Part shown: positions 1-64,000 of the stretch, piece after piece
Numbering within the stretch: position 1 is the first letter of the stretch
How the letters are laid out: every line of letters starts with the position of its first letter
Source: Thermodesulfobacteriota bacterium
GTDB taxonomy: Bacteria; Desulfobacterota; Binatia; Bin18
Assembly: GCA_964291405.2 (NCBI GenBank)
Contig: OZ219926.1
Coordinates: forward strand, 2,336,001-2,400,000
Length of the DNA: 64,000 bases
Reading direction: 5' to 3'
Translations under genes and position numbers: made by a program
The notes under the pieces: generated by a model
Told to the model about the DNA's origin: nothing
Databases searched by the model: none
Seen by the model: only the letters and a program-made list of their open reading frames with translations

Positions 1-141
1 GGTGAACAGGCCGAGCGAGATGACGAACGTGAAGAGCGAAGCGCCAAAGGCGGTTCGACGCACCAGCTCCACCGCATTCTTGTTGAGGGTCAACAGGAAG
101 AACGCCGTCAGCAGCGGAATGAAAACAATGAGGCTTACCAC
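1..141 (-). CDS. nuoM: NADH-quinone oxidoreductase subunit M, 5' end only (runs off window)
   Basis: Manual translation from GTG at 141 (VVSLIVFIPLLTAFFLLTLNKNAVELVRRTAFGASLFTF...) is hydrophobic, overlaps the nuoL stop and sits at the expected operon position. Confidence 0.8.
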   Translation of the reverse strand, partial: MVSLIVFIPLLTAFFLLTLNKNAVELVRRTAFGASLFTFVISLGLFT

Positions 142-2045
142 AGATAATACCCCAGAATCACAATCGCTCCACAACAGAACGACAGGGCGTAGGTCTGGAC
201 ATTGCCGGTTTGCCAGAAGCGCAGCACCGAGCCATTGGCCTGAATCACCTGGGCTGTGCCGTTGACCACCCCATCAATAACGACCGTATCCCACACCTTC
301 CACAGCCAGTCCGAGGCTGCCAGAAGAGGCCGGACAATCACCGCTTCGTAGAACTCATCAACATAATACTTGTTCAGCAACAACTGATGCAGACCAGCGA
401 ACTGCTGGCTGAGACGGTCGGCCCTTCCTCTACCAGGGGCAAAAGGGGGGTCTTGCACATACAGCCGATAGGCCAGCCCGATCCCTCCCAGCCCAAGCAG
501 GGTGGGCAGATATTTCACCAGGGGCGACACATGCGGATGCTCATGGCCGTAGAGCGGGCTGAGCAGTTCGGGCACGGTAAAATAGCCACCGATCAAGGAC
601 AGGATGGCAAGCACCACCAGGGGCACGGTCATGACCTGGGGCGATTCATGAATATGGTGGGCAACCTCGGGATCAGAACGGTTTTCTCCCCAAAACGTGA
701 CAAAGAATAACCGAAACATATAGAAGGCGGTCAAGCCCGCTCCCAGGGTCCCGATCAGCCACAGCACGGGAGAACCGTGCGGACTCCCAAAGGCGTGTTC
801 CAGGATGAGATCCTTGCTGAAAAAACCGGACAGTAAGGGAAACCCGGCGATAGCCAGACAGCCGATGGCAAATGTTCCATAGGTGGTCGGCATCTTGCTT
901 TTCAGCCCGCCCATTTTGCGGATATCCTGCTCTTCGCTCATGCCGTGGATGACACTGCCGGCGCCGAGAAAAAGAAGGGCCTTAAAGAAGGCGTGGGTCA
1001 TAACATGAAACACGCCCGCCGCATACGCGCCCACGCCCAGTCCGAGAAACATATAACCCAGTTGACTGACCGTTGAGTAGGCCAGGACCTTTTTAATATC
1101 GGTCTGCACCAGGGCAATCGTGGCGGCAAACAGGGCGGTGACGGCCCCGACCACGGCCACGACGGCTAATGCGGTTTGGGATAGGGAATACAGAAAATGC
1201 ATCCGCGCTATCAAATAGATGCCGGCCGTCACCATAGTCGCGGCGTGGATGAGTGCGCTCACCGGTGTGGGGCCGGCCATAGCGTCCGGCAACCAAACAT
1301 AGAGCGGAATTTGGGCAGACTTGCCGGCCGCGCCAACAAAGAAGAGCAGGCAGATCAGCGTCACCGTCGTCGCGGGCAGCACTGAGGCGTGGGCGGCGAC
1401 TTCGCTGAACGACAGCGTCCAGACGCCGTGGGCCCCCAGGCTCCAGAACAAAAGAAACAGACCCAGAAGAAAACCGGCATCACCAATCCGGTTGACGATA
1501 AATGCCTTTTTCCCGGCACTGGCCTTTTCGTCGTCCGTATACCAAAAACCAATGAGTAAATAGGAGCACAGCCCAACGCCTTCCCAGCCTACGAAGAGCA
1601 GCAGGATGTTATCGCCCAGCACCAGCAGCAGCATGGCCGTGGTAAAGAGGTTGAGATAGGCAAAATAGCGCACCACATCGTCGTCGTGGGCCATATAGCC
1701 GACGGAGTAGACATGGATGAGAAAGCCGACACCGGTGATGACCATGATCATGGTGCCGGACAGGGGGTCAACTCGCAGCGCAATATCAACGTGCAGGGCA
1801 CCCGAGTAAATCCAGGGGTAGACACTATCAACCAAGGCACCGCCGTCCGGCAGTTGGACAAAGGCCGCAAACGCAAAGCAAAACGCGAGGAAGATCATAC
1901 CCGGCGAAACCCAGTTCACGACTTGTCTGCCATAGCGCGGCCCCAAGAAGAGGTTGAACACCACCCCGAGCAGGGGAAAGAGAACAATATAGCGAAGATA
2001 CGAGACCGTCTGGACGGCGACTTCAGCCGCGTGCGGATGTTCCAT
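135..2045 (-). CDS. nuoL: NADH-quinone oxidoreductase subunit L
   Basis: 636 aa; GWEGVGLCSYLLIGFW, GKSAQIPLYVWLPDAMAGPTPVSALIHAATMV and HAFFKALLFL motifs. Confidence 0.98.
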   Translation of the reverse strand: MEHPHAAEVAVQTVSYLRYIVLFPLLGVVFNLFLGPRYGRQVVNWVSPGMIFLAFCFAFAAFVQLPDGGALVDSVYPWIYSGALHVDIALRVDPLSGTMIMVITGVGFLIHVYSVGYMAHDDDVVRYFAYLNLFTTAMLLLVLGDNILLLFVGWEGVGLCSYLLIGFWYTDDEKASAGKKAFIVNRIGDAGFLLGLFLLFWSLGAHGVWTLSFSEVAAHASVLPATTVTLICLLFFVGAAGKSAQIPLYVWLPDAMAGPTPVSALIHAATMVTAGIYLIARMHFLYSLSQTALAVVAVVGAVTALFAATIALVQTDIKKVLAYSTVSQLGYMFLGLGVGAYAAGVFHVMTHAFFKALLFLGAGSVIHGMSEEQDIRKMGGLKSKMPTTYGTFAIGCLAIAGFPLLSGFFSKDLILEHAFGSPHGSPVLWLIGTLGAGLTAFYMFRLFFVTFWGENRSDPEVAHHIHESPQVMTVPLVVLAILSLIGGYFTVPELLSPLYGHEHPHVSPLVKYLPTLLGLGGIGLAYRLYVQDPPFAPGRGRADRLSQQFAGLHQLLLNKYYVDEFYEAVIVRPLLAASDWLWKVWDTVVIDGVVNGTAQVIQANGSVLRFWQTGNVQTYALSFCCGAIVILGYYLW

Positions 2046-2105
2046 CTCTACAGCACCAATCCCAGTCGATTCAGACTCTCTGCTCTGCGTTGTGTCATAC
2101 CGTCT

Positions 2106-2408
2106 CTACCATCGCATCAGGTTGAGTTCGTCCGCGTTGACCGTCTCTCGGCCACGGAAAACGAGCAGGATGATGGCCAGCCCAACCGCGACCTCCGCCG
2201 CCGCAACCGACATGACAAAGAACACGATGATCTGTCCGTCCATATTGCCGAAATGCCGGGCCAGGGCCACAAAAGACAGGTTGACGGCATTCAACATGAG
2301 TTCAATCGCCATGAAAATAATAATGATATTGCGGCGTAAGAGAACGCCCGTCACACCGATGGTGAACAGGATGCCGCTCAGAATGAGATGATAACTGGTT
2401 GGGACCAT
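2106..2408 (-). CDS. nuoK: NADH-quinone oxidoreductase subunit K
   Basis: 100 aa; [10 protein letters not shown] and [10 protein letters not shown] motifs. Confidence 0.97.
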
Positions 2409-2419
2409 CTGCCGCCCTC

Positions 2420-2527
2420 AAAGAGTATTGGGTCTATGGGGTTTGTTGGGTGAGTTGGGTCTGTGGGGTCGGACACAAAGGGCTCAACAGACGCAAAGGA
2501 CTCAACAGACGCATACGTGTACTCTTT
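2420..2527. repeat. 108-bp inverted array of 9-mer units with the termini of the 54-bp element
   Basis: AAAGAGTA, then (TTGGGTCTN)-like units, then (GACNCAANN)-like units, ending ACGTGTACTCTTT; lies between nuoJ and nuoK. Confidence 0.8.
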
Positions 2528-3016
2528 CTATCGTTTTGCCAAGACCACTGCCCCAACGACCGCAACTAACAAGAGTATACCGGTGATTTCAAAGGGCAGC
2601 AGATACGTGGTGAAGAGCTGACTTCCCAAGGCTTCGACCGTCCCGAAGTTCTCGGGCAAGCTGCTCTCGGCCTGCTCGGACGAGGAGCGTTGCAGCAGCA
2701 GGCCCAGTTCTGCGAGCAAGATGACGCCACCAATAATGGCCGCTCTGCCCAAGCCGTGTCGCTGTGTCCGCAGGGTGTCGCTCTGCAAATTGAGCAGCAT
2801 AATCACAAATAAAAACAGGACCATGATCGCCCCGGCATACACAATGATCTGGAGCGCGGCGACCATATGGGCATTCAGAAACAGAAAATAGACCGCCAGA
2901 AGAAAGAGGGTCAGAACCAGAAAGAGGGCACTATAGACCGGACTGGGATGGGCGATGACCATGACCGCAACCACGACCAACGGAATAGCAAGGGCAAAGA
3001 AGGTCACGAAATCCAT
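2528..3016 (-). CDS. nuoJ: NADH-quinone oxidoreductase subunit J
   Basis: QIIVYAGAIMVLFLFVIMLL and YLLPFEI motifs; start placed at MDFVTFF just after the nuoH stop. Confidence 0.95.
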   Translation of the reverse strand: MDFVTFFALAIPLVVVAVMVIAHPSPVYSALFLVLTLFLLAVYFLFLNAHMVAALQIIVYAGAIMVLFLFVIMLLNLQSDTLRTQRHGLGRAAIIGGVILLAELGLLLQRSSSEQAESSLPENFGTVEALGSQLFTTYLLPFEITGILLLVAVVGAVVLAKR

Positions 3017-3021
3017 AGCGT

Positions 3022-4113
3022 CTACTCGAAGAGAAGAATAACCAGAGCGGTCAGCATGACGTTGGCCAGTGCCAGCGGGAGGAGAATTTTCCAACCGAGG
3101 CTGATGAGTTGATCATAGCGGAAGCGGGGCAGGGTCCAGCGAATCATAATCTGGAGCCAGCAGAAGAAGAGCACCTTTAGGGTAAAGGACCCGACCTGCA
3201 GCAGCGTCACGAGGAGTGAGGGCAGCGCGAGGGTGCCTCCCCACGGGAAATGAAACCCGTCCCGCAGCAGAAACGGCACTTGCCAGCCACCGAAGAAGAG
3301 CGTGGTAATCAGTCCGGCAACAATGATGGCTTCGACAAAGTCCCCCAGCATGAACATGGCCTGCTTGGCACCGGAATACTCGGTGAAATAGCCGGATATC
3401 AGCTCGGATTCGGCTTCGGGGAGGTCAAATGGAATCCGTTTACTCTCGGCTATCCCGGCGGCCAAAAAGATCAGAAAAGCAACCGGCTGATAGACAATGC
3501 CCCAGGCCGGAATCCAGCCCCCAATCAGCGCACCCTGGGCACGCGTAATCTCCTGCAAGTCCAACGAGCCAAAGGCCAGGACCACCCCGATGAGCGCCAA
3601 CCCCAACGGAATCTCGTACGAGATCATCTGGGCGGAGCCACGAATCCCGCCCAGGAGCGCCCAACGGTTATTGGAGGCCCAGCCGCCCAGGACGACGCCG
3701 TACACACTGAGTGAGACCATCGCCAGCACATACAGAATACCGATATTCAGATTGGCGGCCTGAAGCGTGATTTCCCGTCCGCCAATAATCAGCACATCAC
3801 CAAAGGGAATGACAATAAAGGTGACCAATAAGGGCACCAGGCCGATGGCCGGCGCAAGCGTATGCAGCAGCTTGTCCGCCCCCGGGGGCACAAAGTCTTC
3901 CTTGGTAAACAGCTTGATGGGGTCGGCCACCAAGGTGTTGACGATACCCAGATTAAAGGGGAGTTTTCCAAGCACAGCCGCTCGATTGGCACCAATCCGA
4001 TCTTGCAGAACCGCGCTGCCTTTGCGCTCCACCCACAGCAGCAGCCCGCCGAGATTCAGCACCATCAGCACCATCAGGATGGTCAGGCTCAACGTGATAA
4101 GAAAATCAATCAT
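3022..4113 (-). CDS. nuoH: NADH-quinone oxidoreductase subunit H
   Basis: ERK..QDRIG, AQMISYE, PFDLPEAESEL and RWTLPRFRYDQL motifs. Confidence 0.97.
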   Translation of the reverse strand: MIDFLITLSLTILMVLMVLNLGGLLLWVERKGSAVLQDRIGANRAAVLGKLPFNLGIVNTLVADPIKLFTKEDFVPPGADKLLHTLAPAIGLVPLLVTFIVIPFGDVLIIGGREITLQAANLNIGILYVLAMVSLSVYGVVLGGWASNNRWALLGGIRGSAQMISYEIPLGLALIGVVLAFGSLDLQEITRAQGALIGGWIPAWGIVYQPVAFLIFLAAGIAESKRIPFDLPEAESELISGYFTEYSGAKQAMFMLGDFVEAIIVAGLITTLFFGGWQVPFLLRDGFHFPWGGTLALPSLLVTLLQVGSFTLKVLFFCWLQIMIRWTLPRFRYDQLISLGWKILLPLALANVMLTALVILLFE

Positions 4114-4127
4114 AGAGTGCTTGACGT

Positions 4128-4634
4128 TCAGGGTCCTGATGTGGAAGCAGATTCGGCCTGTTTTGCCAACTCATCAATCAGGCTGAGCATACTCTCCGGG
4201 GTCTGGTTCTCGTGATAGTCGTCGTTGACCTGGATAACGGGAGCGGTCCCGCACGAGCCCAGGCATTCCACCTCACTCAGGGAAAATATCTTATCACCGG
4301 TGGTCTGACCGACCTTGACACCGAGCCGGTCTTCCAGACAGCGGACAATTTTTTCAGCGCCAAGCAGAGTACAGGAAAGATTCGTGCAGACCTGCACGTG
4401 ACACTTCCCCATCGGCTCCTTGTAGAACATGGTGTAAAAAGTCGCGACACCACGCACATAGGCAGGCGACAGGTCGAGCAACCCGGCAACATGCTCCATC
4501 ACTGCGGGGCTCAGATAACCGAACTCGGTCTGCGCCAGCCACAGCGTAGGCAGAATGGCGGCCTGCTTGGTGGGATAGCGGGTCAGCACATCCTCAAACT
4601 GTTTGTGCGTTTCCTCTGAAAATTGGACAGCCAT
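4128..4634 (-). CDS. nuoE: NADH-quinone oxidoreductase subunit E
   Basis: VATFYTMF; CTNLSC and ECLGSCGTAP [2Fe-2S] motifs. Confidence 0.96.
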   Translation of the reverse strand: MAVQFSEETHKQFEDVLTRYPTKQAAILPTLWLAQTEFGYLSPAVMEHVAGLLDLSPAYVRGVATFYTMFYKEPMGKCHVQVCTNLSCTLLGAEKIVRCLEDRLGVKVGQTTGDKIFSLSEVECLGSCGTAPVIQVNDDYHENQTPESMLSLIDELAKQAESASTSGP

Positions 4635-4677
4635 ACTCTGCTCTCAGCGCTAGAGAGGCGGCTCGTGCTCCCACCCC

Positions 4678-5904
4678 TTAGCGGTCACACTCTCCGCCGA
4701 TCATATTGACCATGCCAAACGTCGTAATAATGTCGGAGATCAGACATCCCCGCAGCATCTCGCCCAGCGCCGCCATACCGAAAAAACAGGGCGGCCGCAC
4801 CCGGACGCGATACGGGCGACCGCTGCCGTCACTGACCAGATAAAAGCTGAGTTCGCCGTTCGCGCCCTCCACACTCAGAAACGCCTCGCCGGGTGGAATT
4901 TTAACCCCTTCAATGACCAGCTTAAAATGGTTCATGAGACCCTCAATATTGCCGTACACCTGTTTTTTTTCGGGCAGCGTAATATTGGGGTCGTCAATCC
5001 GAATCGGGCCGCTCGGCAACCCGTTCAGCGCCTGCTCAATAATAGCCATGCTCTGTTTGATTTCTTCAAAGCGCACGGAAAAACGGTCGTAATTGTCGCC
5101 CTGGGTGCCGGTCGGGATGTCAAAATCAAAACGGTCATAGCCTGAGTAGGGCAGCGCCTTGCGCACATCGTAGGGGACGCCGGTTGCGCGTAGCAGCGGA
5201 CCGGTGAGACTGTAGGAAATCGCGTCTTCCGGAGACATGATTCCGACACCGGACATGCGGTCAATGAAGATGCGATTCTTGGACAACAGCTTATCACAGT
5301 CACCCAGGAGACGACGTATGTCGGTGAATGCAGTCCGCACGCGCTCGGCAAAGTCCTGCGGCAGATCGTGTGTCACGCCACCGACCCTGGCATAGCTGAC
5401 CGTCAGGCGGGCGCCGGTCACGGCCGTGACCAGGTCGTACAATGTCTCACGCGATTCCATCAGATAGAACCCCACGGAAATCGCACCGGCTTCAGCCGCG
5501 GCCATGCCCAGACATGTCAAATGGTCGGTAATCCGCGAAATCTCACTCATGATGACCCGGATATACTGGCAGCGTTCCGGGACCTCAACGTCAAGCAGGC
5601 GTTCGGCCGTCAGGGCAAAGGCCACATTATTAATGAGTGGCGAGGAGTAATTCAGTCGGTCGGTGTAGGGGATACAGTGATTCCAGGTGCGCTGCTCGCA
5701 CATCTTTTCAAAGCCGCGGTGCAGATAGCCGATCTCGACATCGCAGTTGAGTATTTTTTCTCCGTCAAGGGTGAGGTTAAATTTGATTGTGCCATGGGTT
5801 GCCGGATGGGACGGACCCATCTGCAATTCCATAATTTCAGAGGTGGGGTCGTGCTCAGCAACCTCTTTTTGAGCAGGGAGAAGGGGGGCCGCGGCTTCCG
5901 CCAT
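4678..5904 (-). CDS. nuoD: NADH-quinone oxidoreductase subunit D
   Basis: GPSHPATHG, GYLHRGFEK and C-terminal GGECDR. Confidence 0.97.
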   Translation of the reverse strand: MAEAAAPLLPAQKEVAEHDPTSEIMELQMGPSHPATHGTIKFNLTLDGEKILNCDVEIGYLHRGFEKMCEQRTWNHCIPYTDRLNYSSPLINNVAFALTAERLLDVEVPERCQYIRVIMSEISRITDHLTCLGMAAAEAGAISVGFYLMESRETLYDLVTAVTGARLTVSYARVGGVTHDLPQDFAERVRTAFTDIRRLLGDCDKLLSKNRIFIDRMSGVGIMSPEDAISYSLTGPLLRATGVPYDVRKALPYSGYDRFDFDIPTGTQGDNYDRFSVRFEEIKQSMAIIEQALNGLPSGPIRIDDPNITLPEKKQVYGNIEGLMNHFKLVIEGVKIPPGEAFLSVEGANGELSFYLVSDGSGRPYRVRVRPPCFFGMAALGEMLRGCLISDIITTFGMVNMIGGECDR

Positions 5905-5910
5905 AGGTTG

Positions 5911-6420
5911 TTACCCTTTATGCCATGGGTTGATAATCGGATCGCGTTCTTCGACTAAGGGTTGACGTTTGTTGACCGGATAATCCTTGCGGAGCGGATG
6001 GCCGCGGAACTCTTCGTACATTAGAATGCGACGCAGATCCGGATGATCGGTAAACGTAATCCCGAACATATCCCAGACTTCGCGCTCCAGCCAGTTTGCC
6101 GACTTCCAGACTGACGCGGCCGATGGTAGTTCGGCACTCTCCTCTGTGAGTCGGACTTTGACCCGCAGGCGATGATTATGTGTCAGTGAATGGAGGTGGT
6201 AGACGACCTCGAAGCGAGGCTCTTTCCCGAAAAAATCAACTCCGGTGATATCGAGCAACAGGTTGAAGGCAAAATCCGGCTGCTCCTTGAGCTGGCTCAA
6301 AACAGTTAGCAGATCTCCGCGATCGATGACAATCGTATCGTTCCCGTGCGAAGAGTGCTGCTCTTGTATCGTGCCGGGGAATGCCGTCTCGATATGAGAG
6401 AGAATGTCTGCTTCAGCCAT
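5911..6420 (-). CDS. nuoC: NADH-quinone oxidoreductase subunit C
   Basis: WLEREVWDMFG..HPDLRRIL..GHPLRKDYP. Confidence 0.97.
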   Translation of the reverse strand: MAEADILSHIETAFPGTIQEQHSSHGNDTIVIDRGDLLTVLSQLKEQPDFAFNLLLDITGVDFFGKEPRFEVVYHLHSLTHNHRLRVKVRLTEESAELPSAASVWKSANWLEREVWDMFGITFTDHPDLRRILMYEEFRGHPLRKDYPVNKRQPLVEERDPIINPWHKG

Positions 6421-6437
6421 CTCTGCCTATGGGCTAG

Positions 6438-6791
6438 TTAGGTCGATTCCAGCCCCCCCTTTTTCACCTCATAGACTAAACCCACAACCAGAACGAGCAC
6501 GAAAAGTAACATGGCCATGAAGCCGAACAGGCCCAACTGGCGGAAGACGACCGCCCAGGGATAGAGGAAGACCACCTCGACATCAAAGACAATGAAGAGA
6601 ATAGCGGCGAGATAAAACTTGACAGAAAAGCGTCCCCATGCAGAACCGCTGGGCGGATTGCCACACTCGAACGGTTCATCCTTGACCGCCGAGTGGGTTT
6701 TGACGCCGAGCATCGTGCTCGCAAAGGTCATGACCAAGGCCACGACCCCACCAAGGATCAGCGCAATCAGGACAGGAACGTATTGGTCCAT
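6438..6791 (-). CDS. nuoA: NADH-quinone oxidoreductase subunit A
   Basis: PFECG and FIVFDVEVVFLYPWA motifs. Confidence 0.97.
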   Translation of the reverse strand: MDQYVPVLIALILGGVVALVMTFASTMLGVKTHSAVKDEPFECGNPPSGSAWGRFSVKFYLAAILFIVFDVEVVFLYPWAVVFRQLGLFGFMAMLLFVLVLVVGLVYEVKKGGLEST

Positions 6792-6868
6792 AGAAAGCTC
6801 GTGTCAGCTCCGGCAGCTATGAGAGGCGGTGTATGGTCGTGTTGTCGTCTGCTCAATGCCCTCGGCAC

Positions 6869-6896
6869 AAGATACAGAGGCCCGGCACGGTGTCAA
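6869..6896 (-). promoter_or_regulatory. Putative sigma70 promoter of the nuo operon
   Basis: TTGACA-16 nt-TATCTT on the minus strand upstream of nuoA. Confidence 0.55.
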
Positions 6897-7069
6897 CAAC
6901 CCCAAGCATCCGCTTTCTCTACCCTAGACGCGGAACCACGGCCTATCGTTGACGTGCGCCTTTTCGTGCGGGCACGCTCGGTCCGTTCAATAGCACGGCC
7001 TTACCTCGTCCCTTCCTTGCAGGAGGACTGGGGAGGTGGTAAACCTTCCACACACGCGACCCTGGGGGA

Positions 7070-7123
7070 AAAGAGGAAATGTGTCCTCCAACAGCGTGGA
7101 GATGCTGGACATGTTTCCTCTTT
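7070..7123. repeat. 54-bp palindromic element, copy 1
   Basis: AAAGAGGAAATGTGTCC...GGACATGTTTCCTCTTT; ends 14 nt before tRNA-Ser. Confidence 0.9.
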
Positions 7124-7137
7124 CAGGCATGTTTATG

Positions 7138-7224
7138 GGAGAGGTGCCAGAGTCAGGCCGATCGGGCACGACTGGAAATCGTGTGTACCTTCGGGTACCG
7201 AGGGTTCGAATCCCTCCCTCTCCG
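7138..7224 (+). tRNA. tRNA-Ser(GGA), CCA not encoded
   Basis: GGAGAGG/CCTCTCC acceptor stem, CACGA-CTGGAAA-TCGTG anticodon arm, long variable arm, GGTTCGAATCC T-arm; followed by TCA. Confidence 0.95.
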
Positions 7225-7346
7225 TCAGTGGTGATAGCTAGGTCCTGCGCAAGGGAAGCCGGGAAATCCGTCAGGTCCGGAAGGAAGCAGCGGTACCGGA
7301 ACTCTCCCTGTGCCGCAGGGTAGCCTAGCTATCACCACTGACGCCA
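7225..7346 (+). ncRNA. ffs: Signal recognition particle RNA (4.5S)
   Basis: Domain IV motif TCAGGTCCGGAAGGAAGCAGC inside a long hairpin; canonical position upstream of dnaX. Ends approximate. Confidence 0.92.
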
Positions 7347-7401
7347 GTAAAGTGACACCGCAGCGTAACACACCGGACAACCCCAAACCCTTGGCGATGC
7401 T

Positions 7402-9168
7402 ATGAGCTATCTCGTTCTTGCCCGGAAGTGGCGACCTCAGACGTTCGATGACGTCATTGGGCAGGAACATGTTACCCGCACCTTGCGGAATGCGATTCGC
7501 AGTGAGCGCGTAGCGCACGCCTTCCTGTTTACCGGGCCGCGCGGGGTGGGGAAAACAACCACCGCCCGGCTTCTAGCCAAGGCTTTGAATTGTGAACAGG
7601 GGCCAACACCAGACCCCTGTAACGCCTGTAGCCAGTGTGAGGAGATCACGAACGGCAGCGCCATTGATGTCCTGGAAATCGACGGTGCCTCGCATACCGG
7701 AGTAGACAATGTTCGAGATTTGACCGAAGGGGTGCAGTACCGACCGGCCAAGGGCCGTTTTCGGGTGGTCATTATTGACGAAGTCCATATGCTCTCGAAT
7801 GCCGCCTTCAACGCCCTCCTGAAAACGCTGGAAGAGCCGCCGGCGCACGTCAAATTCATTTTTGCGACAACCGAATCCCATAAAATTTTGCAGACCATTC
7901 TGTCTCGCTGCCAGCGCTACGACTTCAAGCGGATCGCCCTGCGCGACCTCATACAGCAACTCGAACATCTGACACAAGCAGAAGGCTTTGAATGCGATGA
8001 GGCCGGGCTGGCCCTACTCGCGCGGGAGGCCGATGGGAGCCTACGCGATGCCGAGTCACTCCTCGACCAAGTGGTTGCGTGGAGTAACGGCCGAGTCGAT
8101 GAGGCGGCGGTCAGAAACGCCCTCGGTGTCGCCGACCGCCAGGCCCTGTTCCGGGTGGTTGAAGCGATCCTGGCTGAAGAGCCAGCTCAGGTGCTCCAGC
8201 TAACGGGAGATCTGTATCAATACGGGTATGACCCGCGCCGGCTGTGCCACGATCTGCTCCAACATTTTCACGATCTCGTTGTTGCCAAAGTGAGCTCTGA
8301 CGTGTCTGTCCTGGCCGACCTGCCCGATCACGAGGTTGAGATCGTCCGCAAACAGGCAGCCCTGCGCTCACGAGAAGATCTCCAGCGCTTCTTTGCCTCT
8401 CTGTTAGAGACGGAAGAAGCCGTGCGGAAGTCGGCTTATACCCAACTCGTCATTGAGATGGCGCTGGTCAAGCTGGCCAGCCAGCCACCGGTTCTTCCGA
8501 TTCAGGAAGCGCTGGCCAAACTGGAAGAGTTACAACACGAATTCGGAAGCAGCAGTAGCCGTCCAGCCCCGTCCAGACAGCAGCGCTTTCGGCCTTCTGC
8601 CTCGGTTGGGTCTATTGAGTCTGTTGGGTCTTCGGGTCTCAAGGACTCAAAGGACCCAAAGGACTCAAGTGACTCAACCGACGCAAAGCGAGCTTCCACC
8701 CCTGCTCCTCCTGCTGTTCCTGCGTCGGCTCCTGTTGCGAGTAGTACCGTAGAGCACTTGGAACAGGGCGAGCAGTGGGACGGCTTTCTGGCCATGGTTC
8801 GGAGCAAGAAAATCTCTCTCTTTTTTGCGCTGAAGGCGGGCTATTTGCTCGACGTGACCTCGACGGCTTTGCAGGTTGGAGTGGACAAGGACCCCTATCT
8901 GAAAGAGTTATCACGGCAAGAGAATCGGACTATTTTGGAGGAATCGGCCGAGCAGTTTTTTGGACGCAAGCTCACCATTGAGGTGCAAAAGGGAAAACAC
9001 GGACCGGCCACAAAAGGACTCAACCCACCACCGGGTGAGGGAGCTCGGCTGCCCAAGAGCGCCCAAGACCCGTCAGGCTCGGCAGACCCGCTCGTCAGAA
9101 CCGCTCTGGACATCCTCGGTGGAGAAATCCAGGAAAGGCGGACGCCGAGAGCGAGCGGGACCGGCTAG
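7402..9168 (+). CDS. dnaX: DNA polymerase III subunit gamma/tau
   Basis: YLVLARKWRPQTF, GPRGVGKTT, DEVHML, SRC; low-complexity linker with a repeat insertion. Confidence 0.98.
   Translation: MSYLVLARKWRPQTFDDVIGQEHVTRTLRNAIRSERVAHAFLFTGPRGVGKTTTARLLAKALNCEQGPTPDPCNACSQCEEITNGSAIDVLEIDGASHTGVDNVRDLTEGVQYRPAKGRFRVVIIDEVHMLSNAAFNALLKTLEEPPAHVKFIFATTESHKILQTILSRCQRYDFKRIALRDLIQQLEHLTQAEGFECDEAGLALLAREADGSLRDAESLLDQVVAWSNGRVDEAAVRNALGVADRQALFRVVEAILAEEPAQVLQLTGDLYQYGYDPRRLCHDLLQHFHDLVVAKVSSDVSVLADLPDHEVEIVRKQAALRSREDLQRFFASLLETEEAVRKSAYTQLVIEMALVKLASQPPVLPIQEALAKLEELQHEFGSSSSRPAPSRQQRFRPSASVGSIESVGSSGLKDSKDPKDSSDSTDAKRASTPAPPAVPASAPVASSTVEHLEQGEQWDGFLAMVRSKKISLFFALKAGYLLDVTSTALQVGVDKDPYLKELSRQENRTILEESAEQFFGRKLTIEVQKGKHGPATKGLNPPPGEGARLPKSAQDPSGSADPLVRTALDILGGEIQERRTPRASGTG
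8605..8688. repeat. Inverted 9-mer array in-frame in the DnaX linker
   Basis: GTTGGGTCT ATTGAGTCT GTTGGGTCT ... GACTCAAAG GACCCAAAG GACTCAAGT GACTCAACC GACGCAAAG; encodes VGSIESVGSSGLKDSKDPKDSSDSTDAK. Confidence 0.85.
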
Positions 9169-9209
9169 ACACGGGAGACTGCGCCTCGTCGCAGAGTGGA
9201 GGACACAGC

Positions 9210-9527
9210 ATGGCACACAATATGGGAGATATGATGAAGCAGGCCCAGCAGTTGCAGGCCAAACTGGCCCAGATTCAGGAAGACGCTGGGAAAAAGACCG
9301 TCGAGGCCTCGGCCGGCGGCAATATGGTCACAGCCACGGTGAACGGCAAGTTGGAACTCGTCGCGCTGCGCATTGACCCAGCCGTGGCCTCAGCCGATGA
9401 TGTCGAAATGCTGCAAGACCTCATTACTGCCGCGGTGAACGAGGGCATTCGGCAAGCCCAGAGCATGATGGCCACTGAAATGGGGAAAGTCACCGGAGGA
9501 CTCAAGATTCCCGGGCTGAACGCGTGA
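9210..9527 (+). CDS. ybaB: YbaB/EbfC nucleoid-associated protein
   Basis: MMKQAQQLQ..GGNMV..EMLQDLITAAVN; lies between dnaX and recR. Confidence 0.95.
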   Translation: MAHNMGDMMKQAQQLQAKLAQIQEDAGKKTVEASAGGNMVTATVNGKLELVALRIDPAVASADDVEMLQDLITAAVNEGIRQAQSMMATEMGKVTGGLKIPGLNA

Positions 9528-9550
9528 GCGCATTGACGACGAGGGATGTA

Positions 9551-9605
9551 AAAGAGTAAACGTATCCAGCATCCGCATCTTTATTGGAGAACACGGTTAC
9601 TCTTT
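9551..9605. repeat. 54-bp palindromic element, copy 2
   Basis: AAAGAGTAAACGTATCC...GAACACGGTTACTCTTT; directly abuts the recR ATG. Confidence 0.9.
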
Positions 9606-10205
9606 ATGACGACGCTGACCCCCGCTCTGGCTCGTCTAGTCCAAGAGTTGGGAAGACTGCCGGGGATTGGAGAGAAAACTGCGACGCGCCTGGCCATGTT
9701 CATCCTGGGCGCGGGGCGGGACTATGTCGAAAGCCTGGCCGAGGCCATCTGGGCGGTGAAGACCGAGACCACCCTGTGCCAGGAATGCTTTGGGCTAGCC
9801 GAGGGCGACCGGTGCGCCATTTGTAACGATCCGCAGCGGAATACCGAGTCGATCTGCATCGTCGAGGAACCGGCCGACCTGATGGCCGTTGAACGCTCGC
9901 ACGAATATACGGGTCGCTATCATGTCCTGCACGGCGTGTTAGCCCCGCTTGACGGTATTGGGCCGGACGAACTCAAGATTGCCCCCCTCCTGGACCGTCT
10001 GCGCTCTGGTACGGTGAAGGAGGTCATTATTGCGACCAACCCAAATGTCGAAGGAGAGGCGACCGCATTATATTTGGCCAAGGTCATTAAGCCGCTGGGT
10101 GTCCAGGTGAGTCGGATCGCCCACGGCATTCCGATGGGCGGCGATGTGGAATACACCGACGCGGTCACCCTCGGTCGGGCGATTGAGGGCCGGCGAGAGA
10201 TGTAA
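9606..10205 (+). CDS. recR: Recombination mediator RecR
   Basis: LPGIGEKTA HhH motif, C4 zinc finger, TOPRIM domain (ATNPNVEGEATA). Confidence 0.98.
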   Translation: MTTLTPALARLVQELGRLPGIGEKTATRLAMFILGAGRDYVESLAEAIWAVKTETTLCQECFGLAEGDRCAICNDPQRNTESICIVEEPADLMAVERSHEYTGRYHVLHGVLAPLDGIGPDELKIAPLLDRLRSGTVKEVIIATNPNVEGEATALYLAKVIKPLGVQVSRIAHGIPMGGDVEYTDAVTLGRAIEGRREM

Positions 10206-10267
10206 TCCCACCTTTACTCTTATTTTTTCCTTTGCTACAACTGCGCTGGCAATATTGCCTGGCTCTT

Positions 10268-10321
10268 AAAGAGTAAACGTGCCCGGATCTGTATGCGTAT
10301 TGGAGGACACACTTACTCTTT
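10268..10321. repeat. 54-bp palindromic element, copy 3
   Basis: AAAGAGTAAACGTGCCC...GGACACACTTACTCTTT; ends 3 nt before tRNA-Asn. Confidence 0.88.
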
Positions 10322-10324
10322 TGA

Positions 10325-10400
10325 TCCTCGGTAGCTCAATCGGCAGAGCAATCGGCTGTTAACCGATGGGTTGTTGGTTCGAGTCCAACCCGAGGAGCCA
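10325..10400 (+). tRNA. tRNA-Asn(GTT)
   Basis: TCCTCGG/CCGAGGA acceptor stem, ATCGG-CTGTTAA-CCGAT anticodon arm, encoded CCA. Confidence 0.97.
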
Positions 10401-10439
10401 ACTCTTGACTGTCAAATCTGGCGATTCGTCAGTGAACGT

Positions 10440-10471
10440 AAGACCCCGAGGGCTGATCTCCTCGGGGTCTT
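10440..10471 (+). terminator. Terminator-like hairpin after tRNA-Asn
   Basis: AAGACCCCGAGG/CCTCGGGGTCTT 12-bp stem; weak U tail. Confidence 0.6.
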
Positions 10472-10695
10472 GTCGTATCTATCTCATCACCGAGCGCCGA
10501 CGGACGCGAGGACTTTTCATTCGACCCCCATGCCCCACCACTTCCAGCGCACCCTACGGTAATTGATGTCCGGGTCGTAGGGCGTGACCGGCAGGGCCTG
10601 GGCGGTCAGCGTCCCGACTTTCTGGCGGAGTTCCATGCTGGCGATCACTTCGTTGCGGGTTGCCAGGCGCTACGCCGCCCCGCGCGATCCGCCGC

Positions 10696-11148
10696 TCAGA
10701 CTTCGACGAGCTCGAGAACGATACCGTCCGGATCCCGGAAGCAGCAGAACTTGAAGTCGCCGAAGTCCGGGAAGTGCAGCGTCTGCGGGGGCGAGAGAAA
10801 CGCCACGCCCTTGTCCTTTAGATCGCCGTAGGCCTTGTCGATGTCGCCGACTTTGAGCGCGATGCGCCCGATCCCGTTGTTGCTGCACTCGGGGTAAGAC
10901 CGGCCCGTCATCGCGGGCTCGATCCATTGCTCGACGTCGATGAGCAGCGCATCCTCGTCGTCACCGAGGCGTATGAGCGCCCAGCGCATTCGACCGTTCC
11001 CCTCGTAGCCAAAACCTCTGGCGATGATGGGATCGTCGGTCGTGACCTCGCCGTAGACCACGGAAAAGCCCAGCACATCGCAGTAAAACGCGAGCGTTCT
11101 GTCCAGATCCTCCACCACGATGTTGACGTGAAATATTTGCTGCAGCAT
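10696..11148 (-). CDS. VOC/glyoxalase family protein
   Basis: HVNIVVEDLDRTLAFY..LGF and FRDPDGIVLELVE; AGGAGG SD before MLQQIF. Confidence 0.9.
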   Translation of the reverse strand: MLQQIFHVNIVVEDLDRTLAFYCDVLGFSVVYGEVTTDDPIIARGFGYEGNGRMRWALIRLGDDEDALLIDVEQWIEPAMTGRSYPECSNNGIGRIALKVGDIDKAYGDLKDKGVAFLSPPQTLHFPDFGDFKFCCFRDPDGIVLELVEV

Positions 11149-11260
11149 GGCCTGCCTCCTCTTTCGTTGATAATGACCGCAGCGCGCGCCTACTAGAGCG
11201 CCTATCCGCTCACGGACCAGGCGGCGCGAGCCGGCTTGTTGCCTACGTCTGGAGGAGGGA

Positions 11261-11689
11261 TCAGGTGATCTCGACGAGTTGCAGATCAAACGTCAGGTCT
11301 TTGCCCGCCAGAGGATGGTTGGCATCGAGCGTGACGGTCGAGTCGGACAGCCCAAGGACTGAGACTGCTATCGATTGTCCATTTTTCTGGTTGATTTGGA
11401 GGCGCTGGCCAACTTTCAGTTCAACGCTCTTCGGAAATTGACTGCGCTGGACCTGAGTGGTCATTTCGTCCCGGTGCGGGCCGTAGGCCTCCGCAGCCGG
11501 AACGAGGACTGTTTTTGATTCCTGAGGACGCATCCCAATGACGGCCTGCTCAACCCCGTGGAGCACCTGGCCTTTGCCAATGGTAAATTGCAAGGTCTCA
11601 CGCTCCACGGAGGAGTCGAAGACTGACCCATCGTCGAGTCTGCCGGTATACTGAACGCGGACGGTATCACCGTCCTTTGCCCTAATCAT
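11261..11689 (-). other. FKBP-type peptidyl-prolyl isomerase (SlyD/SlpA-like, no His tail)
   Basis: YTGRLDDGSVFDSS and DANHPLAGKDLTF; SD GGAGGAG before MIRAK. Confidence 0.93.
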
Positions 11690-11726
11690 GGGACTCCTCC
11701 TGAGAAGCCAAGCGCCGTTTTCCTCT

Positions 11727-11780
11727 AAAGAGGAACTGTGTCCTCCAAAAACATGCAGATGCTGGACACGTTTACTCTTT
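11727..11780. repeat. 54-bp palindromic element, copy 4
   Basis: AAAGAGGAACTGTGTCC...GGACACGTTTACTCTTT; abuts the stop codon of the RRM gene. Confidence 0.9.
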
Positions 11781-12071
11781 CTACCAATTGCGGTCGCCGC
11801 CATCCCTCCTCGGGCCTCGTGAGCGTTCTCTTTGCGGGCGGGCTTCGTTGACAGTCAGCGGCCGGCCTTGCATTTCATTGCCGTTCAGGCGCTCTATTGC
11901 CGCCTGTGCCTCGTCTTGATTTTCCATTTCGACAAAGCCAAATCCTCGCGATTTTCCAGAGAACCGATCGGTAATGATATTGACCGAGGCCACTGCGCCT
12001 GATTCGCTGAAGAGGGCTTCGAGCTCTTCCTGCGTGGTACTGAAGGGAAGATTACCAACAAAGATTTTCAT
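11781..12071 (-). CDS. RRM-domain RNA-binding protein
   Basis: RNP2 IFVGNL, RNP1 RGFGFVEM, VNEARP. Confidence 0.95.
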   Translation of the reverse strand: MKIFVGNLPFSTTQEELEALFSESGAVASVNIITDRFSGKSRGFGFVEMENQDEAQAAIERLNGNEMQGRPLTVNEARPQRERSRGPRRDGGDRNW

Positions 12072-12217
12072 ACTATATCCTTTCTGGGGGAGGAAGACCT
12101 CCTGAAACGTACAAAGCCCTGAGAACCATATGAGAAGGTCCCCAGGGCTTATGATCGTGCGAACCAGCTCAACTCGACAGGGGAGCAACTGTCTCCACTC
12201 CCTTTCTTCCTGATAGG

Positions 12218-12246
12218 ACTGTATTGCTTTTTCGCGTTGAACGCAA
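12218..12246 (-). promoter_or_regulatory. Putative sigma70 promoter of the RRM gene
   Basis: TTGCGT-17 nt-TACAGT; implies a ~140-nt leader. Confidence 0.5.
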
Positions 12247-12435
12247 CCGTGCAAGCGGCTGCCCGTGTCTCAGGTTATTATAGAGAAACGAACGGCACCG
12301 GTCCGAAGGCTTCGGGCCGACGCTACTTTCTGCGTTCTCCTGCTGCGTTACCGCCCAGGGAGTGCTTCCATCTCTTTGGTAACTCTTTTACAGTGAAGCT
12401 GTATTACTCTGATGTGGAGTGGAGGAGCACATACG

Positions 12436-12795
12436 ATGTTTGTTGTCACGAATCGGATTCCTGTTGCTGAAGGACATGAAGCAGACTTTGAGGATCGGTT
12501 TCGGCACCGAGCCCATCTGATTGATCAGTCTCCAGGGTTTATCAAAAACCTGGTGATGCGACCGGTCCAGCGTCGGTTCAACCACCAGACAGGGGAGTGG
12601 GAAGAGAAAGAAGAGCAGGGGTTTTATCTGGTCCAGACCTATTGGGAGAGCGAGCAGGCGTTTTGGGACTGGACAAAAAGCGAATCCTTCCGTATCGCCC
12701 ATAGCAACCGCCCGCCCGCGGAAATGTTTGCCGGCGCAAATGTGCTGGAAATCCATGAAGTGGTTCTGAATACGGAAGGAAACGATTCGGCGTAA
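12436..12795 (+). CDS. Antibiotic biosynthesis monooxygenase family protein (IsdG/HmoA-like)
   Basis: MFVVTNRIPV..FEDRF..PGF..WESEQAF..W.KSESFRIAH. Confidence 0.88.
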   Translation: MFVVTNRIPVAEGHEADFEDRFRHRAHLIDQSPGFIKNLVMRPVQRRFNHQTGEWEEKEEQGFYLVQTYWESEQAFWDWTKSESFRIAHSNRPPAEMFAGANVLEIHEVVLNTEGNDSA

Positions 12796-12811
12796 CCGGG
12801 GCAGAGGAGGC

Positions 12812-14293
12812 ATGGAGCAGCAACACGAGCAGATAGCCGAGCGCTTTCGGCGCATCATGCCACGCGTCGATTTCTGTTCGTTCCGCATCGTGCGCGAGCG
12901 CTCAGAGTCACTGGCGATCCGTCAGGATGTCTTACAGCCCGTGTCGAACGGCGACGACCTGGGGGCCATGGTGACAGTCATCCATCAGGGTGGCTGCGGC
13001 TATGCCGGGACGAGCGACTTGACTGAGACGGGATTGAGTCGCGCGCTCGAACACGCCGAGGGGTGGGCGCAACGTAGCGCGGAGGGCAGCGTGACGGACT
13101 TCTCTCAGGTGGGCTTTGCCCATCCGCAGGGTGAGTATGAGACGCCGGTAGCTGTCGCTTGGGACACTGTCTCCCTGGCTGATAAAATCGCGCTGCTCCA
13201 GCAGGAGAGCGCCCGTCTGCAGAGGGGGCTTGGGGGGCACTCCCCCCACAAAAAAAAGGACGAGCGGATTGTCGATTGGGAGGCCAGCCTGTGGCATACG
13301 CAGAGCGACACGCTGTATATCACGAATAGTGATTCCCGTATCTATCAGCGGGGCTGCTATACCGTCCCGATGCTGAGCGTCACCGCCAACGCCGGGACAG
13401 AGACACACACGCGGACCTTCGGCGGACGCGGCTATTGCCGCCAGGGGGGGCTGGAAGTCTTGGACCAGACCGGATTTTATGCGGTCGCGCCGCAACTCAG
13501 CGCCGAGGCGGTCCAACTCCTGAGTGCGCCCGATTGTCCGGCCGGACGGATGGACGTTCTTCTCGCCCCGGATCAGATGATGCTTCAGATTCATGAGTCG
13601 ATCGGCCACCCGCTTGAGCTTGATCGCATTCTTGGGGATGAGCGGAACTATGCCGGTACCAGCTTTGTGACGCCGGACATGTTCGGCACCTACCAGTACG
13701 GCTCGGACTTGTTGGATATCACCTTTGATCCCTCCCGACCCGAACAGTATGCCAGCTATCAATTCGACGACGACGGCCAGCCCGCCCGGAAGGAATATCT
13801 GATCAAGAACGGCCGTCTGCTGCGTGGGCTGGGCGGGGCAGTCTCACAGGCGCGGCTGGGCATGCCCGGCGTTGCCAACGCCCGCGCCACTACGTGGAAC
13901 AGGCCGACGATTGACCGCATGGCGAATCTGAATCTGGAACCGGGAGCGTCCGATTTTTCGTCCATGGTCGGCGCTATCGAGCGGGGCGTGTATATGAAGA
14001 CCAACTGTTCCTGGTCCATTGATGATTCACGCAACAAGTTCCAGTTCGGCTGCGAGTGGGGCCAACTGATCGAAGACGGCAGGCTGACAACGGTGGTCAA
14101 AAAACCAAACTATCGAGGGGTATCGGCCACGTTCTGGCGCAGCTTGGCCATGGTCGGCAACTTGGACAGTTATGAGGTGCTCGGCACCCCGTTCTGCGGC
14201 AAGGGCGAGCCCAATCAGGTCATCCGCGTTGGGCATGCCGCCCCGGCCTGCGTGTTCTCTGACGTTGAGGTCTTTGGGGGTGAGAAAGAATAA
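12812..14293 (+). CDS. tldD: TldD metalloprotease subunit
   Basis: HESIGHPLE zinc motif, RMAN, CGKG. Confidence 0.93.
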   Translation: MEQQHEQIAERFRRIMPRVDFCSFRIVRERSESLAIRQDVLQPVSNGDDLGAMVTVIHQGGCGYAGTSDLTETGLSRALEHAEGWAQRSAEGSVTDFSQVGFAHPQGEYETPVAVAWDTVSLADKIALLQQESARLQRGLGGHSPHKKKDERIVDWEASLWHTQSDTLYITNSDSRIYQRGCYTVPMLSVTANAGTETHTRTFGGRGYCRQGGLEVLDQTGFYAVAPQLSAEAVQLLSAPDCPAGRMDVLLAPDQMMLQIHESIGHPLELDRILGDERNYAGTSFVTPDMFGTYQYGSDLLDITFDPSRPEQYASYQFDDDGQPARKEYLIKNGRLLRGLGGAVSQARLGMPGVANARATTWNRPTIDRMANLNLEPGASDFSSMVGAIERGVYMKTNCSWSIDDSRNKFQFGCEWGQLIEDGRLTTVVKKPNYRGVSATFWRSLAMVGNLDSYEVLGTPFCGKGEPNQVIRVGHAAPACVFSDVEVFGGEKE

Positions 14294-14295
14294 AG

Positions 14296-14368
14296 AAGAG
14301 TCAGTTGAGTCACGGCAACCCCAAAGACCCTAAGGATTCTGGGGACCCAAAGAACCCAAAAGACCCAC
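14296..14368. repeat. 9-mer array between tldD and tldE
   Basis: GTTGAGTC followed by AACCCCAAA GACCCTAAG GATTCTGGG GACCCAAAG AACCCAAAA GACCCACGA. Confidence 0.7.
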
Positions 14369-14372
14369 GAAG

Positions 14373-15698
14373 ATGCAGGAGTATTTCTACCAGCTTGCCG
14401 ACTTCATCATCGGCCACCTGACCGGAGAGGAGCACGCGCTGTGCAATTTCGCGGCCGAGGACTCGGACTTCGTCCGCTTCAATCACAGTGCCATCCGTCA
14501 GGCGGGAACGGTGGCGCAACGTTCCATCGCCATTGAACTCATTGTCGGGCAGCGCCACGCAGCCGGGGATATCAGCCTGTGCGGCGACTTTACCGTGGAC
14601 AGTCAGCATGCTCGCGACCTGTTAGACAGCCTGCGTGCCCAGCTTCCCTATCTGCCCGAAGACCCGCATTTGCTGTACGCGACCGAAGTCCAATCGAGCG
14701 AACACCACGGCGAAAACCGACTACCGGAAGAACGCGGGATGATTGTCGACGCCGTCCTGCAAGCCGGACATGGGCGAGACCTGGTTGGCTTTTACGCGGC
14801 CGGCGGCATACACGCGGGATTTGCCAATTCCTTTGGCCAGCGCAACTGGTTCTCTACCTATACCTATAGTGTGGACTGGAGTTTCTATCTTAGTGGAGAC
14901 AAAGCGGTGAAAACGGCGGATGCCGGCTTTGTGTGGAGTCCGAACGTCTTTCAACACAAGGTCGATACCGCAGCCCAGCAACTGGCCACGCTTTCCATGC
15001 CGGCCAAGACCATTACACCGGGCCGCTACCGAGTGTATCTCGCGCCCTCGGCCGTGTGTGAAATTATGGACTTGCTGAATTGGGGTGGATTCGGCCTCAA
15101 GGAACAAGAGACGAAACAAACACCGCTGATCAAGATGACACAGGAGGGAGCGGAGCTACACCCTGCGGTCACGCTTATTGAAAATACGCGTGACGGAGTC
15201 GCTCCGAACTTTCAGGAGGACGGCTTTCGGAAACCGGACCACGTTCGCCTCATCACCCACGGCCGCCGGGGAGACTGTCTGGTGTCGCCCCGGTCTGCCA
15301 AGGAATATGGTGTGGCAACCAATGGGGCATCGAGTTGGGAGGCGGCCGAATCCATTGATATGGCCGCAGGGCAGTTGACTCAGGACACGCTGCTGACGCA
15401 ACTGGATACCGGCATCTATATCAACAATTTGTGGTATCTGAACTATTCGGACCGGGCGGCCTGCCGTATGACCGGTATGACCCGGTTTGCCACCTTCTGG
15501 GTGGAAAATGGCGAAATTCAAGCGCCGCTCAACGTGATGCGGTTTGACGAATCGCTCTACCGCATGCTGGGGACGAACCTGATTGGCATCACCGCCGAGC
15601 GTGACTATCTGCTCGATCCCAACACCTATCATGCCCGCTCAACAGGCAGCAGCCGGTTGCCGGGACTCTTGATTGAAGACTTCACCCTGACCTTGTAG
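14373..15698 (+). CDS. TldE/PmbA family protein
   Basis: Follows tldD; PGRYRVYLAP and TGMTRFA..NVMRFDES; no HEXXH. Confidence 0.88.
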   Translation: MQEYFYQLADFIIGHLTGEEHALCNFAAEDSDFVRFNHSAIRQAGTVAQRSIAIELIVGQRHAAGDISLCGDFTVDSQHARDLLDSLRAQLPYLPEDPHLLYATEVQSSEHHGENRLPEERGMIVDAVLQAGHGRDLVGFYAAGGIHAGFANSFGQRNWFSTYTYSVDWSFYLSGDKAVKTADAGFVWSPNVFQHKVDTAAQQLATLSMPAKTITPGRYRVYLAPSAVCEIMDLLNWGGFGLKEQETKQTPLIKMTQEGAELHPAVTLIENTRDGVAPNFQEDGFRKPDHVRLITHGRRGDCLVSPRSAKEYGVATNGASSWEAAESIDMAAGQLTQDTLLTQLDTGIYINNLWYLNYSDRAACRMTGMTRFATFWVENGEIQAPLNVMRFDESLYRMLGTNLIGITAERDYLLDPNTYHARSTGSSRLPGLLIEDFTLTL

Positions 15699-15733
15699 GG
15701 AACTCGTCCCTCTCGGGGGTATGAAAGGGACTA

Positions 15734-18700
15734 GTGAACCTTCCCCTCCCCGCGCGCGTCACAATCTGTCTGGTTCTGTTCCTGCTGGGAGTATCGCCCG
15801 CCGCGGCACAGGACCAGACCCTCACCGGCTGGTTCAGCTTCACCGTCGCCGATTATCCGACCGAGTCCGGCCTTGCCTCTGAAATCACCTACGAGTTGAC
15901 TGAAGACTCGGGCGAGCGATACGAACTCCTGATTGATATCGAACTCATGCAGCCGCTCGGCGGTCCGGTGACGTTGAACCGCAAGCGGGTGACGGTCATG
16001 GGGGTATGGGAGCACGACCCGCCACAGTTCCGAGTCCGTTCCATTGAGCTGGCTCCGTTACCCTTGACCGACACACCGGGGAGGACCTTCGCCTCCGACT
16101 TATTCCTTGATGAGCCCTCCCCGCCCAGATCGGCCCTCCCGGCCACCCAGACCGATTCTCATGTGCGTGGCTCTCAGGCGTGGGTGACCATCCTGTGTCG
16201 GTTTAGGGATGCGAGAAATATCACTCCGCATCCGGTCGATCATTATGAGCAGATGATGGGGAGGTTCTATCCCGGCCTGGGGCATTATTGGCGGGAGGTC
16301 TCTGACGAGAACCTCCCCGACCTGAATGGCAGTGTAGTGGCGGGCTGGTACAACCTGCCCCGGCCCCGTGCGTATTACGTGTCTGACACAGACGGGGATG
16401 GAGAGGAAGAGGCGAATTTGGAGAGAGCCGCCGAAGACTGTACTGCTGCGGCTGATAGGGACGTCTTTTTTCCAGATTTTGAGCACATCAACTTGGTCTT
16501 TAATCAGGACCTCGATGAGCGGCGCGCCTATGGCGGCACGCGGCGGTTTCGCAAGGATAGGCAGACGCGCTTCTGGGGGATCACCTGGCTGCCGGAGCGG
16601 GCACACGAAAGACAGGAAGTCTGGGCGCACGAGATGGGTCATGCCATGGGCTTACAGCATTCCTCCGGTCCCTATGGCCAGGATGATCCCCAATTTAGTC
16701 TCACTACCTATGACTCTGAGTGGGATGTTATGAGCGGCGGACAATCGCTTGATCCGCATCCTGGCTACGGCTATCTGGGCGTGCATACTATCGCCTACCA
16801 TAAGGACTTTCTGGGCTGGATTCCCCCGGATCGGAAGTATGTGGCCGCGCCCAACAGCACCCGCACCATTACCCTTGAACGGTTAGCCAAACCCGGCGCT
16901 GAGGGCTACCTGATGGCCCAGATTCCCATCGGGGACTCGCCCACCGACTTCTACACCGTCGAGGCACGCCTGTTTGCCGGCTACGATGACGGAATCCCGG
17001 ACGAAGCGATTGTCATCCATAAAGTCGATACCACGTTAGAAGACCGGCTGGCCCAAGTCGTAGACATCGACAACAACGGCGACCCGAACGACGAAGGGGC
17101 AATGTGGACAGTCGGCGAGATTTTTACCGACGTGGAGACCGGCCTCCAGGTCTCCATCGACGCAGCCTATACCACTGGATACCGCGTGACCATCAGCACG
17201 GATCCTGACACTTTCCGCACCTGCATCGATTTTCTGTCTGCCTCCTCTCATATCTTTGGATCGGGGCGAGACGGAGCCAGTGTGCAGGTTGAAGCAACGA
17301 GCGATTGTCGTTGGTCCGCCACAAGCCACGCGGAGTGGCTCCGCATCACGTCTGGAGGTACGGGGAGCGGGGCCGGCAGTGTCCGTTACACGGTTGCGGC
17401 CAATTCCAGCCGCGCTGCCCGGACTGGCAGGTTGACGATTGACGGGTGGACGTTCACGGTGACTCAGGCTGGACGCAACGATCGCTTGTTTGCCGACAAT
17501 ATGGAGAGCGGCATAAACGGCTGGGATAGGAACTTGCCCTGGGCTCTATCCAGGGCTTCTTCACGGAGCGGTGCGTACGCCTGGACGGACAGCCCGAGTG
17601 GCAATTACCGGAATGACCAGAACAGTAGCCTGTTTCTTCCGACTATTGATCTGACCAGACGCAGGAGCGCAACCCTGACCTTCTGGCATCGGTACGACTT
17701 TGGCAATGGCGACATGGGGAACGTCTGGGTACAGGCGAACGGCCGGTGGAGGAACGTGGCGTCTTTCTCCGGCCGGGCCGTGTGGCAACAGGCGGAGATT
17801 GACCTGACTCCCTTTGTCGGACAGCCGATAGAGATCGGTTTCCAGCTATTGTCCGACGCCAGGGTGACTGCGGACGGTTGGACGATCGACGACGTCGCCG
17901 TGTTCTCAACGGATTTCGCCTCCCCAGTGACCCTGGAGAATCCCCGGGCCGCCTCCTTCCAGAGCGGGCTGGGCGTCATATCGGGCTGGGCGTGCCACGC
18001 CAATGAGATTGTCATTGAGTTGGACGGGACGCCACTGAAAGCGGGCTATGGCACCACACGGGAGGATACCCGCAGTGTCTGTGGCGATGCGAACAACGGT
18101 TTCAGTCTGTTGTGGAACTGGAACAACTTAGGACCCGGGGAGCACATGGTTCGCGCGCTGGTTGATGGAGAGGAGTTTGCCAACACAACTGTACGCGTGA
18201 CGACCTTTGGGGAAGAATTCTTACGAGGGGCGAGCGGTCTATTCGACCTGCCCGACTTCCCCACCTCCGACGAGGCCACCGTCGTCCAGTGGGAAGAATC
18301 ACTCCAGAACTTCATCATCACTGACGGACAGCCGAATACCGGCGGAGGATACAACCGGGTGGCGGGCGTGAGCGCCATATTAGAAAACCCGTCGTTGGGG
18401 TCGGCCCAGAGTGGGCTGGGCGTCATCTCGGGCTGGGCGTGTGAGGCCAGTGAGATTGTCATTGAACTGGACGGGATGCCGCTGCAAGCAGGCTATGGAA
18501 CCACACGGGAGGATACCCGCAATGTCTGTGGTGATGCTGACAACGGCTTCAGTCTCTTGTGGAACTGGAACAACCTGGGGCCGGGGACGCATACGGTGCG
18601 GGCGCTGATTGACGGGCAGGAGTTTGCCAATACCACGGTGCGGGTAACGACCTTTGGGGTGCCGTTCCGGCAGGGGTTAAGTGGGACGTTTCCCATTCCG

Positions 18701-18775
18701 GATTTCCCCAGGGCGGGGGAAAACAAAAGTCTACGGTGGGAAGAGTCGCTCCAGAACTTTGTGATTATTCCCTGA
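15734..18775 (+). CDS. Secreted M6-like zinc metalloprotease with BACON-like, adhesin-like and two C-terminal repeat domains
   Basis: Signal peptide; HEMGHAMGLQH and WDVMS Met-turn; W..I.SG..G.G.V.YTV.AN....R (BACON-like); DGWTIDDV; duplicated C-terminal domain. Confidence 0.82.
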   Translation: MNLPLPARVTICLVLFLLGVSPAAAQDQTLTGWFSFTVADYPTESGLASEITYELTEDSGERYELLIDIELMQPLGGPVTLNRKRVTVMGVWEHDPPQFRVRSIELAPLPLTDTPGRTFASDLFLDEPSPPRSALPATQTDSHVRGSQAWVTILCRFRDARNITPHPVDHYEQMMGRFYPGLGHYWREVSDENLPDLNGSVVAGWYNLPRPRAYYVSDTDGDGEEEANLERAAEDCTAAADRDVFFPDFEHINLVFNQDLDERRAYGGTRRFRKDRQTRFWGITWLPERAHERQEVWAHEMGHAMGLQHSSGPYGQDDPQFSLTTYDSEWDVMSGGQSLDPHPGYGYLGVHTIAYHKDFLGWIPPDRKYVAAPNSTRTITLERLAKPGAEGYLMAQIPIGDSPTDFYTVEARLFAGYDDGIPDEAIVIHKVDTTLEDRLAQVVDIDNNGDPNDEGAMWTVGEIFTDVETGLQVSIDAAYTTGYRVTISTDPDTFRTCIDFLSASSHIFGSGRDGASVQVEATSDCRWSATSHAEWLRITSGGTGSGAGSVRYTVAANSSRAARTGRLTIDGWTFTVTQAGRNDRLFADNMESGINGWDRNLPWALSRASSRSGAYAWTDSPSGNYRNDQNSSLFLPTIDLTRRRSATLTFWHRYDFGNGDMGNVWVQANGRWRNVASFSGRAVWQQAEIDLTPFVGQPIEIGFQLLSDARVTADGWTIDDVAVFSTDFASPVTLENPRAASFQSGLGVISGWACHANEIVIELDGTPLKAGYGTTREDTRSVCGDANNGFSLLWNWNNLGPGEHMVRALVDGEEFANTTVRVTTFGEEFLRGASGLFDLPDFPTSDEATVVQWEESLQNFIITDGQPNTGGGYNRVAGVSAILENPSLGSAQSGLGVISGWACEASEIVIELDGMPLQAGYGTTREDTRNVCGDADNGFSLLWNWNNLGPGTHTVRALIDGQEFANTTVRVTTFGVPFRQGLSGTFPIPDFPRAGENKSLRWEESLQNFVIIP
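17933..18772 (+). repeat. Intragenic tandem duplication of a ~130-aa domain (447-nt offset)
   Basis: LENP...SGLGVISGWAC...GFSLLWNWNNLGPG...WEESLQNF occurs at 17933 and again at 18380. Confidence 0.93.
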
Positions 18776-18843
18776 CTACGTGCGCCAACCGCGACGACTT
18801 ATGATACAGACGAGGCCGGAGAGCAGGAGGTTTTACATTAGCC

Positions 18844-21012
18844 ATGCAAGAAACGAACCACTACAGATACCTGACACCTGAAGAAAAGCGCCCTGCCCTG
18901 CACCGTCTGTCCGGTTGGGTGTGCTGCATCATTGTGCTGCTGTGGACGGCAGGGATGGGCTATGGCCACGACATCACCAGTCCTCAGGAAGCCGAGCCCC
19001 CTGCCGGGCCAACGGCACGGCTGCCGCTGATTACTGTCACCGAGCGCCGTCCGGTCAGCGCGGCCACCGAAACTCGGGTGCGCGAAAAAGATTTTGCCGT
19101 CCGGCCACATAACACAGCCTGGGAAATGCTCAATAACCTGCCCGGATTTGTGGCCGGCCAGCACGCCGGGGGCGGCAAAGCCATGCAATACTTCTTGCGC
19201 GGGTTTGATAATGACCATGGTACTGACGTGGCCATCAGTGTTGACGGTATCCCCGTCAATATGGTCAGCCATGCCCACGGTCAGGGCTATGCGGACCTCA
19301 ATTTTTTGATCCCCGAGGTGGTCGAGTCCATTGATTATCGCAAAGGCCCCTATTTTGCGGACGCCGGGAATTTTGCCAACTCGGGCGCGGTCAACTTTGT
19401 GACCAAAGAAGATACTGTCGAAAACTCGCTCCGCGCCGTCGGCGGGTCTTTCAACACCATGCGCTATGTCGGCATCCTGTCGCCGCGCCTCGGGCCGGTG
19501 CAGAGTCTGGTCGCCAACGAAGTCTACTTCACCGATGGGCCGTTCAGACACGGTGAGAATTTTGTCAAATACAATTTCTTCGGCAAGTTTAGCCTCAAGC
19601 CGAGCCCGACCTCGAAGCTGAGTCTGTGGACCTCGCTGTATACTGGAGATTGGGACGCCTCGGGCCAGATTCCACTCCGAGAGGTCAGGAGCGGACGGCT
19701 GGACCGGTTCGGCTCGCTCGACTCGACCGAGGGCGGACGCTCAGACCGGGAAAACGTGAATCTCATCTATACGGCAACCCCAAACTCGGAGGAAAGCTGG
19801 TTTGTGCAGCTCTACTTCAGCCGCTACCGCCTGCGCATGTTCTCGAACTTTACTTTTTTCAGCGGTGACCCGGTGCGGGGCGATGGCATTGAACAACTCG
19901 ATAGCCGCGTACTGTTTGGTGGTCGGGCGCATTATCATCGGGTGTGGACACTTGGCACCGTGCCGCTTGAGAGCACCGTGGGTTTTGAGACGCGTAACGA
20001 TAACGCCGACGTCGGCTTGTTTCGGCAGCAGCGGCGACAACGCTTTTTCACCACCCAGAAAGCCGAGGTCTGGGAGAATGCCTTCAGCGGCTACACCCAG
20101 CACGAGCTGTTTATACGTGAGTGGCTGCGGCTCATCGTCGGCCTGCGCGGTGACGTGTTTGTCTTTGATGTTGATGATCGGTCCCCGCACGAGGTGACGG
20201 ACACTCCGCGGCTCCAAGGTAATACGACCGACGGCATTGTCAGCCCAAAGGCCAGTCTGATTCTCTCGCCCTTTACCAACCCGGCGAGCCTCTGGCACCA
20301 GACCGACCTCTTTCTCAATTTTGGAATGGGCTATCATTCCAACGATGCCCGGGATGCGGTCCAGCCTGGAGGCAGCGGGCTGGCGCGCTCGACCGGCACG
20401 GAAATCGGGGCGCGCACCAGGCTGTATAACCGGGTCGAGTTGGCCTCCTCGCTGTGGTGGCTCGACCTGGGTAGCGAGTTGGTCTTTGTGGGTGACGAGG
20501 GCACGACCGAACAGCGGGGCCCCACACGCCGCTGGGGTGTGGATATCGAACTCCGGGCCGAAGTGTTGCCCTGGCTGCTGCTTGACTACGACTTGACCTA
20601 TAGCGACCCCCGCTTTCGCGTTACGGGCGAGGCCATTCCCCTGGCTCCGACTTTGCTGATGAACGGAGGGCTGACGGCCTACCCGATTGAGAATTTCTCT
20701 GCCGCCCTGCGGGTGCGCTTTCTGGATGACCGAGCCGCCAATGAAGATCGGAGTGTGGTTGCGCGGGGCTATACCCTGATCGACCTGCTGGTGCGCTACC
20801 GGTGGCGCAACATTGAGGTGTCCTTTGATGTGCTCAATCTCGCCGATACCGACTGGCGAGAGACGCAGTTTGCGACAGACTCCTGTCTCCGGCGTGAAGT
20901 CGGTAGAGACAGGAGGTGCCCTCGGAGCGGCGGCGGGCCGGGAATTGCCGATACCAATATGGTGTCCGGTTACGGCATCAAGGTCCGTAGCGGGTTGACG
21001 GTGTTTTTCTAG
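18844..21012 (+). CDS. TonB-dependent receptor
   Basis: Plug domain QHAGGGKAMQYFLRGFDNDHGTD; KGPY; beta-barrel ending in Phe. Confidence 0.92.
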   Translation: MQETNHYRYLTPEEKRPALHRLSGWVCCIIVLLWTAGMGYGHDITSPQEAEPPAGPTARLPLITVTERRPVSAATETRVREKDFAVRPHNTAWEMLNNLPGFVAGQHAGGGKAMQYFLRGFDNDHGTDVAISVDGIPVNMVSHAHGQGYADLNFLIPEVVESIDYRKGPYFADAGNFANSGAVNFVTKEDTVENSLRAVGGSFNTMRYVGILSPRLGPVQSLVANEVYFTDGPFRHGENFVKYNFFGKFSLKPSPTSKLSLWTSLYTGDWDASGQIPLREVRSGRLDRFGSLDSTEGGRSDRENVNLIYTATPNSEESWFVQLYFSRYRLRMFSNFTFFSGDPVRGDGIEQLDSRVLFGGRAHYHRVWTLGTVPLESTVGFETRNDNADVGLFRQQRRQRFFTTQKAEVWENAFSGYTQHELFIREWLRLIVGLRGDVFVFDVDDRSPHEVTDTPRLQGNTTDGIVSPKASLILSPFTNPASLWHQTDLFLNFGMGYHSNDARDAVQPGGSGLARSTGTEIGARTRLYNRVELASSLWWLDLGSELVFVGDEGTTEQRGPTRRWGVDIELRAEVLPWLLLDYDLTYSDPRFRVTGEAIPLAPTLLMNGGLTAYPIENFSAALRVRFLDDRAANEDRSVVARGYTLIDLLVRYRWRNIEVSFDVLNLADTDWRETQFATDSCLRREVGRDRRCPRSGGGPGIADTNMVSGYGIKVRSGLTVFF

Positions 21013-21035
21013 GAGGGACGGCGCATGCGGCGCCT

Positions 21036-22247
21036 CTACTGAAACGGGGCGTCGTTGTCCACGCCTAACAGGTGTTTCCCAACCAGTTCCGAGACCCGGT
21101 CGGGATGGGCGTTGATATGCAACGGCATGGCCTGAAAGTCGCGATAGCGGCGCTCAAAAGAGCCGCCTTCGCGCAAGCCGTTACCGCCCTGGACGCGCAG
21201 GAGCAGGCGCATGGCTTCGTCACACAGCCGAATCGCCGTCATGCTATAGCCAAGCTGGCGTAGATAGTCCGTCTCCGTGGGGATAATACCCGCCTCGATC
21301 CGCGCGTCCGTTTCCGCACAGCCCGTCAGGACGGCTGCACGGGCCGAGCTGATAGCGGCTCCGGCCTGACCGATGTTGAGCTGGACCGCGGGCCGTTCGG
21401 CGACTTTCACCCCAAAAATGGCCACCCGGCCGCTCAGCCCCTGGCAGACTTCCGCCAACGCAGCCGAGGCGATCCCGACCGCCTGCGCGCCGAGCCAGAG
21501 ATCGGACACCGCAACCCAGTCCTCACGATAGCGGTGCGCGACCATAGGGTGATCCGGATCTCGAAATTGGACCCGAAAGTCTAGGGGAAAAGACCGGATC
21601 AACGCAGCCGGAACAGTCACGGCCTCATAATTGACGTGATCGGTGGCCGAGGCCCTCAGGCTCATCGAGAGCCAGGTTGGGTCAACGGACACGCCCTGAG
21701 TATCGGTCCGGACAACGGTAAAACGCAGATCCGGCTTTTCGTCAGGCTGTTGGGTCTCGCGATCAAGCGCAAACAGACAGGCGGTCCAATCCCCGTAACG
21801 AGAACCCGAGGCGAAACTGGCCCGACCGTTGAGGATCAGGTCTTCCCCTTCAATTTTGCCGTGGACGCTGGTGCCCGCCCCTGCGGGAAAACTGACCCAT
21901 TCCCGCTGGGCGACCATCTGCCGCAGGACACTGCTACCGTCCGGACCGAGTTGACCGCAGATAAAGTGGAACACACACAAGTGGTTCCATAGACACCAGG
22001 CGGTTGAAGCACAGGCCCCGGCCACGGCTTCCAACTCCTGGGCGATGGCCCCGATACTGGCCTCGACCCCGCCGATATTGCGCGTGGCTGAAGCCCGAAT
22101 GAGGTCGGTGTTTTTGATGGCGGCAATCACGTCCGGATCGACGCTGCGCGTCCGGTCGGCGTGGGCGGCCTGCTCGGCAATAACGGGCAGGATCGGAGCG
22201 CACAGCAGATCGCTATCGGTGTTGAGAAAGGTCGGGACAGGCTGCAT
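21036..22247 (-). CDS. Acyl-CoA dehydrogenase-fold flavin-dependent hydroxylase
   Basis: ACASTAW, FASGS, W.SMSLRASATD, ERRYRD. Confidence 0.8.
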   Translation of the reverse strand: MQPVPTFLNTDSDLLCAPILPVIAEQAAHADRTRSVDPDVIAAIKNTDLIRASATRNIGGVEASIGAIAQELEAVAGACASTAWCLWNHLCVFHFICGQLGPDGSSVLRQMVAQREWVSFPAGAGTSVHGKIEGEDLILNGRASFASGSRYGDWTACLFALDRETQQPDEKPDLRFTVVRTDTQGVSVDPTWLSMSLRASATDHVNYEAVTVPAALIRSFPLDFRVQFRDPDHPMVAHRYREDWVAVSDLWLGAQAVGIASAALAEVCQGLSGRVAIFGVKVAERPAVQLNIGQAGAAISSARAAVLTGCAETDARIEAGIIPTETDYLRQLGYSMTAIRLCDEAMRLLLRVQGGNGLREGGSFERRYRDFQAMPLHINAHPDRVSELVGKHLLGVDNDAPFQ

Positions 22248-22268
22248 GAGTCACTCCCGGTGGTGGCG

Positions 22269-22892
22269 TTAGGGGGTATGCTCCAGGGCCCACAGAATCA
22301 GGTCGGCAGCCCCCTCGTCTCCCCAGCGGCTGGAGTCGAGCAGCAGGGTATAGTGGCTCGGGTCACGCCAGTCGCCGTGGTAGAAGGTGTGGACGTAATC
22401 TGCCCGCAGTTTGTCCATACCGGCAATCCGCTGCCGGGCTTGGTCTCGGCCCAGGCCTTCGGCCTGGATCACACGCTCAATCCGCGCTTCGAGCGGCGCG
22501 TGCAGGAACACGTGCAGGGCCTTGGGATGGTGCTCAAGAATACGATTCCCGCCACGGCCCACCAGAATGGCATTCCCCTTTTGAGCCACTTCCTCAACGA
22601 TGGTTTTGGTCATGCGGACGAGCTGGGCATCGTTGAGCCACAGCGGCGGCGGAATATCATAGGCGGACTCAAAGCCACCCAGGCCGAACAGACCGACCAT
22701 ACGCTCAATAAAGGAGTCTACCCGCTCGTCTTTTGCGTCAATATAGTCTTCCGCGACCTGATACTGCGAGGCAATCTGCCGCACGATCTCTTTTTCCCAG
22801 ACCGTCCAGCTCAAACGCCGACCCAGCTCACGGGCAATCAGACTGCCACCGCTGCCGTAGAGATGAGATAGAGTCAGGATGGACTTTCCCAT
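22269..22892 (-). CDS. Cytidylate kinase-like family protein
   Basis: LTLSHLYGSGGS..A..LG; ILVGRG; W.DP..Y.L.LDSS. Confidence 0.85.
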   Translation of the reverse strand: MGKSILTLSHLYGSGGSLIARELGRRLSWTVWEKEIVRQIASQYQVAEDYIDAKDERVDSFIERMVGLFGLGGFESAYDIPPPLWLNDAQLVRMTKTIVEEVAQKGNAILVGRGGNRILEHHPKALHVFLHAPLEARIERVIQAEGLGRDQARQRIAGMDKLRADYVHTFYHGDWRDPSHYTLLLDSSRWGDEGAADLILWALEHTP

Positions 22893-23026
22893 GATCGCCT
22901 CCCTATTGACTCACGATGAGTGAGCGCATTCTAGGAACCCGGACGTTCCTTTGTCAATTCTCTCCACAGAGTACACCTCCCCTCCGACAGATATGCCGTT
23001 GCTGGCCACGTTTACTCTGTATCCCC

Positions 23027-24421
23027 CTAGCGCTGGGACACAAACAGAAAAGCACGGCCAACGGCCGGCTTATCCCGGATGTGTTGACCTGGCGCCCCGA
23101 AAACAAACTCCGGGATGTGGTCGGCGTTAATATCGCCGGGTGAGGCCAGCGCATAGCCGAACATCGAACCCTGGTGCGGGTAGGGGTTGTCAAAGGTAAT
23201 CAAATGGCGGCCGTCGCGACCGTTATAGAGAAAGACTTCTCCCTGGACGTAAAACTCATCGACCCTTTGAAATGGGGCGCCGACCAGGATTTCGGGGATC
23301 TCATCCATGTTCACGTCCGGTATGGCAGACATGATCCAGCCAAACCCGGCCGAGGGGCGGGGGGCCGGGTCGTGGAAAGTCAGCAGGAGGGTCCCGTCGG
23401 TCCCGCTAAAGGCAAAGGCCGCCCCCTGGGCGGCGACTGCCCCGACATCCTGATAGGGCGCACCAATAAGCAGGTCCGGGACGCTATCCTCATTCAGATC
23501 TCCGGCCGATGTGACATACCAGCCGAACGACGCGCCGGCCTGCGGCTGGGGGTGATCGATGGGGTACAGCAAGCTGCCATCCGCGCCGCTATACACATAG
23601 GCCCGCCCCTGCGTGCTCCGACCCTCGACAGTGGAGTAGGGCGCACCGACAGCGATATCCGGTATGCCATCGTGGTTCAGGTCGCCCGTCGAGTTGACCG
23701 TCCAGCCAAAACCTTCGGCGCCAGAATCGGGTGGAGGAGCGAGGGTGTGGAGGCCAGTGCCATCGCGGCCACTGAAGACAAACGCCCGGCCTTCGTGGTC
23801 CTGGCTATGCGCGCCCACAATGAACTCGGGAATCCCATCTGTGTTCAGATCCCCGGCAGAGGCGACGGACCAGCCAAACCCCGCGCCCGCGCTTTGCTGG
23901 GGTGCTTCGAGGGAGCGGAGGAGCTGCCCGTCGTGGCCACTAAAGACAAAGGCCTGTCCACTGCCCACGCGTTTACTCACGTTGTATTCGCTGCCGTCCT
24001 CGGCGGTCCAGCCAAAGACCAGCGTCTCCGCGCTACCGGCTTCGCCCTGACCGAAAGCACCAATAATACAATCTGGTACGCCGTCCTGATTCACGTCGCC
24101 AGCCGCGGCAACAGAAAATCCGAATGCGGCATCTGCCTGAGGATGCGGGTCGTCCAGTTCCAGTAAGAGATCGCCGGTCTGACCGTCGAAAATAAAGGCC
24201 CGGCCCTGATGGTTATTCTCGTCCCAGGTCTGCTCGTACGCGCCAACAATATAGTCGGGGATGGCGTCGCCATTCACATCGCCCAGCGTCGATAAGGCGG
24301 AAGAGAAACCGGAAAAGAGCAGTCGATTCGGGGTGTCCAAGGTACGGATTTCCGGCCCCGCCCAGGTCGGGCCGCAGAGGAAGAGCAAGACACTCAGCCA
24401 CAGAAACGGAGCATGCCACAT
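23027..24421 (-). CDS. Secreted FG-GAP (integrin-alpha beta-propeller) repeat protein
   Basis: Signal peptide and about 7 repeats of FG.SV...GD.N.DG.PD.I.GAP...G.A....G.DG. Confidence 0.92.
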   Translation of the reverse strand: MWHAPFLWLSVLLFLCGPTWAGPEIRTLDTPNRLLFSGFSSALSTLGDVNGDAIPDYIVGAYEQTWDENNHQGRAFIFDGQTGDLLLELDDPHPQADAAFGFSVAAAGDVNQDGVPDCIIGAFGQGEAGSAETLVFGWTAEDGSEYNVSKRVGSGQAFVFSGHDGQLLRSLEAPQQSAGAGFGWSVASAGDLNTDGIPEFIVGAHSQDHEGRAFVFSGRDGTGLHTLAPPPDSGAEGFGWTVNSTGDLNHDGIPDIAVGAPYSTVEGRSTQGRAYVYSGADGSLLYPIDHPQPQAGASFGWYVTSAGDLNEDSVPDLLIGAPYQDVGAVAAQGAAFAFSGTDGTLLLTFHDPAPRPSAGFGWIMSAIPDVNMDEIPEILVGAPFQRVDEFYVQGEVFLYNGRDGRHLITFDNPYPHQGSMFGYALASPGDINADHIPEFVFGAPGQHIRDKPAVGRAFLFVSQR

Positions 24422-24497
24422 AGCGATTGTCCTTGGGATGGATTGTCATTCCAGATAGGGAAGAGCCCGTCGGTCATATCCTAGCCCTGACAGGCTG

Positions 24498-25097
24498 TCA
24501 AACCGTCTTTCTCTTGCCGCTCGCCAGCACATAAACTTCGGCCGAGCCCTTGCGCGTCGCTTCCGGGCGGGAGGTTTTGACCGTCTGAAAGGCGGAGCGT
24601 AACGTCGTGACAAAAGGCTGATATTCTGCGCTCATAAAGGTTTTGAGGAATAAGGTGCCGCCTGGCTTCAACAGGGGGCCGCAGCAGCTCAGAGCGGTCT
24701 GGCATAAGGCGGAGACGCGGGCGTCATCGGCCTCACGCACCCCACTCAGCTTGGGCGCCATGTCCGAGAGGACGACATCGGCCGGGCGACCCAGTGTGGC
24801 GAGGAGGGCTTGCTGCTGCTCCGGGTCGGTGGCATCGCCTTGCACCAGGGTGACGTTGGCAAGCGGGAGGGGCTCCAGCTTGACCAAGTCTATGCCCAGC
24901 ACCCGCCCGGACGGCCCGACCGCCTTGGCTGCGACCTGGACCCAGCCGCCCGGCCACGCTCCGAGATCAATGACCCAGTTCCCCGAGCGCAAAAAGCGCC
25001 AGGTACGGTTGAGTTCCAGGAGTTTATACGCCGCGCGGGAGCGATAGCCCTCCTGCTTGGCTTTTTTATAGAAGGCGTCCTTGCGTTTGTAAGCCAC
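24498..25097 (-). CDS. rlmE: 23S rRNA Um2552 methyltransferase
   Basis: YRSRAAYKL, DLGAWPGGW, SDMAP, S.EVY; start placed at GTG 25097. Confidence 0.94.
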   Translation of the reverse strand: MAYKRKDAFYKKAKQEGYRSRAAYKLLELNRTWRFLRSGNWVIDLGAWPGGWVQVAAKAVGPSGRVLGIDLVKLEPLPLANVTLVQGDATDPEQQQALLATLGRPADVVLSDMAPKLSGVREADDARVSALCQTALSCCGPLLKPGGTLFLKTFMSAEYQPFVTTLRSAFQTVKTSRPEATRKGSAEVYVLASGKRKTV

Positions 25098-25108
25098 GAA
25101 CAATTTTC

Positions 25109-25132
25109 TGGGAGTGCGGGCATCCTGCCCGC
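25109..25132. repeat. REP-like palindrome
   Basis: TGGGAGTGCGGGCATCCTGCCCGC (GCGGGCA/TGCCCGC stem), intergenic. Confidence 0.55.
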
Positions 25133-25143
25133 TTGGGGGTCGG

Positions 25144-25914
25144 CTATTTGGGCGCCATGCGAATGGCACCGTCGAGCCGAATGGTTTCACCATTTAACAT
25201 GGCGTTCTCGATGATCTGGCAGGCCAGGGCGGCATATTCTGCCGGACGGCCCAGACGTTGCGGAAAGGGCACGCTGGCCCCGAGCGCCTGCCGGGCCGGC
25301 TCGGGCAGCCCCATCAGCATCGGCGTCTCAAAAATCCCCGGCGCGATGGTACAGCAGCGTATCCCGGTGCGGGACAGGTCGCGGGCAATCGGCAGCGTCA
25401 TGCCGACAACGCCGCCTTTTGAGGCCGAATAGGCCGCCTGGCCGATCTGTCCGTCAAAGGCCGCCACCGAGGCCGTGTTAATGATAACGCCCCGCTCGCC
25501 GTCGTCGCGCGGCGCGTTTTTCGCCATATGCGCGGCGGCGAAACGAATCACGTTAAACGTGCCGATGAGGTTGACCTCAATGGTTTTGCGGAACGGTCCG
25601 AGATTGAGCGGCTCGTTGCCCTTGCCCAGGGTCCGACCCGCGGTGGCAATACCGGCACAGTTGACCGCGATATGAATGGCACCGAAGTGTTCGACCGCCC
25701 GGCTCATGGCGGCCGCCAATTGATCGTCGTTGGTCACATCCGCTTCGAGAAACGTGGCGTTTTCTCCGAGTTCTTGGGCAATGGCGGTGCCGTTCGATTT
25801 ACTCAGGTCCAGTATCGCCACGCTGGCCCCCCGGGCCACCAGCGTCCGCGCCGTTGCTTCGCCCAGGCCGGAACCGCCACCGGTGACGACCGCTACACTC
25901 TGCTGAATATCCAT
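25144..25914 (-). CDS. SDR family 3-hydroxyacyl-CoA dehydrogenase (HSD10-like)
   Basis: [34 protein letters not shown]. Confidence 0.93.
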
Positions 25915-25967
25915 GTTTGTCCTCCATCCTTTTATACGCGCTGTGACCTCGGCTCTTTCTGCATGGC

Positions 25968-28900
25968 TCAGGTCTGCCAAGGCCGGATGTAGCGTTGATA
26001 TACTTTTGGCAATTCCGTGGGAAGGGATGTCACGTCTTCGAGGACCATATAGCGGGAGGGCGCGCACATGTCGCGCAGATAATCATGGCCGGCCTTATCG
26101 ATGGTCAGACAGAAGGTCAGCACGCCGGCCTGGTCGGCCTCCCGCAGCGCCATCATGGTGTCCTGAATGCCGTAGGTGGCTGAACGCCGGTCAGTGCCAT
26201 AGTCCATATCCTGGGGAAAGCCGTCGCTGAGCAGGACCAGGAGCTTGACCCGACAGGCGATATCTTTGAGCTTTTCCAGGGAGTGACGAATGGCCGGGCC
26301 CATCCGGGTCGAACGCTTGGGTTCAATCGCACCGATCCGGCCCTTAATGGTCGGAGAGAGAGATTCGGTGAAGGATTTGACGTGATAGAACTCGACATTG
26401 TCGCGGCCCTGACCGGAAAAACCGTAGACCGCGTAGGCATCGCCGATCTCTTCCAACGCTTCCGCCATCAAAACCAGGGCTTCTTTAGTGACATCAATAA
26501 TGCGACGTGGCTTGGGCGGCAGCGTCGCGGGTTTTTTCTTCCACGCGGCCAGCCAATCGTCCGGGTCGTCCTGACTATACGTGGGCGGCAGCGGCACCAC
26601 GGGTTCGTCTGTTGAGGCACTCATATCCAACAGAAACAGGGCCGCAACATCCCGCTCGGTCTGGCGTTTGGTGGTGTAGACCTTGGGCGAGGGCGCAAGC
26701 CGCGCCCGGCGGTCGCTGACCGCGGTCACCACCGCGTTCAGATCAAACTCCTCGCCGTCCTCAAGCCCGCGCACGAGTCGGTACTGCTCGGGTCGGATGC
26801 GTTGAAACTCGGCCTTGATGGCCGGGGTGAGGGCGACATAGTCACCTAACGTCTTGGCAAAAAACTCGCCCGCATCACCGCTGAGCATAATTTCGCGCAG
26901 CCGGCACCAGCGCGCGCGATAATCGGCAATATGATAATCCCACTCGTCATAGAAAAAGGTCAGGGCTTCCTGTCGCTCCCTCCGGCGCCTGGTACTCATT
27001 ACCGTGCCATTCTCGGGCAGGAGCGTGTCCGGGTCGGAGTGGGCAGGCAGCTTGCCGTCCAGGTCCGTAATATATAAGCCCTGCGGGCTCAGGCTGTCCG
27101 GCTTGCTCTGGCGGATGTTGAGCTCTATTCCGGCCTCAAGCAAGGCTTTGAGCTCTTCCGGGGACAGCGGCGCTCCGCCGCTGTCGTCATCTTCCTCGGG
27201 CTCCAGGGCTAACTGAGGTAGCTCCGGCATCTCTTCTGTAGGCGGTGGACTGTCATCGGTCATGTCGGGATCGATGAGCGCATCGCCGGTCATTTTTTCA
27301 AACAGCGCGGCCTCAAACGATGCCGGGTCCTGCTCTTGAGACTGCACCATCACCAGAGAAGACAGAATGCGCTGATACGTGTCGGCCGCCCACCGGGCCG
27401 AATCATATACCGTGTGAGACGGCTGTGAGGGGAGCGGCAGCGTAGCAAAGAGGGCTCGCAAGGTTTCGGGCAGGAGCGAGGGCAGGGATACGGCGTTCAA
27501 CCAGTCGAGGTCCAACCGCAACCCGCGGTAGGACTGACCGATCCGGTGGGTCACGCGCCGCGTTTCCACGAGCAGAAAAAGGGCTTCGACTACATGGGGG
27601 TGGGGGAAACAGGCAAAGAAAGCGCCCAGGCCGCCGGTGGGCAGACCTGAAGCTTCTCTGAGTTGATGGACCTCCGCGGAGAGCTGTGGCCACAGACGTT
27701 CCAGACGAAAGTCGTAGGTGCCAAACTCACGCCGGCCGGCCTGGACCATAGCCAGAGCGCGAAAGAGTCTGAAATTCTCTTCGTACGTCGGAAAAAGGTC
27801 GACCCGGGTCGGCAATGGAATGGCGTCACCGGGAAGGGGACCAGAGGGGCCCGGGGGACCCATCCCCCACGAAACAGCTTCGAGCGCCGGCGGATAGGAG
27901 AAAAATTCCTGACGCTCGATACCGGCCGCCCAGCCGGACAACATCTGGATATACTTGCGCAGCACTTCCTGGACTTCGTCCAGATCGACCCCGGTGTCGT
28001 CGTGGCGGAGGACGCGCAGGCTGGTCCGCGATTCCAGTGCAAAAAAGGCCACCCCCGCTTCTGGGCGGGCGCATCCGATGGACCGTCCCATGGCGATCCA
28101 TTCCAGCAGCCGCTGCTCGCCGGCTTCCTCAAAGGCTCGGGGCAAGGTCCGTATGACGGGGGGAATGCCAGGCACGAAATCCTGGGCCAGAGCAATTAAT
28201 GCCTCGCGCAGGGCAGGCCGCTGCTCGCTTTCAATCGCGTTAAGGCAGGGACCCATGAGCGGAAAGAGCGAGAGCAGGGCCTCGGGGTCGGATCGAATCA
28301 CCGGCGACAGGATAGTCAGCAGAAATATCCGAAGGGAAGACGGCAACCCGGCCAGCACGGCCGGGAGCTGAACAAAGACGCCTGCCGCCGCAGTGGGTGA
28401 ATGGTCGGCCGCAGCCTGACAGTCCACTAATAACTGGAGGCGAATCTTTTCGGCCAGCTCGGCAAAGCCCTCGGGCAGCGCCGTGTAGAATGTCCACGGG
28501 CCGGAATCCTGGACGAGCACGCCTAATACGGCCCACGCCCGCATCTCTTCCGGGCTCAGAACGGACAGGGCGGTCGGGGCTGCGGAAAAATAGGAGAGGG
28601 CCAGAAACTCGCCTTTCCAGCCTTTTTGCCTGAGCAGCGCACTCCCGTGCTTTGCCCAAGCGTGCAGGCGGTCTTTGAGCGGAGCCGGCAGGATCGGCAG
28701 CAACGGAGCCGAGGTCTGCAAGAATTGAGCGCCCAAGCGGCGCGAAACCTGAAGGACTTCACGACCGATAGAGGCCCACGCCTCGATCTGATCCCAGCCG
28801 AGCCGAGCAATCACGTCAGGGGGAATGGAAAAATATGCCGCGGCCCCTTCACGCGAGGTCGGCTCGTCCCGAACAAATCGTTCGCCAACCCGCACCCACT

Positions 28901-29120
28901 GCGCAAACCGATCCTCCCCAAATGTGTGCCAAGCGGCCGGTGCGTTGCGACAGAACACTTGGGCTAAGGTGAGGGAGCTGTTCGCCAGACGATCACCGGC
29001 CTCCAGGAGGGTCTCCCGTGCCGGGGCTGGCAGGGCATCGAGTTCAGCCAACAGGGCTTGGCCTCGTTCATCACCGAGCAAATGACGGCTATCAAACCAC
29101 AGATTTCGAACAGAGGACAT
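25968..29120 (-). CDS. Large NorD/CbbO-like VWA-domain protein
   Basis: [43 protein letters not shown]; long helical N-terminus. Confidence 0.85.
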
Positions 29121-29129
29121 GAATAAGGA

Positions 29130-29191
29130 GGGGGATGGGGGTTAGGGATTAGGGGTTCGAGGCCAATCCCCAACTCCCAATCCCCGATCCC
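29130..29191. repeat. Inverted heptamer array with four G-runs on each strand
   Basis: GGGGGAT GGGGGTT AGGGATT AGGGGTT followed by AATCCCC AACTCCC AATCCCC GATCCC. Confidence 0.8.
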
Positions 29192-29196
29192 AATTT

Positions 29197-30111
29197 CTAC
29201 ACATAGGTCAGCCAATCCCGATATTTTGGATTGGTGCCTTTAATGACGGTATCGAAGCGGGCCTTGAGCTCTCTTGTGATCGCTCCGGGCGTTCCCCCAC
29301 GGATCACACGGTCATCGAGCTCGCGAATCGGTGTCACCTCTGCGGCCGTACCGGTAAAAAAGACCTCGTCGGCAAGATAGACCTCGTCCCGGGTGATCCG
29401 ATCCTCCTCCAGCGGGACGTCCATATCTCGCAGCAGGGTGATGGCGGTATCGCGGGTAATACCGGGCAGGAGCGAAGACGAGAGCGGAGGCGTTTTGATC
29501 TTGCCCCGCCGGACGACAAAGATATTTTCTCCCGGCCCTTCGGCCACGTAGCCGTCGGTATCGAGCAGCAGGGCCTCGTCATAGCCGAGGGACCAGACCT
29601 CTTGGCCGGCAAGAATGGAATTCAGGTAGGTGCCGACGGCCTTGGCCTTGGTCATCAGGGTGTTAACATGAAAGCGTTGAAACGACGAAGTCTTGACCCG
29701 AATGCCCTTGAGCAGCCCTTCCTCGCCCAGATAGGCCCCCCAGGCCCAGGCTGCAATGGAAACGCGAATCGGGTTGGTCCTGGCGTGCAGGCCTCGATCC
29801 CCCTCGCCCACAAAGACCAGAGGACGGATATAGCATTCCTTGAGCGCATTGGCCCGAACCGTTTCCAGGCAGGCCTGAATAATATCCTCTTGAGAAAAGG
29901 GGATGGTAAGCCCGAGGATGTGGGCCGAGTCGAACAACCGCTCGATATGTTCGGATAAGCGGAAAACGCCGGACCGACCGTCTTCACCCGCATAGCAGCG
30001 AATGCCTTCGAATACACCCACACCGTAGTGGAGTGTATGGGTGAGGACATGGACTTTTGCCTCGTCCCAAGGAACGAGTTCACCGTCCATCCAGATTTTG
30101 CCGTTTTCCAC
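29197..30111 (-). CDS. ilvE: Branched-chain amino acid aminotransferase
   Basis: LHYGVGVFEGIR, EGPGEN, LPGITR, GTAAEVTP; GAGGAGG SD before GTG. Confidence 0.96.
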   Translation of the reverse strand: MENGKIWMDGELVPWDEAKVHVLTHTLHYGVGVFEGIRCYAGEDGRSGVFRLSEHIERLFDSAHILGLTIPFSQEDIIQACLETVRANALKECYIRPLVFVGEGDRGLHARTNPIRVSIAAWAWGAYLGEEGLLKGIRVKTSSFQRFHVNTLMTKAKAVGTYLNSILAGQEVWSLGYDEALLLDTDGYVAEGPGENIFVVRRGKIKTPPLSSSLLPGITRDTAITLLRDMDVPLEEDRITRDEVYLADEVFFTGTAAEVTPIRELDDRVIRGGTPGAITRELKARFDTVIKGTNPKYRDWLTYV

Positions 30112-30192
30112 AGAAGCCTCCTCGCAAAAAGAAGTTTTTTGCAAATCAGAAGCCCTGGGGAAAGTCAACGGGTGGGCGCGTGTCCGAGTCGT

Positions 30193-31437
30193 CTAAAAAG
30201 GCAGCTCAGCGGGCATGAACTCTTCCCGATCAAGGACAATAGCGGTCGCGGTGGTACCCTTGCGGAGAAGGGCCATCTCGGGCGGTCCGATCACCAGACT
30301 CTCTCCGAGAGAAAGCGAACTCAGGACACCGGAGCTCTGGGTGCCGGTTGAATGCGCCACATAGCCGGACCCGTTCCGGGTCAACTGACAGCGGACGAAT
30401 TCCGTCAGGCCCTGGGCCTTGGGAATATCTTCACCAAGGATGACCTGAACGGTCGGAAAGAAGAGCTTGCGATAGCCGGCCATGCGACGCAGCGCGGCCC
30501 AGGTATAGAGATAGAAACACACCAGAGCGGAGACCGGATTGCCTGGCAGTCCAAAATACGGGCGTCCGCGGAGCAGGCCGAACGTCAGCGGCTTACCCGG
30601 CTTTTGGGCGACCCGCCAGAACAGGCGCTCGATGCCAATATCGTCCATGGCCGCTTTGACAAAATCAAAATCCCCAACCGATACCCCGCCGGTCGACAAC
30701 ACGACGTCATGTCGCACGGCCTCTTCGAGCGCGGCGCGCGTTTCTTCCAGACTATCGCGGGCAATGGCCAAGGGAACGGGCTGACCGCCGGCCTCACGCA
30801 CGGCCGCAGCCAGCGTGTAGGCATTGGAGTTCACAATCTGACCCGGTTGCAGCGGTATATCGACTTCGGCCAGTTCATTGCCCGTACTCAAGATGGCGAC
30901 CCTGGGGTGCTGATGAACGAGCACAAAACTGCGTCCGACCGAGGCAAGCAGGCCGATATCCGCCGGTCGGAGGACGCGACCCGGCTTGAGAATCGTCTGA
31001 CCGGGTTGGATGTCCTCACCACTCGCGCGCACATTATTGCCTCTGGAACCGGCCTTGCAAATAAGCACCTGGTCGGGTTGTTCCTGGGTGTCTTCGACCT
31101 TGATGACGGTATCGGCCCCCGGCGGCAGGACCGCGCCGGTCATGATTTTACTCGCCGTCTCGGGTTCGACCGTTTTGGTTGGCACGGCACCGGCTTGAAT
31201 GACTTCCAGGACGGACAGCACAACGGGCTGGTCTGCCTGGGCGGACTGAATGTCATCATGCCGAACGGCATAGCCATCCATGGCTGAGTTTGTAAACGGC
31301 GGGACTTTGCGGACAGACTGGACCTCCTCGGCCAGGACGCGCCCGGTTGCTTCAAACAGACTGATCCGCTCACCAGCCAGCGGAGAGACGGTCTCCAAAA
31401 TCTGGGTCAGGGCCTCATGTACGGAGATCATACGCAT
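30193..31437 (-). CDS. moeA: Molybdopterin molybdotransferase
   Basis: SAMDGYA, TGGVSVGDFD, KPGKP, LPGNP. Confidence 0.96.
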   Translation of the reverse strand: MRMISVHEALTQILETVSPLAGERISLFEATGRVLAEEVQSVRKVPPFTNSAMDGYAVRHDDIQSAQADQPVVLSVLEVIQAGAVPTKTVEPETASKIMTGAVLPPGADTVIKVEDTQEQPDQVLICKAGSRGNNVRASGEDIQPGQTILKPGRVLRPADIGLLASVGRSFVLVHQHPRVAILSTGNELAEVDIPLQPGQIVNSNAYTLAAAVREAGGQPVPLAIARDSLEETRAALEEAVRHDVVLSTGGVSVGDFDFVKAAMDDIGIERLFWRVAQKPGKPLTFGLLRGRPYFGLPGNPVSALVCFYLYTWAALRRMAGYRKLFFPTVQVILGEDIPKAQGLTEFVRCQLTRNGSGYVAHSTGTQSSGVLSSLSLGESLVIGPPEMALLRKGTTATAIVLDREEFMPAELPF

Positions 31438-31452
31438 ACCCGTTTGAGAGCC

Positions 31453-31959
31453 TTACAGCCCACCGGCCTTGACGCGTTCCTGTAGGCGTCGGTCTTTGTC
31501 TCGCGTCTTTTCAACCAGTTCGGCTTTGAAGGCCTGAAACCGTTCTAGCAGACCGGCATTGCTAGTTGCCAGGATTTGAATGGCCAGCAGGCCGGCGTTG
31601 CGAGCCCCATCAATAGCGACGGTCGCAACCGGTACGCCAGCCGGCATCTGAACAATGGACAGCAGGGAGTCCTGGCCGCTTAGGGCCGCGCTCTTTATCG
31701 GCACCCCGATAACCGGCAGGGGGGTATGGCCGGCAACGACCCCCGCCAGATGGGCGGCTCCCCCAGCTCCGGCAATAATGACCTTGAGGCCCCGCTCAAC
31801 CGCCTGACTCGCATAGTCGGTGGCATCGTGCGGTGTCCGATGGGCGGACAGGACGCGGATTTCATACCCAACCTCAAACTCCTCACAGACTTTGGCCGCT
31901 TCTTTCATCGTATCGAGGTCTGAGTCACTGCCCATAATAATACCGATCTGGGGGGTCAT
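31453..31959 (-). CDS. purE: N5-CAIR mutase
   Basis: [30 protein letters not shown]. Confidence 0.97.
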
Positions 31960-31971
31960 GTTTTCTCCTTT

Positions 31972-33405
31972 TCATTCCTGTGTAGGGGTGACGTGTGTGT
32001 CGTCCCTGTGATCAACAAGTGATTCCAATATATGCTCCAAATGCACACCGCGGGAGCCTTTGATCAGCATGAGTTGCGGCCCGTCGGCCTGCCGTATCAG
32101 AGCGCGGACGCACGGGGCTGCTGCTGTTGCGTCGGGAAAGACATGGGCCGGGAGCCCTGCCCGAACCGCAGCTTCGGCAAGCAGCGGAGCGTACTGGCCA
32201 ACCGTCACCAGGGCGTCCGACGCGGGTGTGAGCCCAGCGATATAGGCACCGATCTCTTTGTGCCGCAGCTCGCTGACTGTCCCCAATTCGAGCATATCGC
32301 CCAGGACGAGGAGCAGGCGCTCACCACTATTCCGAATCGTATTGGCGGTCTGGAGCGCGTGCTGCATGGAGGCCGGATTCGCATTATAACAGTCGTCCAG
32401 CACGGTGAGTTGGTACGCTGGTACGCGGCACGAAGCGAGACGGCGGGGCGCCCCCTGGGCGGTCCGTAGCGTTGTACAGGCCGCATCAAGGTCCAAACCA
32501 TTCTCTAGAACTGCGGCCATGGTCGCGAGGGCCGCGGGGACGCAATGGGAGCCGATGAGCGGCAGTTGTACCTGGTGGCGCTGTCCCTGGACGTGCAGTT
32601 CGAAACACGTCCCCGTCCGCGAGACCTGAATCCGCGAGGCCCGCACCTGATTGGTAGGCTGTTCACCAAAGGTGACAATTCGGCACCGGGCCTGCTGCTG
32701 GGCAGCGGCCAGCAGCACGGGATCGTCGCCATTGATAATGGCCACCCCGTCGGGCGGCAGGGCCGTGAGGAGTTCGGTTTCAGCGGCCAGTACTCCGGCC
32801 AAGTCGCCGAGCGTCTCGGTGTGCTCTTCGCTAATGGAGGTAATGACGCCAATATGAGGTTGTGCAAAGCGGCCCAACAGGGTCAGCTCTCCGGGACCGC
32901 TCGTCCCCATTTCCAGGACCAGGAAGGCGTCCTCCGGCGCGGCACACAGCAGGGTCAGCGGCAGGCCAATGTGATTATTCAGATTTCCCTGGGTCGCCCG
33001 GCTAGGTCGTTGGGCGGTAAAGACCTGGGCCATCAGTTCTTTAGTCGTTGTTTTGCCGTTGCTGCCGGCGATCCCAATCACCCGCGCGGGCAGCCGCTGG
33101 CGGTGCCAGGTAGCGAGGTCCTGGAGCGCGATCAGTGGGTCGGGGACTTCGATTCCGGTGGCGTCGTCCGGCGGTGCGACCGGGAAAGTCGGCGAAAAAA
33201 GAAAGCCGGCCGCGCCGCACTCCACCGCAGCCAGGATATAGCTATGCCCATTGACCCGTTCGCCAGCGAGCGGGACGAACAACGCCTGAGGGGCAATATG
33301 GCGCGAATCAATGCTGACCGAGGTAAAGAGCGTGTCCGGACGCCCCCACCTGAGCGTTCCTCCGGTAGCGGTACAGATGTCGTGTGCGCGCAGTACAACT
33401 CCCAC
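31972..33405 (-). CDS. murF: UDP-MurNAc-tripeptide:D-Ala-D-Ala ligase
   Basis: GSNGKTTTKE, NNHIGLP, DDCYNANP, LGDMLELG, KGSRG. Confidence 0.94.
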   Translation of the reverse strand: MGVVLRAHDICTATGGTLRWGRPDTLFTSVSIDSRHIAPQALFVPLAGERVNGHSYILAAVECGAAGFLFSPTFPVAPPDDATGIEVPDPLIALQDLATWHRQRLPARVIGIAGSNGKTTTKELMAQVFTAQRPSRATQGNLNNHIGLPLTLLCAAPEDAFLVLEMGTSGPGELTLLGRFAQPHIGVITSISEEHTETLGDLAGVLAAETELLTALPPDGVAIINGDDPVLLAAAQQQARCRIVTFGEQPTNQVRASRIQVSRTGTCFELHVQGQRHQVQLPLIGSHCVPAALATMAAVLENGLDLDAACTTLRTAQGAPRRLASCRVPAYQLTVLDDCYNANPASMQHALQTANTIRNSGERLLLVLGDMLELGTVSELRHKEIGAYIAGLTPASDALVTVGQYAPLLAEAAVRAGLPAHVFPDATAAAPCVRALIRQADGPQLMLIKGSRGVHLEHILESLVDHRDDTHVTPTQE

Positions 33406-33521
33406 AATGGGCCAACTCTATCGAGGCAGCCTAGGCGTCGCAAGCGTACAGGGTCAGAGCGTTTCCCTGGAATACGGTACGCTCCGTTGCTCTCCTGGTC
33501 GTAGCGTGTCACCATGTGCGC

Positions 33522-34844
33522 ATGAGCCAGCGGGAAGAACAGGCCAGGACGATTGTGCAGACGCTGCATCGACATGGCTATACGGCCTATTTTGCCGGCG
33601 GCTGTGTGCGGGATCGCCTGCTGGGCATTCAGGCCAAAGACTTCGATATCGCTACGAATGCCCGGACCACCGAGGTCCGCGCCCTATTTCCGCAGACGAT
33701 CCCGGTCGGGGCTCAGTTCGGGGTTGTCCTCGTCGTCCTGGAGAGCGTTCCCTATGAGGTGGCGACCTTTCGGGCGGACGGTACCTATCGTGATGGCCGT
33801 CACCCGGTGGCGGTCCGCTTCAGCACGGACCGGGAGGATGCGCTGAGACGTGATTTCACGATTAACGGCATGTTTTTTGACCCGCTGACGGACACGATCA
33901 TCGATTATGTTGGCGGGCAAACAGATCTGAATAACCGGATCATTCGAGCCATTGGGGAGCCGGCGGCGCGCTTTCACGAAGATCGCATACGCCTGCTGCG
34001 GGCCGTCCGCCTTGCCGCCCGGCTGGGCTTCGCTATCGAGCCCGAGACCTGGCGGGCCGTGGGCCAGTTCGCTCCGACGCTGACCGACATGGCCTGGGAG
34101 CGGATCGGCGACGAGGTGGTGAAACTCCTGACCGAAGGAGGTGCACGCTCGGGGATGGAGATGTTGGTGGAGTCAGGCCTGCTGGCGGCCGCGCTGCCTG
34201 AGGTTCTGGCGCTACGCGGGGTGGCGCAGTCGCCCGATTTTCATCCCGAGGGCGATGTGTTTGTTCACACACTGTTAGTTCTGCACCAGCTCGACACCCT
34301 GGCACAGCCGAGCGAGAGCCTGGCCCTGGGAGCGCTGCTCCACGACATCGCTAAACCACACTGCCAGCAGCGGGCCGGAGAGCGCATCACCTTTCACGGC
34401 CACTGTGAGTCCGGTGCGGAGATGGCGGTCGATATATGTCAGCGTCTGAAACGCTCACGCGTGACCTGGGAGCGGGTGGCCTTTCTCGTCAAAAACCATC
34501 TGCGGCTGCTGGATGCACCCCGCATGCGAGCGGCAACGCTCAAGCGCTTCCTACGCCTCGACGGTATTGGAGAGCTGCTGGACCTCGCCCGCCTGGACGC
34601 CTTGGCGTCGCACGGCAATCTTGAGGCGTATACCTTCTGCCGTCAAAAACTGCTTGCGCTTGACCCTGAGGAACTGCATCCGCCCCGGCTGTTGAATGGC
34701 CGGGACCTGATCCAGCTCGGATTTCAGCCCGGTCCGCAGTTCTCCACTATCCTGAGGGCTCTGGAGGAAGCCCAACTCGAAGGCCGGGTGCGCACCCGAC
34801 GGGCCGCGCTCTCCTGGGTGCACCAAAACTGGCAGCATCCCTAA
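33522..34844 (+). CDS. cca: CCA tRNA nucleotidyltransferase with HD domain
   Basis: GGCVRD..D.DIAT, RRDFTIN, EDRIRLLRA.R, HPEGDVFVHT, LLHDIAK. Confidence 0.9.
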   Translation: MSQREEQARTIVQTLHRHGYTAYFAGGCVRDRLLGIQAKDFDIATNARTTEVRALFPQTIPVGAQFGVVLVVLESVPYEVATFRADGTYRDGRHPVAVRFSTDREDALRRDFTINGMFFDPLTDTIIDYVGGQTDLNNRIIRAIGEPAARFHEDRIRLLRAVRLAARLGFAIEPETWRAVGQFAPTLTDMAWERIGDEVVKLLTEGGARSGMEMLVESGLLAAALPEVLALRGVAQSPDFHPEGDVFVHTLLVLHQLDTLAQPSESLALGALLHDIAKPHCQQRAGERITFHGHCESGAEMAVDICQRLKRSRVTWERVAFLVKNHLRLLDAPRMRAATLKRFLRLDGIGELLDLARLDALASHGNLEAYTFCRQKLLALDPEELHPPRLLNGRDLIQLGFQPGPQFSTILRALEEAQLEGRVRTRRAALSWVHQNWQHP

Positions 34845-36436
34845 GAAGCCTGAGCAGTGTGCTCCGATGGAGGGAGTGTCAACGGCAGGACGACCCGGAC
34901 TGTGGTTCCGTGATTGACCTTGCTCTCGATCCGGAGTGCGCCGTTATGGGCCATGACAATATGTTTGACAATGGCCAGCCCCAAACCTGTTCCCCCCAAC
35001 TCGCGAGAACGGGCTTTATCCACCCGATAAAAACGCTGGGTCAGACGCGGAATATTGGCTTCCGGGATACCACAGCCAGTATCGGCTATGGCAATCTCCA
35101 GCCAGCCCTGTGCGCCGTTGCCTATGACATCAAGGGCGCTAACATCATGTGCCTCACGAGCGTGCTCCGCGGAGGCGGAATGTCCCCACCATGCCGGTGG
35201 CTCTCCTGCGTCGTCACGCGCAGGGTGCAGTGCCGCGGTGACCGTGACCTGACCCTGAGCTGGTGTATATTTGACCGCGTTGTCGATCAGGTTGATCAGG
35301 ACTTGGTGCAGGCGATCCCGATCTCCTCTCACGGTTGGGAGGGCGGGCGGGATATGCTGAGAGAGGGTGACCCTCCCTCGCTGGGCTTTCTCCTGTAGTA
35401 CATCAAACACTTCCTGGACGAGTTCAGGAATATGGAGTTCCTTCCGATGGAGCTCGGTCTGCCCCAATTCCAGGTTGGATAAAGTCAGGAGGTCGTCTAT
35501 GAGGCGGCTGAGACGCTCCGAGTGCCGGTCAATAATCGTGAGGAAGCGGGTCGCGTGCTCGGGGTCGTGGAGGGCACCCGTGAGCAGGGTTTCCGCATAG
35601 CCTTTGATCGCGGTGAGCGGGGTCCGGAGTTCGTGCGACACGTTGGCCACAAAGTCGGCCCGGATGGATTCGAGCTGTTTGATCGGGGTCAGATCGTGAC
35701 AGCTTAACACATGCCCGCTGGTCGTTGGCTGGCTTTCCCGAGGCGCCCCATATCCCCCGCTCTGGGGCAGGCGCAAGACGCTCACGGCGAGCTGTCGCGG
35801 CTCCTGACCCTCAACTTCGATTTCCTGGGTAACGCCCTCCGCCGATTCTGCGGACAAAAGCTGGTGTAGAACGGGATGGCGGGAAAATTCCTGAAAGGGT
35901 CGGCCCTGCCAGTCTTCCGTTGGGTCCAAACCAAACAAGTGCAGAGCGGCCGGGTTACAGCGCACGATGTTGCCATGCGGATCAATCACAACAAGGCCTT
36001 CAGCCATGCTGTGGAGCAGGGCTTCGAGTTCTTTCTTCTCGTTTTGAAGCTGCTGAAGGTGTTGGCTTTGCGTGGTGAAGAGTCGGGAGAGCTGGTACTC
36101 GATGGTGCCCAACAGGTCGTTTTTTCGGACAGGGAGGGTGGGTGGCGGGACGCGGTTCGGGACAAAAGAGTAATCGTGTCCAGCATCTGTAGGTCTGTTG
36201 GAGGACACGGTTACTCTTTCCGCCAGAAAGGCACTGAGCGCGCTCAAACGCTGCCGGAACTGTGCCCGCTGACGCAGCGCAGTACCTAGGGCGCCAAGAC
36301 CACAGGCAAGGGCTCCATACCAGACCCACTGCGGCCGGGCGTCCGCAGGAAAGAGTAAAAGGAGATGGAGCAGGAGTAGGGCCAGCAAAGCGAGACCGAC
36401 CGGAAACAGAACGGCAAAGGTAATATTGTCTCTCAC
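34841..36436 (-). CDS. phoR: Phosphate regulon sensor kinase
   Basis: Two TM helices, PAS, ANVSHELRTPLT, RFYRVDKARSR..GGTGLGL; lies in the pst operon. Confidence 0.93.
   Translation of the reverse strand: MRDNITFAVLFPVGLALLALLLLHLLLLFPADARPQWVWYGALACGLGALGTALRQRAQFRQRLSALSAFLAERVTVSSNRPTDAGHDYSFVPNRVPPPTLPVRKNDLLGTIEYQLSRLFTTQSQHLQQLQNEKKELEALLHSMAEGLVVIDPHGNIVRCNPAALHLFGLDPTEDWQGRPFQEFSRHPVLHQLLSAESAEGVTQEIEVEGQEPRQLAVSVLRLPQSGGYGAPRESQPTTSGHVLSCHDLTPIKQLESIRADFVANVSHELRTPLTAIKGYAETLLTGALHDPEHATRFLTIIDRHSERLSRLIDDLLTLSNLELGQTELHRKELHIPELVQEVFDVLQEKAQRGRVTLSQHIPPALPTVRGDRDRLHQVLINLIDNAVKYTPAQGQVTVTAALHPARDDAGEPPAWWGHSASAEHAREAHDVSALDVIGNGAQGWLEIAIADTGCGIPEANIPRLTQRFYRVDKARSRELGGTGLGLAIVKHIVMAHNGALRIESKVNHGTTVRVVLPLTLPPSEHTAQAS
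36165..36219. repeat. 54-bp palindromic element, copy 5 (inside phoR)
   Basis: AAAGAGTAATCGTGTCC...GGACACGGTTACTCTTT; read as ERVTVSSNRPTDAGHDYSF. Confidence 0.9.
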
Positions 36437-36471
36437 ACGAACGGGCTGTGTTGCATCCGGTAGCCACGCGA

Positions 36472-37272
36472 TTAGGGCTCGAGCGCCTCCGGATTAAATT
36501 TATACCCAACCCCCCGCACGGTCAGGAGCAGACTGGGGTTGGCGTCATCTTGCTCAATACGCTTCCGCAGGCGGCGGATATGGACATCGACCGTGCGGGG
36601 CTCAATATAGACGTTATGCCCCCACACCAGATCAAGGATTTGGGTCCGGCTGAAAACGCGGTTGGGGGACTGGACGAAAAATTTAAGCAGTTCAAACTCG
36701 CGCAGACCCAGTTCCAGCGGATTGCCATCGAGCTTCACTTCGTAGGTATCGTAATCGATCTGCAGGCGACCACGGACATACATCTGATGCGGCTGGTCCG
36801 TCGGCGGCCCATAGGTCCGTCGCAAGACCGCCTTGACCCGAGCGACGAGTTCGCGCGGACTGAAGGGCTTGGTCATATAGTCGTCCGCCCCCATTTCGAG
36901 GCCCAGGACTTTATCGACCTCGGAGGCGCGCGCCGTCAGCATCAAAATCGGGACGGTGGCCATCTTGTCCTGTGCGCGCAACGTTCGACACACCTCAAGG
37001 CCGGACAGGCCGGGCAGCATGAGGTCGAGAATAATAAGCGCCGGACGTTCAACCATGGCAAGATGCAGACTCACTTCGCCGTCACTCGCTTCGAGAACGG
37101 TAAAACCTTCGGTTTCCAGATGATATCGAACCAGGTCACGGATATCTTTTTCATCTTCAATGATCAGCACTTTCCGCTTGGGCAAAGAGGAAACATCCCC
37201 AGCATCTGCGTGTCTATTGGAGGACACGTTTCCTCTTCCCGCCGCCTCCGCTGTCTGCTGTTGTCCCGCCAT
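36472..37272 (-). CDS. phoB: Phosphate regulon response regulator
   Basis: OmpR family (DLMLP, GADDYMTKPF, RTVDVHIRRLR); SD AGAGGAGG; N-terminal extension. Confidence 0.93.
   Translation of the reverse strand: MAGQQQTAEAAGRGNVSSNRHADAGDVSSLPKRKVLIIEDEKDIRDLVRYHLETEGFTVLEASDGEVSLHLAMVERPALIILDLMLPGLSGLEVCRTLRAQDKMATVPILMLTARASEVDKVLGLEMGADDYMTKPFSPRELVARVKAVLRRTYGPPTDQPHQMYVRGRLQIDYDTYEVKLDGNPLELGLREFELLKFFVQSPNRVFSRTQILDLVWGHNVYIEPRTVDVHIRRLRKRIEQDDANPSLLLTVRGVGYKFNPEALEP
37184..37238. repeat. 54-bp palindromic element, copy 6 (inside the phoB N-terminus)
   Basis: AAAGAGGAAACATCCCC...GGACACGTTTCCTCTTC; read as GRGNVSSNRHADAGDVSSL. Confidence 0.88.
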
Positions 37273-37285
37273 AACCTCCTCTGTT

Positions 37286-38041
37286 TTAGACTGACTCGGG
37301 TAAGGGCGAGATATGGCGTATGCTCTTGCCCTTTGCCAGATAGATCACCATCTCGGCGATATTGGTGGCGTGGTCCGCAACCCGCTCAAGGTATTTGGCG
37401 ATAAACAATATCCGCATGGCGCGGCTGGCGTATTCGGGTTCCCGCCGCATCTGAGACAGCATAGTGTTGAAAATCTGAGCGGTGAGATCATCAATCCGGT
37501 CATCGCGCTGGCATACACTCAGGGCGAGGTCGGGCGCCTCGGCCACAAAATCGCTGAGTTTGTCTCCGAGGGAGACGCGCGTATCGGGGGCAGCAGTGAC
37601 ATCAGAAGAGGACTGCAAAAACGCGTCGAGGCTGTCGCGCAGCATAGCCCGGGCGCCCTCGGCCATTTCGGGTAATTCCGGCCGCGGGGCGAGGGGCGCT
37701 TCCTTATTGAGCTCGATCGCCCGCTCACAGATATTCTCAGCAATATCGCCGATACGCTCAAGATCGGTGGAAATCCGCAGACTGGTGGTAATAAAGCGTA
37801 AATCCCGAGCGGCCGGTTGATGCAGGGCGAGCAGGCGGATACAGGCTTCATCAATGGCGACATCAAGATAGTTGACCATATGGTCACGCTCTATGACCTC
37901 GTGGGCGGTCTGCGAGTCGCGCTCGACGAACGAGGTGAAGGCATCCCCAATCTGCTTTTCAACCAACCCGCCCATTTCCAACACCTTGGCCCGAAGCTGC
38001 TGAAGTTCTTCTTCGTACTGGCTATCCGTATGAAGTGGCAT
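37286..38041 (-). CDS. phoU: Phosphate signalling protein PhoU
   Basis: QPAARDLR, DLERIGD, LERVADHATNIAE. Confidence 0.96.
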   Translation of the reverse strand: MPLHTDSQYEEELQQLRAKVLEMGGLVEKQIGDAFTSFVERDSQTAHEVIERDHMVNYLDVAIDEACIRLLALHQPAARDLRFITTSLRISTDLERIGDIAENICERAIELNKEAPLAPRPELPEMAEGARAMLRDSLDAFLQSSSDVTAAPDTRVSLGDKLSDFVAEAPDLALSVCQRDDRIDDLTAQIFNTMLSQMRREPEYASRAMRILFIAKYLERVADHATNIAEMVIYLAKGKSIRHISPLPESV

Positions 38042-38054
38042 AAGGCCTCCGCTT

Positions 38055-38912
38055 CTAGCCGAATCGGCCGGTAATATAGTCTTCAGTTGCCTGTTTTTCC
38101 GGGGTAGTGAATAATTTTTCGGTCTTTCCGAACTCTATCAATTCACCCAAATACATAAAAGCGGTGAAATCCGAGACTCGTGCGGCCTGCTGCATATTGT
38201 GGGTGACGATGACAATCGTATACTGCTTTTTCAGCTCATGGATAAGTTCTTCAATTTTTGTCGTGGCAATCGGATCCAGGGCGGAGCAGGGTTCATCCAT
38301 CAGAACGACTTCGGGCTCAACCGCAATGGTCCGGGCGATGCACAGGCGTTGGTGCTGCCCACCGGATAAACCCAGCGCATTGTCGTGCAGCCGATCCTTG
38401 GCTTCTTCCCAGAGGGCGGCGGCGCGCAGACTCTTCTCAACGATATCATCCAACTGCGCCTTGTTGTGGATACCGAGCACCCGTGGCCCGTAGGCAACGT
38501 TTTCATAGATGGTCTTGGGAAAGGGGTTCGGCTTTTGGAATACCATGCCGACCCGTTTGCGCAGCTCGGTGACGTCAAGCGTTTGATCGAGAATTTGGAT
38601 GCCGCCCACGATAATACTGCCGCTGGTCGTACAGCCGTCGATCAGGTCGTTCAAGCGGTTTAGGCAGCGCAGCAGGGTGGACTTGCCGCAGCCCGACGGG
38701 CCGATGAAGGCCGTTACCTGGCCTCTGGCGATATCCATATCGATATGCTTGAGGGTCTGGGTCCTGCCGTCGTAGCTGAGACACACGTCCCGAATTTCAA
38801 CTTCGATATTGTCCCGCGTGCCGAGAGCGGTGGGGTCATGGCCGTTGCCCGAATCCGGTCGCGGCGGCAGGGTTACGGCGTGCCCGACTGGAGATTTTTC
38901 CTGGCTTTCCAT
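38055..38912 (-). CDS. pstB: Phosphate ABC transporter ATPase
   Basis: [33 protein letters not shown]. Confidence 0.97.
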
Positions 38913-38925
38913 ACTCACTCTCCCT

Positions 38926-40554
38926 TTAGAAGGCGCCAAAGCGTAAGCGGCTACGTAAGCGGTTCCGAATCGCAATCGCAGCCAGGTTCAAGGCAATGAC
39001 AATCACAATCAGCAGCAGGGTCGTCATAAAGACCATGGGCTTGGCCGCCTCGACATTCGGCGACTGGAAGCCGACATCGTAAATATGAAACCCCAGATGC
39101 ATAAATTTTCGTTCCAGATGAAAGAACGGCCAATGGCCGTCAACGGGCAGGGTTGGGGCCAGTTTGACCACGCCGGTGATCATCAGCGGAGCGACTTCCC
39201 CGGCGCCACGGGCCATAGCCAGAATCGTCCCGGTCAGGATGCCCGGCAAAGCGCCGGGAATCACAATTTTTCGGAGGGTCTCCCACTTGGTCGCGCCCAG
39301 CGCCAACGAGCCCTCCCGCCACTCTGTTGGGATGGCGGACAAGGATTCTTCGGTGGCGACAATCACCACCGGGACGGTCAGCAAGGCCAAGGTCAACGAA
39401 GCCCACAGAATCCCGCCGGTGCCATAGGTCGGGGTGGGCAGGGAATCCTGGTAGAAGAGCTGGTCCAGCGACCCGCCGATCATATACACAAAAAACCCGA
39501 GGCCAAAGACGCCAAACACAATCGAGGGCACGCCGGCGAGGTTGTTGACCGCAATCCGGACGGCGCGGACCAGCGGACCTTGCTTGGCATATTCGCGTAG
39601 ATACAGGGCGGCGACCACGCCAAAAGGAACCACCACAATGCTCATGATGATGACCATCATGACCGTCCCGAAAATAGCGGGGAACACGCCGCCCTCGGTG
39701 TTGGCCTCGCGCGGGTCTTCCCAAAAGAATTCCCAGAAGCGCGTCACGTACAGGCCGAGGCGTTCAAACCAGTTCATATCGTTGGGCAGAAAACCACGCA
39801 CCACACCGGCGATAGCCAGCTCTTTTTCTTTGCCGTTAATGTCCTGCACAGTCATGTGATAGCGCGAGTTTTCTTGGTATAACGCGGCGAGTTCCTGGGC
39901 TTTTTCCTCGTAGGCCAGTTGCAAAGAGGCGATGGCCTCCTCAAGCGCGGCAATTTTTTCGGCGGCCCTGGTGGGGTCGGCCTCGCTGCGCTGGGTGCGT
40001 TTGACCTCGATGCGCAGTTGTTCGAGCTCGTAGTTAATATCCCCAATATCTTTCTTTTCGATGGCGTGGATATCGTCCAGCGTGTCTTGGGTCCGGGCGT
40101 GGAGTTCCAGGAATTTTGGCCAGGCCTGGTCAAAACCCTCGGCGACGATTTCTCCGTCCTGTCGCACCGTGGTGAGAAAGCCAAAAAACGGGCCCCATTC
40201 ATACCGTTCCAAATATATCGCCTGCTCCGGAAACGCATGCCCGGTCATCAGGCTGTCATCCACCCAGCGAAAATCGGAGCCGTACAGGTCACGGTTGGCG
40301 ACCTGGAATTGCGTCCGGTAGTATTCCCGGACGGCTCCGGTCTGTTGCGGAATAGCCTCCTGGGCACGGACCGACCCCAGGAGCTTTTGTCCGTTCTGAA
40401 GGTCAACGGCCCTGAGTTGGTCGGGCCAGAAGAACCCGAGCGCATTGGCCCCAACGATCCAAATGAGGGCAGCGATCATAAGCAGACTGAAGACCAGAGT
40501 GCCCCCCGTCATCCAGATGAACGGGTCGCCGCTGCGTAGAAAGCCTTTGAACAT
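38926..40554 (-). CDS. pstA: Phosphate ABC transporter permease (long form)
   Basis: [30 protein letters not shown]; start placed at MFKGF. Confidence 0.94.
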
Positions 40555-40621
40555 GCCACCCCCCCTCTTCCCCCCCAAAGGGGGGGATGGGTATTGATGC
40601 GGCACCACGGACGCCGAAGAA

Positions 40622-42964
40622 TTAGATACGGCCATAACGATCTCGTAAGCGCTGGCGGACAACTTCCGCCGCGGTATTGACCAAAAACGTTAAAATAAAG
40701 AGGAGCAGGGCGGCCAGGAAGAGGACGCGGTAGAGCGTCCCGCCGTGAGGCGCTTCCGGGATTTCCACCGCGATATTCGCCGATAAGGCACGGAAGCCGG
40801 TAAAGGGATCAAAGTCCATGACGGGCGTATTACCGGTGGCCATCAGGACAATCATGGTTTCCCCGACTGCTCGTCCGAAGCCGATCATGATGGCCGAGAA
40901 CACACCGGGGCTGGCCGTTGGCAGCACGACCCGCAGGGCCGTTTGCCAGCGCGTCGCCCCCAGCGCTAACGAGCCGGAAATCAGATGCTGGGGAACGTTG
41001 GAAAAGGCGTCCTCACAGATAGTGTAGATAATCGGGATGACGGCAAAACCCATGGCAAAACCCACAATCAGGGAGTTGCGGGGGTCGTACCGCACCCCGG
41101 TGGTGTCGTACAGCCATTGGGGGAAATCACCGGCGAAAAAGGCGGCCTCAAGCGGAGTGTTGAGCACGACACAGATGTAGATGGAGAGCATGAGCAGCGG
41201 GGCCAGGAACAGGAGTTCAGCACCCGGTTTCAGGCTGCTGCGAAAGCCGAGGGGCAGCAGCCGCCAGGCAAATGACGCACCCAGGGTCACCAAGGGCATC
41301 ACGATAAACATCAGCAGCATGGCCGGCACCATATCGGCCACCAGGGGCGCCAGCCACAGACCGGCAAAAAAGCCGAGCACGACGCTGGGCAGGGCGGCCA
41401 TCACCTCGACCGAGGGCTTGACTATATTGCGCAGCCGCGGATGCATGAACTGTGAGGTATACATCGCGCCGCACAGACTGAGGGGAATGGCTAACAGCAG
41501 GGCGTAAAATGTTCCTTTCAAGGTCCCGTAGGCCAGTGGGGAAAGGCTGAATTTCGGCTCAAAATCGTCCGTTCCACTGCTGGACTGCCAGGTATAGTCT
41601 GGGGCGTCATAGCCCTCGTACCATATCTTTCCGAACAGAGAGGAAAAGGTGATCTCCGGATGGGGATTATCAACCGTCCAGTTGTACAACTGGCCTTCTT
41701 GATTGAGAGCGATGATACCATTTGTCCGTGGGGCATAGGCGAGCTGGGTAATCGGGCTGCTGGCTGTGTCGCGGCTCAAAATGGTGGTTTCGGTGGTTGA
41801 ATACTGGATGCGGACCGTGCCGCTGGTATCGCCGGTCACAAAGCCTTTATTCCGTGGAGAGGGAGAGATGGTCGTAATAGGTGCGTCGTGGGACTGCATC
41901 ACATGAATTTCACGGAAGGGAAGTTCGGCCGGATTGTCCTGATCGCGCACCTGGAACCAGACACTCACCCCCCCGGCGTCATCTCCCATAACGAGAGAGC
42001 GGTCGCCAATCAACCAGGCCATTGCCCGGACGGGAGCCCGCCCTTGACCTCGTAAGCGCGGCTTGACCTGGGGCGCAGCGGCGTCGCGAATATCCCAATG
42101 GATCACCTCACCGGTTTCTAGTGCGGCAAACAGGTTTCGCTGTTCTGCATCTAACGTCAACGCCGTCGCGTTCGCATCCAGCGCCGCTGAGAGCTCTGCG
42201 CGGTGTTCCGATACCTGCGTCTCGCCCAAGAATGATTCTTCGACTGTTCGAGACAGGAAGAGGAGGGTGCGTGGGCCGAGCAGGGCGGCCAGTGTCATCT
42301 TCTCCTCGTCTTCGCTGGTACTCTGGTAGGTCAGAGCCTGAATAGCGCGGCCTTGTGGGTCGAGGACAATCGCCTCATCTTCCATAACCTGAGGCGTGCT
42401 GATGCGGGTCTTGCCCTCGAACGAGACCGGGAAGGAAATCGTCAGGGGAACAGCGATACCGTCCGCGGTTCCGAGCACGGCGGTGTGCGTCAGGTTACGA
42501 TAGTGCACCGCGGTGATCCGCCGCCCCTGCAGGGCTTGGATTTCATACCGTTGGAGGAGTTGGTTGTCCGCGAGGGACAGAAAATCAACCGTTCCCGCCT
42601 GGGTAATAGTGTAGGCGATTTCTCGATACTCATCGATGCCCAGCGCGAGGACATTCGTATGGGGCCCACTGCCAACCAGGTCGGTCAGCGGAATTGGCGG
42701 GGTCTCAAGCTCCGCAGTAGGTACCTTCCAGAGGGGTAAGGTTTCGGCCACGATCACAAAAAGAATCGCGGCGATGCTCAGAATCACGGCAAAGCCACCA
42801 CCGGTGATCAGAATAGTCGCAGCCTTATCAACCAGCTTTTTCCGCTGGAGTCGGCTTTTATCCTCGGTCGCCGAGAGACGGACACCGACCGGCTGCGCTC
42901 CGTTTGCGGCCGGTAGCGATGACGGTTGGGAGGGACGTTCCTGCGTCTCCGGCATGATAGACAT
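40622..42964 (-). CDS. pstC: Phosphate ABC transporter permease with a large periplasmic beta-rich domain
   Basis: WQSSSG.D.FEPKFSL, RAVGETMIVLMATGN. Confidence 0.94.
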   Translation of the reverse strand: MSIMPETQERPSQPSSLPAANGAQPVGVRLSATEDKSRLQRKKLVDKAATILITGGGFAVILSIAAILFVIVAETLPLWKVPTAELETPPIPLTDLVGSGPHTNVLALGIDEYREIAYTITQAGTVDFLSLADNQLLQRYEIQALQGRRITAVHYRNLTHTAVLGTADGIAVPLTISFPVSFEGKTRISTPQVMEDEAIVLDPQGRAIQALTYQSTSEDEEKMTLAALLGPRTLLFLSRTVEESFLGETQVSEHRAELSAALDANATALTLDAEQRNLFAALETGEVIHWDIRDAAAPQVKPRLRGQGRAPVRAMAWLIGDRSLVMGDDAGGVSVWFQVRDQDNPAELPFREIHVMQSHDAPITTISPSPRNKGFVTGDTSGTVRIQYSTTETTILSRDTASSPITQLAYAPRTNGIIALNQEGQLYNWTVDNPHPEITFSSLFGKIWYEGYDAPDYTWQSSSGTDDFEPKFSLSPLAYGTLKGTFYALLLAIPLSLCGAMYTSQFMHPRLRNIVKPSVEVMAALPSVVLGFFAGLWLAPLVADMVPAMLLMFIVMPLVTLGASFAWRLLPLGFRSSLKPGAELLFLAPLLMLSIYICVVLNTPLEAAFFAGDFPQWLYDTTGVRYDPRNSLIVGFAMGFAVIPIIYTICEDAFSNVPQHLISGSLALGATRWQTALRVVLPTASPGVFSAIMIGFGRAVGETMIVLMATGNTPVMDFDPFTGFRALSANIAVEIPEAPHGGTLYRVLFLAALLLFILTFLVNTAAEVVRQRLRDRYGRI

Positions 42965-43002
42965 ACCTTATGCTATTCTGCGAACAGGGCAAGCGGTGAA
43001 CA

Positions 43003-43032
43003 CAGACGGGCGGGAGGGCCTCCGCCCGTCTG
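43003..43032 (-). terminator. GC-rich hairpin between pstS and pstC (mRNA stabiliser or partial terminator)
   Basis: CAGACGGGCGG/CCGCCCGTCTG 11-bp stem. Confidence 0.55.
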
Positions 43033-43049
43033 CTATTTCATCCTGGTAC

Positions 43050-43104
43050 AAAAAGGAAACGTGTCCGGCATCATACATGCTATTGGAGGACACATTTCCT
43101 TTTT
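43050..43104. repeat. 54-bp palindromic element, copy 7
   Basis: AAAAAGGAAACGTGTCC...GGACACATTTCCTTTTT. Confidence 0.88.
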
Positions 43105-43128
43105 CGAAGGTACGCGTGAGAAGAGCGC

Positions 43129-44097
43129 TTATTCCAAGGCCGCTCGATCTTCATTCACCAGCTTGGCAGACATTGGATAGTAGCCGTCCTTGACCACGAT
43201 CTCTTGTCCTTCCTTGCTCAGGACAAACTTGAGAAATTCCTTAGTCAGGGGGTCGAGCGCCTTGTTCGGTTCCTTGTTCACATAGACAAACAGGAAGCGG
43301 GATAAGGGATACTGACCGCTGGCCACATTCTCGTACGTGGGCTCGACATAATCACTGCCTTCTTTGACTAGCGGGATGGCACGTACGCCAGAGGTCGTGT
43401 AGCCAATACCGCTGTAGCCGGCCCCTTTTCTGTCCTCACTCACGCCTTGGACTACAGAGGCCGAGCCCGGCTGCTCTTTCACCGTATCCTTGTAGTCGCC
43501 CTTGCACAGCGCGACCTTCTTGAAGAAGCCGTAGGTGCCCGAGGCGGAATTACGACCGTACAGGCTGATCGGCGCTGAGGCCCAGTTACCGCTCAGGCCC
43601 AGGTCGCCCCAGGTGGCGGTATCCAGAGTCGCGCCGCATTTGCGGTTTTTCGAGAACAGGGCATCGACCTGCTGAATGTTGAGCCCCTGGATCGGATTAT
43701 CCTTATTGACAAAGACGGCCAGTGAGTCGAGCGAGGTCCGAACCGGAGTCGGTTTGTAGCCGAACTTCTTCTCAAACTCGTCCGTCTCTTTGCTCTTCAT
43801 GGCACGGGACATGGGACCGAGTTGGGCCGTGGCTTCAATCAACGCCGGCGGGGCGGTGCTTGAGCCTTTGCCTTCGATCTGGACGTTCACGTTGGGATAG
43901 ACTTTTTTAAACCCTTCGGCCCACAGGGTCATCAGGTTGTTGAGCGTATCTGAACCGATGCTGTTCAGGTTGCCCGAGATGCCGCTGACCTTTTCATAAC
44001 TGGGCAGGTCGGCGTCGACCTGAATCGTCTGGGCGCTTGCCACCGAGGCGCTCAGCGCCAGGGCTCCACACAGGGCCAGTAGTTTTCGCATTTTCAT
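43129..44097 (-). CDS. pstS: Phosphate-binding protein
   Basis: Signal peptide; [25 protein letters not shown]. Confidence 0.96.
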
Positions 44098-44121
44098 ACT
44101 CTCTCCTCCATAGGGATTACT

Positions 44122-45537
44122 TTAGAAATCGACCATGAAGCGCGCCTGGACGATATCGGCATCGCCGCAGTGGTCACCCATGTCGCCTTTGTAATAACAG
44201 TCATCTTCATCCAACATCGCGCGCACATAGTTGAGCATAAAGCGCATGTTAGGGTTGAGATACCAGTTGACGCCAAAGGTGAAGTTGCTCAGCTCGCCGC
44301 CGTTCATGTCTTCGTCGTTCAGGTCTAGCATGGAGTAGCGGGCCGCGAGTTCCAACGCCCCGTAGCCGCCCTTCCAGTCGAAATTGTTCTTGGGCTTGAC
44401 CCGGTCGAACGCTCCATTCGAGGTCTTGTAGGCCCGATGCTCTCCGGTCAGGAAGAAACTGCCGAAGACGTAAAACCCGTCATAGTGGATGTCGTCTCCC
44501 GAGGGTCGGTCAACCAAGGCGCTCATCCACTCGAACTGCACCGAGGCCGGGCCGTATACCAGCGCCACTTCGGGGTTGAAGTAGTCCACGTCCTCGATGT
44601 GAAACTTCGGGGTTTCTACGAACCGGGGGCCGAGATGCGCTTCGGGCCGTTGACGCCACCGAATCCTGTTGCCCTTGTCGTGGAACGCGTGCCGGTATGA
44701 CAGTCCGAGGTGGAGGAGCTGTCGGCCCTTTTCCTGATACCAGGGCAGGGTCGTAAACCGGGTCGTGGCATTGTAGACCCCGCTGTTGCCGAAGGTCGTG
44801 CTGGTGTCGGCCGGATTGCCTTCCCGGAAAAAACCGAACGCCGCGGTAGCGCGCTTATCCAGAAAGGCCCGGTTCAAGCGCACACCGAGGTTACGACCGC
44901 TGGAGAATACATTGGGCAGCGAGCGCTCCATAAAGGTAAGGTATTTACTGCTATTCAGTTCTTCGAGCGAGAACGGCTCCTTGAAATGGCCGACCGTGAA
45001 GTTCCCGGCCATCGGGACTTTCTTGATCTGGATATAGGCATCTTTGAACGGGTCGGAGCTGGCAAAGTCGTACTGAAATTTGTACTTGATGTTGCCGTAG
45101 ACGCTGCCTTCCATGAAGAAGCGTGCCCGCCGGAACTCCGTGCCATCGCCGATTCGGCCAAACTGTCGCCGAATCTTCTTGTCCGTGCTGTAGACGGCCC
45201 AGTCGTTCTGGATTCGACCGCCGACCTTCAGCTTGAATTTGCCGTCGGCCGAGTCGAGCCGCAGCCCGCTCTTCCAGTAGGCGGCCAGAAAATTCTTCTT
45301 GCCGACGTTTTTCTCTAAGCCTTCGACCTTTTGAGTCAGGTCCGAGGCGGCCGCAACCTTCTCATCCTCGGCTTGGGCCTTAATCATCAGATCGCGGTAC
45401 TGCTCCTCGCTGATCTGCCCATTGGCTTTCAGAATATCCAGGATTTCTGCGGCCACATTCTTGGCCTGGGCTGGTCGTGCCAGCAGCAGCCCGGCCGCAA
45501 CAAGGCCGACGCAGAACGCTAATCCCAATCGTCTCAT
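44122..45537 (-). CDS. Phosphate-selective porin OprO/OprP family
   Basis: EFRRAR, G.FKEPFSLEEL.SS....FMER, GVNWYLN; first gene of the pst operon. Confidence 0.93.
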   Translation of the reverse strand: MRRLGLAFCVGLVAAGLLLARPAQAKNVAAEILDILKANGQISEEQYRDLMIKAQAEDEKVAAASDLTQKVEGLEKNVGKKNFLAAYWKSGLRLDSADGKFKLKVGGRIQNDWAVYSTDKKIRRQFGRIGDGTEFRRARFFMEGSVYGNIKYKFQYDFASSDPFKDAYIQIKKVPMAGNFTVGHFKEPFSLEELNSSKYLTFMERSLPNVFSSGRNLGVRLNRAFLDKRATAAFGFFREGNPADTSTTFGNSGVYNATTRFTTLPWYQEKGRQLLHLGLSYRHAFHDKGNRIRWRQRPEAHLGPRFVETPKFHIEDVDYFNPEVALVYGPASVQFEWMSALVDRPSGDDIHYDGFYVFGSFFLTGEHRAYKTSNGAFDRVKPKNNFDWKGGYGALELAARYSMLDLNDEDMNGGELSNFTFGVNWYLNPNMRFMLNYVRAMLDEDDCYYKGDMGDHCGDADIVQARFMVDF

Positions 45538-45662
45538 ATGGTATGTCTCCTCCTCCAGTGTTGAATTCCTGCTCTGACGTTTCTCCAGTACCTCGGTTGA
45601 CGCATGACTTCTTCTATACCATTTCCGCAGATCACCCCCTCTCGTGCGGGCCAGAGATGAGC

Positions 45663-45718
45663 AGGGTAGGTTCGGGCTGTTACAAGAAAGTGACAGGGCC
45701 GTTATGAATGTGTGAAAA
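45663..45718 (-). promoter_or_regulatory. Pho-box promoter of the oprP-pst-pho operon
   Basis: TTTTCAC, TCATAAC, CTGTCAC, TTGTAAC at an 11-nt period, then 10 nt, then -10 TACCCT. Confidence 0.85.
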
Positions 45719-45801
45719 TCCAGGTCGGGTACGTATCGACGAGGCTAGAGCAAAATTCACATTAGTGTAGCGTCCACCGGCCTCCGCGCGTTGCCCGATA
45801 A

Positions 45802-45853
45802 GTCGGGGGCGCCCTGCGCACCGGGGCAAGGTGGTGCATGGGATGCACCCGAC
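45802..45853. repeat. GTAG-type REP doublet
   Basis: GTCGGGGGCGCCCTGCGCACC ... GGTGCATGGGATGCACCCGAC in inverted arrangement. Confidence 0.6.
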
Positions 45854-45896
45854 GGAACTCTGGAGAGCACCTCGCTACACCACGGAGGAAACTGCT

Positions 45897-46310
45897 CTAG
45901 CCGATTGCCTGACAGCCTGCGGGTATTGGCTTGTTCAAAGCGAGGGAGAGCTGGTGGTGGACAAGCCGACAGAGTTCGGAAATGGAAAATGGCTTGCCTA
46001 AACAGTAGTGTACGCCGCTGTGTTGCAGTTCTTTTTGCTGCCGCTGAGAAGCAAGGGCGCTCACCACGATAATCGGCACCTGACGGACGCGCGCATCCGA
46101 ATGCCGGCGGATATATTCGAGGACCTGCCAGCCGCTTTTCAGCGGCAGCAGGAGGTCTAAGGTCACCAGGTCGGGCCCAAAGGATTCAACCCGTGCGCAG
46201 GCCTGCTCTCCATCTTCGGCGATTTCGACGCAGGAGCCCGCTTGCTCGAGATTATAGGCGATCAGGTGAGCGATACTGGGCTCATCCTCCACGACCAGAA
46301 CTTTTTTCAA
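45897..46310 (-). CDS. Single-domain response regulator receiver
   Basis: VLVVEDE, DLLLP, VSA, KPF; TTG start with an AAGGAAGG SD. Confidence 0.88.
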   Translation of the reverse strand: MKKVLVVEDEPSIAHLIAYNLEQAGSCVEIAEDGEQACARVESFGPDLVTLDLLLPLKSGWQVLEYIRRHSDARVRQVPIIVVSALASQRQQKELQHSGVHYCLGKPFSISELCRLVHHQLSLALNKPIPAGCQAIG

Positions 46311-46341
46311 CAGGGCGTTCCTTCCTTACGGTCAGAGGGGG

Positions 46342-46386
46342 ACAGTAGGAATGTGAGATTGCAGGAATATGACAAGCCTGTGAAGA
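46342..46386 (-). promoter_or_regulatory. Pho-box promoter of the receiver-domain gene
   Basis: TCTTCAC, TTGTCAT, CTGCAAT at an 11-nt period, then 10 nt, then -10 TACTGT. Confidence 0.65.
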
Positions 46387-46397
46387 AGTAATGGTTT

Positions 46398-47657
46398 TCA
46401 ATGCGACTGCGCGGTGGTTTGTCTTTCCTGGGGTGATACTCCCTGAGCGGATTGGAGGGTAGAAGCGGGGGCGGTCGAAGCAAACCATCCCTCGGTGCGC
46501 TGGCAGAAGCGCACCAGCAGCAGCATTACCGGGACCTCGATGAGCACGCCCACAACGGTCGCCAGGGCGGCTCCGGATGACAGCCCAAACAGCATGGTTG
46601 CCGTGGCAATGGCTACCTCGAAATGGTTGGAGGCACCAATGAGCGCAGTTGGGGCCGCATTCTGGTACGACAGTCTGAGGACTCTGGCCAGCCCGTAGGC
46701 CAGGGCGAACACCAGGACGGTTTGAATGAAGAGAGGAATCGCAATCCAGACAATCATCAGCGGATTGGACAGAATCATTTCGCCTTTGAGGGAGAACAGC
46801 AGGACCAGGGTGATGAGCAGGGCGCTAATAGTGACCGGCGTGAGAAAGTGGAGAAACCGCTCGCGGAACCATTGCTCACCTTTGGTCCGCATAATCCACT
46901 GACGAGAGCAATAGCCCGCCACCAGCGGCAGGGCGACATACACGCCAATGGACAGCAGCAGGGCTTGCCAGGGGACGGGCAGACGGCCGATTCCGAGCAA
47001 CACATCGCCCAGCACGCCGTACAGGACAAGCATGGTCAGAGAGTTCAGCGCGACCATGACCAGCGTCAGACCGTCATTCCCCTTGGCCAGATAGCCCCAA
47101 ACCAGGACCATGGCCGTACAAGGCGCGATGCCGAGCAGGATACAGCCGGCCAGATAGCTGCGCCACAGCGGCACCTCCAACATCTTGACGCCGTCTATCA
47201 ACACGACGGTTCCAGAGCCGTAGAGCGAGCCGACCGGCAGATTGAGACCGAACGGCATCTTGACGTGGTCAACGGCATCCGGGCCGATCACATCGAGAAA
47301 GAAGGTCCCGAGAAAAAGCACGGCAATTGCATACATGGTGAAGGGCTTGATGGCCCAATTGACAAACAGGGTGAGTCCGACCGGACGGACGCTCTTCCCC
47401 GCTCGAATGACCTCGGCAAAGTCGATTTTGACCATGATCGGGTACATCATGAAGAACAGACAGATCGCGATCGGAATCGAGACCACCGGCGCATCGCCGA
47501 CATACAGGGAGAGCCCGTCGAGAAAGGTCGCCATACCTGGTGCGACACTCCCCAGGCCGATGCCTGCGGCAATGCACAACAGGACCCAGACGGTCAGGTA
47601 GCGCTCAAAGACACTCAGCCCCTGCGACGGCTTGAACGGAGATGGTTTGGTGGCCAT
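46398..47657 (-). CDS. acr3: Acr3 family arsenite efflux transporter
   Basis: [47 protein letters not shown]. Confidence 0.96.
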
Positions 47658-47729
47658 GGGTATCCTCTCTCCTAAAAGAAGACAGAGTTCGCGGGAAGAA
47701 TTCGGACCATGTGACCTAAGCCAAAGAAT

Positions 47730-47769
47730 ATGACACTGACATTACAGAGCAAAGACATCTGCATGAACT
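47730..47769 (-). promoter_or_regulatory. Pho boxes upstream of acr3
   Basis: AGTTCAT, ATGTCTT, CTGTAAT, GTGTCAT at an exact 11-nt period. Confidence 0.7.
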
Positions 47770-47812
47770 GTGCATATTCTCAGTATTGAGAGTATGCGCG
47801 GACCACAGGTGG

Positions 47813-48544
47813 TTATGCGCAGCACGCGAGGTCTTCCTCGCGACGTTCCGTTGGTCCACAGCAAGCTGTTCCGGATTGTTTTTTCGCGAGTTGGCCAAGA
47901 TACGTTGTGTCCGCCAAGTAAAATGCGGTAAATCGGCTCTCAAAATCCTCAGCGACCGACTTTTCGGCAATACCTGTTGCCAGTATGGCTTCCTGCCATT
48001 GCTTCACTTTTGGAAACGCTCCGAGAAAGTCGAAGTCCGTATAGCGCTCGATAAGCGCGGCGCGATGGAGCAAGGGCAGCCAGGCGATATCCACCATGCC
48101 CAGGGTGTCTCCATCGAGGTATGGACCTTTCCCAAGCCGCGCTTCTATTCTTGCTTCCATTTTGGCGAAAGCCGTACCCAATGTTGCTCGGCCTTCCTCC
48201 AGTGTCCGTTCGTCCGTACTGCGTTGCGCACTGCATTGCGCCAGATAATGCTTTGACGCCAGAGAGGACCAGGCGCGGTCTTGGGCTTTCTTGACCGGGT
48301 CGTGAGCGGAAATTGGGTCTCCTGTCGTTTCGTCCAGGTATTCGACAATCGCATCGGACTCGAACAGGACCTGGTCATCATCTGTTATCAGAATCGGCAC
48401 CTGGCCGTTCGGAGAGGCTTCGAGAAACCAGGCCGGCTTCTTGCTGAGGTCGATATATTCGACATCGTACGGAACGTGCTTGGCCTCTAGCAGGGCGGTG
48501 ACACGCTGAACAAAAGGACACGTTTTAAAGCTGACAATTTTCAT
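47813..48544 (-). CDS. Glutathione S-transferase (Cys-type, omega-like) with a Cys-pair tail
   Basis: CPF active site, SPNGQVP, LFES; tail TACCGP...LACCA. Confidence 0.88.
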   Translation of the reverse strand: MKIVSFKTCPFVQRVTALLEAKHVPYDVEYIDLSKKPAWFLEASPNGQVPILITDDDQVLFESDAIVEYLDETTGDPISAHDPVKKAQDRAWSSLASKHYLAQCSAQRSTDERTLEEGRATLGTAFAKMEARIEARLGKGPYLDGDTLGMVDIAWLPLLHRAALIERYTDFDFLGAFPKVKQWQEAILATGIAEKSVAEDFESRFTAFYLADTTYLGQLAKKQSGTACCGPTERREEDLACCA

Positions 48545-48621
48545 CCGTCGCTCCTTCTCTGTTGTATATTCTCTTATACAGACGAATGAGGCAGGGCAAA
48601 GGATGCAAAATAGAGAGGAAC

Positions 48622-48723
48622 AAAAAAGGCCCGCAGGAAAAAGGAGGGGAAACCTGCGGGCCTCGATACACGCTGAGTCGGGGAGAACTCAGCTATGTAT
48701 GCGTGTGTTCATAAACAGTTATG
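48622..48723 (-). ncRNA. Candidate sRNA with two anti-SD loops
   Basis: TTCCCA-17-TATAAG promoter with TG; hairpin loops UCUCCCCG and UUUCCCCUCCUUUUU; U6 tail. Confidence 0.5.
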
Positions 48724-48816
48724 GGAACCCTTATAGCATGAACAGACAGGCTTGGGAAGATAATGCTGCCTGAATTATGCGAATCTATATTATTAGAGAA
48801 ATTGATAGGTCCATAT

Positions 48817-50214
48817 TCAGACAAATTGTAAAAACAGGGTTAAAATACCCAAAAAGGACAAAAAGCCAAAAATATCCGTGCACGCGGTGACAAACACGTT
48901 TGAGGCCACCGCCGGATCAACACCCAGGCGACGGAGGGTCAGGGGGACCATACTCCCGACAGACGCCGCAATGATTAGGTTGGCCAGCAGCGCCAGCGCC
49001 AGCACGACGCCCAGGGTGGGATCGCCCTTCCACAGGTAAGCAAGAATGCCGGCCGCGGCACCAAGAGCCAGACCATTGCCCAACGCGATGGTCAGTTCCT
49101 TGACTAACACCCGCTTGGTTTGTGTCAGTGGGACTTCACCCAGAGCAATACCCCGAACGATGACGGTAAGTGTTTGTACGCCGGCATTTCCACCCTGGGC
49201 CGCGACAATAGTCATAAAGGCCGCCGCAATGGCAATTTGCTGAATCGTTCCTTCAAAAAAGGCAATGACAAGAGCACTCAGCGTTGTGGTCACTAAATTG
49301 AGCGCCAGCCAGGGCAAACGAAGGCGGATAGACAGCCAGGGCGAGTCCAGCACTTCTTCCTCTTCATCGAGGCCGGCAAGCTTATAAATGTCTTCCGTCG
49401 CCTCCTCCTCCATGACATCAACCACGTCATCAACCGTAATACGCCCGAGTAAACATCCTTCGCTATCGACTACGGGCAGGGAAATCAGGTCATATTTTTT
49501 AAACATCTGGGCGACCTGTTCCTGATCCAGGTCCGCCCGAACCGAAATGACCTGCCGGTCCATGACGGTTTCGACGAGATCAGTCGGGCGGGCGAGAATA
49601 AACTTCCGGAGGGGGAGGACGCCGACGAGGCGATTGGTGTTACTCACGATAAAGACACTGTGGATATCCGGGATCTCATTGCTCTGACTGCGAATCATCT
49701 CAGTGGCTTGGTCGATACGCGTGCCTTGGGACACGGCCATATACTCGACCTGCATGATACCGCCGGCGGTATCCTCGGGATAACGTAAGAGTTGGGTGAC
49801 TTCGTCGGACACGTCCTGCGGCACTTCGTCGAGAACCGCTTTGGCGCGCCGCGCCGAGAGGGAGGCCAGCAAGTCCGTGGCGTCATCAGAGTCAAGATAT
49901 TCGACCAAGTCTCCTAGCCCGTCATCCGATAGGCGCTCAACGAGATCGTCTTTGGTGTGGGCGGAAACGAGACTTAAGACCTCGGCTGCCTGTGGGGCGG
50001 CCAGAAAGCCAAACACCTTGTGCTTCACCTCAGGCTCTTCCAGCACATTCAACAACTCTGCGGTGTCCGCTGGGTGCAGGGCGGCAACCCCCGTCCGCAC
50101 AATCTCGTCCTGACCCAACTCGGCCTGAATGACGAGATGTTCGAGGGAAGGCGGTTGCGGGGAGCCCTGAGGTGAGGCCGCTGCAACCGGCGGATATGTC
50201 GTCTGCGCTTCCAT
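48817..50214 (-). CDS. mgtE: Magnesium transporter
   Basis: YPEDTAGGIM, CBS pair, GRITVDD, RLPWL, GGNAGVQ, DPA; start placed at MEAQ. Confidence 0.95.
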   Translation of the reverse strand: MEAQTTYPPVAAASPQGSPQPPSLEHLVIQAELGQDEIVRTGVAALHPADTAELLNVLEEPEVKHKVFGFLAAPQAAEVLSLVSAHTKDDLVERLSDDGLGDLVEYLDSDDATDLLASLSARRAKAVLDEVPQDVSDEVTQLLRYPEDTAGGIMQVEYMAVSQGTRIDQATEMIRSQSNEIPDIHSVFIVSNTNRLVGVLPLRKFILARPTDLVETVMDRQVISVRADLDQEQVAQMFKKYDLISLPVVDSEGCLLGRITVDDVVDVMEEEATEDIYKLAGLDEEEEVLDSPWLSIRLRLPWLALNLVTTTLSALVIAFFEGTIQQIAIAAAFMTIVAAQGGNAGVQTLTVIVRGIALGEVPLTQTKRVLVKELTIALGNGLALGAAAGILAYLWKGDPTLGVVLALALLANLIIAASVGSMVPLTLRRLGVDPAVASNVFVTACTDIFGFLSFLGILTLFLQFV

Positions 50215-50229
50215 GCGTCGTCTCGCTTC

Positions 50230-50283
50230 AAAGAGGAAACGTGTCCAGCATCTCTCTATCATTGGAGAGCACGTTTCCTCTTT
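50230..50283. repeat. 54-bp palindromic element, copy 8
   Basis: AAAGAGGAAACGTGTCC...GAGCACGTTTCCTCTTT; 15 nt from the mgtE ATG. Confidence 0.9.
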
Positions 50284-50366
50284 TCGTCCGAACTGTAGCT
50301 GCCAAATCACAAAAGATGAATGGCCTCGCCTACAGTGGGAGTGACCTGAGCAGATGCGGCCCGACG

Positions 50367-50406
50367 GCGTCACACATTTTTCACCGGAGCGTCACAATGT
50401 TGTCAT
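50367..50406 (+). promoter_or_regulatory. Pho-box array 1
   Basis: GCGTCAC, TTTTCAC, GCGTCAC, TTGTCAT at an 11-nt period. Confidence 0.78.
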
Positions 50407-50431
50407 ACAACGAGGAAACATAGGGGGAAGA

Positions 50432-50512
50432 AACGCTATCCCTACCCCCCGCGCTGCCAGGGCATGTTGATCCTCCTCCCTAGGGTCGCCCGCCCCTGGC
50501 AGCGCCCCCCTT
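50432..50512 (+). ncRNA. Candidate anti-SD hairpin RNA, unit 1
   Basis: AACGCTATCCCTACCCCCC leader; GCGCTGCCAGGG/CCCTGGCAGCGC stem; loop TCCTCCCTA. Confidence 0.55.
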
Positions 50513-50548
50513 AGTGTCTTGAACTCTTATGCTGCACGAATAACCGGA

Positions 50549-50593
50549 CTGTCATTGAGCTGTCACTCAGGTGTAAAATCTCCCCGATAAGAT
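50549..50593 (+). promoter_or_regulatory. Pho-box promoter 2
   Basis: CTGTCAT, CTGTCAC, GTGTAAA at an 11-nt period, then exactly 10 nt, then -10 TAAGAT. Confidence 0.85.
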
Positions 50594-50597
50594 AGAG

Positions 50598-50684
50598 AAC
50601 GCTATCCCTACCCCCCGGCGCTGCTAGGTGCCGTGTCGATCTCCCTCCCTAGGATCACACGCCCTGGCAGCGCCCCCTCCTCTC
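50598..50684 (+). ncRNA. Candidate anti-SD hairpin RNA, unit 2
   Basis: Same 19-nt leader as unit 1; GGCGCTGCTAGG/CCTGGCAGCGCC stem; loop CCCTCCCTA. Confidence 0.55.
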
Positions 50685-50842
50685 GCTACTGTGGGTTCAT
50701 AACCTGATGCTATCCTGGTCGATAGAAACAGTAGCGTCCTGGTGTGGGCTGGTCGGGTAGCGCAGATCGCTCTACGGGGTTGCTATTCAGCGTGCTGAGC
50801 TTATATCTATCGTTGTCGGAGCGTACACCAGATGTCTGATAG

Positions 50843-50896
50843 AAGGAGGAAACGTGTTCTCCAATGGTAGAGAGATGCTGAACACGTTTCCTCTTG
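50843..50896. repeat. 54-bp palindromic element, copy 9 (inverted sister of copy 8)
   Basis: 49/54 identical to the reverse complement of copy 8; 14 nt before the ppk1 ATG. Confidence 0.9.
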
Positions 50897-50910
50897 ACGG
50901 CGGTATCTGC

Positions 50911-53025
50911 ATGGAAGACAAGCCTTTTATTAACCGTGAATTGTCCTGGCTCGAATTCAACCGACGCGTGCTTGAAGAGGCCTTCGACGAAAGCGTCCCC
51001 TTGCTCGAACGCGTCAAGTTCATGGCCATATTCAGCGCCAATATGGACGAATTTTTTATGGTCCGTGTGGCGCGACTCAAGCGGCGTATTGCGCAGGGCG
51101 ACCTGGAGGCCGGTCCGGATGGCATGACACCGGCCCAAACGCTGACCGCTATCTCAAAACGAGTCCATGAGCTTGCCGAGGAACAACACCGGGGTTTTCT
51201 GGAGACCATTCAGCCGCAACTGGAGGCCGAGGGGATTCATATTACCCGCCCGGAAGAGTTGAACACCGAGCAGAGTCATTTTCTTGAAGACTTCTTTCGG
51301 CGGACCCTGCTGCCAGTTGTCACGCCGCTGGCGATCGATCCCGGCCATCCCTTTCCCCACCTCGGTAATCGCTCCCTGTGTCTGGTCGCAGCCCTGCGCT
51401 CGGCCGGAACCTCGCGTCTGCCCCAGACCAAACTGGCCGTTGTTCATATTCCCAGCCAAGTCGTCCAGCGTTTTATTGCGCTACCGGCTCCAGCTGGCAA
51501 GCATATCTTTATCCTGCTCGAAGATGTGGTGCGGCTGTACCTGCCCCGCCCGTATCACGGCTATGAGATCCTGTCGTGTCACGCCGTCCGGGTGACGCGG
51601 GACGCGGACTCGGCCCTGGCACTCGGCCGAACCGAAGATCTCCTCACGAGTATCGAAGAGAGCGTGCGCGACCGGCGCATGGGGACCGCGGTGCGGCTGC
51701 AATACGACTCCGACCTGCCGCAGGGCGTTCTCAATATGTTTATTGATGAACTCGACCTGCGCCCCGAAGATCTGTACGGCGGTGAGGGTTTCACCGCTTT
51801 TACCGACCTGTTTCAGCTCTATGGAGCCGTGGACCTGCCGCAGCATAAAGACCAGCCGTGGACGCCCCTGCCGGTCCCGGCCTGTGAGCAAAAGCCGGAT
51901 ATGTGGAGTGCAATTCGGGAGGGCGACATCCTGGTGCACCATCCCTACCAATCTTTCGATGTGGTGATGCGCTTTGTGGAAGAGGCCGCGACCGACCCGA
52001 ATGTCCTGGCCATTAAAATGACCCTCTACCGGGTCAGCCCGACCTCGCCTATTGCCCAGGCGCTCACGCGGGCCGCAGAAGCGGGTAAGGAAGTAGCCGT
52101 CCTGGTCGAACTCCGCGCCCGTTTTGATGAGGAAGCCAATATTACCTGGGCGCGCGCGCTCGAAGAGGTCGGCGCCCATGTGGTGTATGGCCTGGTCGGC
52201 TATAAGACCCACTGCAAGGCCTGCCTGGTGGTACGGCGTGAGAATGGTGGCATCCGTCGCTACTGCCATCTCGCAACCGGCAACTACAACGTGAATACGA
52301 GCGGCATCTACGGCGACTTCGGTCTCTTTACCTGCCGCGAGTCCTTTGGCGACGATCTCACCGACCTGTTTAACCTGTTAACCGGCTATACCCGCCCCCA
52401 GGCGTTTCACCATCTCCTGGTCGCTCCCACGAGTATGCGGGAGGGCATGATTGAGCGGATTCGGCGCGAAGCGGAACACGCCCTGGAGGGTAAGCCGGCC
52501 AGGATCATTGCCAAGATCAACAGTCTGGTTGACGCAGCCATGATTGAGGAGCTGTATACTGCCAGCCAGGCGGGGGTGGAGATTGATCTCATCATCCGTG
52601 GCATCTGCTGCCTGCGGCCCGGACTGCCAGGCATATCCGAACGGATTCGGGTAATTTCGATTATCGATCGCTACCTCGAACACGCCCGCATCTTTTATTT
52701 TCATAATGATGGCGAGGCCGAGTATTTCCTCTCCTCGGCCGACTGGATGCCGCGCAATCTGGACCGCCGCGTCGAGGTCGCCTTTCCCATCCTTGATCCC
52801 CATATCCAGGCCCAGCTTTTTGAAATACTCAGCATTCAACTGGCCGACACGGTCAAGGCCCGCACGATCCTCCCCGATGGACGCTCCAAGCGGGTAGAGC
52901 CCGACCCGCTCGCCCCTGTCCGTTCTCAACAACGCCTGTACGAATTTACCAAGACCCAGTCCGACGCTCAGATGCCCGTTGAGGGAGAGCCCGACCTAGA
53001 CGGTTTGCAGCCGTTTGAAGGGTAG
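50911..53025 (+). CDS. ppk1: Polyphosphate kinase 1
   Basis: FINRELSWLEFNRRVL, DEFFMVRVA, HHPY, KTHCK, RYLEHARI, SADWMPRN. Confidence 0.98.
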   Translation: MEDKPFINRELSWLEFNRRVLEEAFDESVPLLERVKFMAIFSANMDEFFMVRVARLKRRIAQGDLEAGPDGMTPAQTLTAISKRVHELAEEQHRGFLETIQPQLEAEGIHITRPEELNTEQSHFLEDFFRRTLLPVVTPLAIDPGHPFPHLGNRSLCLVAALRSAGTSRLPQTKLAVVHIPSQVVQRFIALPAPAGKHIFILLEDVVRLYLPRPYHGYEILSCHAVRVTRDADSALALGRTEDLLTSIEESVRDRRMGTAVRLQYDSDLPQGVLNMFIDELDLRPEDLYGGEGFTAFTDLFQLYGAVDLPQHKDQPWTPLPVPACEQKPDMWSAIREGDILVHHPYQSFDVVMRFVEEAATDPNVLAIKMTLYRVSPTSPIAQALTRAAEAGKEVAVLVELRARFDEEANITWARALEEVGAHVVYGLVGYKTHCKACLVVRRENGGIRRYCHLATGNYNVNTSGIYGDFGLFTCRESFGDDLTDLFNLLTGYTRPQAFHHLLVAPTSMREGMIERIRREAEHALEGKPARIIAKINSLVDAAMIEELYTASQAGVEIDLIIRGICCLRPGLPGISERIRVISIIDRYLEHARIFYFHNDGEAEYFLSSADWMPRNLDRRVEVAFPILDPHIQAQLFEILSIQLADTVKARTILPDGRSKRVEPDPLAPVRSQQRLYEFTKTQSDAQMPVEGEPDLDGLQPFEG

Positions 53026-53140
53026 CAGCCGTCTACGTACCCGTGCATTCCTGCGTGGCGCGATGGCACCGTATCCTCTCGCCAGTACACAGCGGCGGGT
53101 ACATTGAAACCCTTGCGGAAATCCTCTAGCGTGCAGAACA

Positions 53141-54637
53141 ATGTTCGAACGAATCTCGATCCTGTGCCTGAGCCTCCTCCTGGTGAGCGTATGGGGCTGC
53201 TCGGCAACCCTCAGACGCCCCTCGGCCAAAGAATATTATCAGCAGGCAACCGACTCTTTCACAGACGAGGACTATCTGGGGGCGTCCGATCAGTATCAGG
53301 AGTTGCTGGATCAGTACCCGCTCAACCCGTACGCTGAGGAAGCCCAGCTCAAAACGGCCTATGGGCTGTTTATGGAAGAAAATTACGCCGAAGCCGTTGC
53401 GGCCTTCAAAGACTTTGAGCGGGCCTATCCGACCAGCACGCATATGCCGTTTGTCAAGTATTTCCTCGGCATTACGAACTATAGTCAGATTCGTTCCAAG
53501 GATCGCGATCAGGCCGTGACGCGCCGGGCGGACGGATTCTTTCAAGAGGTGATAGACCGGTACCCGGAAAGTGCTTTCGTTCTCGAGGCTGAGGAAAAGA
53601 GCAAATCGGCGCGTGACATCCTGGCGGCCCACGAATTGATGGTGGCAAACTTTAACGAAAAGCGTGGAAATCTTACCGCCACAAAAGCACGCTTGCGCAG
53701 CCTGATTGAGCAATACTCCGAGACGGATGCCACCGTTGAAGCCTTGGATCGGCTCGAACAGATATTGAACGAAGAGGGTAACGTCGAGTTGGCCGATTTG
53801 GCGGCCCGCGCTCAGTCTGCACGGAGAGCGACTAGCGAGGCCCCCGGCGCTGAAGAGGATGACCCAGAGGGCGAGGCGACCGACTCGGACGGGCTGCTCG
53901 TTGCCGGAGTTGATCCCTTGCTGTTGCTCGTTTCCGAATTGAAAAAACAGGAAGAGGCGGAACGCCTGGCCCGGACGGAAGCGGATGCAGAAAGGCTGGC
54001 AGCGGAAAAAGAAGCCGAGCAAGAAGAACGCGCCCTGGATGACGCCTTTGACGATGACCGATCCTACGAAGTGGGTGACGATTATCGGGAAGTAGACTTG
54101 GAGGCATTGGAAGCAGAGCGGGCAGCTCTGGAGACTCCCGACATTGAGGAGCTGGAATTCGACGTTGAGACAGACGATCTCGGACCCTTGGAACTGACCG
54201 AGCAGGATGTCTCCGACGAGGACGACATTGGTCTTTCTGACGAGGACATCCTCACCCTTGACGTCGAGAGCGACGCTATTGCGCTTGAGGAAGATGCTGA
54301 AGCGTTGGAAGCCGCTGGGGTGTTGGACGCTGAAGAAGAAGCCGAGGAGGTCGTTGAAGAGATTGCCGTAGGCGAGGACATAACTATAGAAGATGAGGTT
54401 GAAGTCAGTGCAGAGGTGGCCGAGGCAGAAGAGGTCGAGGACGACGAAGCGGTTGCCGCAGTCGAGCTGAGTGAGCCGGTTGAGCTGAATGAGTCAGGGG
54501 TTGAATACGCCGAAATAGATGAGGAAGCTACCTCTTCCGACGCTCTCACGAACGGAGATGTCGCACTCAGAACAGGACGAGAGGCCGTTCTGGGTATCGA
54601 TATTGAGGAAATAGATTTTGAGTTTGAGGACGAATGA
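53141..54637 (+). CDS. bamD: Outer membrane assembly lipoprotein BamD with a long acidic C-terminal tail
   Basis: Lipobox VWGC; TPR-like helices (YPLNPYAEEAQL, DRDQ, LAAHELMVANF); D/E-rich tail. Confidence 0.85.
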   Translation: MFERISILCLSLLLVSVWGCSATLRRPSAKEYYQQATDSFTDEDYLGASDQYQELLDQYPLNPYAEEAQLKTAYGLFMEENYAEAVAAFKDFERAYPTSTHMPFVKYFLGITNYSQIRSKDRDQAVTRRADGFFQEVIDRYPESAFVLEAEEKSKSARDILAAHELMVANFNEKRGNLTATKARLRSLIEQYSETDATVEALDRLEQILNEEGNVELADLAARAQSARRATSEAPGAEEDDPEGEATDSDGLLVAGVDPLLLLVSELKKQEEAERLARTEADAERLAAEKEAEQEERALDDAFDDDRSYEVGDDYREVDLEALEAERAALETPDIEELEFDVETDDLGPLELTEQDVSDEDDIGLSDEDILTLDVESDAIALEEDAEALEAAGVLDAEEEAEEVVEEIAVGEDITIEDEVEVSAEVAEAEEVEDDEAVAAVELSEPVELNESGVEYAEIDEEATSSDALTNGDVALRTGREAVLGIDIEEIDFEFEDE

Positions 54638-54671
54638 GACCTGGCGCCTAGGCAGAGAGCGAGCGAAGCCG

Positions 54672-54701
54672 AGCCTCTTTCCTCTTGGGAAGAGGCTTTT
54701 T
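54672..54701 (+). terminator. Rho-independent terminator after bamD
   Basis: AGCCTCTT/AAGAGGCT stem followed by a T run. Confidence 0.7.
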
Positions 54702-54762
54702 ATTCTATGTCGCTGGATATTCTCATAAGGATAGACGCACTGCGTTTGGGAAATAAGACAGC

Positions 54763-55527
54763 ATGAAACACGCTGCATCCCCTATTCCAAAGAGCGTCCG
54801 TGAGGGGAAAGTCCTGGTGGTTGGCGTTGGCGGACTCGGCTCTCCGGCGGCATTGGCGCTCGCCCTGGCTGGGGTGGGAACGATTGGCCTGGTGGATTCG
54901 GACCGGGTCGAGCTGTCAAACTTACAGCGGCAAATTTTGCACTTTACCCCGGATATCGGAAAACCAAAGGTCGATTCGGCCAAGGAAAAAATTCAGCAAC
55001 TCAGTCCCTCGATAACGGTGGTGACCCATAACGAGCGGCTGCATGCGGGGAATCTTGCGGATGTCTTTGCTGCCTATGATTTTATTATTGACGGAACGGA
55101 CGGCGTGGCCACAAAGTTTTTGATCAATGACGGTGCCGTGCTCCTGAACAAACCGCTTTCTCATGCAGGTATTGTCCGGTTTCATGGTCAGGCCCTCACG
55201 GTCTTACCGAGACAAACGACGTGTTTGCGTTGCCTGTTCCCGGTTCCACCTCATCCCGATGAGAATCCCACCTGCCAGGAGGCCGGCATCCTTGGCAGCC
55301 TGGCCGGCAGTTTGGGGAGCGTTCAAGCTGCCGAGGCAGTGAAATATCTGGGTGGGGAAGGAGAACTGCTCACCGACCGTTTGCTCACCTATGACGCCTT
55401 CGCCTTACGCTGGCGAGAGGTTCGGGTACGCCCGAGCCCGCATTGTCCGTTGTGCGGCACGCAGCAGACGATTACGAGTATCCGACCCGAAGCCTATGAG
55501 TTGGAAAGGCTCTGTACTATGCTCTGA
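54763..55527 (+). CDS. ThiF/MoeB-family E1-like adenylyltransferase (active-site motifs intact, N-terminal RYSRQ absent)
   Basis: GVGGLG, DSDRVELSNLQRQ, DGTD, CLRC, TCQEAG, CPLC. Confidence 0.92.
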   Translation: MKHAASPIPKSVREGKVLVVGVGGLGSPAALALALAGVGTIGLVDSDRVELSNLQRQILHFTPDIGKPKVDSAKEKIQQLSPSITVVTHNERLHAGNLADVFAAYDFIIDGTDGVATKFLINDGAVLLNKPLSHAGIVRFHGQALTVLPRQTTCLRCLFPVPPHPDENPTCQEAGILGSLAGSLGSVQAAEAVKYLGGEGELLTDRLLTYDAFALRWREVRVRPSPHCPLCGTQQTITSIRPEAYELERLCTML

Positions 55528-55537
55528 GTCTGAGTAT

Positions 55538-55591
55538 AAAGAGGGAACGTGTCCTCCACTAGACACGAGATGCTGGACACGTTTCCTCTTT
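55538..55591. repeat. 54-bp palindromic element, copy 10
   Basis: AAAGAGGGAACGTGTCC...GGACACGTTTCCTCTTT. Confidence 0.9.
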
Positions 55592-55682
55592 CGGGCAGGG
55601 TGATTGTCAGACCGAAGCAAAAAAGTAACAGTAGAAGCCTATAAAGAGCAGATGAGTGATTCTGAATCAGGAGGGAGTGAAC

Positions 55683-55994
55683 ATGAGTGCGCAGGTCCGT
55701 ATCCCAACCCCGCTACGTCGCTTTACCGGCGGAGCGGAAGCAGTATCGGCCGATGGAGCCACGGTTGGGGCGTTAGTCGATAATATAGAGAGTAATCATC
55801 CGGGGATTAAAGAACGGCTGTGTGATGAGGCGGGCGAAGTCCGTCGCTTTGTCAATATCTTTGTGAATGGTGAAGATATTCGTTTTATCAACAACCTGGA
55901 TACGCCGGTGAACGAGGGCGACGAAGTGTCTATCGTGCCTGCTATTGCCGGAGGTTCTTTTTGCCCCCGCCTCACTACGCTCGGCACCCCCTAG
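55683..55994 (+). CDS. MoaD/CysO-like ubiquitin-fold sulfur carrier with a 12-aa extension after GG
   Basis: VRIPTPLR..T.G, RFVNIFVNGEDIR, IVPAIAGG followed by SFCPRLTTLGTP. Confidence 0.92.
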   Translation: MSAQVRIPTPLRRFTGGAEAVSADGATVGALVDNIESNHPGIKERLCDEAGEVRRFVNIFVNGEDIRFINNLDTPVNEGDEVSIVPAIAGGSFCPRLTTLGTP

Positions 55995-56014
55995 AGAAAA
56001 AAGGGGGGTAAAGC

Positions 56015-57076
56015 GTGTCACGCCTGCTGAAAAGAGTAAACGTGTCCTCCCAGGATAGAGAAGAGATGCTGGACACATCTGCTCTTTTTCCAACCGAGGG
56101 ACCATTAGTAGCAGGTCCCCTGCGTGTCCCGTCTGTGCTGCATCTGATTGGGAATACGCCGCTGCTTGAAACTACCCGGCTGAGTGCGGACATTCCTCCA
56201 GACGTCCGGGTCTATGCCAAACTCGAAGGTTTCAATCCGGGTGGATCGGTCAAAGATCGCCCTGCGCTGTGTATGATCCAAAAAGGGATCGAGAGCGGCG
56301 CGCTGACCCCGGACAAGATCATTCTCGATTCTACCTCCGGGAATACCGGTATCGCGCTGGCCATGATCGGTGCCGTGCTGGGCTATCCGGTCGAGCTGTG
56401 CATCCCGGCCAACGTCAGTATAGAGCGGAAAAAAATCATCTCCGCGTATGGGGCAAAGATGGTTTTCAGTAGCCCCATGGACGGCTCGGATGGAGCCTTG
56501 GAGCTGTGTCGGGAACGGTTGCAAGAGCATCCCGGGCGCTATTTCAAACCGGATCAATACTTTAATCCACACAACTCACTGGCACACTACCAGACAACCG
56601 GGCCGGAGCTGTGGTGGCAGACCAAAGAGCAGATCACCCACTTTGTGGCCGGCATGGGGACCGGCGGCACCCTGATGGGAACCGGACGCTACCTGAAGGA
56701 GAAAAACTCGGACATTCAGATTGTTGGGGTTGAACCGGATGACGCCTTTCACGGCCTTGAGGGGCTAAAGCATATGGACAGTTCCATTGTGCCCGGCATC
56801 TACCATGAAGAGCAGCTTGACCGAAAAATCAGCGTTTCAACTGAAGACGCTTATGAAACGGTGTACCGGCTTGGTAGAGAAGAAGGGGTATTGGTTGGCC
56901 AGTCATCCGGTGCGGCGATGTGGGCGGCGCTCCAGGTGGCCCGTGAGATTGACCGGGGCACGGTGGTGACGCTCTTCCCGGATTTCGGAGACAAATATCT
57001 CAGTACCAATCTGTGGATCGGCTGGAAAGAGTATAATCAACGTCAGGCCAACGGTCGGGCAGAGGGAGCGGCGTGA
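56015..57076 (+). CDS. cysM: PLP-dependent cysteine synthase (CysM-like)
   Basis: IGNTPL, KLEGFNPGGSVKDR, STSGNTG, GTGGT, GQSSGA; start uncertain. Confidence 0.9.
   Translation: MSRLLKRVNVSSQDREEMLDTSALFPTEGPLVAGPLRVPSVLHLIGNTPLLETTRLSADIPPDVRVYAKLEGFNPGGSVKDRPALCMIQKGIESGALTPDKIILDSTSGNTGIALAMIGAVLGYPVELCIPANVSIERKKIISAYGAKMVFSSPMDGSDGALELCRERLQEHPGRYFKPDQYFNPHNSLAHYQTTGPELWWQTKEQITHFVAGMGTGGTLMGTGRYLKEKNSDIQIVGVEPDDAFHGLEGLKHMDSSIVPGIYHEEQLDRKISVSTEDAYETVYRLGREEGVLVGQSSGAAMWAALQVAREIDRGTVVTLFPDFGDKYLSTNLWIGWKEYNQRQANGRAEGAA
56031..56087. repeat. 54-bp palindromic element, copy 11 (57 bp; in the cysM 5' end)
   Basis: AAAGAGTAAACGTGTCC...GGACACATCTGCTCTTT; read as KRVNVSSQDREEMLDTSAL. Confidence 0.85.
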
Positions 57077-57897
57077 CGGAGACATTGGGGTCCATTGGGT
57101 CCATGCTCGAAGACGCTCAGATCGAACGCTATAGCCGACAGATCATTCTACCCCAGGTCGGCGGAAAAGGGCAGGAAAAACTTCTTCGGAGTCAGGTGTA
57201 TGTTGATGGGGACGGGCTGCTCGCCGCCGCTGCGCTTTTTTATCTCGTCGCTGCCGGCGTTGGGACTATTGGCGTGACGCGGGCCAAAGCCGCTCCGATC
57301 TTTTCCGTTCTTGCGGAGCGATCCCTAGGATCAGATGAGCAGCCGGTGGCCCACACCCTCAGGCATCTAAACCCCGATTGTACCCTTGTGACCCATCTGG
57401 ATGAGGACGAACAACCGCCTCACCACTATGATCTGGTTCTGGCAACAACAGATGCATTGCACGATGGGTGGTACGCTCAGCACAAACCGTTTGTGTGGGG
57501 AGCAGCCAGCGGAGAAGGCGCCCGTTTATTCGTGAGCCGGGGAGACAGGGCTGACCGGCCATGCCTGCGCTGTCTTTTCCCGGAAAACCCACCCCGGCCC
57601 TATCGGGCCACCCCTCCGAGGAGGGGAGAGAAAACAGTCCCCTCCTCGGAGGGGTGCCGCGTAGCGGCGGGGTGGATTCCTCCGGACACGGGGACCAAAG
57701 ACCCGCTTGACTCTCCATACGCGCTCTTTTTGGGTACCCAACTCGTCACCGAAGCCCTGAAAATCATCCTCCAGCCTGAGGCGGATAACCCACCAAAACT
57801 ATTGTCATACACATTCCCAGCGTTTCACTGTGTCGAGCAGGCGGTTGAGAAGAACCCGTACTGCTCGGTCTGTTCGACGCCTGCCCAGAGTGCCTGA
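57073..57897 (+). CDS. Degenerate ThiF/MoeB paralog (RYSRQ and both CxxC kept; nucleotide-binding motifs lost)
   Basis: [28 protein letters not shown] in place of GxGGLG; no SNLxRQ; CLRC and CSVC. Confidence 0.85.
57589..57675. repeat. 87-bp inverted-repeat element in-frame in the second ThiF
   Basis: CCACCCCG...CACCCCTCCGAGGAGGGGA / TCCCCTCCTCGGAGGGGTG...CGGGGTGG. Confidence 0.85.
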
Positions 57898-57914
57898 CTG
57901 AGGAAGAAGAGGAC

Positions 57915-58862
57915 GTGGAGACCCAGGGGCCTCAGCCCGCCTCGAATAAAAAGAATTCCTATTCTCTCACGCATCTCAAGTATCTTGAGGCTGAGAGCAT
58001 TCATATCATTCGTGAGGTGGCGGCTGAGTTCGATAATCCGGTCATGCTGTACTCCATCGGTAAAGATTCGGCGGTCATGCTGCATCTGGCTCGGAAAGCG
58101 TTCGCGCCAGGGAAGCCGCCCTTCCCCCTGATGCATATCGACACGACCTGGAAGTTCCGGGAGATGATCACCTTCCGCGATACCTACATCAGACACGAGC
58201 TCGGCCTCGACCTCATCGTATATATTAACCAGGACGGGGTCAAAGCAGGCATCGGCCCCATTACGCATGGGTCCAAAAAGCACACCGACGTGATGAAGAC
58301 ACAGGCGCTCAAACAGGCGCTCGATCAGTACGGGTTTGATGCGGCTTTTGGGGGTGCGCGGCGGGATGAAGAGAAGTCACGGGCCAAAGAACGGGTGTAT
58401 TCGTTCCGTGACCGCAACCACCGCTGGGACCCCAAGAACCAGCGTCCCGAGCTGTGGAATCTATATAACTCCACGCTTGATAAAGGCGAGAGCATCCGGG
58501 TTTTTCCCTTATCGAATTGGACCGAATTGGATGTCTGGCAATACATCTACCGCGAGAATATCCCGATTGTTCCGTTGTACTTTGCCAAGGAACGTCCGGT
58601 TGTCGAGCGCGATGGGGTGCTGATTATGGTCGATGATGACCGTCTACCGCTCCATCCGGATGAACGGCCGCAATTGAGAAAAGTCCGCTTTCGCACTCTG
58701 GGCTGCTATCCGCTGACGGGGGCGATTGAATCCGAGGCGGACACCCTGCCGTTGATTATTCAGGAAATGCTGCTGGCGACACACTCCGAACGGCAAGGTC
58801 GCGTCATTGATTTTGACCAGTCCGGCTCTATGGAAGAGAAGAAAAAAGAAGGTTACTTCTAA
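57915..58862 (+). CDS. cysD: Sulfate adenylyltransferase subunit 2
   Basis: [42 protein letters not shown]. Confidence 0.98.
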
Positions 58863-58869
58863 TAGCAGG

Positions 58870-60840
58870 ATGTCTCACCAATCTGACCTGATCGCGACCG
58901 ATATCGAAGCCTATCTCGCCCAGCATGAGCGCAAGGACCTGCTGCGCTTCCTGACCTGCGGCAGCGTGGATGACGGCAAGAGCACCCTGATCGGCCGTCT
59001 CCTGTACGACTCCAAGCTGATCTATGAGGATCAGCTTGAGGCGATAAAAAAAGACTCGATTCGGCATGGCACGACCGACACGGAGTTTGATCCCGCTCTG
59101 CTGACCGACGGCCTCAAAGCCGAACGCGAACAGGGCATCACCATCGATGTCGCCTATCGCTATTTTTCGACCGCCAAACGCAAATTCATTATTGCCGACA
59201 CTCCAGGTCATGAGCAGTACACCCGGAATATGGCGACTGGCGCGTCAACCTGTGACTTGGCCATTATTTTGATTGATGCCCGCCATGGTGTCCTGACCCA
59301 AACCCGGCGACACAGCTTTATCGCCTCTCTCTTGGGGATCAAGCACATTGTTGTTGCCGTCAATAAGATGGATTTGGTGGACTACAGCCAGGAGGAGTTT
59401 GAGCGGATAGTCGAAGATTATACCGACTTTGCCGCCAGACTGGAGCTGAGCGATGTGCACTTCCTGCCCATGGCGGCACTGAGCGGCGATAATGTGGTGA
59501 ACAAAAGCGAGCATATGCCGTGGTATACGGGCAGCCCGCTGATGCACCTGTTAGAGCAGGTCTATATTGCCTCGGATACCAATCTGATCGACTTTCGTTT
59601 TCCGGTCCAATACGTCAATCGTCCCAACCTGGACTTCCGCGGTTTCTGTGGCACGGTGGCCTCGGGCATCGTGCGGCCGGGCGATGAGGTCATGGTGTTC
59701 CCGTCGCGCAAAACAAGCCGGGTGAAAGCCATTCATACCTTTGAGGGGGAAGTAGAGCAGGCCATGCCGCCGCTGGCCGTGACCCTGACGCTTGAAGACG
59801 AGATTGATGTCAGTCGCGGAGATATGCTGGTTCATCCCAACAATGTCCCCCTCATCGCCACGCACTTTGAAGCCATGCTGGTGTGGATGGCTGAAGAGCC
59901 CATGCAGCCCGGCAAGCAGTATTTCCTGAAGCAGGCCACCACCATGACGCCCGGAGTCATTACCGACGTGCGGTATCGCATAGACGTCAATACCCTCCAC
60001 CGGAAAGACGCTACGCAACTGGCTCTCAATGAGATCGGACGGTGCGCCTTTGCCCTCGAAAAGCCGATCGCCTGTGACCCGTACCGCAAGAACCGTACGT
60101 CCGGGGCGTTTGTCGTTATTGACCGCCTCACCAATAATACGGTCGGCGCCGGGATGATCATCGACCGAAATCAGTCTTTTGGGACTCCTGGGTCCATTGG
60201 GCCTTGGGGGTCAAGACTCAATGGACCCAATGACTCAATGGACCCAATGAACTCAACTATCCGGGCGGAGACCGGGTTGATTGCCGTGACCGAGCGTGAG
60301 CAGGCCCTGCAGCAGCACGCGCTCACGGTCTGGCTGACGGGTTTGTCAGGCTCCGGAAAATCGTCCATTGCGGAACGACTTGAGCAGCGCCTGCATACGG
60401 AGGGGTTCCATGCCTATCGGCTCGACGGTGACAATCTGCGCCTGGGGTTGAATCGGGACCTAGCATTTTCCGAAATGGACCGTGCGGAAAATATTCGCCG
60501 TATTGCCGAGGTCGCACGGCTCTTTAACCAAGCGGGGCTCATCATTCTGGTGCCGGTCATTGCTCCCTTTCAGGCAGACCGGCAACACGCGGCAGAGGTC
60601 ATCGGTGTGGACCGCTTTTTTGAGGTGTATGTGGACACCCCGCTTGAAGTATGCGAGGAGCGCGATGTGAAAGGACTGTATCAAAAGGCGCGGGCCGGGG
60701 AGATTTCAGACTTTACCGGCATCTCCTCTCCCTATGAACCGCCGCCAACGCCGGCACTCCGACTGACGACGGTTGGTCACACCGTCGAGGAATCTACCGA
60801 TGTCGTGTTTCGGGCGATTGCGGCTCGTATCCGTCTGTAG
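58870..60840 (+). CDS. cysNC: Bifunctional sulfate adenylyltransferase subunit 1 / APS kinase
   Basis: [19 protein letters not shown]-terminal [27 protein letters not shown]. Confidence 0.97.
60177..60257. repeat. Inverted 9-mer array in-frame in the CysN-CysC linker
   Basis: TTTGGGACT CCTGGGTCC ATTGGGCCT TGGGGGTCA ... GGACCCAAT GACTCAATG GACCCAATG AACTCAACT. Confidence 0.8.
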
Positions 60841-60894
60841 ACGCCTACCTTTCATGTTCGCCTTGCAAATGCTTCCCTCAAGAGGAGCCCCCGG

Positions 60895-62469
60895 ATGTTT
60901 GGTCTTAGACTGGCAATCACGACAGGGATTCTTATCCTGACGTGTACGCTACCCGTGGCGAGTCAGGATCAGGAAGAAGTCGATTTCCGGACGCCAACCC
61001 AAACGGTAGAGGAGCAGTTTCTTTTTCTGCGGAAAGGGATTCAGGCAGAATATTTTTCGCGCGAAGTCGGACAAGACTGGGATCAGATGGTGTTCTGGCC
61101 GCACGGGGCCGTTCGCCCAACCCATCTGGTCGGCTGCATTGAAGAAGTCCTCGACTGTTTGAGCGGCACCTGTGGCGAGTCTTTTGTCGTTGGGGATAAA
61201 CTGACACCGAGTGTCCAGGTCATTGACTTGCAGACCCGGACGGTCACTACCCTGGTGCGCGGGATGACGATTTGCGATGGGATCCGTACCACACCGTGGG
61301 GCACGGTGGTCGCAACGGAAGAGGACTTCGTCAGCGACACCGGGGCGGTGTATGAAATCCTGGACCCGCTGACGAATGACGAGTTTACCATTCTTGAGCG
61401 AGGCAGTGGCGCTGCGCCGGCCCGGATTGTGGATCAGGCCGGCCAGGACGCCTCGGACCGCATTATCAAACGCACAGCCTTTCCCGTGATCCGCTACGAA
61501 GGCTTTCTCGTGCATGAAACCGGCGTGGTGATTGCGGGCGATGAAGAGCGACCCGGCAGCTATGAGCCGGGCGATACTGATGGCGGCACGGTGTATAAGT
61601 TCATTCCTACCAAGCTGTACGACCCCGACACCGGTCATATTGCGTCCCTCGATCAATCTCCCTTGATCGCAGGCACAACATACGCGCTGCAAGTGTCGTG
61701 TCGGGAGGACCAGCAGCAGTTCGGTCAAGGCTGCGAGATTGGCAACGGCGCCTGGATTCCACTCACACCAACCGTCGCGTCCGAGATCAGTGTTGATGAG
61801 GGCGAAACCCGCATTGGTCGCGAGGCGGCCAATGCGGCTGGGGCAACGGCTTATTACCGTCCCGAAGACCTCCATCGTGACCCGATGTTCAGCGACCCCG
61901 ACCAGCCTGATGCCGTCCGCTTCTGTTTTGCCGTCACCGGGAACCATGCCGGCAGCAACTACGGCGAGGTGCAGTGCGCGATTGATCAGAATGTGACGGC
62001 GGCAACCGGGACAACGGGAGAGATCGTGATAAACCGCTTCATTGAGGGCAGCCCCGAATTCAGTCAGCCGGATAATCTTGCCTTTCAGCCGATAACGGGA
62101 GTGCTGTTTGTTGTCGAGGACAATGGGATGAGCCAGGGGAATAGCGATGTATGGGCCTGTCTGCCGGACGGCGCGGACGACGATATCAAGTCTGACGGCT
62201 GTGTGCGATTGCTCAAAATTGCCGATGGTTCTGCCGAGTCAACCGGCTTTATTTTCACGCCGGATGGCACCGAGGCGTATTTTGCGATCCAGCATAGTGC
62301 CGACGGCAATATGCCTTTGGTGGATGATTTTCGGACCGATGACCTCATCCGGCTGTCCGGGTTTCGGGTCAGACCCATGAAGTACGATTTTGGTGCACGG
62401 ACGATGTACCGTCTCGAACGTCAGGCCTATCGATATTTCGGTTTTGGAACCGAAAACCAAATCGAGTAG
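60895..62469 (+). CDS. Secreted PhoX/DUF839-like alkaline phosphatase family protein
   Basis: Signal peptide; CDGIRTTPWGTVVATEE, RPED, PDNLAF, EDN, ESTGFIF, IQH. Confidence 0.85.
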   Translation: MFGLRLAITTGILILTCTLPVASQDQEEVDFRTPTQTVEEQFLFLRKGIQAEYFSREVGQDWDQMVFWPHGAVRPTHLVGCIEEVLDCLSGTCGESFVVGDKLTPSVQVIDLQTRTVTTLVRGMTICDGIRTTPWGTVVATEEDFVSDTGAVYEILDPLTNDEFTILERGSGAAPARIVDQAGQDASDRIIKRTAFPVIRYEGFLVHETGVVIAGDEERPGSYEPGDTDGGTVYKFIPTKLYDPDTGHIASLDQSPLIAGTTYALQVSCREDQQQFGQGCEIGNGAWIPLTPTVASEISVDEGETRIGREAANAAGATAYYRPEDLHRDPMFSDPDQPDAVRFCFAVTGNHAGSNYGEVQCAIDQNVTAATGTTGEIVINRFIEGSPEFSQPDNLAFQPITGVLFVVEDNGMSQGNSDVWACLPDGADDDIKSDGCVRLLKIADGSAESTGFIFTPDGTEAYFAIQHSADGNMPLVDDFRTDDLIRLSGFRVRPMKYDFGARTMYRLERQAYRYFGFGTENQIE

Positions 62470-62539
62470 CGCCGAGGTCGCTCAGCTGTTCAATCAGGCC
62501 GGCCTGATCGTACTTTTCCCGGTCGTCTCGCCGTTTCAT

Positions 62540-62595
62540 CTGTCATATTCCTGTAAGAGAATCGTATCAGATTTGTCACTAAAACGCCGCACTCT
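62540..62595 (+). promoter_or_regulatory. Pho-box promoter of the second PhoX-like gene
   Basis: CTGTCAT, CTGTAAG, TCGTATC, TTGTCAC at an 11-nt period, then 10 nt, then CACTCT. Confidence 0.78.
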
Positions 62596-62754
62596 TTTCA
62601 TGCTGGTGCAAAATTCCCGCAACACGACGAGCGTAAGGCTACGTTGTCTACAGACAACGATCCTCGGAGGAAAACCTGTTCGAAACATTTTCCAGGCTCT
62701 ACCGAGGGCGCAGGATTGGTTTTTTAACGTGCAAGGGTAAGGAGGAGAGCTTTC

Positions 62755-64000
62755 ATGTCTGGTCTCAATCGCCTTCGCAGTCTGAGCACTGCGGGGGCTC
62801 TCGTATTGGTGTTTACGCTACAAGCGGAGAGTCAGGAAGACCTAGATTTCCGTACCCCGACCCAAATCGTAGAAGAACAGTTCACTTTTCTTAGCAACGG
62901 TATTCAGGCCGAATACTTTTCCCGTGAAGTTGGCCAAGACTGGGACCAGATGGCCTTCTGGCCGCATGGTTCCAACAACCCGACCCACTTGGTCGGCTGT
63001 ATTGAAGAAGTTCTTGGCTGTCTGAGTGACCCTTGTGGAGAGCCGTTTGTACCAAGCGATAAACTGACCCCTGGCGTACAAGTGATTAATCTGCAGACCC
63101 GTGAGGTCAGTACGATTGTGCGTGGGATGACCATTTGTGACGGGATTCGCACCACGCCGTGGGGTACCGTGCTGGCGACGGAAGAAGATTTCGTGAGTGA
63201 TACCGGATCAGTGTATGAAATCTTGAACCCCCTGACGCCGGACGAATACACAATCCTCAATCGGGGGAGTGGGGGAACTCCCGCTCAGATCGTGGATCAA
63301 GACGGGAATGACGCTTCAGGTCATATTACCAAGCGTACGGCATTTCCAGTCATTCGCTACGAAGGTTTTCTCGTTCATGAGACCGGCGTCGTCATTGCTG
63401 GTGATGAAGAGCGGCCTGGAAGCTACGAGCCGGGGGACACCGATGGAGGAGCCATCTACAAATTTATCCCAGACTTGTTACGCACTCCCGGCTCGGACGC
63501 CATCATAGCGCTGGACCAATCCCCACTCGTCTCGGGGGTAACGTATGCGCTTCAAGCGTCCTGTCGGGATAATAGACAACAGTTCGGACAGGGATGTGAG
63601 ATCGGCGCGGGCGCCTGGGTAGAGCTCTCACCGACTGCAGCTTCGGAAGATAGTGCTGATGAGGGGATTCCCCGTATAGGGCGTGAGGCGGCGTATAGTG
63701 CTGGTGCATCGGCGTACTACCGTCCCGAGGACTTGCATCGCGACCCTATGTATAATGATGCGGACAATCCCAATGCCGTACGCTTTTGCTTTGCTGTAAC
63801 TGGCAATAAGGCGGCCAGCAATTATGGGGAGGTGCAATGCGCCATTGACCAAGATATCACTGCAACGAGTGGAGAGACGGGCGAGGTTGTGATCAATCGC
63901 TTTATTGAGGGAGACCCTGAGTTAAACCAGCCGGATAACCTCGCTTTTCAGCCTGTCACAGGTGTTCTGTACGTTATTGAGGATAACCCAAATGGTGACA
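62755..64000 (+). CDS. Second PhoX/DUF839-like paralog (3' end outside window; missing from the ORF track)
   Basis: Manual translation MSGLNRLRSL...DFRTPTQIVEEQF...YFSREVGQDWDQM...PDNLAFQP is colinear with the upstream paralog; SD AAGGAGGAG. Confidence 0.9.
   Translation, partial: MSGLNRLRSLSTAGALVLVFTLQAESQEDLDFRTPTQIVEEQFTFLSNGIQAEYFSREVGQDWDQMAFWPHGSNNPTHLVGCIEEVLGCLSDPCGEPFVPSDKLTPGVQVINLQTREVSTIVRGMTICDGIRTTPWGTVLATEEDFVSDTGSVYEILNPLTPDEYTILNRGSGGTPAQIVDQDGNDASGHITKRTAFPVIRYEGFLVHETGVVIAGDEERPGSYEPGDTDGGAIYKFIPDLLRTPGSDAIIALDQSPLVSGVTYALQASCRDNRQQFGQGCEIGAGAWVELSPTAASEDSADEGIPRIGREAAYSAGASAYYRPEDLHRDPMYNDADNPNAVRFCFAVTGNKAASNYGEVQCAIDQDITATSGETGEVVINRFIEGDPELNQPDNLAFQPVTGVLYVIEDNPNGD

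Follow-up and report, generated by a model that had tools for sequence, protein, structure and literature searches.

Tandem hairpin units behind Pho-box-type promoters upstream of ppk1 in a Binatia genus: candidate phosphate-responsive RNAs

Two similar hairpin units, each preceded by its own array of Pho-box-like repeats, lie between mgtE and ppk1 in a Binatia genome, which raises the question of whether they are small RNAs that answer to phosphate, the structured leader of the ppk1 transcript or a repeat at the level of DNA. The first-pass annotation of the window (the whole stretch of 64,000 nucleotides that was analysed) favoured sibling phosphate-starvation small RNAs. The genome around the window comprises 4.95 Mb in 3 contigs and is 97.5% complete; the PPK1 of the window shares 95-99% identity with proteins from some 20 MAGs that carry the label Candidatus Binatia. 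Both units are situated in the 696-nt gap between mgtE (minus strand) and ppk1 (plus strand, ATG at 50911), and a complete porin-pstSCAB-phoU-phoBR cluster is found on the minus strand about 5 kb from them. According to Pfam, the regulator of this cluster, encoded at 36472-37272, is an OmpR-type, PhoB-like protein and the kinase a PhoR-like PAS histidine kinase. The genes and their control elements are as follows.

34841-45556, minus strand: Pho cluster with OprO/P porin, pstS, pstC, pstA, pstB, phoU, PhoB-like and PhoR-like genes (Pfam)
45547-45556, minus strand: porin ribosome-binding site, GGAGGAGGAG (sequence)
about 45664-45716, minus strand: Pho-box promoter of the porin (sequence and conservation in relatives)
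48817-50214, minus strand: mgtE, divergent to ppk1, ATG at 50214 (Pfam MgtE, MgtE_N and CBS; start from sequence)
50780-50807, plus strand: ppk1-proximal promoter-like stretch, TTGCTA, 16 nt, TATATC, inside GGGGTTGC...GCTGAGCTTATATCTATCG (conservation)
50911-53025, plus strand: ppk1, polyphosphate kinase 1, 704 aa (four PPK Pfam domains, E 2e-41 to 7e-73)

The ppk1-proximal stretch is recognisable in the window and in 17 of the 20 relatives' loci listed. It is retained in two loci that have no hairpin there (L020 and L025) and has diverged in three others (L027, L036 and L059). A strict sigma-70 scan of the mgtE-ppk1 intergenic region returned no site, and the proximal stretch likewise did not pass it; judged by its conservation, it may be ppk1's own promoter.

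The two units, backed by folding and by a covariance model, are as follows.

50432-50515, plus strand: unit 1, a 19-nt C-rich leader, an imperfect hairpin of the 23-bp class, the loop region UCCUCCUCCCUA and a C-rich tail (folding; covariance model 73.2 bits)
50598-50684, plus strand: unit 2, the leader of unit 1, a hairpin with the loop region CUCCCUCCCUA and the tail CCCCCUCCUCUC (folding; covariance model 108.1 bits)

Each unit of about 85 nt contains one hairpin of 56-58 nt, and the gap between the units measures 82 nt. The units share the 20-nt leader AACGCTATCCCTACCCCCCG without a mismatch (50432-50451 and 50598-50617, starts 166 nt apart) and likewise the 16-nt 3' arm CCCTGGCAGCGCCCCC (50494-50509 and 50662-50677). 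The 12-nt arms of the outer stem are fully complementary (100%) in unit 1 and 92% complementary in unit 2. At the apex, a 5-bp stem (GATCC/GGGTC in unit 1, GATCT/GGATC in unit 2) closes a 9-nt loop, TCCTCCCTA and CCCTCCCTA respectively, both with the core CCUCCC. The motif UCCCUA occurs in the leader as well as in the loop of the units, and the unit flanks are C-rich and G-poor. Folded as plus-strand RNA, unit 1 reaches -34.9 kcal/mol (z -5.2) and unit 2 -37.8 kcal/mol (z -7.2), values matched by none of 200 shuffles for either unit; the minus-strand folds are weaker, with z-scores of -2.2 and -3.0. Behind the hairpins stand the tails CCCCCCUUAGU (unit 1) and CCCCCUCCUCUC (unit 2). Neither hairpin is followed by a U-tract, and a terminator scan of 50150-50960 found no site. 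All of the sequence features described in the first-pass annotation, namely the shared leader, the stems and loops, the Pho-box periodicity, the TAAGAT spacing and the missing U-tail, are thus confirmed.

In PhoB promoters of E. coli, the Pho-box array substitutes for the -35 element and is located about 10 nt upstream of the -10 hexamer. The promoter modules of the two units have the following composition.

50367-50424, plus strand: promoter module A, four half-sites, a gap of 10-12 nt and a weak -10-like element, AACATA/CATAGG, at 50417-50424 (sequence; conservation)
50549-50593, plus strand: promoter module B, three half-sites, 10 nt and the -10-like element TAAGAT at 50588-50593 (sequence; conservation)

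Array A consists of 7-nt half-sites with 4-nt spacers: GCGTCAC (50367-50373), TTTTCAC (50378-50384), GCGTCAC (50389-50395) and TTGTCAT (50400-50406). Array B has the half-sites CTGTCAT (50549), CTGTCAC (50560) and GTGTAAA (50571). Both are direct repeats of CTGTCAT-like 7-mers with an 11-nt period, and both take the place of a -35 element about 10 nt ahead of a -10-like sequence, that of array A being weak. The E. coli Pho box has the core CTGTCAT (PMC4415409). The motif is also found at a genuine Pho-regulon operon of the same genome: the porin-pst promoter reads TTTTCAC-4-TCATAAC-4-CTGTCAC-4-TTGTAAC, 10 nt, TACCCT, is kept across relatives and has the geometry of the unit promoters (7-nt half-sites, 4-nt spacers, about 10 nt, -10). 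An array precedes all 26 units inspected at a constant distance; 18 arrays are of type A (GCGTCAC-4-TTTTCAY-4-GNGTCAC-4-TTGTCAT) and 8 of type B (CTGTCAC-4-CTGTCAC-4-GTGTAAA). From this architecture we infer that both unit promoters are under PhoB control. A genome-wide regular expression for triple half-sites matches only arrays A and B. A scored scan gives 5 triple matches, three of them inside these arrays, against about 4.9 expected from shuffled sequence, and therefore supports the local strength of the arrays rather than a large regulon. Scanning intergenic regions for half-site dimers yielded two additional matches, of which the one ahead of an EF-G gene looks like chance.

To follow the element through relatives, we used a covariance model (R1) built from 26 units. 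After a BLAST harvest, it recognised 18 of the 56 ppk1 loci and placed 24 units there on the plus strand. On whole genomes, it was positive in 20 of 28 members of one Binatia genus, with 1-2 copies each, and at class level in 12 of 151 Binatia genomes, all within a single one of the 73 genera sampled. The 137 sampled genomes of the other 72 genera gave no match under stricter filters, at which weak matches may be lost, and no match was obtained in ppk1 loci whose PPK1 is at most 73% identical. BLAST and R1 found no further copy in the 4.95 Mb of the units' own genome, where the next-best R1 match is unit 1 in antisense (18.9 bits, E 1.3). Copy number differs among species, with traces of unequal recombination, and one locus alone (L021) has two abutting hairpins.

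Within the genus, the conserved sequence around a unit ends with its tail. Across 18 aligned type-A modules, the mean pairwise identity is 0.83 for the Pho boxes, 0.78 for the leader, 0.85 for the loop, 0.91 for the 3' outer stem, 0.61-0.65 for the mid-stem and 0.61 for the tail, and it drops to 0.36 over the 60 nt past the tail. This collapse indicates that the conserved entity is the promoter plus about 85 nt, ending at the tail. Loop cores of the CCTCCC type are near-invariant. Between unit and ppk1 ATG lie 85 to 506 nt, depending on the locus. The covariance-model search of related genomes proposed in the first-pass annotation thus finds both structure and loop conserved.

The structure is also visible in the way the units have diverged. 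In a MAFFT alignment, 91.9% of the 591 cells of the 23-pair hairpin are paired, compared with 35-47% when the partners are slid, and in three pairs both partners have changed. Shuffled alignments reached the observed pairing in 5 of 500 cases, the covariation score in 22 of 500 and the number of doubly changed pairs in 357 of 500; covariation is sparse, which the closeness of the relatives explains. An alignment of 28 distinct units fitted to the model, and hence biased towards structure, is 93.5% paired and contains 5 doubly changed pairs (13 cells), which none of 500 shuffles reproduced. In the two most distant units (L027 and L036), the entire inner stem has been swapped for a different sequence that still pairs. 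The MAFFT alignment has 60 G·U cells to 21 A·C cells and the model-fitted one 71 to 16, an excess that points to a plus-strand RNA. Plus-strand pairing is about 92-94% (MAFFT 91.9%) against about 85% for the minus strand (MAFFT 85.3%), and this preference agrees with the orientation of the Pho boxes.

Contigs from RNA libraries cover both units. In run X4, a 125-nt contig of depth 46 corresponds to 50603-50680 (78 nt) with adapter-like ends on both sides; the insert stops 6 nt beyond the stem and might have arisen by fragmentation or PCR. In a second contig, an adapter abuts 50446, inside unit 1, and contigs of three more RNA runs likewise cover the unit region. A 354-nt contig of run X3 joins 50528-50687, 50770-50842 and ppk1 50911-50969 (codons 1-20), indicating that read-through or a long leader exists. 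The long X2 contigs, with even depth across mgtE and ppk1, may represent DNA. The contigs carry no true ends, strand or abundance, so that they are a hint in either direction, and neither the uncovered parts of X1, X3 and X4 nor the contig depths provide a basis for ranking the units against ppk1. We conclude that the promoter-plus-hairpin module is real, conserved and transcribed.

We regard it as most likely, at about even odds, that the units encode PhoB-driven small RNAs with anti-Shine-Dalgarno loops, accompanied by some read-through into ppk1. The PhoB-type promoter of each unit would fire at low phosphate and produce RNA from the plus strand. Its first ~85 nt would comprise a C-rich leader of 14-19 nt, a single long and stable hairpin with a CCUCCC loop and a C/U-rich tail. 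This ~85-nt piece would build up as a distinct small RNA, whose 3' end would probably arise by Rho-dependent or other non-canonical termination and subsequent trimming to the hairpin. The C-rich single strands, akin to the anti-Shine-Dalgarno tail of 16S rRNA, would then pair with G-rich ribosome-binding sites and lower the translation of a set of mRNAs independently of Hfq, with the porin and pstS start regions among the better candidate targets. Read-through transcripts would add phosphate-dependent expression of ppk1 beside that from its proximal promoter-like element.

Several properties of the genome bear on this proposal. The 3' end of its 16S rRNA is GGATCACCTCCTTTCT, to which the unit loops GAUCCUCCUCCC and GAUCUCCCUCCC are similar. 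Neither Hfq nor CsrA was found in the 97.5%-complete genome; Rho is present. U-tailed terminators are not enriched in the 20 kb around the locus (18 compared with 18.2 expected), and their absence behind the hairpins consequently says little. Candidate targets were ranked over 4701 crude ORF starts by duplex energies of isolated segments, with accessibility outside the model. The porin start region ranks 31st of 4701 for the unit-1 loop and 367th for the unit-2 loop, and that of pstS ranks 50th and 102nd. The ppk1 start region ranks 4157th and 4517th, and beyond 3800 for every segment tested. Such a prediction is unspecific, since any probe resembling the anti-Shine-Dalgarno sequence favours strong Shine-Dalgarno sites of the GGAGGAG type. 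The leader has a perfect 13-nt match to its complement at C3:1067243, which is part of a hairpin past a stop codon and not of a start region, and we consider it a coincidence.

The first-pass annotation had named the porin, whose ribosome-binding site complements 9 nt of unit 1, as a possible feedback target, and the site GGAGGAGGAG is indeed present at 45547-45556 on the minus strand. This complement and rank 31 for the unit-1 loop speak for the idea; rank 367 for the unit-2 loop and the lack of any co-variation between loop variants and the porin site speak against it. Of 21 genomes, 15 retain the site regardless of their loop variant; the TCCTCCTCC loop, by contrast, is limited to 4 of the 28 distinct units, which leaves feedback on the porin a tentative proposal. 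A more specific version has the units acting as Hfq-free anti-Shine-Dalgarno mimics, made during phosphate starvation from the strongest Pho boxes of the genome, which would block GGAGGAG-type sites including those of the phosphate porin and PstS in a negative feedback, while the same promoters feed polyphosphate kinase. We think this version unlikely; if true, it would describe a combined RNA/polyphosphate circuit specific to one Binatia genus.

The first-pass annotation had also cautioned that the units could be structured leaders of the ppk1 transcript, and this is the main rival and a live one, given the X3 contig that bridges unit 2 to ppk1. If the units acted only in cis, the Pho-box promoters, duplicated in tandem in some species, would be the phosphate-responsive promoters of ppk1, and the hairpin would be the 5' end of its mRNA. 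The hairpin could then serve as a 5' stabiliser or as an attenuator working by Rho or by processing, with the C-rich flanks as Rho loading sites, and any short RNA would be a by-product without function in trans. Such an arrangement agrees with the missing terminator after either hairpin, with the presence of Rho beside C-rich, G-poor flanks and with the observation that in 18 of 20 positive genomes at least one unit is directly upstream of a co-oriented ppk1 with no other Pho box in between. It also agrees with the usual induction of ppk within the Pho regulon (PMC4415409). One relative (G027) has ppk1 5.2 kb from its hairpin module and retains a type-B Pho box before ppk1 without a hairpin, tying the Pho boxes to ppk1. 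The module of the same genome nevertheless argues the other way: a type-A promoter adjoins mgtE, the hairpin after it is intact at 75 bits and its changes are compatible with G·U pairing, and downstream there are only convergent genes, a Gp49/HTH pair whose 3' end is about 70 nt beyond the hairpin. In a second genome (G006), unit 1 is cut off from the second module and from ppk1 by 5.4 kb of inserted DNA, which carries a cadherin-like gene of 1681 aa; in both genomes, the module is therefore kept independently of ppk1 as its neighbour. Conversely, the L020 locus has lost Pho boxes and hairpin by deletion, yet ppk1 and its proximal element are intact. Leader and loop are, moreover, conserved beyond what pairing demands (loop 0.85 versus 0.61-0.65 in the mid-stem), which a stabiliser would not need. 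Conservation ends at the tail at variable distance from ppk1, and the single strands of the units pair poorly with the ppk1 start region. Leader-derived small RNAs and attenuators are promoter-proximal structured RNAs that may end early or be read through into the next gene. Unlike them, the units show no evident ligand-binding fold or terminator/antiterminator alternative, and the G027 module persists without a co-oriented gene downstream. We judge a purely cis-acting leader to be somewhat improbable, and note that the small-RNA and leader readings can both be true together.

A different kind of RNA function would be that of a decoy, in which the UCCCUA/CCUCCC repeats bind a protein, or a mimic of the 16S tail competes globally for G-rich sites. 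The recurrence of UCCCUA in leader and loop alike, the resemblance of loop and apical stem to the 16S 3' end (GAUC...CCUCC) and the failure to find Hfq in the genome are compatible with this, as is, weakly, the high coverage that the unit contig reaches in one of the RNA runs. However, there is no CsrA to sponge, GGA motifs are found in the stem rather than in the loops, the genes beside the units offer no candidate binding protein and the idea is purely inferential; we hold it to be quite improbable. A repeat of the REP or MITE type, or a chance palindrome without RNA function, is extremely improbable. A genuine REP-like palindrome of 53 nt does flank the intergenic region (50231-50283 and 50843-50895), and its family numbers at least 54 matches from 40 scored of 95 first-look candidates in the genome; the variable copy number of the units, with its recombination traces, could also be read in this way. 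Positive genomes, however, carry 1-2 units, without exception at this locus, and not the tens to hundreds of a REP family, and this copy number largely refutes the idea. The surplus of G·U relative to A·C cells speaks for a single transcribed strand, each copy has a conserved promoter ahead of it, and the units are present in RNA libraries. The view that they are RNA-level elements and not REPs is borne out by their own genome, which holds two copies only.

The small-RNA reading invites comparison with known RNAs. A scan of 49500-51500 with Rfam 15 at E up to 10 returned three chance matches to eukaryotic miRNA/lncRNA families, none of them on the units. The cuckoo RNAs of Alphaproteobacteria (alpha-r14 / RSs0680 = CcsR1-4 / SmelC397) consist of 2-4 adjacent hairpins of 24-50 nt per transcript, every loop with CCUCCUCCC (PMC4615179). 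The units resemble them in their C-rich loops similar to the anti-Shine-Dalgarno sequence, in their variable stems and as tandem paralogues, and the stress induction of cuckoo copies has a counterpart in the predicted Pho-box control (PMC4615179). In contrast to the 2-4 adjacent cuckoo hairpins, the units have one hairpin of 56-58 nt per promoter, and this promoter is of the Pho-box rather than the RpoHI/HII type (PMC4615179). RSs0680a is bound by Hfq (PMC4615179), which was not found in the genome studied here. The hosts belong to different phyla, and CCUCCUCCC is present in unit 1 and not in unit 2, the invariant part among units being CCUCCC only. Kinship with the cuckoo RNAs, as suggested by the first-pass annotation, is not upheld: there is no Rfam match, there is one long hairpin per promoter and only 4 of the 28 distinct units carry the strict CCUCCUCCC motif.

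Other parallels are of a more general kind. Staphylococcal RNAs of the RsaE/RNAIII type have UCCC loops (PMC4615179), and mycobacterial 6C/B11 is a small RNA with C-rich loops (PMC12395582). The units, compared with these by sequence or model through Rfam, are like them in that stable GC-rich hairpins expose C-runs that could pair with G-rich ribosome-binding sites without Hfq. They differ in that the signal at the units is predicted to be phosphate and the targets are only putative. PhoS of Bacillus is a Pho-regulated small RNA from the phoPR 3' UTR (PMC11522486); it shares with the units control by a phosphate two-component regulator and possible feedback on the Pho regulon, both predicted from sequence in our case. 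Unlike PhoS, the units have stand-alone promoters upstream of ppk1, show no homology to it and are of unrelated origin.

A full-text search for literature combining Binatota with small RNA retrieved no paper. If our reading holds, the units are the first candidate regulatory RNA for Binatia/Binatota and among the few RNAs within the phosphate regulon; the regulators known so far in bacterial phosphorus metabolism are, almost without exception, proteins (PMC11522486). The locus ties together Pho signalling, polyphosphate synthesis and translation control. As an RNA family, the element would be new and limited to one genus but of a well-known regulatory type, a C-rich small RNA or a leader, and would introduce no new principle; it is useful rather than surprising. 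Its natural variants, with two units, one, none or an orphan module, are genetic contrasts. Sponge symbionts have been discussed in connection with phosphate limitation and polyphosphate storage (PMC9999580), and sequences nearly identical to those described here are found in sponge-labelled RNA runs.

At several relatives' loci (L012, L013, L014, L016, L021, L022 and L024), the DNA downstream of the last hairpin unit retains remnants of the spacer between units and of the third type-B half-site (TGAACTCGTATCGGTGTAAAATC; type-B half-sites form the Pho-box array ahead of some units). These remnants suggest that the number of modules, each a promoter plus a hairpin, changes by unequal recombination. 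Near-identical hairpins occupy the first position in one species and the second in another (L116:1748 versus L016:2753).

One relative (L021:2745-2895) has a pair of hairpins with no gap between them, repeating every 66 nt or so, and the second has no leader or promoter of its own. Compared with the multi-hairpin cuckoo RNAs, this pair is the only arrangement that resembles them.

The genes flanking the units, mgtE and ppk1, each carry a copy of a REP-like palindromic hairpin of 53 nt (AAAGAGGAAACGTGTCC...GGACACGTTTCCTCTTT) 16-17 nt upstream of their ATG. Copies in the window are as follows:

50231-50283, REP-like 53-nt palindrome
50843-50895, REP-like 53-nt palindrome
near 7068, 37183, 55538 and 56029, further copies

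In the genome, 54 matches came from the 40 candidates scored out of 95 found at first look. Each arm of the palindrome contains an SD-like GAGGAAAC followed by GTG. The ppk1-side copy is absent from some strains, and RNA contigs show four other letters there.

The porin leader holds an upstream ORF of 23 codons (MRQPRYWRNVRAGIQHWRRRHTI*; about 45535-45606, minus strand), whose TGA overlaps the porin ATG (ATGA) and whose WRRR codons are the GGAGGAGGAG 'RBS' of the first-pass annotation. Of the 21 porin loci examined in relatives, 14 have this ORF intact, as does the window; an extended SD, GGGGGTGATC, lies ahead of it in relatives.

Two further features belong to the pst genes of the Pho cluster that includes the porin:

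40622-42964, minus strand, pstC-like permease of 780 aa
43003-43032, GC-rich palindromic hairpin of 12 bp between pstS and pstC

N-terminal to its BPD_transp_1 domain (residues 502-774), the permease gives weak WD40/beta-propeller-like matches (residues about 253-448); the permease that follows is likewise long (578 aa). The intergenic hairpin is devoid of a U-tract and may serve as a stabiliser within the operon, setting an excess of pstS.

Outside the window, the unit leader has a 13-nt perfect complement in the same genome (G000:C3:1067243). It is situated within a long inverted repeat just 3' of a gene's stop codon, with a Sua5/TsaC-like gene following, and is probably a coincidence.

Follow-up and report, generated by a model that had tools for sequence, protein, structure and literature searches.

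The locus raises the question of whether two ThiF-family genes, each lacking a different part of the usual enzyme, encode one adenylating enzyme between them. The genes, here called ThiF-A and ThiF-B, lie on either side of cysO-cysM and upstream of cysD-cysNC, and the genome belongs to Candidatus Binatia; the window, the whole stretch of DNA that was analysed, is 64,000 nucleotides long. The best answer, to which we give a probability of roughly 0.7, is that CysO is adenylated by a heterodimer of A and B that has one active site. A would be the catalytic subunit, which binds ATP as well as the carrier's C-terminal Gly-Gly and makes CysO-AMP. B would have no catalytic role and would pair with A via the ancestral ThiF dimer interface, and its N-terminal arm with the arginine finger Arg9 would cover the nucleotide site of A, giving a single active site. 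After sulfur transfer, the CysO-thiocarboxylate would supply CysM.

ThiF-A (54763..55527, + strand) is a 254-aa adenylyltransferase of the ThiF/MoeB family, matching E. coli ThiF at E 2.7e-49 and MoeB at 1.5e-45. It scores 240.4 bits with the Pfam ThiF profile PF00899 (cut-off 28.1), over profile positions 17-237 of 238 only, and reaches no NCBIfam equivalog cut-off, the best being PRK08762 with 276.3 against 449. The motifs GVGGLG (21-26), DSDRVELSNLQRQ (45-57), K69 and DGTD (110-113) are all present, and the nucleotide site, G21-G26, D45, S52-Q57, K69 and D110/D113, is invariant in 29/29 A-type proteins. The zinc and loop motifs are also kept: CLRC (154-157), CPLC (228-231), and TCQEAG (170-175) with the crossover-loop Cys. 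What is absent is the RYxRQ arm. The ATG at 54763 is preceded, three codons 5', by an in-frame TAA (54754-54756), and the 125 nt between this gene and the bamD-like gene upstream (53141-54637) contain a terminator-like hairpin of 12 pairs with a T run, at the 3' end of the bamD-like gene (54671..54705, hairpin and T run 54671-54698, + strand). Thus, there is no hidden arm upstream, and the description of ThiF-A in an earlier note, with ATP and CxxC motifs but no RYSRQ and a stop at 54754, is fully borne out. The protein is a ThiF domain alone, with a short crossover loop, and has neither a catalytic-cysteine nor a ubiquitin-fold domain. Its C-terminal Cys tail ITSIRPEAYELERLC was considered as a new sulfur-relay element and rejected; the PxIT...C tail is also present in ordinary MoeB-type rows, including the rhodanese-MoeB of this genome.

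ThiF-B (57103..57897, + strand) was called the mirror image of A in the earlier note, which is right for the motifs and wrong for the start. The listed open reading frame opens with GTG at 57073, but conservation among relatives starts at the ATG at 57103, so that ThiF-B is a ThiF-fold protein of 264 aa. Profile searches found the ThiF domain alone, with 61.9 bits for PF00899 (cut-off 28.1) in two stretches, and the protein matches E. coli ThiF at 1.4e-11. Compared with E. coli ThiF, GLGGLG has become GDGLLA, the ribose-Asp region TRAK, and SNLQRQ SVLAER; DxxD is changed to ATTD, the first Asp being replaced by Ala, the Lys region reads SDE, and the loop Cys is lost. RYSRQ and both CxxC pairs (CLRC, CSVC) are retained, and E8-P17, C154/C157 and C254/C257 are invariant in 31/31 B-types. 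A palindromic dispersed repeat with 48-nt arms (57580..57685) lies in frame within the gene, in the region equivalent to the crossover loop. In the source records, B-type proteins are named active adenylyltransferases or sulfurtransferases. They cannot be either, and the annotation misnames them.

The complementary pattern is not confined to this genome. The comparison set held 80 kept loci, of which 32 (L008-L039) have a B-type open reading frame, and an arm-less A-type frame lies upstream in 30 of them, 29 whole and one (L027) cut by the contig end. The contigs of the other two, L024 and L032, do not have DNA far enough upstream for A, which means that all 30 assessable B loci carry A, and the two truncated types do co-occur across genomes, a point that the earlier note had put forward for checking. 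RYxRQ was found in 0/29 whole A frames, even when these were extended from stop to stop, and GxGGxG and SNLxRQ in 29/29; in the B frames, RYSRQ was found in 32/32 and either ATP motif in 0/32. Since the pattern recurs at every assessable related locus, it is not due to chance, but the 30 loci are kin and represent largely one inheritance rather than independent cases.

B could be a decaying duplicate without function, a reading suggested by the loss of all its ATP-site motifs, its long branches in the tree and the repeat inserted in its frame. The frame is open, however, in 32/32 loci, and among 301 genomes at the class level, B-type matches of at least 190 bits were found in its own genome and in 47/48 other genomes of its family; two class-wide B-type matches carry one stop each. 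Furthermore, the arm is the most conserved part of B. In 31 genes, residues 2-26 had pN 0.073 and pS 0.61, a pN/pS of 0.12, as compared to pN 0.34, pS 0.64 and pN/pS 0.53 for the remainder. Residues 8-17 are identical in 31/31, with every codon varying synonymously. The arm is thus under strong purifying selection, the very thing that the earlier note had asked of RYSRQ. The B-types also share 36 invariant residues at an overall identity of 36-45%, and contigs from RNA libraries that cover parts of B speak weakly in the same direction. Decay without function is hardly credible.

The complex of A and B was modelled. Three runs gave ipSAE 0.92, 0.92 and 0.91, and the best of 3 controls 0.00; the ipSAE mark is reached by 58/80 solved complexes and 2/110 mismatched pairs, in a calibration set-up that differs from the A:B model, which had custom alignments and ATP included. 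At least 83% of the contacts were common to the runs, and the partner pLDDT was at least 77. In the model, B8/B9 contact A51/A52, adjoining SNLQRQ, and Arg9 of B lies against Ser52 of A, so that the arginine is placed at the ATP site of A as had been predicted, although the score may merely echo the solved MoeB/ThiF homodimers. The interface also agrees with the conservation. The modelled interface comprises 53 residues, among which are 18 of the 36 invariant residues of B (Fisher p 1.2e-5), and with the arm excluded it is 10/19 in 43 interface residues (p 4e-4); a B:B homodimer would fit this conservation equally well. The interface is also asymmetric. The ancestral Tyr47 has been retained in B, and in the model it packs on Gly182/Ser179 of A. 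At the mirror site, position 32 of A is small, A/G/T in 29/29, and faces Leu208 and the invariant Phe209 of B; in A and in the single-copy enzymes, these two residues are Gly and Ser/Thr. This swap of bulky residues is complete only in family f1; at the position of the Tyr, the first copies in f2, f7 and f14 retain Y, Q or L. Such an asymmetric change is easier to reconcile with A:B than with A:A or B:B.

How much A depends on the arm is a question of its own. The earlier note stated that in MoeB and ThiF an Arg completes the partner's site in trans, and this agrees with excerpts of PMC13139853, where Arg11 of ThiF and Arg14 of MoeB come from the neighbouring subunit. The same excerpts, citing Lake 2001 and Nagy 2016, describe the MoeB and ThiF arginine fingers as not essential; E. 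coli TcdA has no arginine finger, and the R59A change in Tcd1 had little effect. Even with no arm, A might thus be functional, as a self-sufficient homodimeric adenylyltransferase, and B would be a pseudoenzyme with some other job in the pathway, for example as a scaffold for CysO/CysM, in sulfur hand-over or in regulation. That A keeps every catalytic motif is in line with this, as are the faster evolution of B, 3-5 times that of A by branch length, and its tolerance of a repeat insertion in its loop. Yet the only described role for the arm is at the partner's nucleotide site, and the arm is what B conserves most while having a dead site itself. In the single-copy enzymes examined the arm is kept throughout, the loss being seen only beside a second copy, and the interface change favours A:B, so we find a self-sufficient A rather unlikely. 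In the heterodimer, the arm of B would act in trans on A. The earlier note had proposed for the two proteins an obligate asymmetric E1 that charges the carrier for CysM. The asymmetric pair is supported by the co-occurrence, the graded series described below, the selection on the arm and the model; "obligate" goes too far, given the reportedly dispensable finger (PMC13139853, in the excerpts mentioned) and a full-length rhodanese-MoeB elsewhere in the genome.

The probable substrate lies between the two genes. The CysO-like sulfur carrier (55683..55994, + strand) has the ThiS/MoaD fold, scoring 69.1 bits against 22.5 for ThiS and 65.3 against 60 for SAMP1, and has ...AIAGG followed by a 12-residue tail, SFCPRLTTLGTP. 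In 31 relatives, the carrier ends in GG in 16, in GGSG in 3, in a long tail in 9 and in other tails in 3. The PLP enzyme that follows (56015..57076, + strand) is a cysteine synthase of CysM type; it exceeds the 344.15 required by TIGR01136 cysKM (350.9) and is just below the 394.2 of TIGR01138 cysM (378.5). A hairpin repeat of 54 nt with 17-nt arms, 94% complementary, is found in the spacer between A and cysO (55538..55591), with a second copy at 56031-56087, and the family is dispersed across the genome. The homology of CysM begins near residue 39-41 of the listed frame, and its true start is therefore probably 3' of the second copy.

Profile searches found no rhodanese domain on A or B, so that the sulfur has to come from some donor elsewhere. 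Beyond A and B, a single ThiF-family gene of the genome exceeds the Pfam cut-off, a full-length rhodanese-MoeB (G000:C3, about 4.4974-4.4986 Mb) with a RYARH arm, an N-terminal rhodanese domain and a live site. It is conceivable that A or B pairs with this protein, which would offer an arm for A or its rhodanese sulfur, with B as an adaptor. We regard such a pairing as quite improbable. The gene is about 2.1 Mb away and, with its own arm and live site, its product needs no partner; it occurs in families whether or not they have the A/B pair (as frames of about 400 aa matched across the class), and A and B are inherited together, as one operon. The sole JAMM gene of the genome, Prok-JAB at G000:C3:3669849-3670196, is also far from the operon.

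Directly 3' of ThiF-B is cysD, sulfate adenylyltransferase subunit 2 (57915..58862, + strand), a position kept in relatives, and then a cysN-cysC fusion of GTPase subunit and APS kinase (58807..60840, + strand). A scan of 54500-61000 for promoters and terminators gave 3 promoter-like sites where 3.4 are expected, and on the + strand within the operon only weak terminator-like sites, all in coding sequence. In A, cysO, cysM and B alike, some stretches are covered by contigs from four RNA libraries (word shares 0.05-0.08). The contigs are mostly 90-99% alike, and thus derive from relatives; one of 233 nt has zero differences across 56910-57139, running from the last part of cysM into the first part of B. 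DNA may be present in such libraries, contigs cannot prove a transcript and gaps in their coverage carry no meaning, so that they are a weak hint of expression.

Relatives also show how the pair may have come about. Four loci of the families f4, f15 and f17 have one full-length ThiF beside a thrC-like gene, cysO and cysM. In one genome (G005) there are two ThiF copies, both with the arm and the ATP motifs. In another (G076) the first copy is arm-less, and the second keeps the arm, the Gly loop and the ribose Asp, with SNL and DxxD degraded. Full complementary loss of arm and ATP site is seen in the families f14, f2 and f1. All single-copy enzymes examined, from the 4 Binatia loci and in 10 outgroup rows, retain the arm, and arm loss was found only where a second ThiF copy exists. 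It appears that a second copy joined a cassette that formerly had one full-length homodimeric enzyme, and that the first copy then would have lost its arm and the second its ATP site.

A tree of 45 rows unites the first copies in one clade (100/98) and the second copies in another (100/98); the single-copy Binatia enzymes (100/97) are the sister group of the first copies. The arm changed at least 2 times on this tree, or was lost 3 times if regain is disallowed, each time in a lineage with a second copy; the ATP motifs gave a count of 2, a figure not used here, the motif pattern having missed outgroup row L078. We had considered B as a sister paralog of A, but the tree does not give this, B branching outside the pair of A and single-copy enzymes with weak support (89/84). 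As far as the tree goes, B could come from a duplication of the ancestor of A or from acquisition. Both clades sit among bacterial ThiFs, which makes a separate origin of the inactive/active split plausible, as the earlier note had suggested. On balance, we lean towards the view that one bacterial class preserves living stages by which an E1-like homodimer turned into a heterodimer whose one subunit is dead, from a single full-length enzyme over two intact paralogs and partial loss to full complementary loss with a re-shaped, asymmetric interface, and that this arose independently of eukaryotes and BilD, in sulfur metabolism without conjugation machinery.

The asymmetry of ubiquitin-type E1s, in which a dead half completes a live half, is usually treated as eukaryotic, and lately a bacterial defence system was found to have it too. 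In the present case it seems to have come about in an ordinary pathway for cysteine, out of two separate genes. The related genomes seem to keep the intermediates, which makes an experimentally tractable series of small, soluble bacterial proteins, and such a series could address the steps by which a symmetric dimer gives way to an obligate mixed one, and the contribution of the arm, given that its arginine is reported to be dispensable in MoeB and ThiF.

E. coli MoeB and ThiF (PDB 1JW9/1JWA/1JWB, 1ZUD/1ZFN) share fold and family with A and B, and the dimer geometry of the A:B model is the same as theirs. They are, however, homodimers, in which both subunits have a live site and an arm. In the present pair, one polypeptide has the arm and the other the live site, so that an A:B dimer can have at most one complete site. 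In the eukaryotic NAE1(APPBP1)-UBA3 and SAE1-SAE2, an inactive and an active adenylation subunit likewise have a single nucleotide site. The motif pattern of inactive and active subunit is also that of A and B, whose binding is modelled. Unlike these E1s, A has neither a catalytic-cysteine nor a ubiquitin-fold domain, there is no E2, the product would be a thiocarboxylate carrier for CysM, and the split evolved, it seems, inside bacterial ThiFs. As given in excerpts of PMC10557695, the inactive half supplies the key arginine in enzymes of this eukaryotic type, and BilD of the Bil antiviral operons has an inactive and an active adenylation domain, which combine into a pseudo-dimer that has a single site. 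This protein is a single chain, includes a CYS domain and works with an E2 in protein conjugation, whereas A and B are two genes in sulfur metabolism. According to the same preprint excerpts, the E1-like proteins known from bacteria (ThiS as printed, MoeB, Cap2) all form homodimers, and in the open-access literature, which our search covered, we did not find a two-gene bacterial ThiF heterodimer. The heterodimer of inactive and active subunit is in itself an already known design, from NAE1-UBA3, bacterial BilD and yeast Tcd1-Tcd2. The last of these, the tRNA ct6A dehydratase, is a heterodimer of ThiF-family paralogs in which the site-defective subunit gives an arginine finger to the other (PMC13139853, in excerpts); it differs from A and B in being eukaryotic, in its tRNA substrate, in having the N-terminal region on both subunits and in the little effect of the finger mutation. 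The closest pathway is MoeZ(R)-CysO-CysM-Mec of Mycobacterium, which likewise has a ThiS-fold carrier by a CysM-type synthase and a ThiF-family activator (PMC3227635, in excerpts). There, one enzyme that also carries a rhodanese domain serves as activator, and a JAMM hydrolase is linked; here the activator would be two proteins without such a domain, the only JAMM gene lies away from the operon, and the carrier is tailed after Gly-Gly.

The window encodes two ThiF-family proteins with complementary defects, and this pattern is real. In ThiF-A (54763-55527, plus strand, 254 aa) the motifs GVGGLG, SNLQRQ and DGTD are intact, as are the ribose Asp, Lys69, the two CxxC pairs and the loop Cys within TCQEAG, and none of these varies among the 29 A-types compared. 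What is missing is the arm, the N-terminal RYxRQ segment with its arginine finger. The profile search gave 240.4 bits against Pfam ThiF, at profile positions 17-237 of 238 only, and in the alignment residue 12 pairs with residue 26 of E. coli ThiF. A hidden upstream arm is excluded by an in-frame TAA at 54754, ahead of the ATG at 54763, which bears out an earlier note that the ATP motifs and CxxC pairs are kept without RYSRQ.

ThiF-B was described in the same note as the mirror image of ThiF-A, and the description holds, but not for the start: the ORF spans 57073-57897 (plus strand), conservation among relatives begins at the ATG at 57103, and the protein is therefore 264 aa. It matches Pfam ThiF with 61.9 bits in two stretches, and RYSRQ is intact along with the two CxxC pairs. 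An alignment to ThiF shows GDGLLA as the Gly loop, SVLAER in place of SNLQRQ, and Ala for the first Asp of DxxD. The 25-residue N-terminus is near-constant in protein searches while overall identity drops to about 40%. Among 31 B genes (without L012 and L034, the latter truncated), arm residues 2-26 have a pN of 0.073 and a pS of 0.61, as compared to 0.34 and 0.64 for the rest of the protein, and residues 8-17 are identical in 31/31 with synonymous variation at each codon, so the objection that RYSRQ of B might be free of purifying selection fails. A palindromic repeat (57580-57685; 48-nt arms, 73% complementary) lies in frame in the stretch equivalent to the crossover loop and lengthens ThiF-B by about 35-40 residues. 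The element has 75 matches in the genome, both strands counted, its flanks in RNA-library contigs are unrelated, and the relatives carry different inserts or none at this spot.

The two genes belong to a six-gene cluster on the plus strand of the window (G000:C3:2336001-2400000). Ahead of the cluster lie a gene for a bamD-like lipoprotein (53141-54637) and a 12-pair hairpin with a T run that resembles a terminator (54671-54698). Between ThiF-A and ThiF-B lie a CysO-like carrier of the ThiS/MoaD fold (55683-55994) and a CysM-type synthase ORF (56015-57076), and cysD (57915-58862) and a cysN-cysC fusion (58807-60840) follow. The latter ORF, as listed, opens with a TTG (58807) and shares 56 nt with the 3' end of cysD (58807-58862); the conserved protein probably begins a few codons past the cysD end, at the Met of MSHQSDL. 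DNA runs labelled as sponge metagenomes (X3, X6, X8, X11, X13) contained 59-85% of the sampled words from 54700-57900; one of the best may be the source sample, and they thus say nothing independent about habitat.

A scan of species-representative genomes retained 80 loci, 32 of which (L008-L039) have an ORF scoring best with B, the remaining 48 being ordinary full-length ThiF/MoeB. The expected co-occurrence of the two truncated types was found, with an A-type gene 5' of the B-type in 30 of the 32 loci, 29 of them whole and one (L027) cut by the contig end; in L024 and L032 the contig DNA ends before the A-type position. None of the 29 whole A-types has RYxRQ, even with stop-to-stop extension, and all have both ATP motifs. 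RYSRQ is present in all 32 B-types, and both ATP motifs are absent from all of them. The gene order in the relatives is bamD, A, a threonine-synthase-family gene (L025-L038), cysO, cysM (missing in L035-L038), B, cysD, cysN. Across the class (301 genomes), B-type matches at or above 190 bits occur in the window's own genome and in 47 of the 48 others of its family (f1), the exception being G295. Families f2, f7 and f14 gave a few weaker B-like matches, and the other families only ordinary ThiFs of at most 146 bits, a negative that covers four genomes flagged unpublished (G183, G208, G087 and G213).

The main appeal of the pair is an apparent series of intermediates in related genomes. We tabulated the ThiF motifs in ten loci retrieved from other families. 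Families f4, f15 and f17 (L089-L092) have one full-length ThiF, with arm and all ATP motifs, adjoining thrC-like, cysO and cysM genes. In G005 (f7, L096) two ThiFs flank the cassette, both with arm (SRYERQ, ERYSRQ) and ATP motifs and both matching MoeB profiles end to end, the second lacking only the loop Cys. The first copy in G076 (f7, L094) is armless; the second has the arm, Gly loop, ribose Asp and Lys, with TALRRQ in place of SNLxRQ and half of DxxD kept. In f14, f2 and f1 the complementary loss is complete. A tree of 45 rows was built from the three ThiFs of the window's genome, 8 A/B pairs, all 16 ThiFs in the ten retrieved loci, and 10 ThiFs out of the 48 ordinary ones. In it the first copies group as a single clade (100/98), whose sister is the clade of single-copy Binatia enzymes (100/97). 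The second copies likewise group together (100/98), on branches 3-5 times longer, and fall outside these two with weak support (89/84); the tree is compatible with B having arisen by duplication of A's ancestor or having come from elsewhere. At least two arm changes are needed, and if regain is disallowed the count becomes three losses, each in a lineage that also has a second copy. All 4 single-copy Binatia rows and all 10 outgroup rows have kept the arm.

We modelled A (29-row alignment) and B (31-row alignment) with ATP. The ipSAE was 0.92, 0.92 and 0.91, and the highest value in three controls was 0.00. In the calibration, 58 of 80 solved complexes but only 2 of 110 mismatched pairs attained the mark passed here; unlike the A:B run, that calibration used neither custom alignments nor ligand. 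At least 83% of contacts are common to the runs, with a pLDDT of at least 77 for B. The tightest contacts join A 179-190 with B 205-216, and Glu8 and Arg9 (the finger) of B touch Leu51 and Ser52 of A, the start of SNLQRQ. What the model shows is that A and B can be arranged like a ThiF dimer with the arm of B at A's site, a fit and not binding. Since MoeB and ThiF homodimers have been solved, the score may reflect that known geometry.

Of 36 invariant B residues, 18 fall within the 53 modelled interface residues (p 1.2e-5), and 10 of 19 within 43 when the arm is left out (p 4e-4), counts that a B:B dimer could explain as well. A change in bulk is more informative. In full-length enzymes the helix that follows the Gly loop reads LYLAAAG, and the interface helix carries small residues, G and then S/T. 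The Tyr is retained as the invariant Tyr47 of B, packed on Gly182/Ser179 of A in the model; the matching position 32 of A is small (A, G or T) in 29/29 f1 A-types, and B has Leu208 and an invariant Phe209 at the positions of Gly182/Ser183 of A. From the pseudo-symmetry of the dimer we would expect A32 opposite B208/209; each side belongs to the modelled interface, the pair itself being absent among the 25 contacts listed. The swap favours A:B over A:A, which would leave a cavity, and over B:B, where the contact would be crowded. It is complete in f1 only, the first copies of f2, f7 and f14 still having Y, Q or L at the Tyr position.

The carrier has a 12-residue tail, SFCPRLTTLGTP (55959-55994), after its Gly-Gly. 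In 31 relatives (L008-L039) the C-terminus is at GG in 16, at GGSG in 3, and followed by a long tail in 9 and other tails in 3. A tailed carrier would need trimming; the genome's only JAMM gene (Prok-JAB, desampylase-like; G000:C3:3669849-3670196, L088 1222-1950) is unlinked to the operon. Two copies of a 54-nt hairpin repeat with arms AAAGAGGGAACGTGTCC / GGACACGTTTCCTCTTT, of a family with 41 matches in the genome, flank cysO (55538-55591 and 56031-56087), and as the second lies inside the 5' end of the CysM ORF, the protein itself probably starts 3' of the listed position. A and B both lack a rhodanese domain. Only one further ThiF-family gene in the genome passes the Pfam cut-off, a MoeB of full length that carries a rhodanese domain at its N-terminus (406-aa ORF, PRK08762 565 bits; G000:C3, about 4497381-4498601, L001 1066-2286), adjoining a 4Fe-4S ferredoxin-like ORF.

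The threonine-synthase-family gene (about 424 aa), between the first ThiF and cysO in L025-L038, L089-L092, L094, L096 and L097, encodes a CxxC...CxxC ribbon at the N-terminus and reaches 324 bits with PRK08197. L035-L038 and L097 have this gene and no cysM. By analogy with similar systems, its product may be a second PLP enzyme dependent on the carrier, e.g. for homocysteine. A search of the window's genome found no close copy (best 37% identity).

Taken together, comparative genomics and one model make a heterodimer of A and B, with one active site adenylating the carrier for CysM, the best-supported reading, to which we give a probability of about 0.7. In eukaryotes, NAE1-UBA3 and SAE1-SAE2 have the two halves on two chains. 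A 2026 paper on yeast Tcd enzymes (PMC13139853) describes Arg11 of ThiF and Arg14 of MoeB as fingers from the neighbouring subunit, and states on cited earlier work that they are non-essential; there, E. coli TcdA has no finger, and R59A in Tcd1 changes activity little. The word "obligate" in the earlier note is not borne out, given these reports and the rhodanese-MoeB in the same genome. We found no description of such a two-gene bacterial pair in a search of the open-access literature. A Bil preprint (PMC10557695) states that all known bacterial E1-like proteins homodimerise except BilD, which has an inactive and an active adenylation domain within one chain, and in PMC13139853 yeast Tcd1-Tcd2 is a ThiF-family heterodimer acting on tRNA. 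The same logic is common to the A/B pair and to BilD, NAE1-UBA3, SAE1-SAE2 and Tcd1-Tcd2, but the A/B pair has it in two small bacterial genes, without CYS domain, UFD or E2, in a CysO/CysM cassette.
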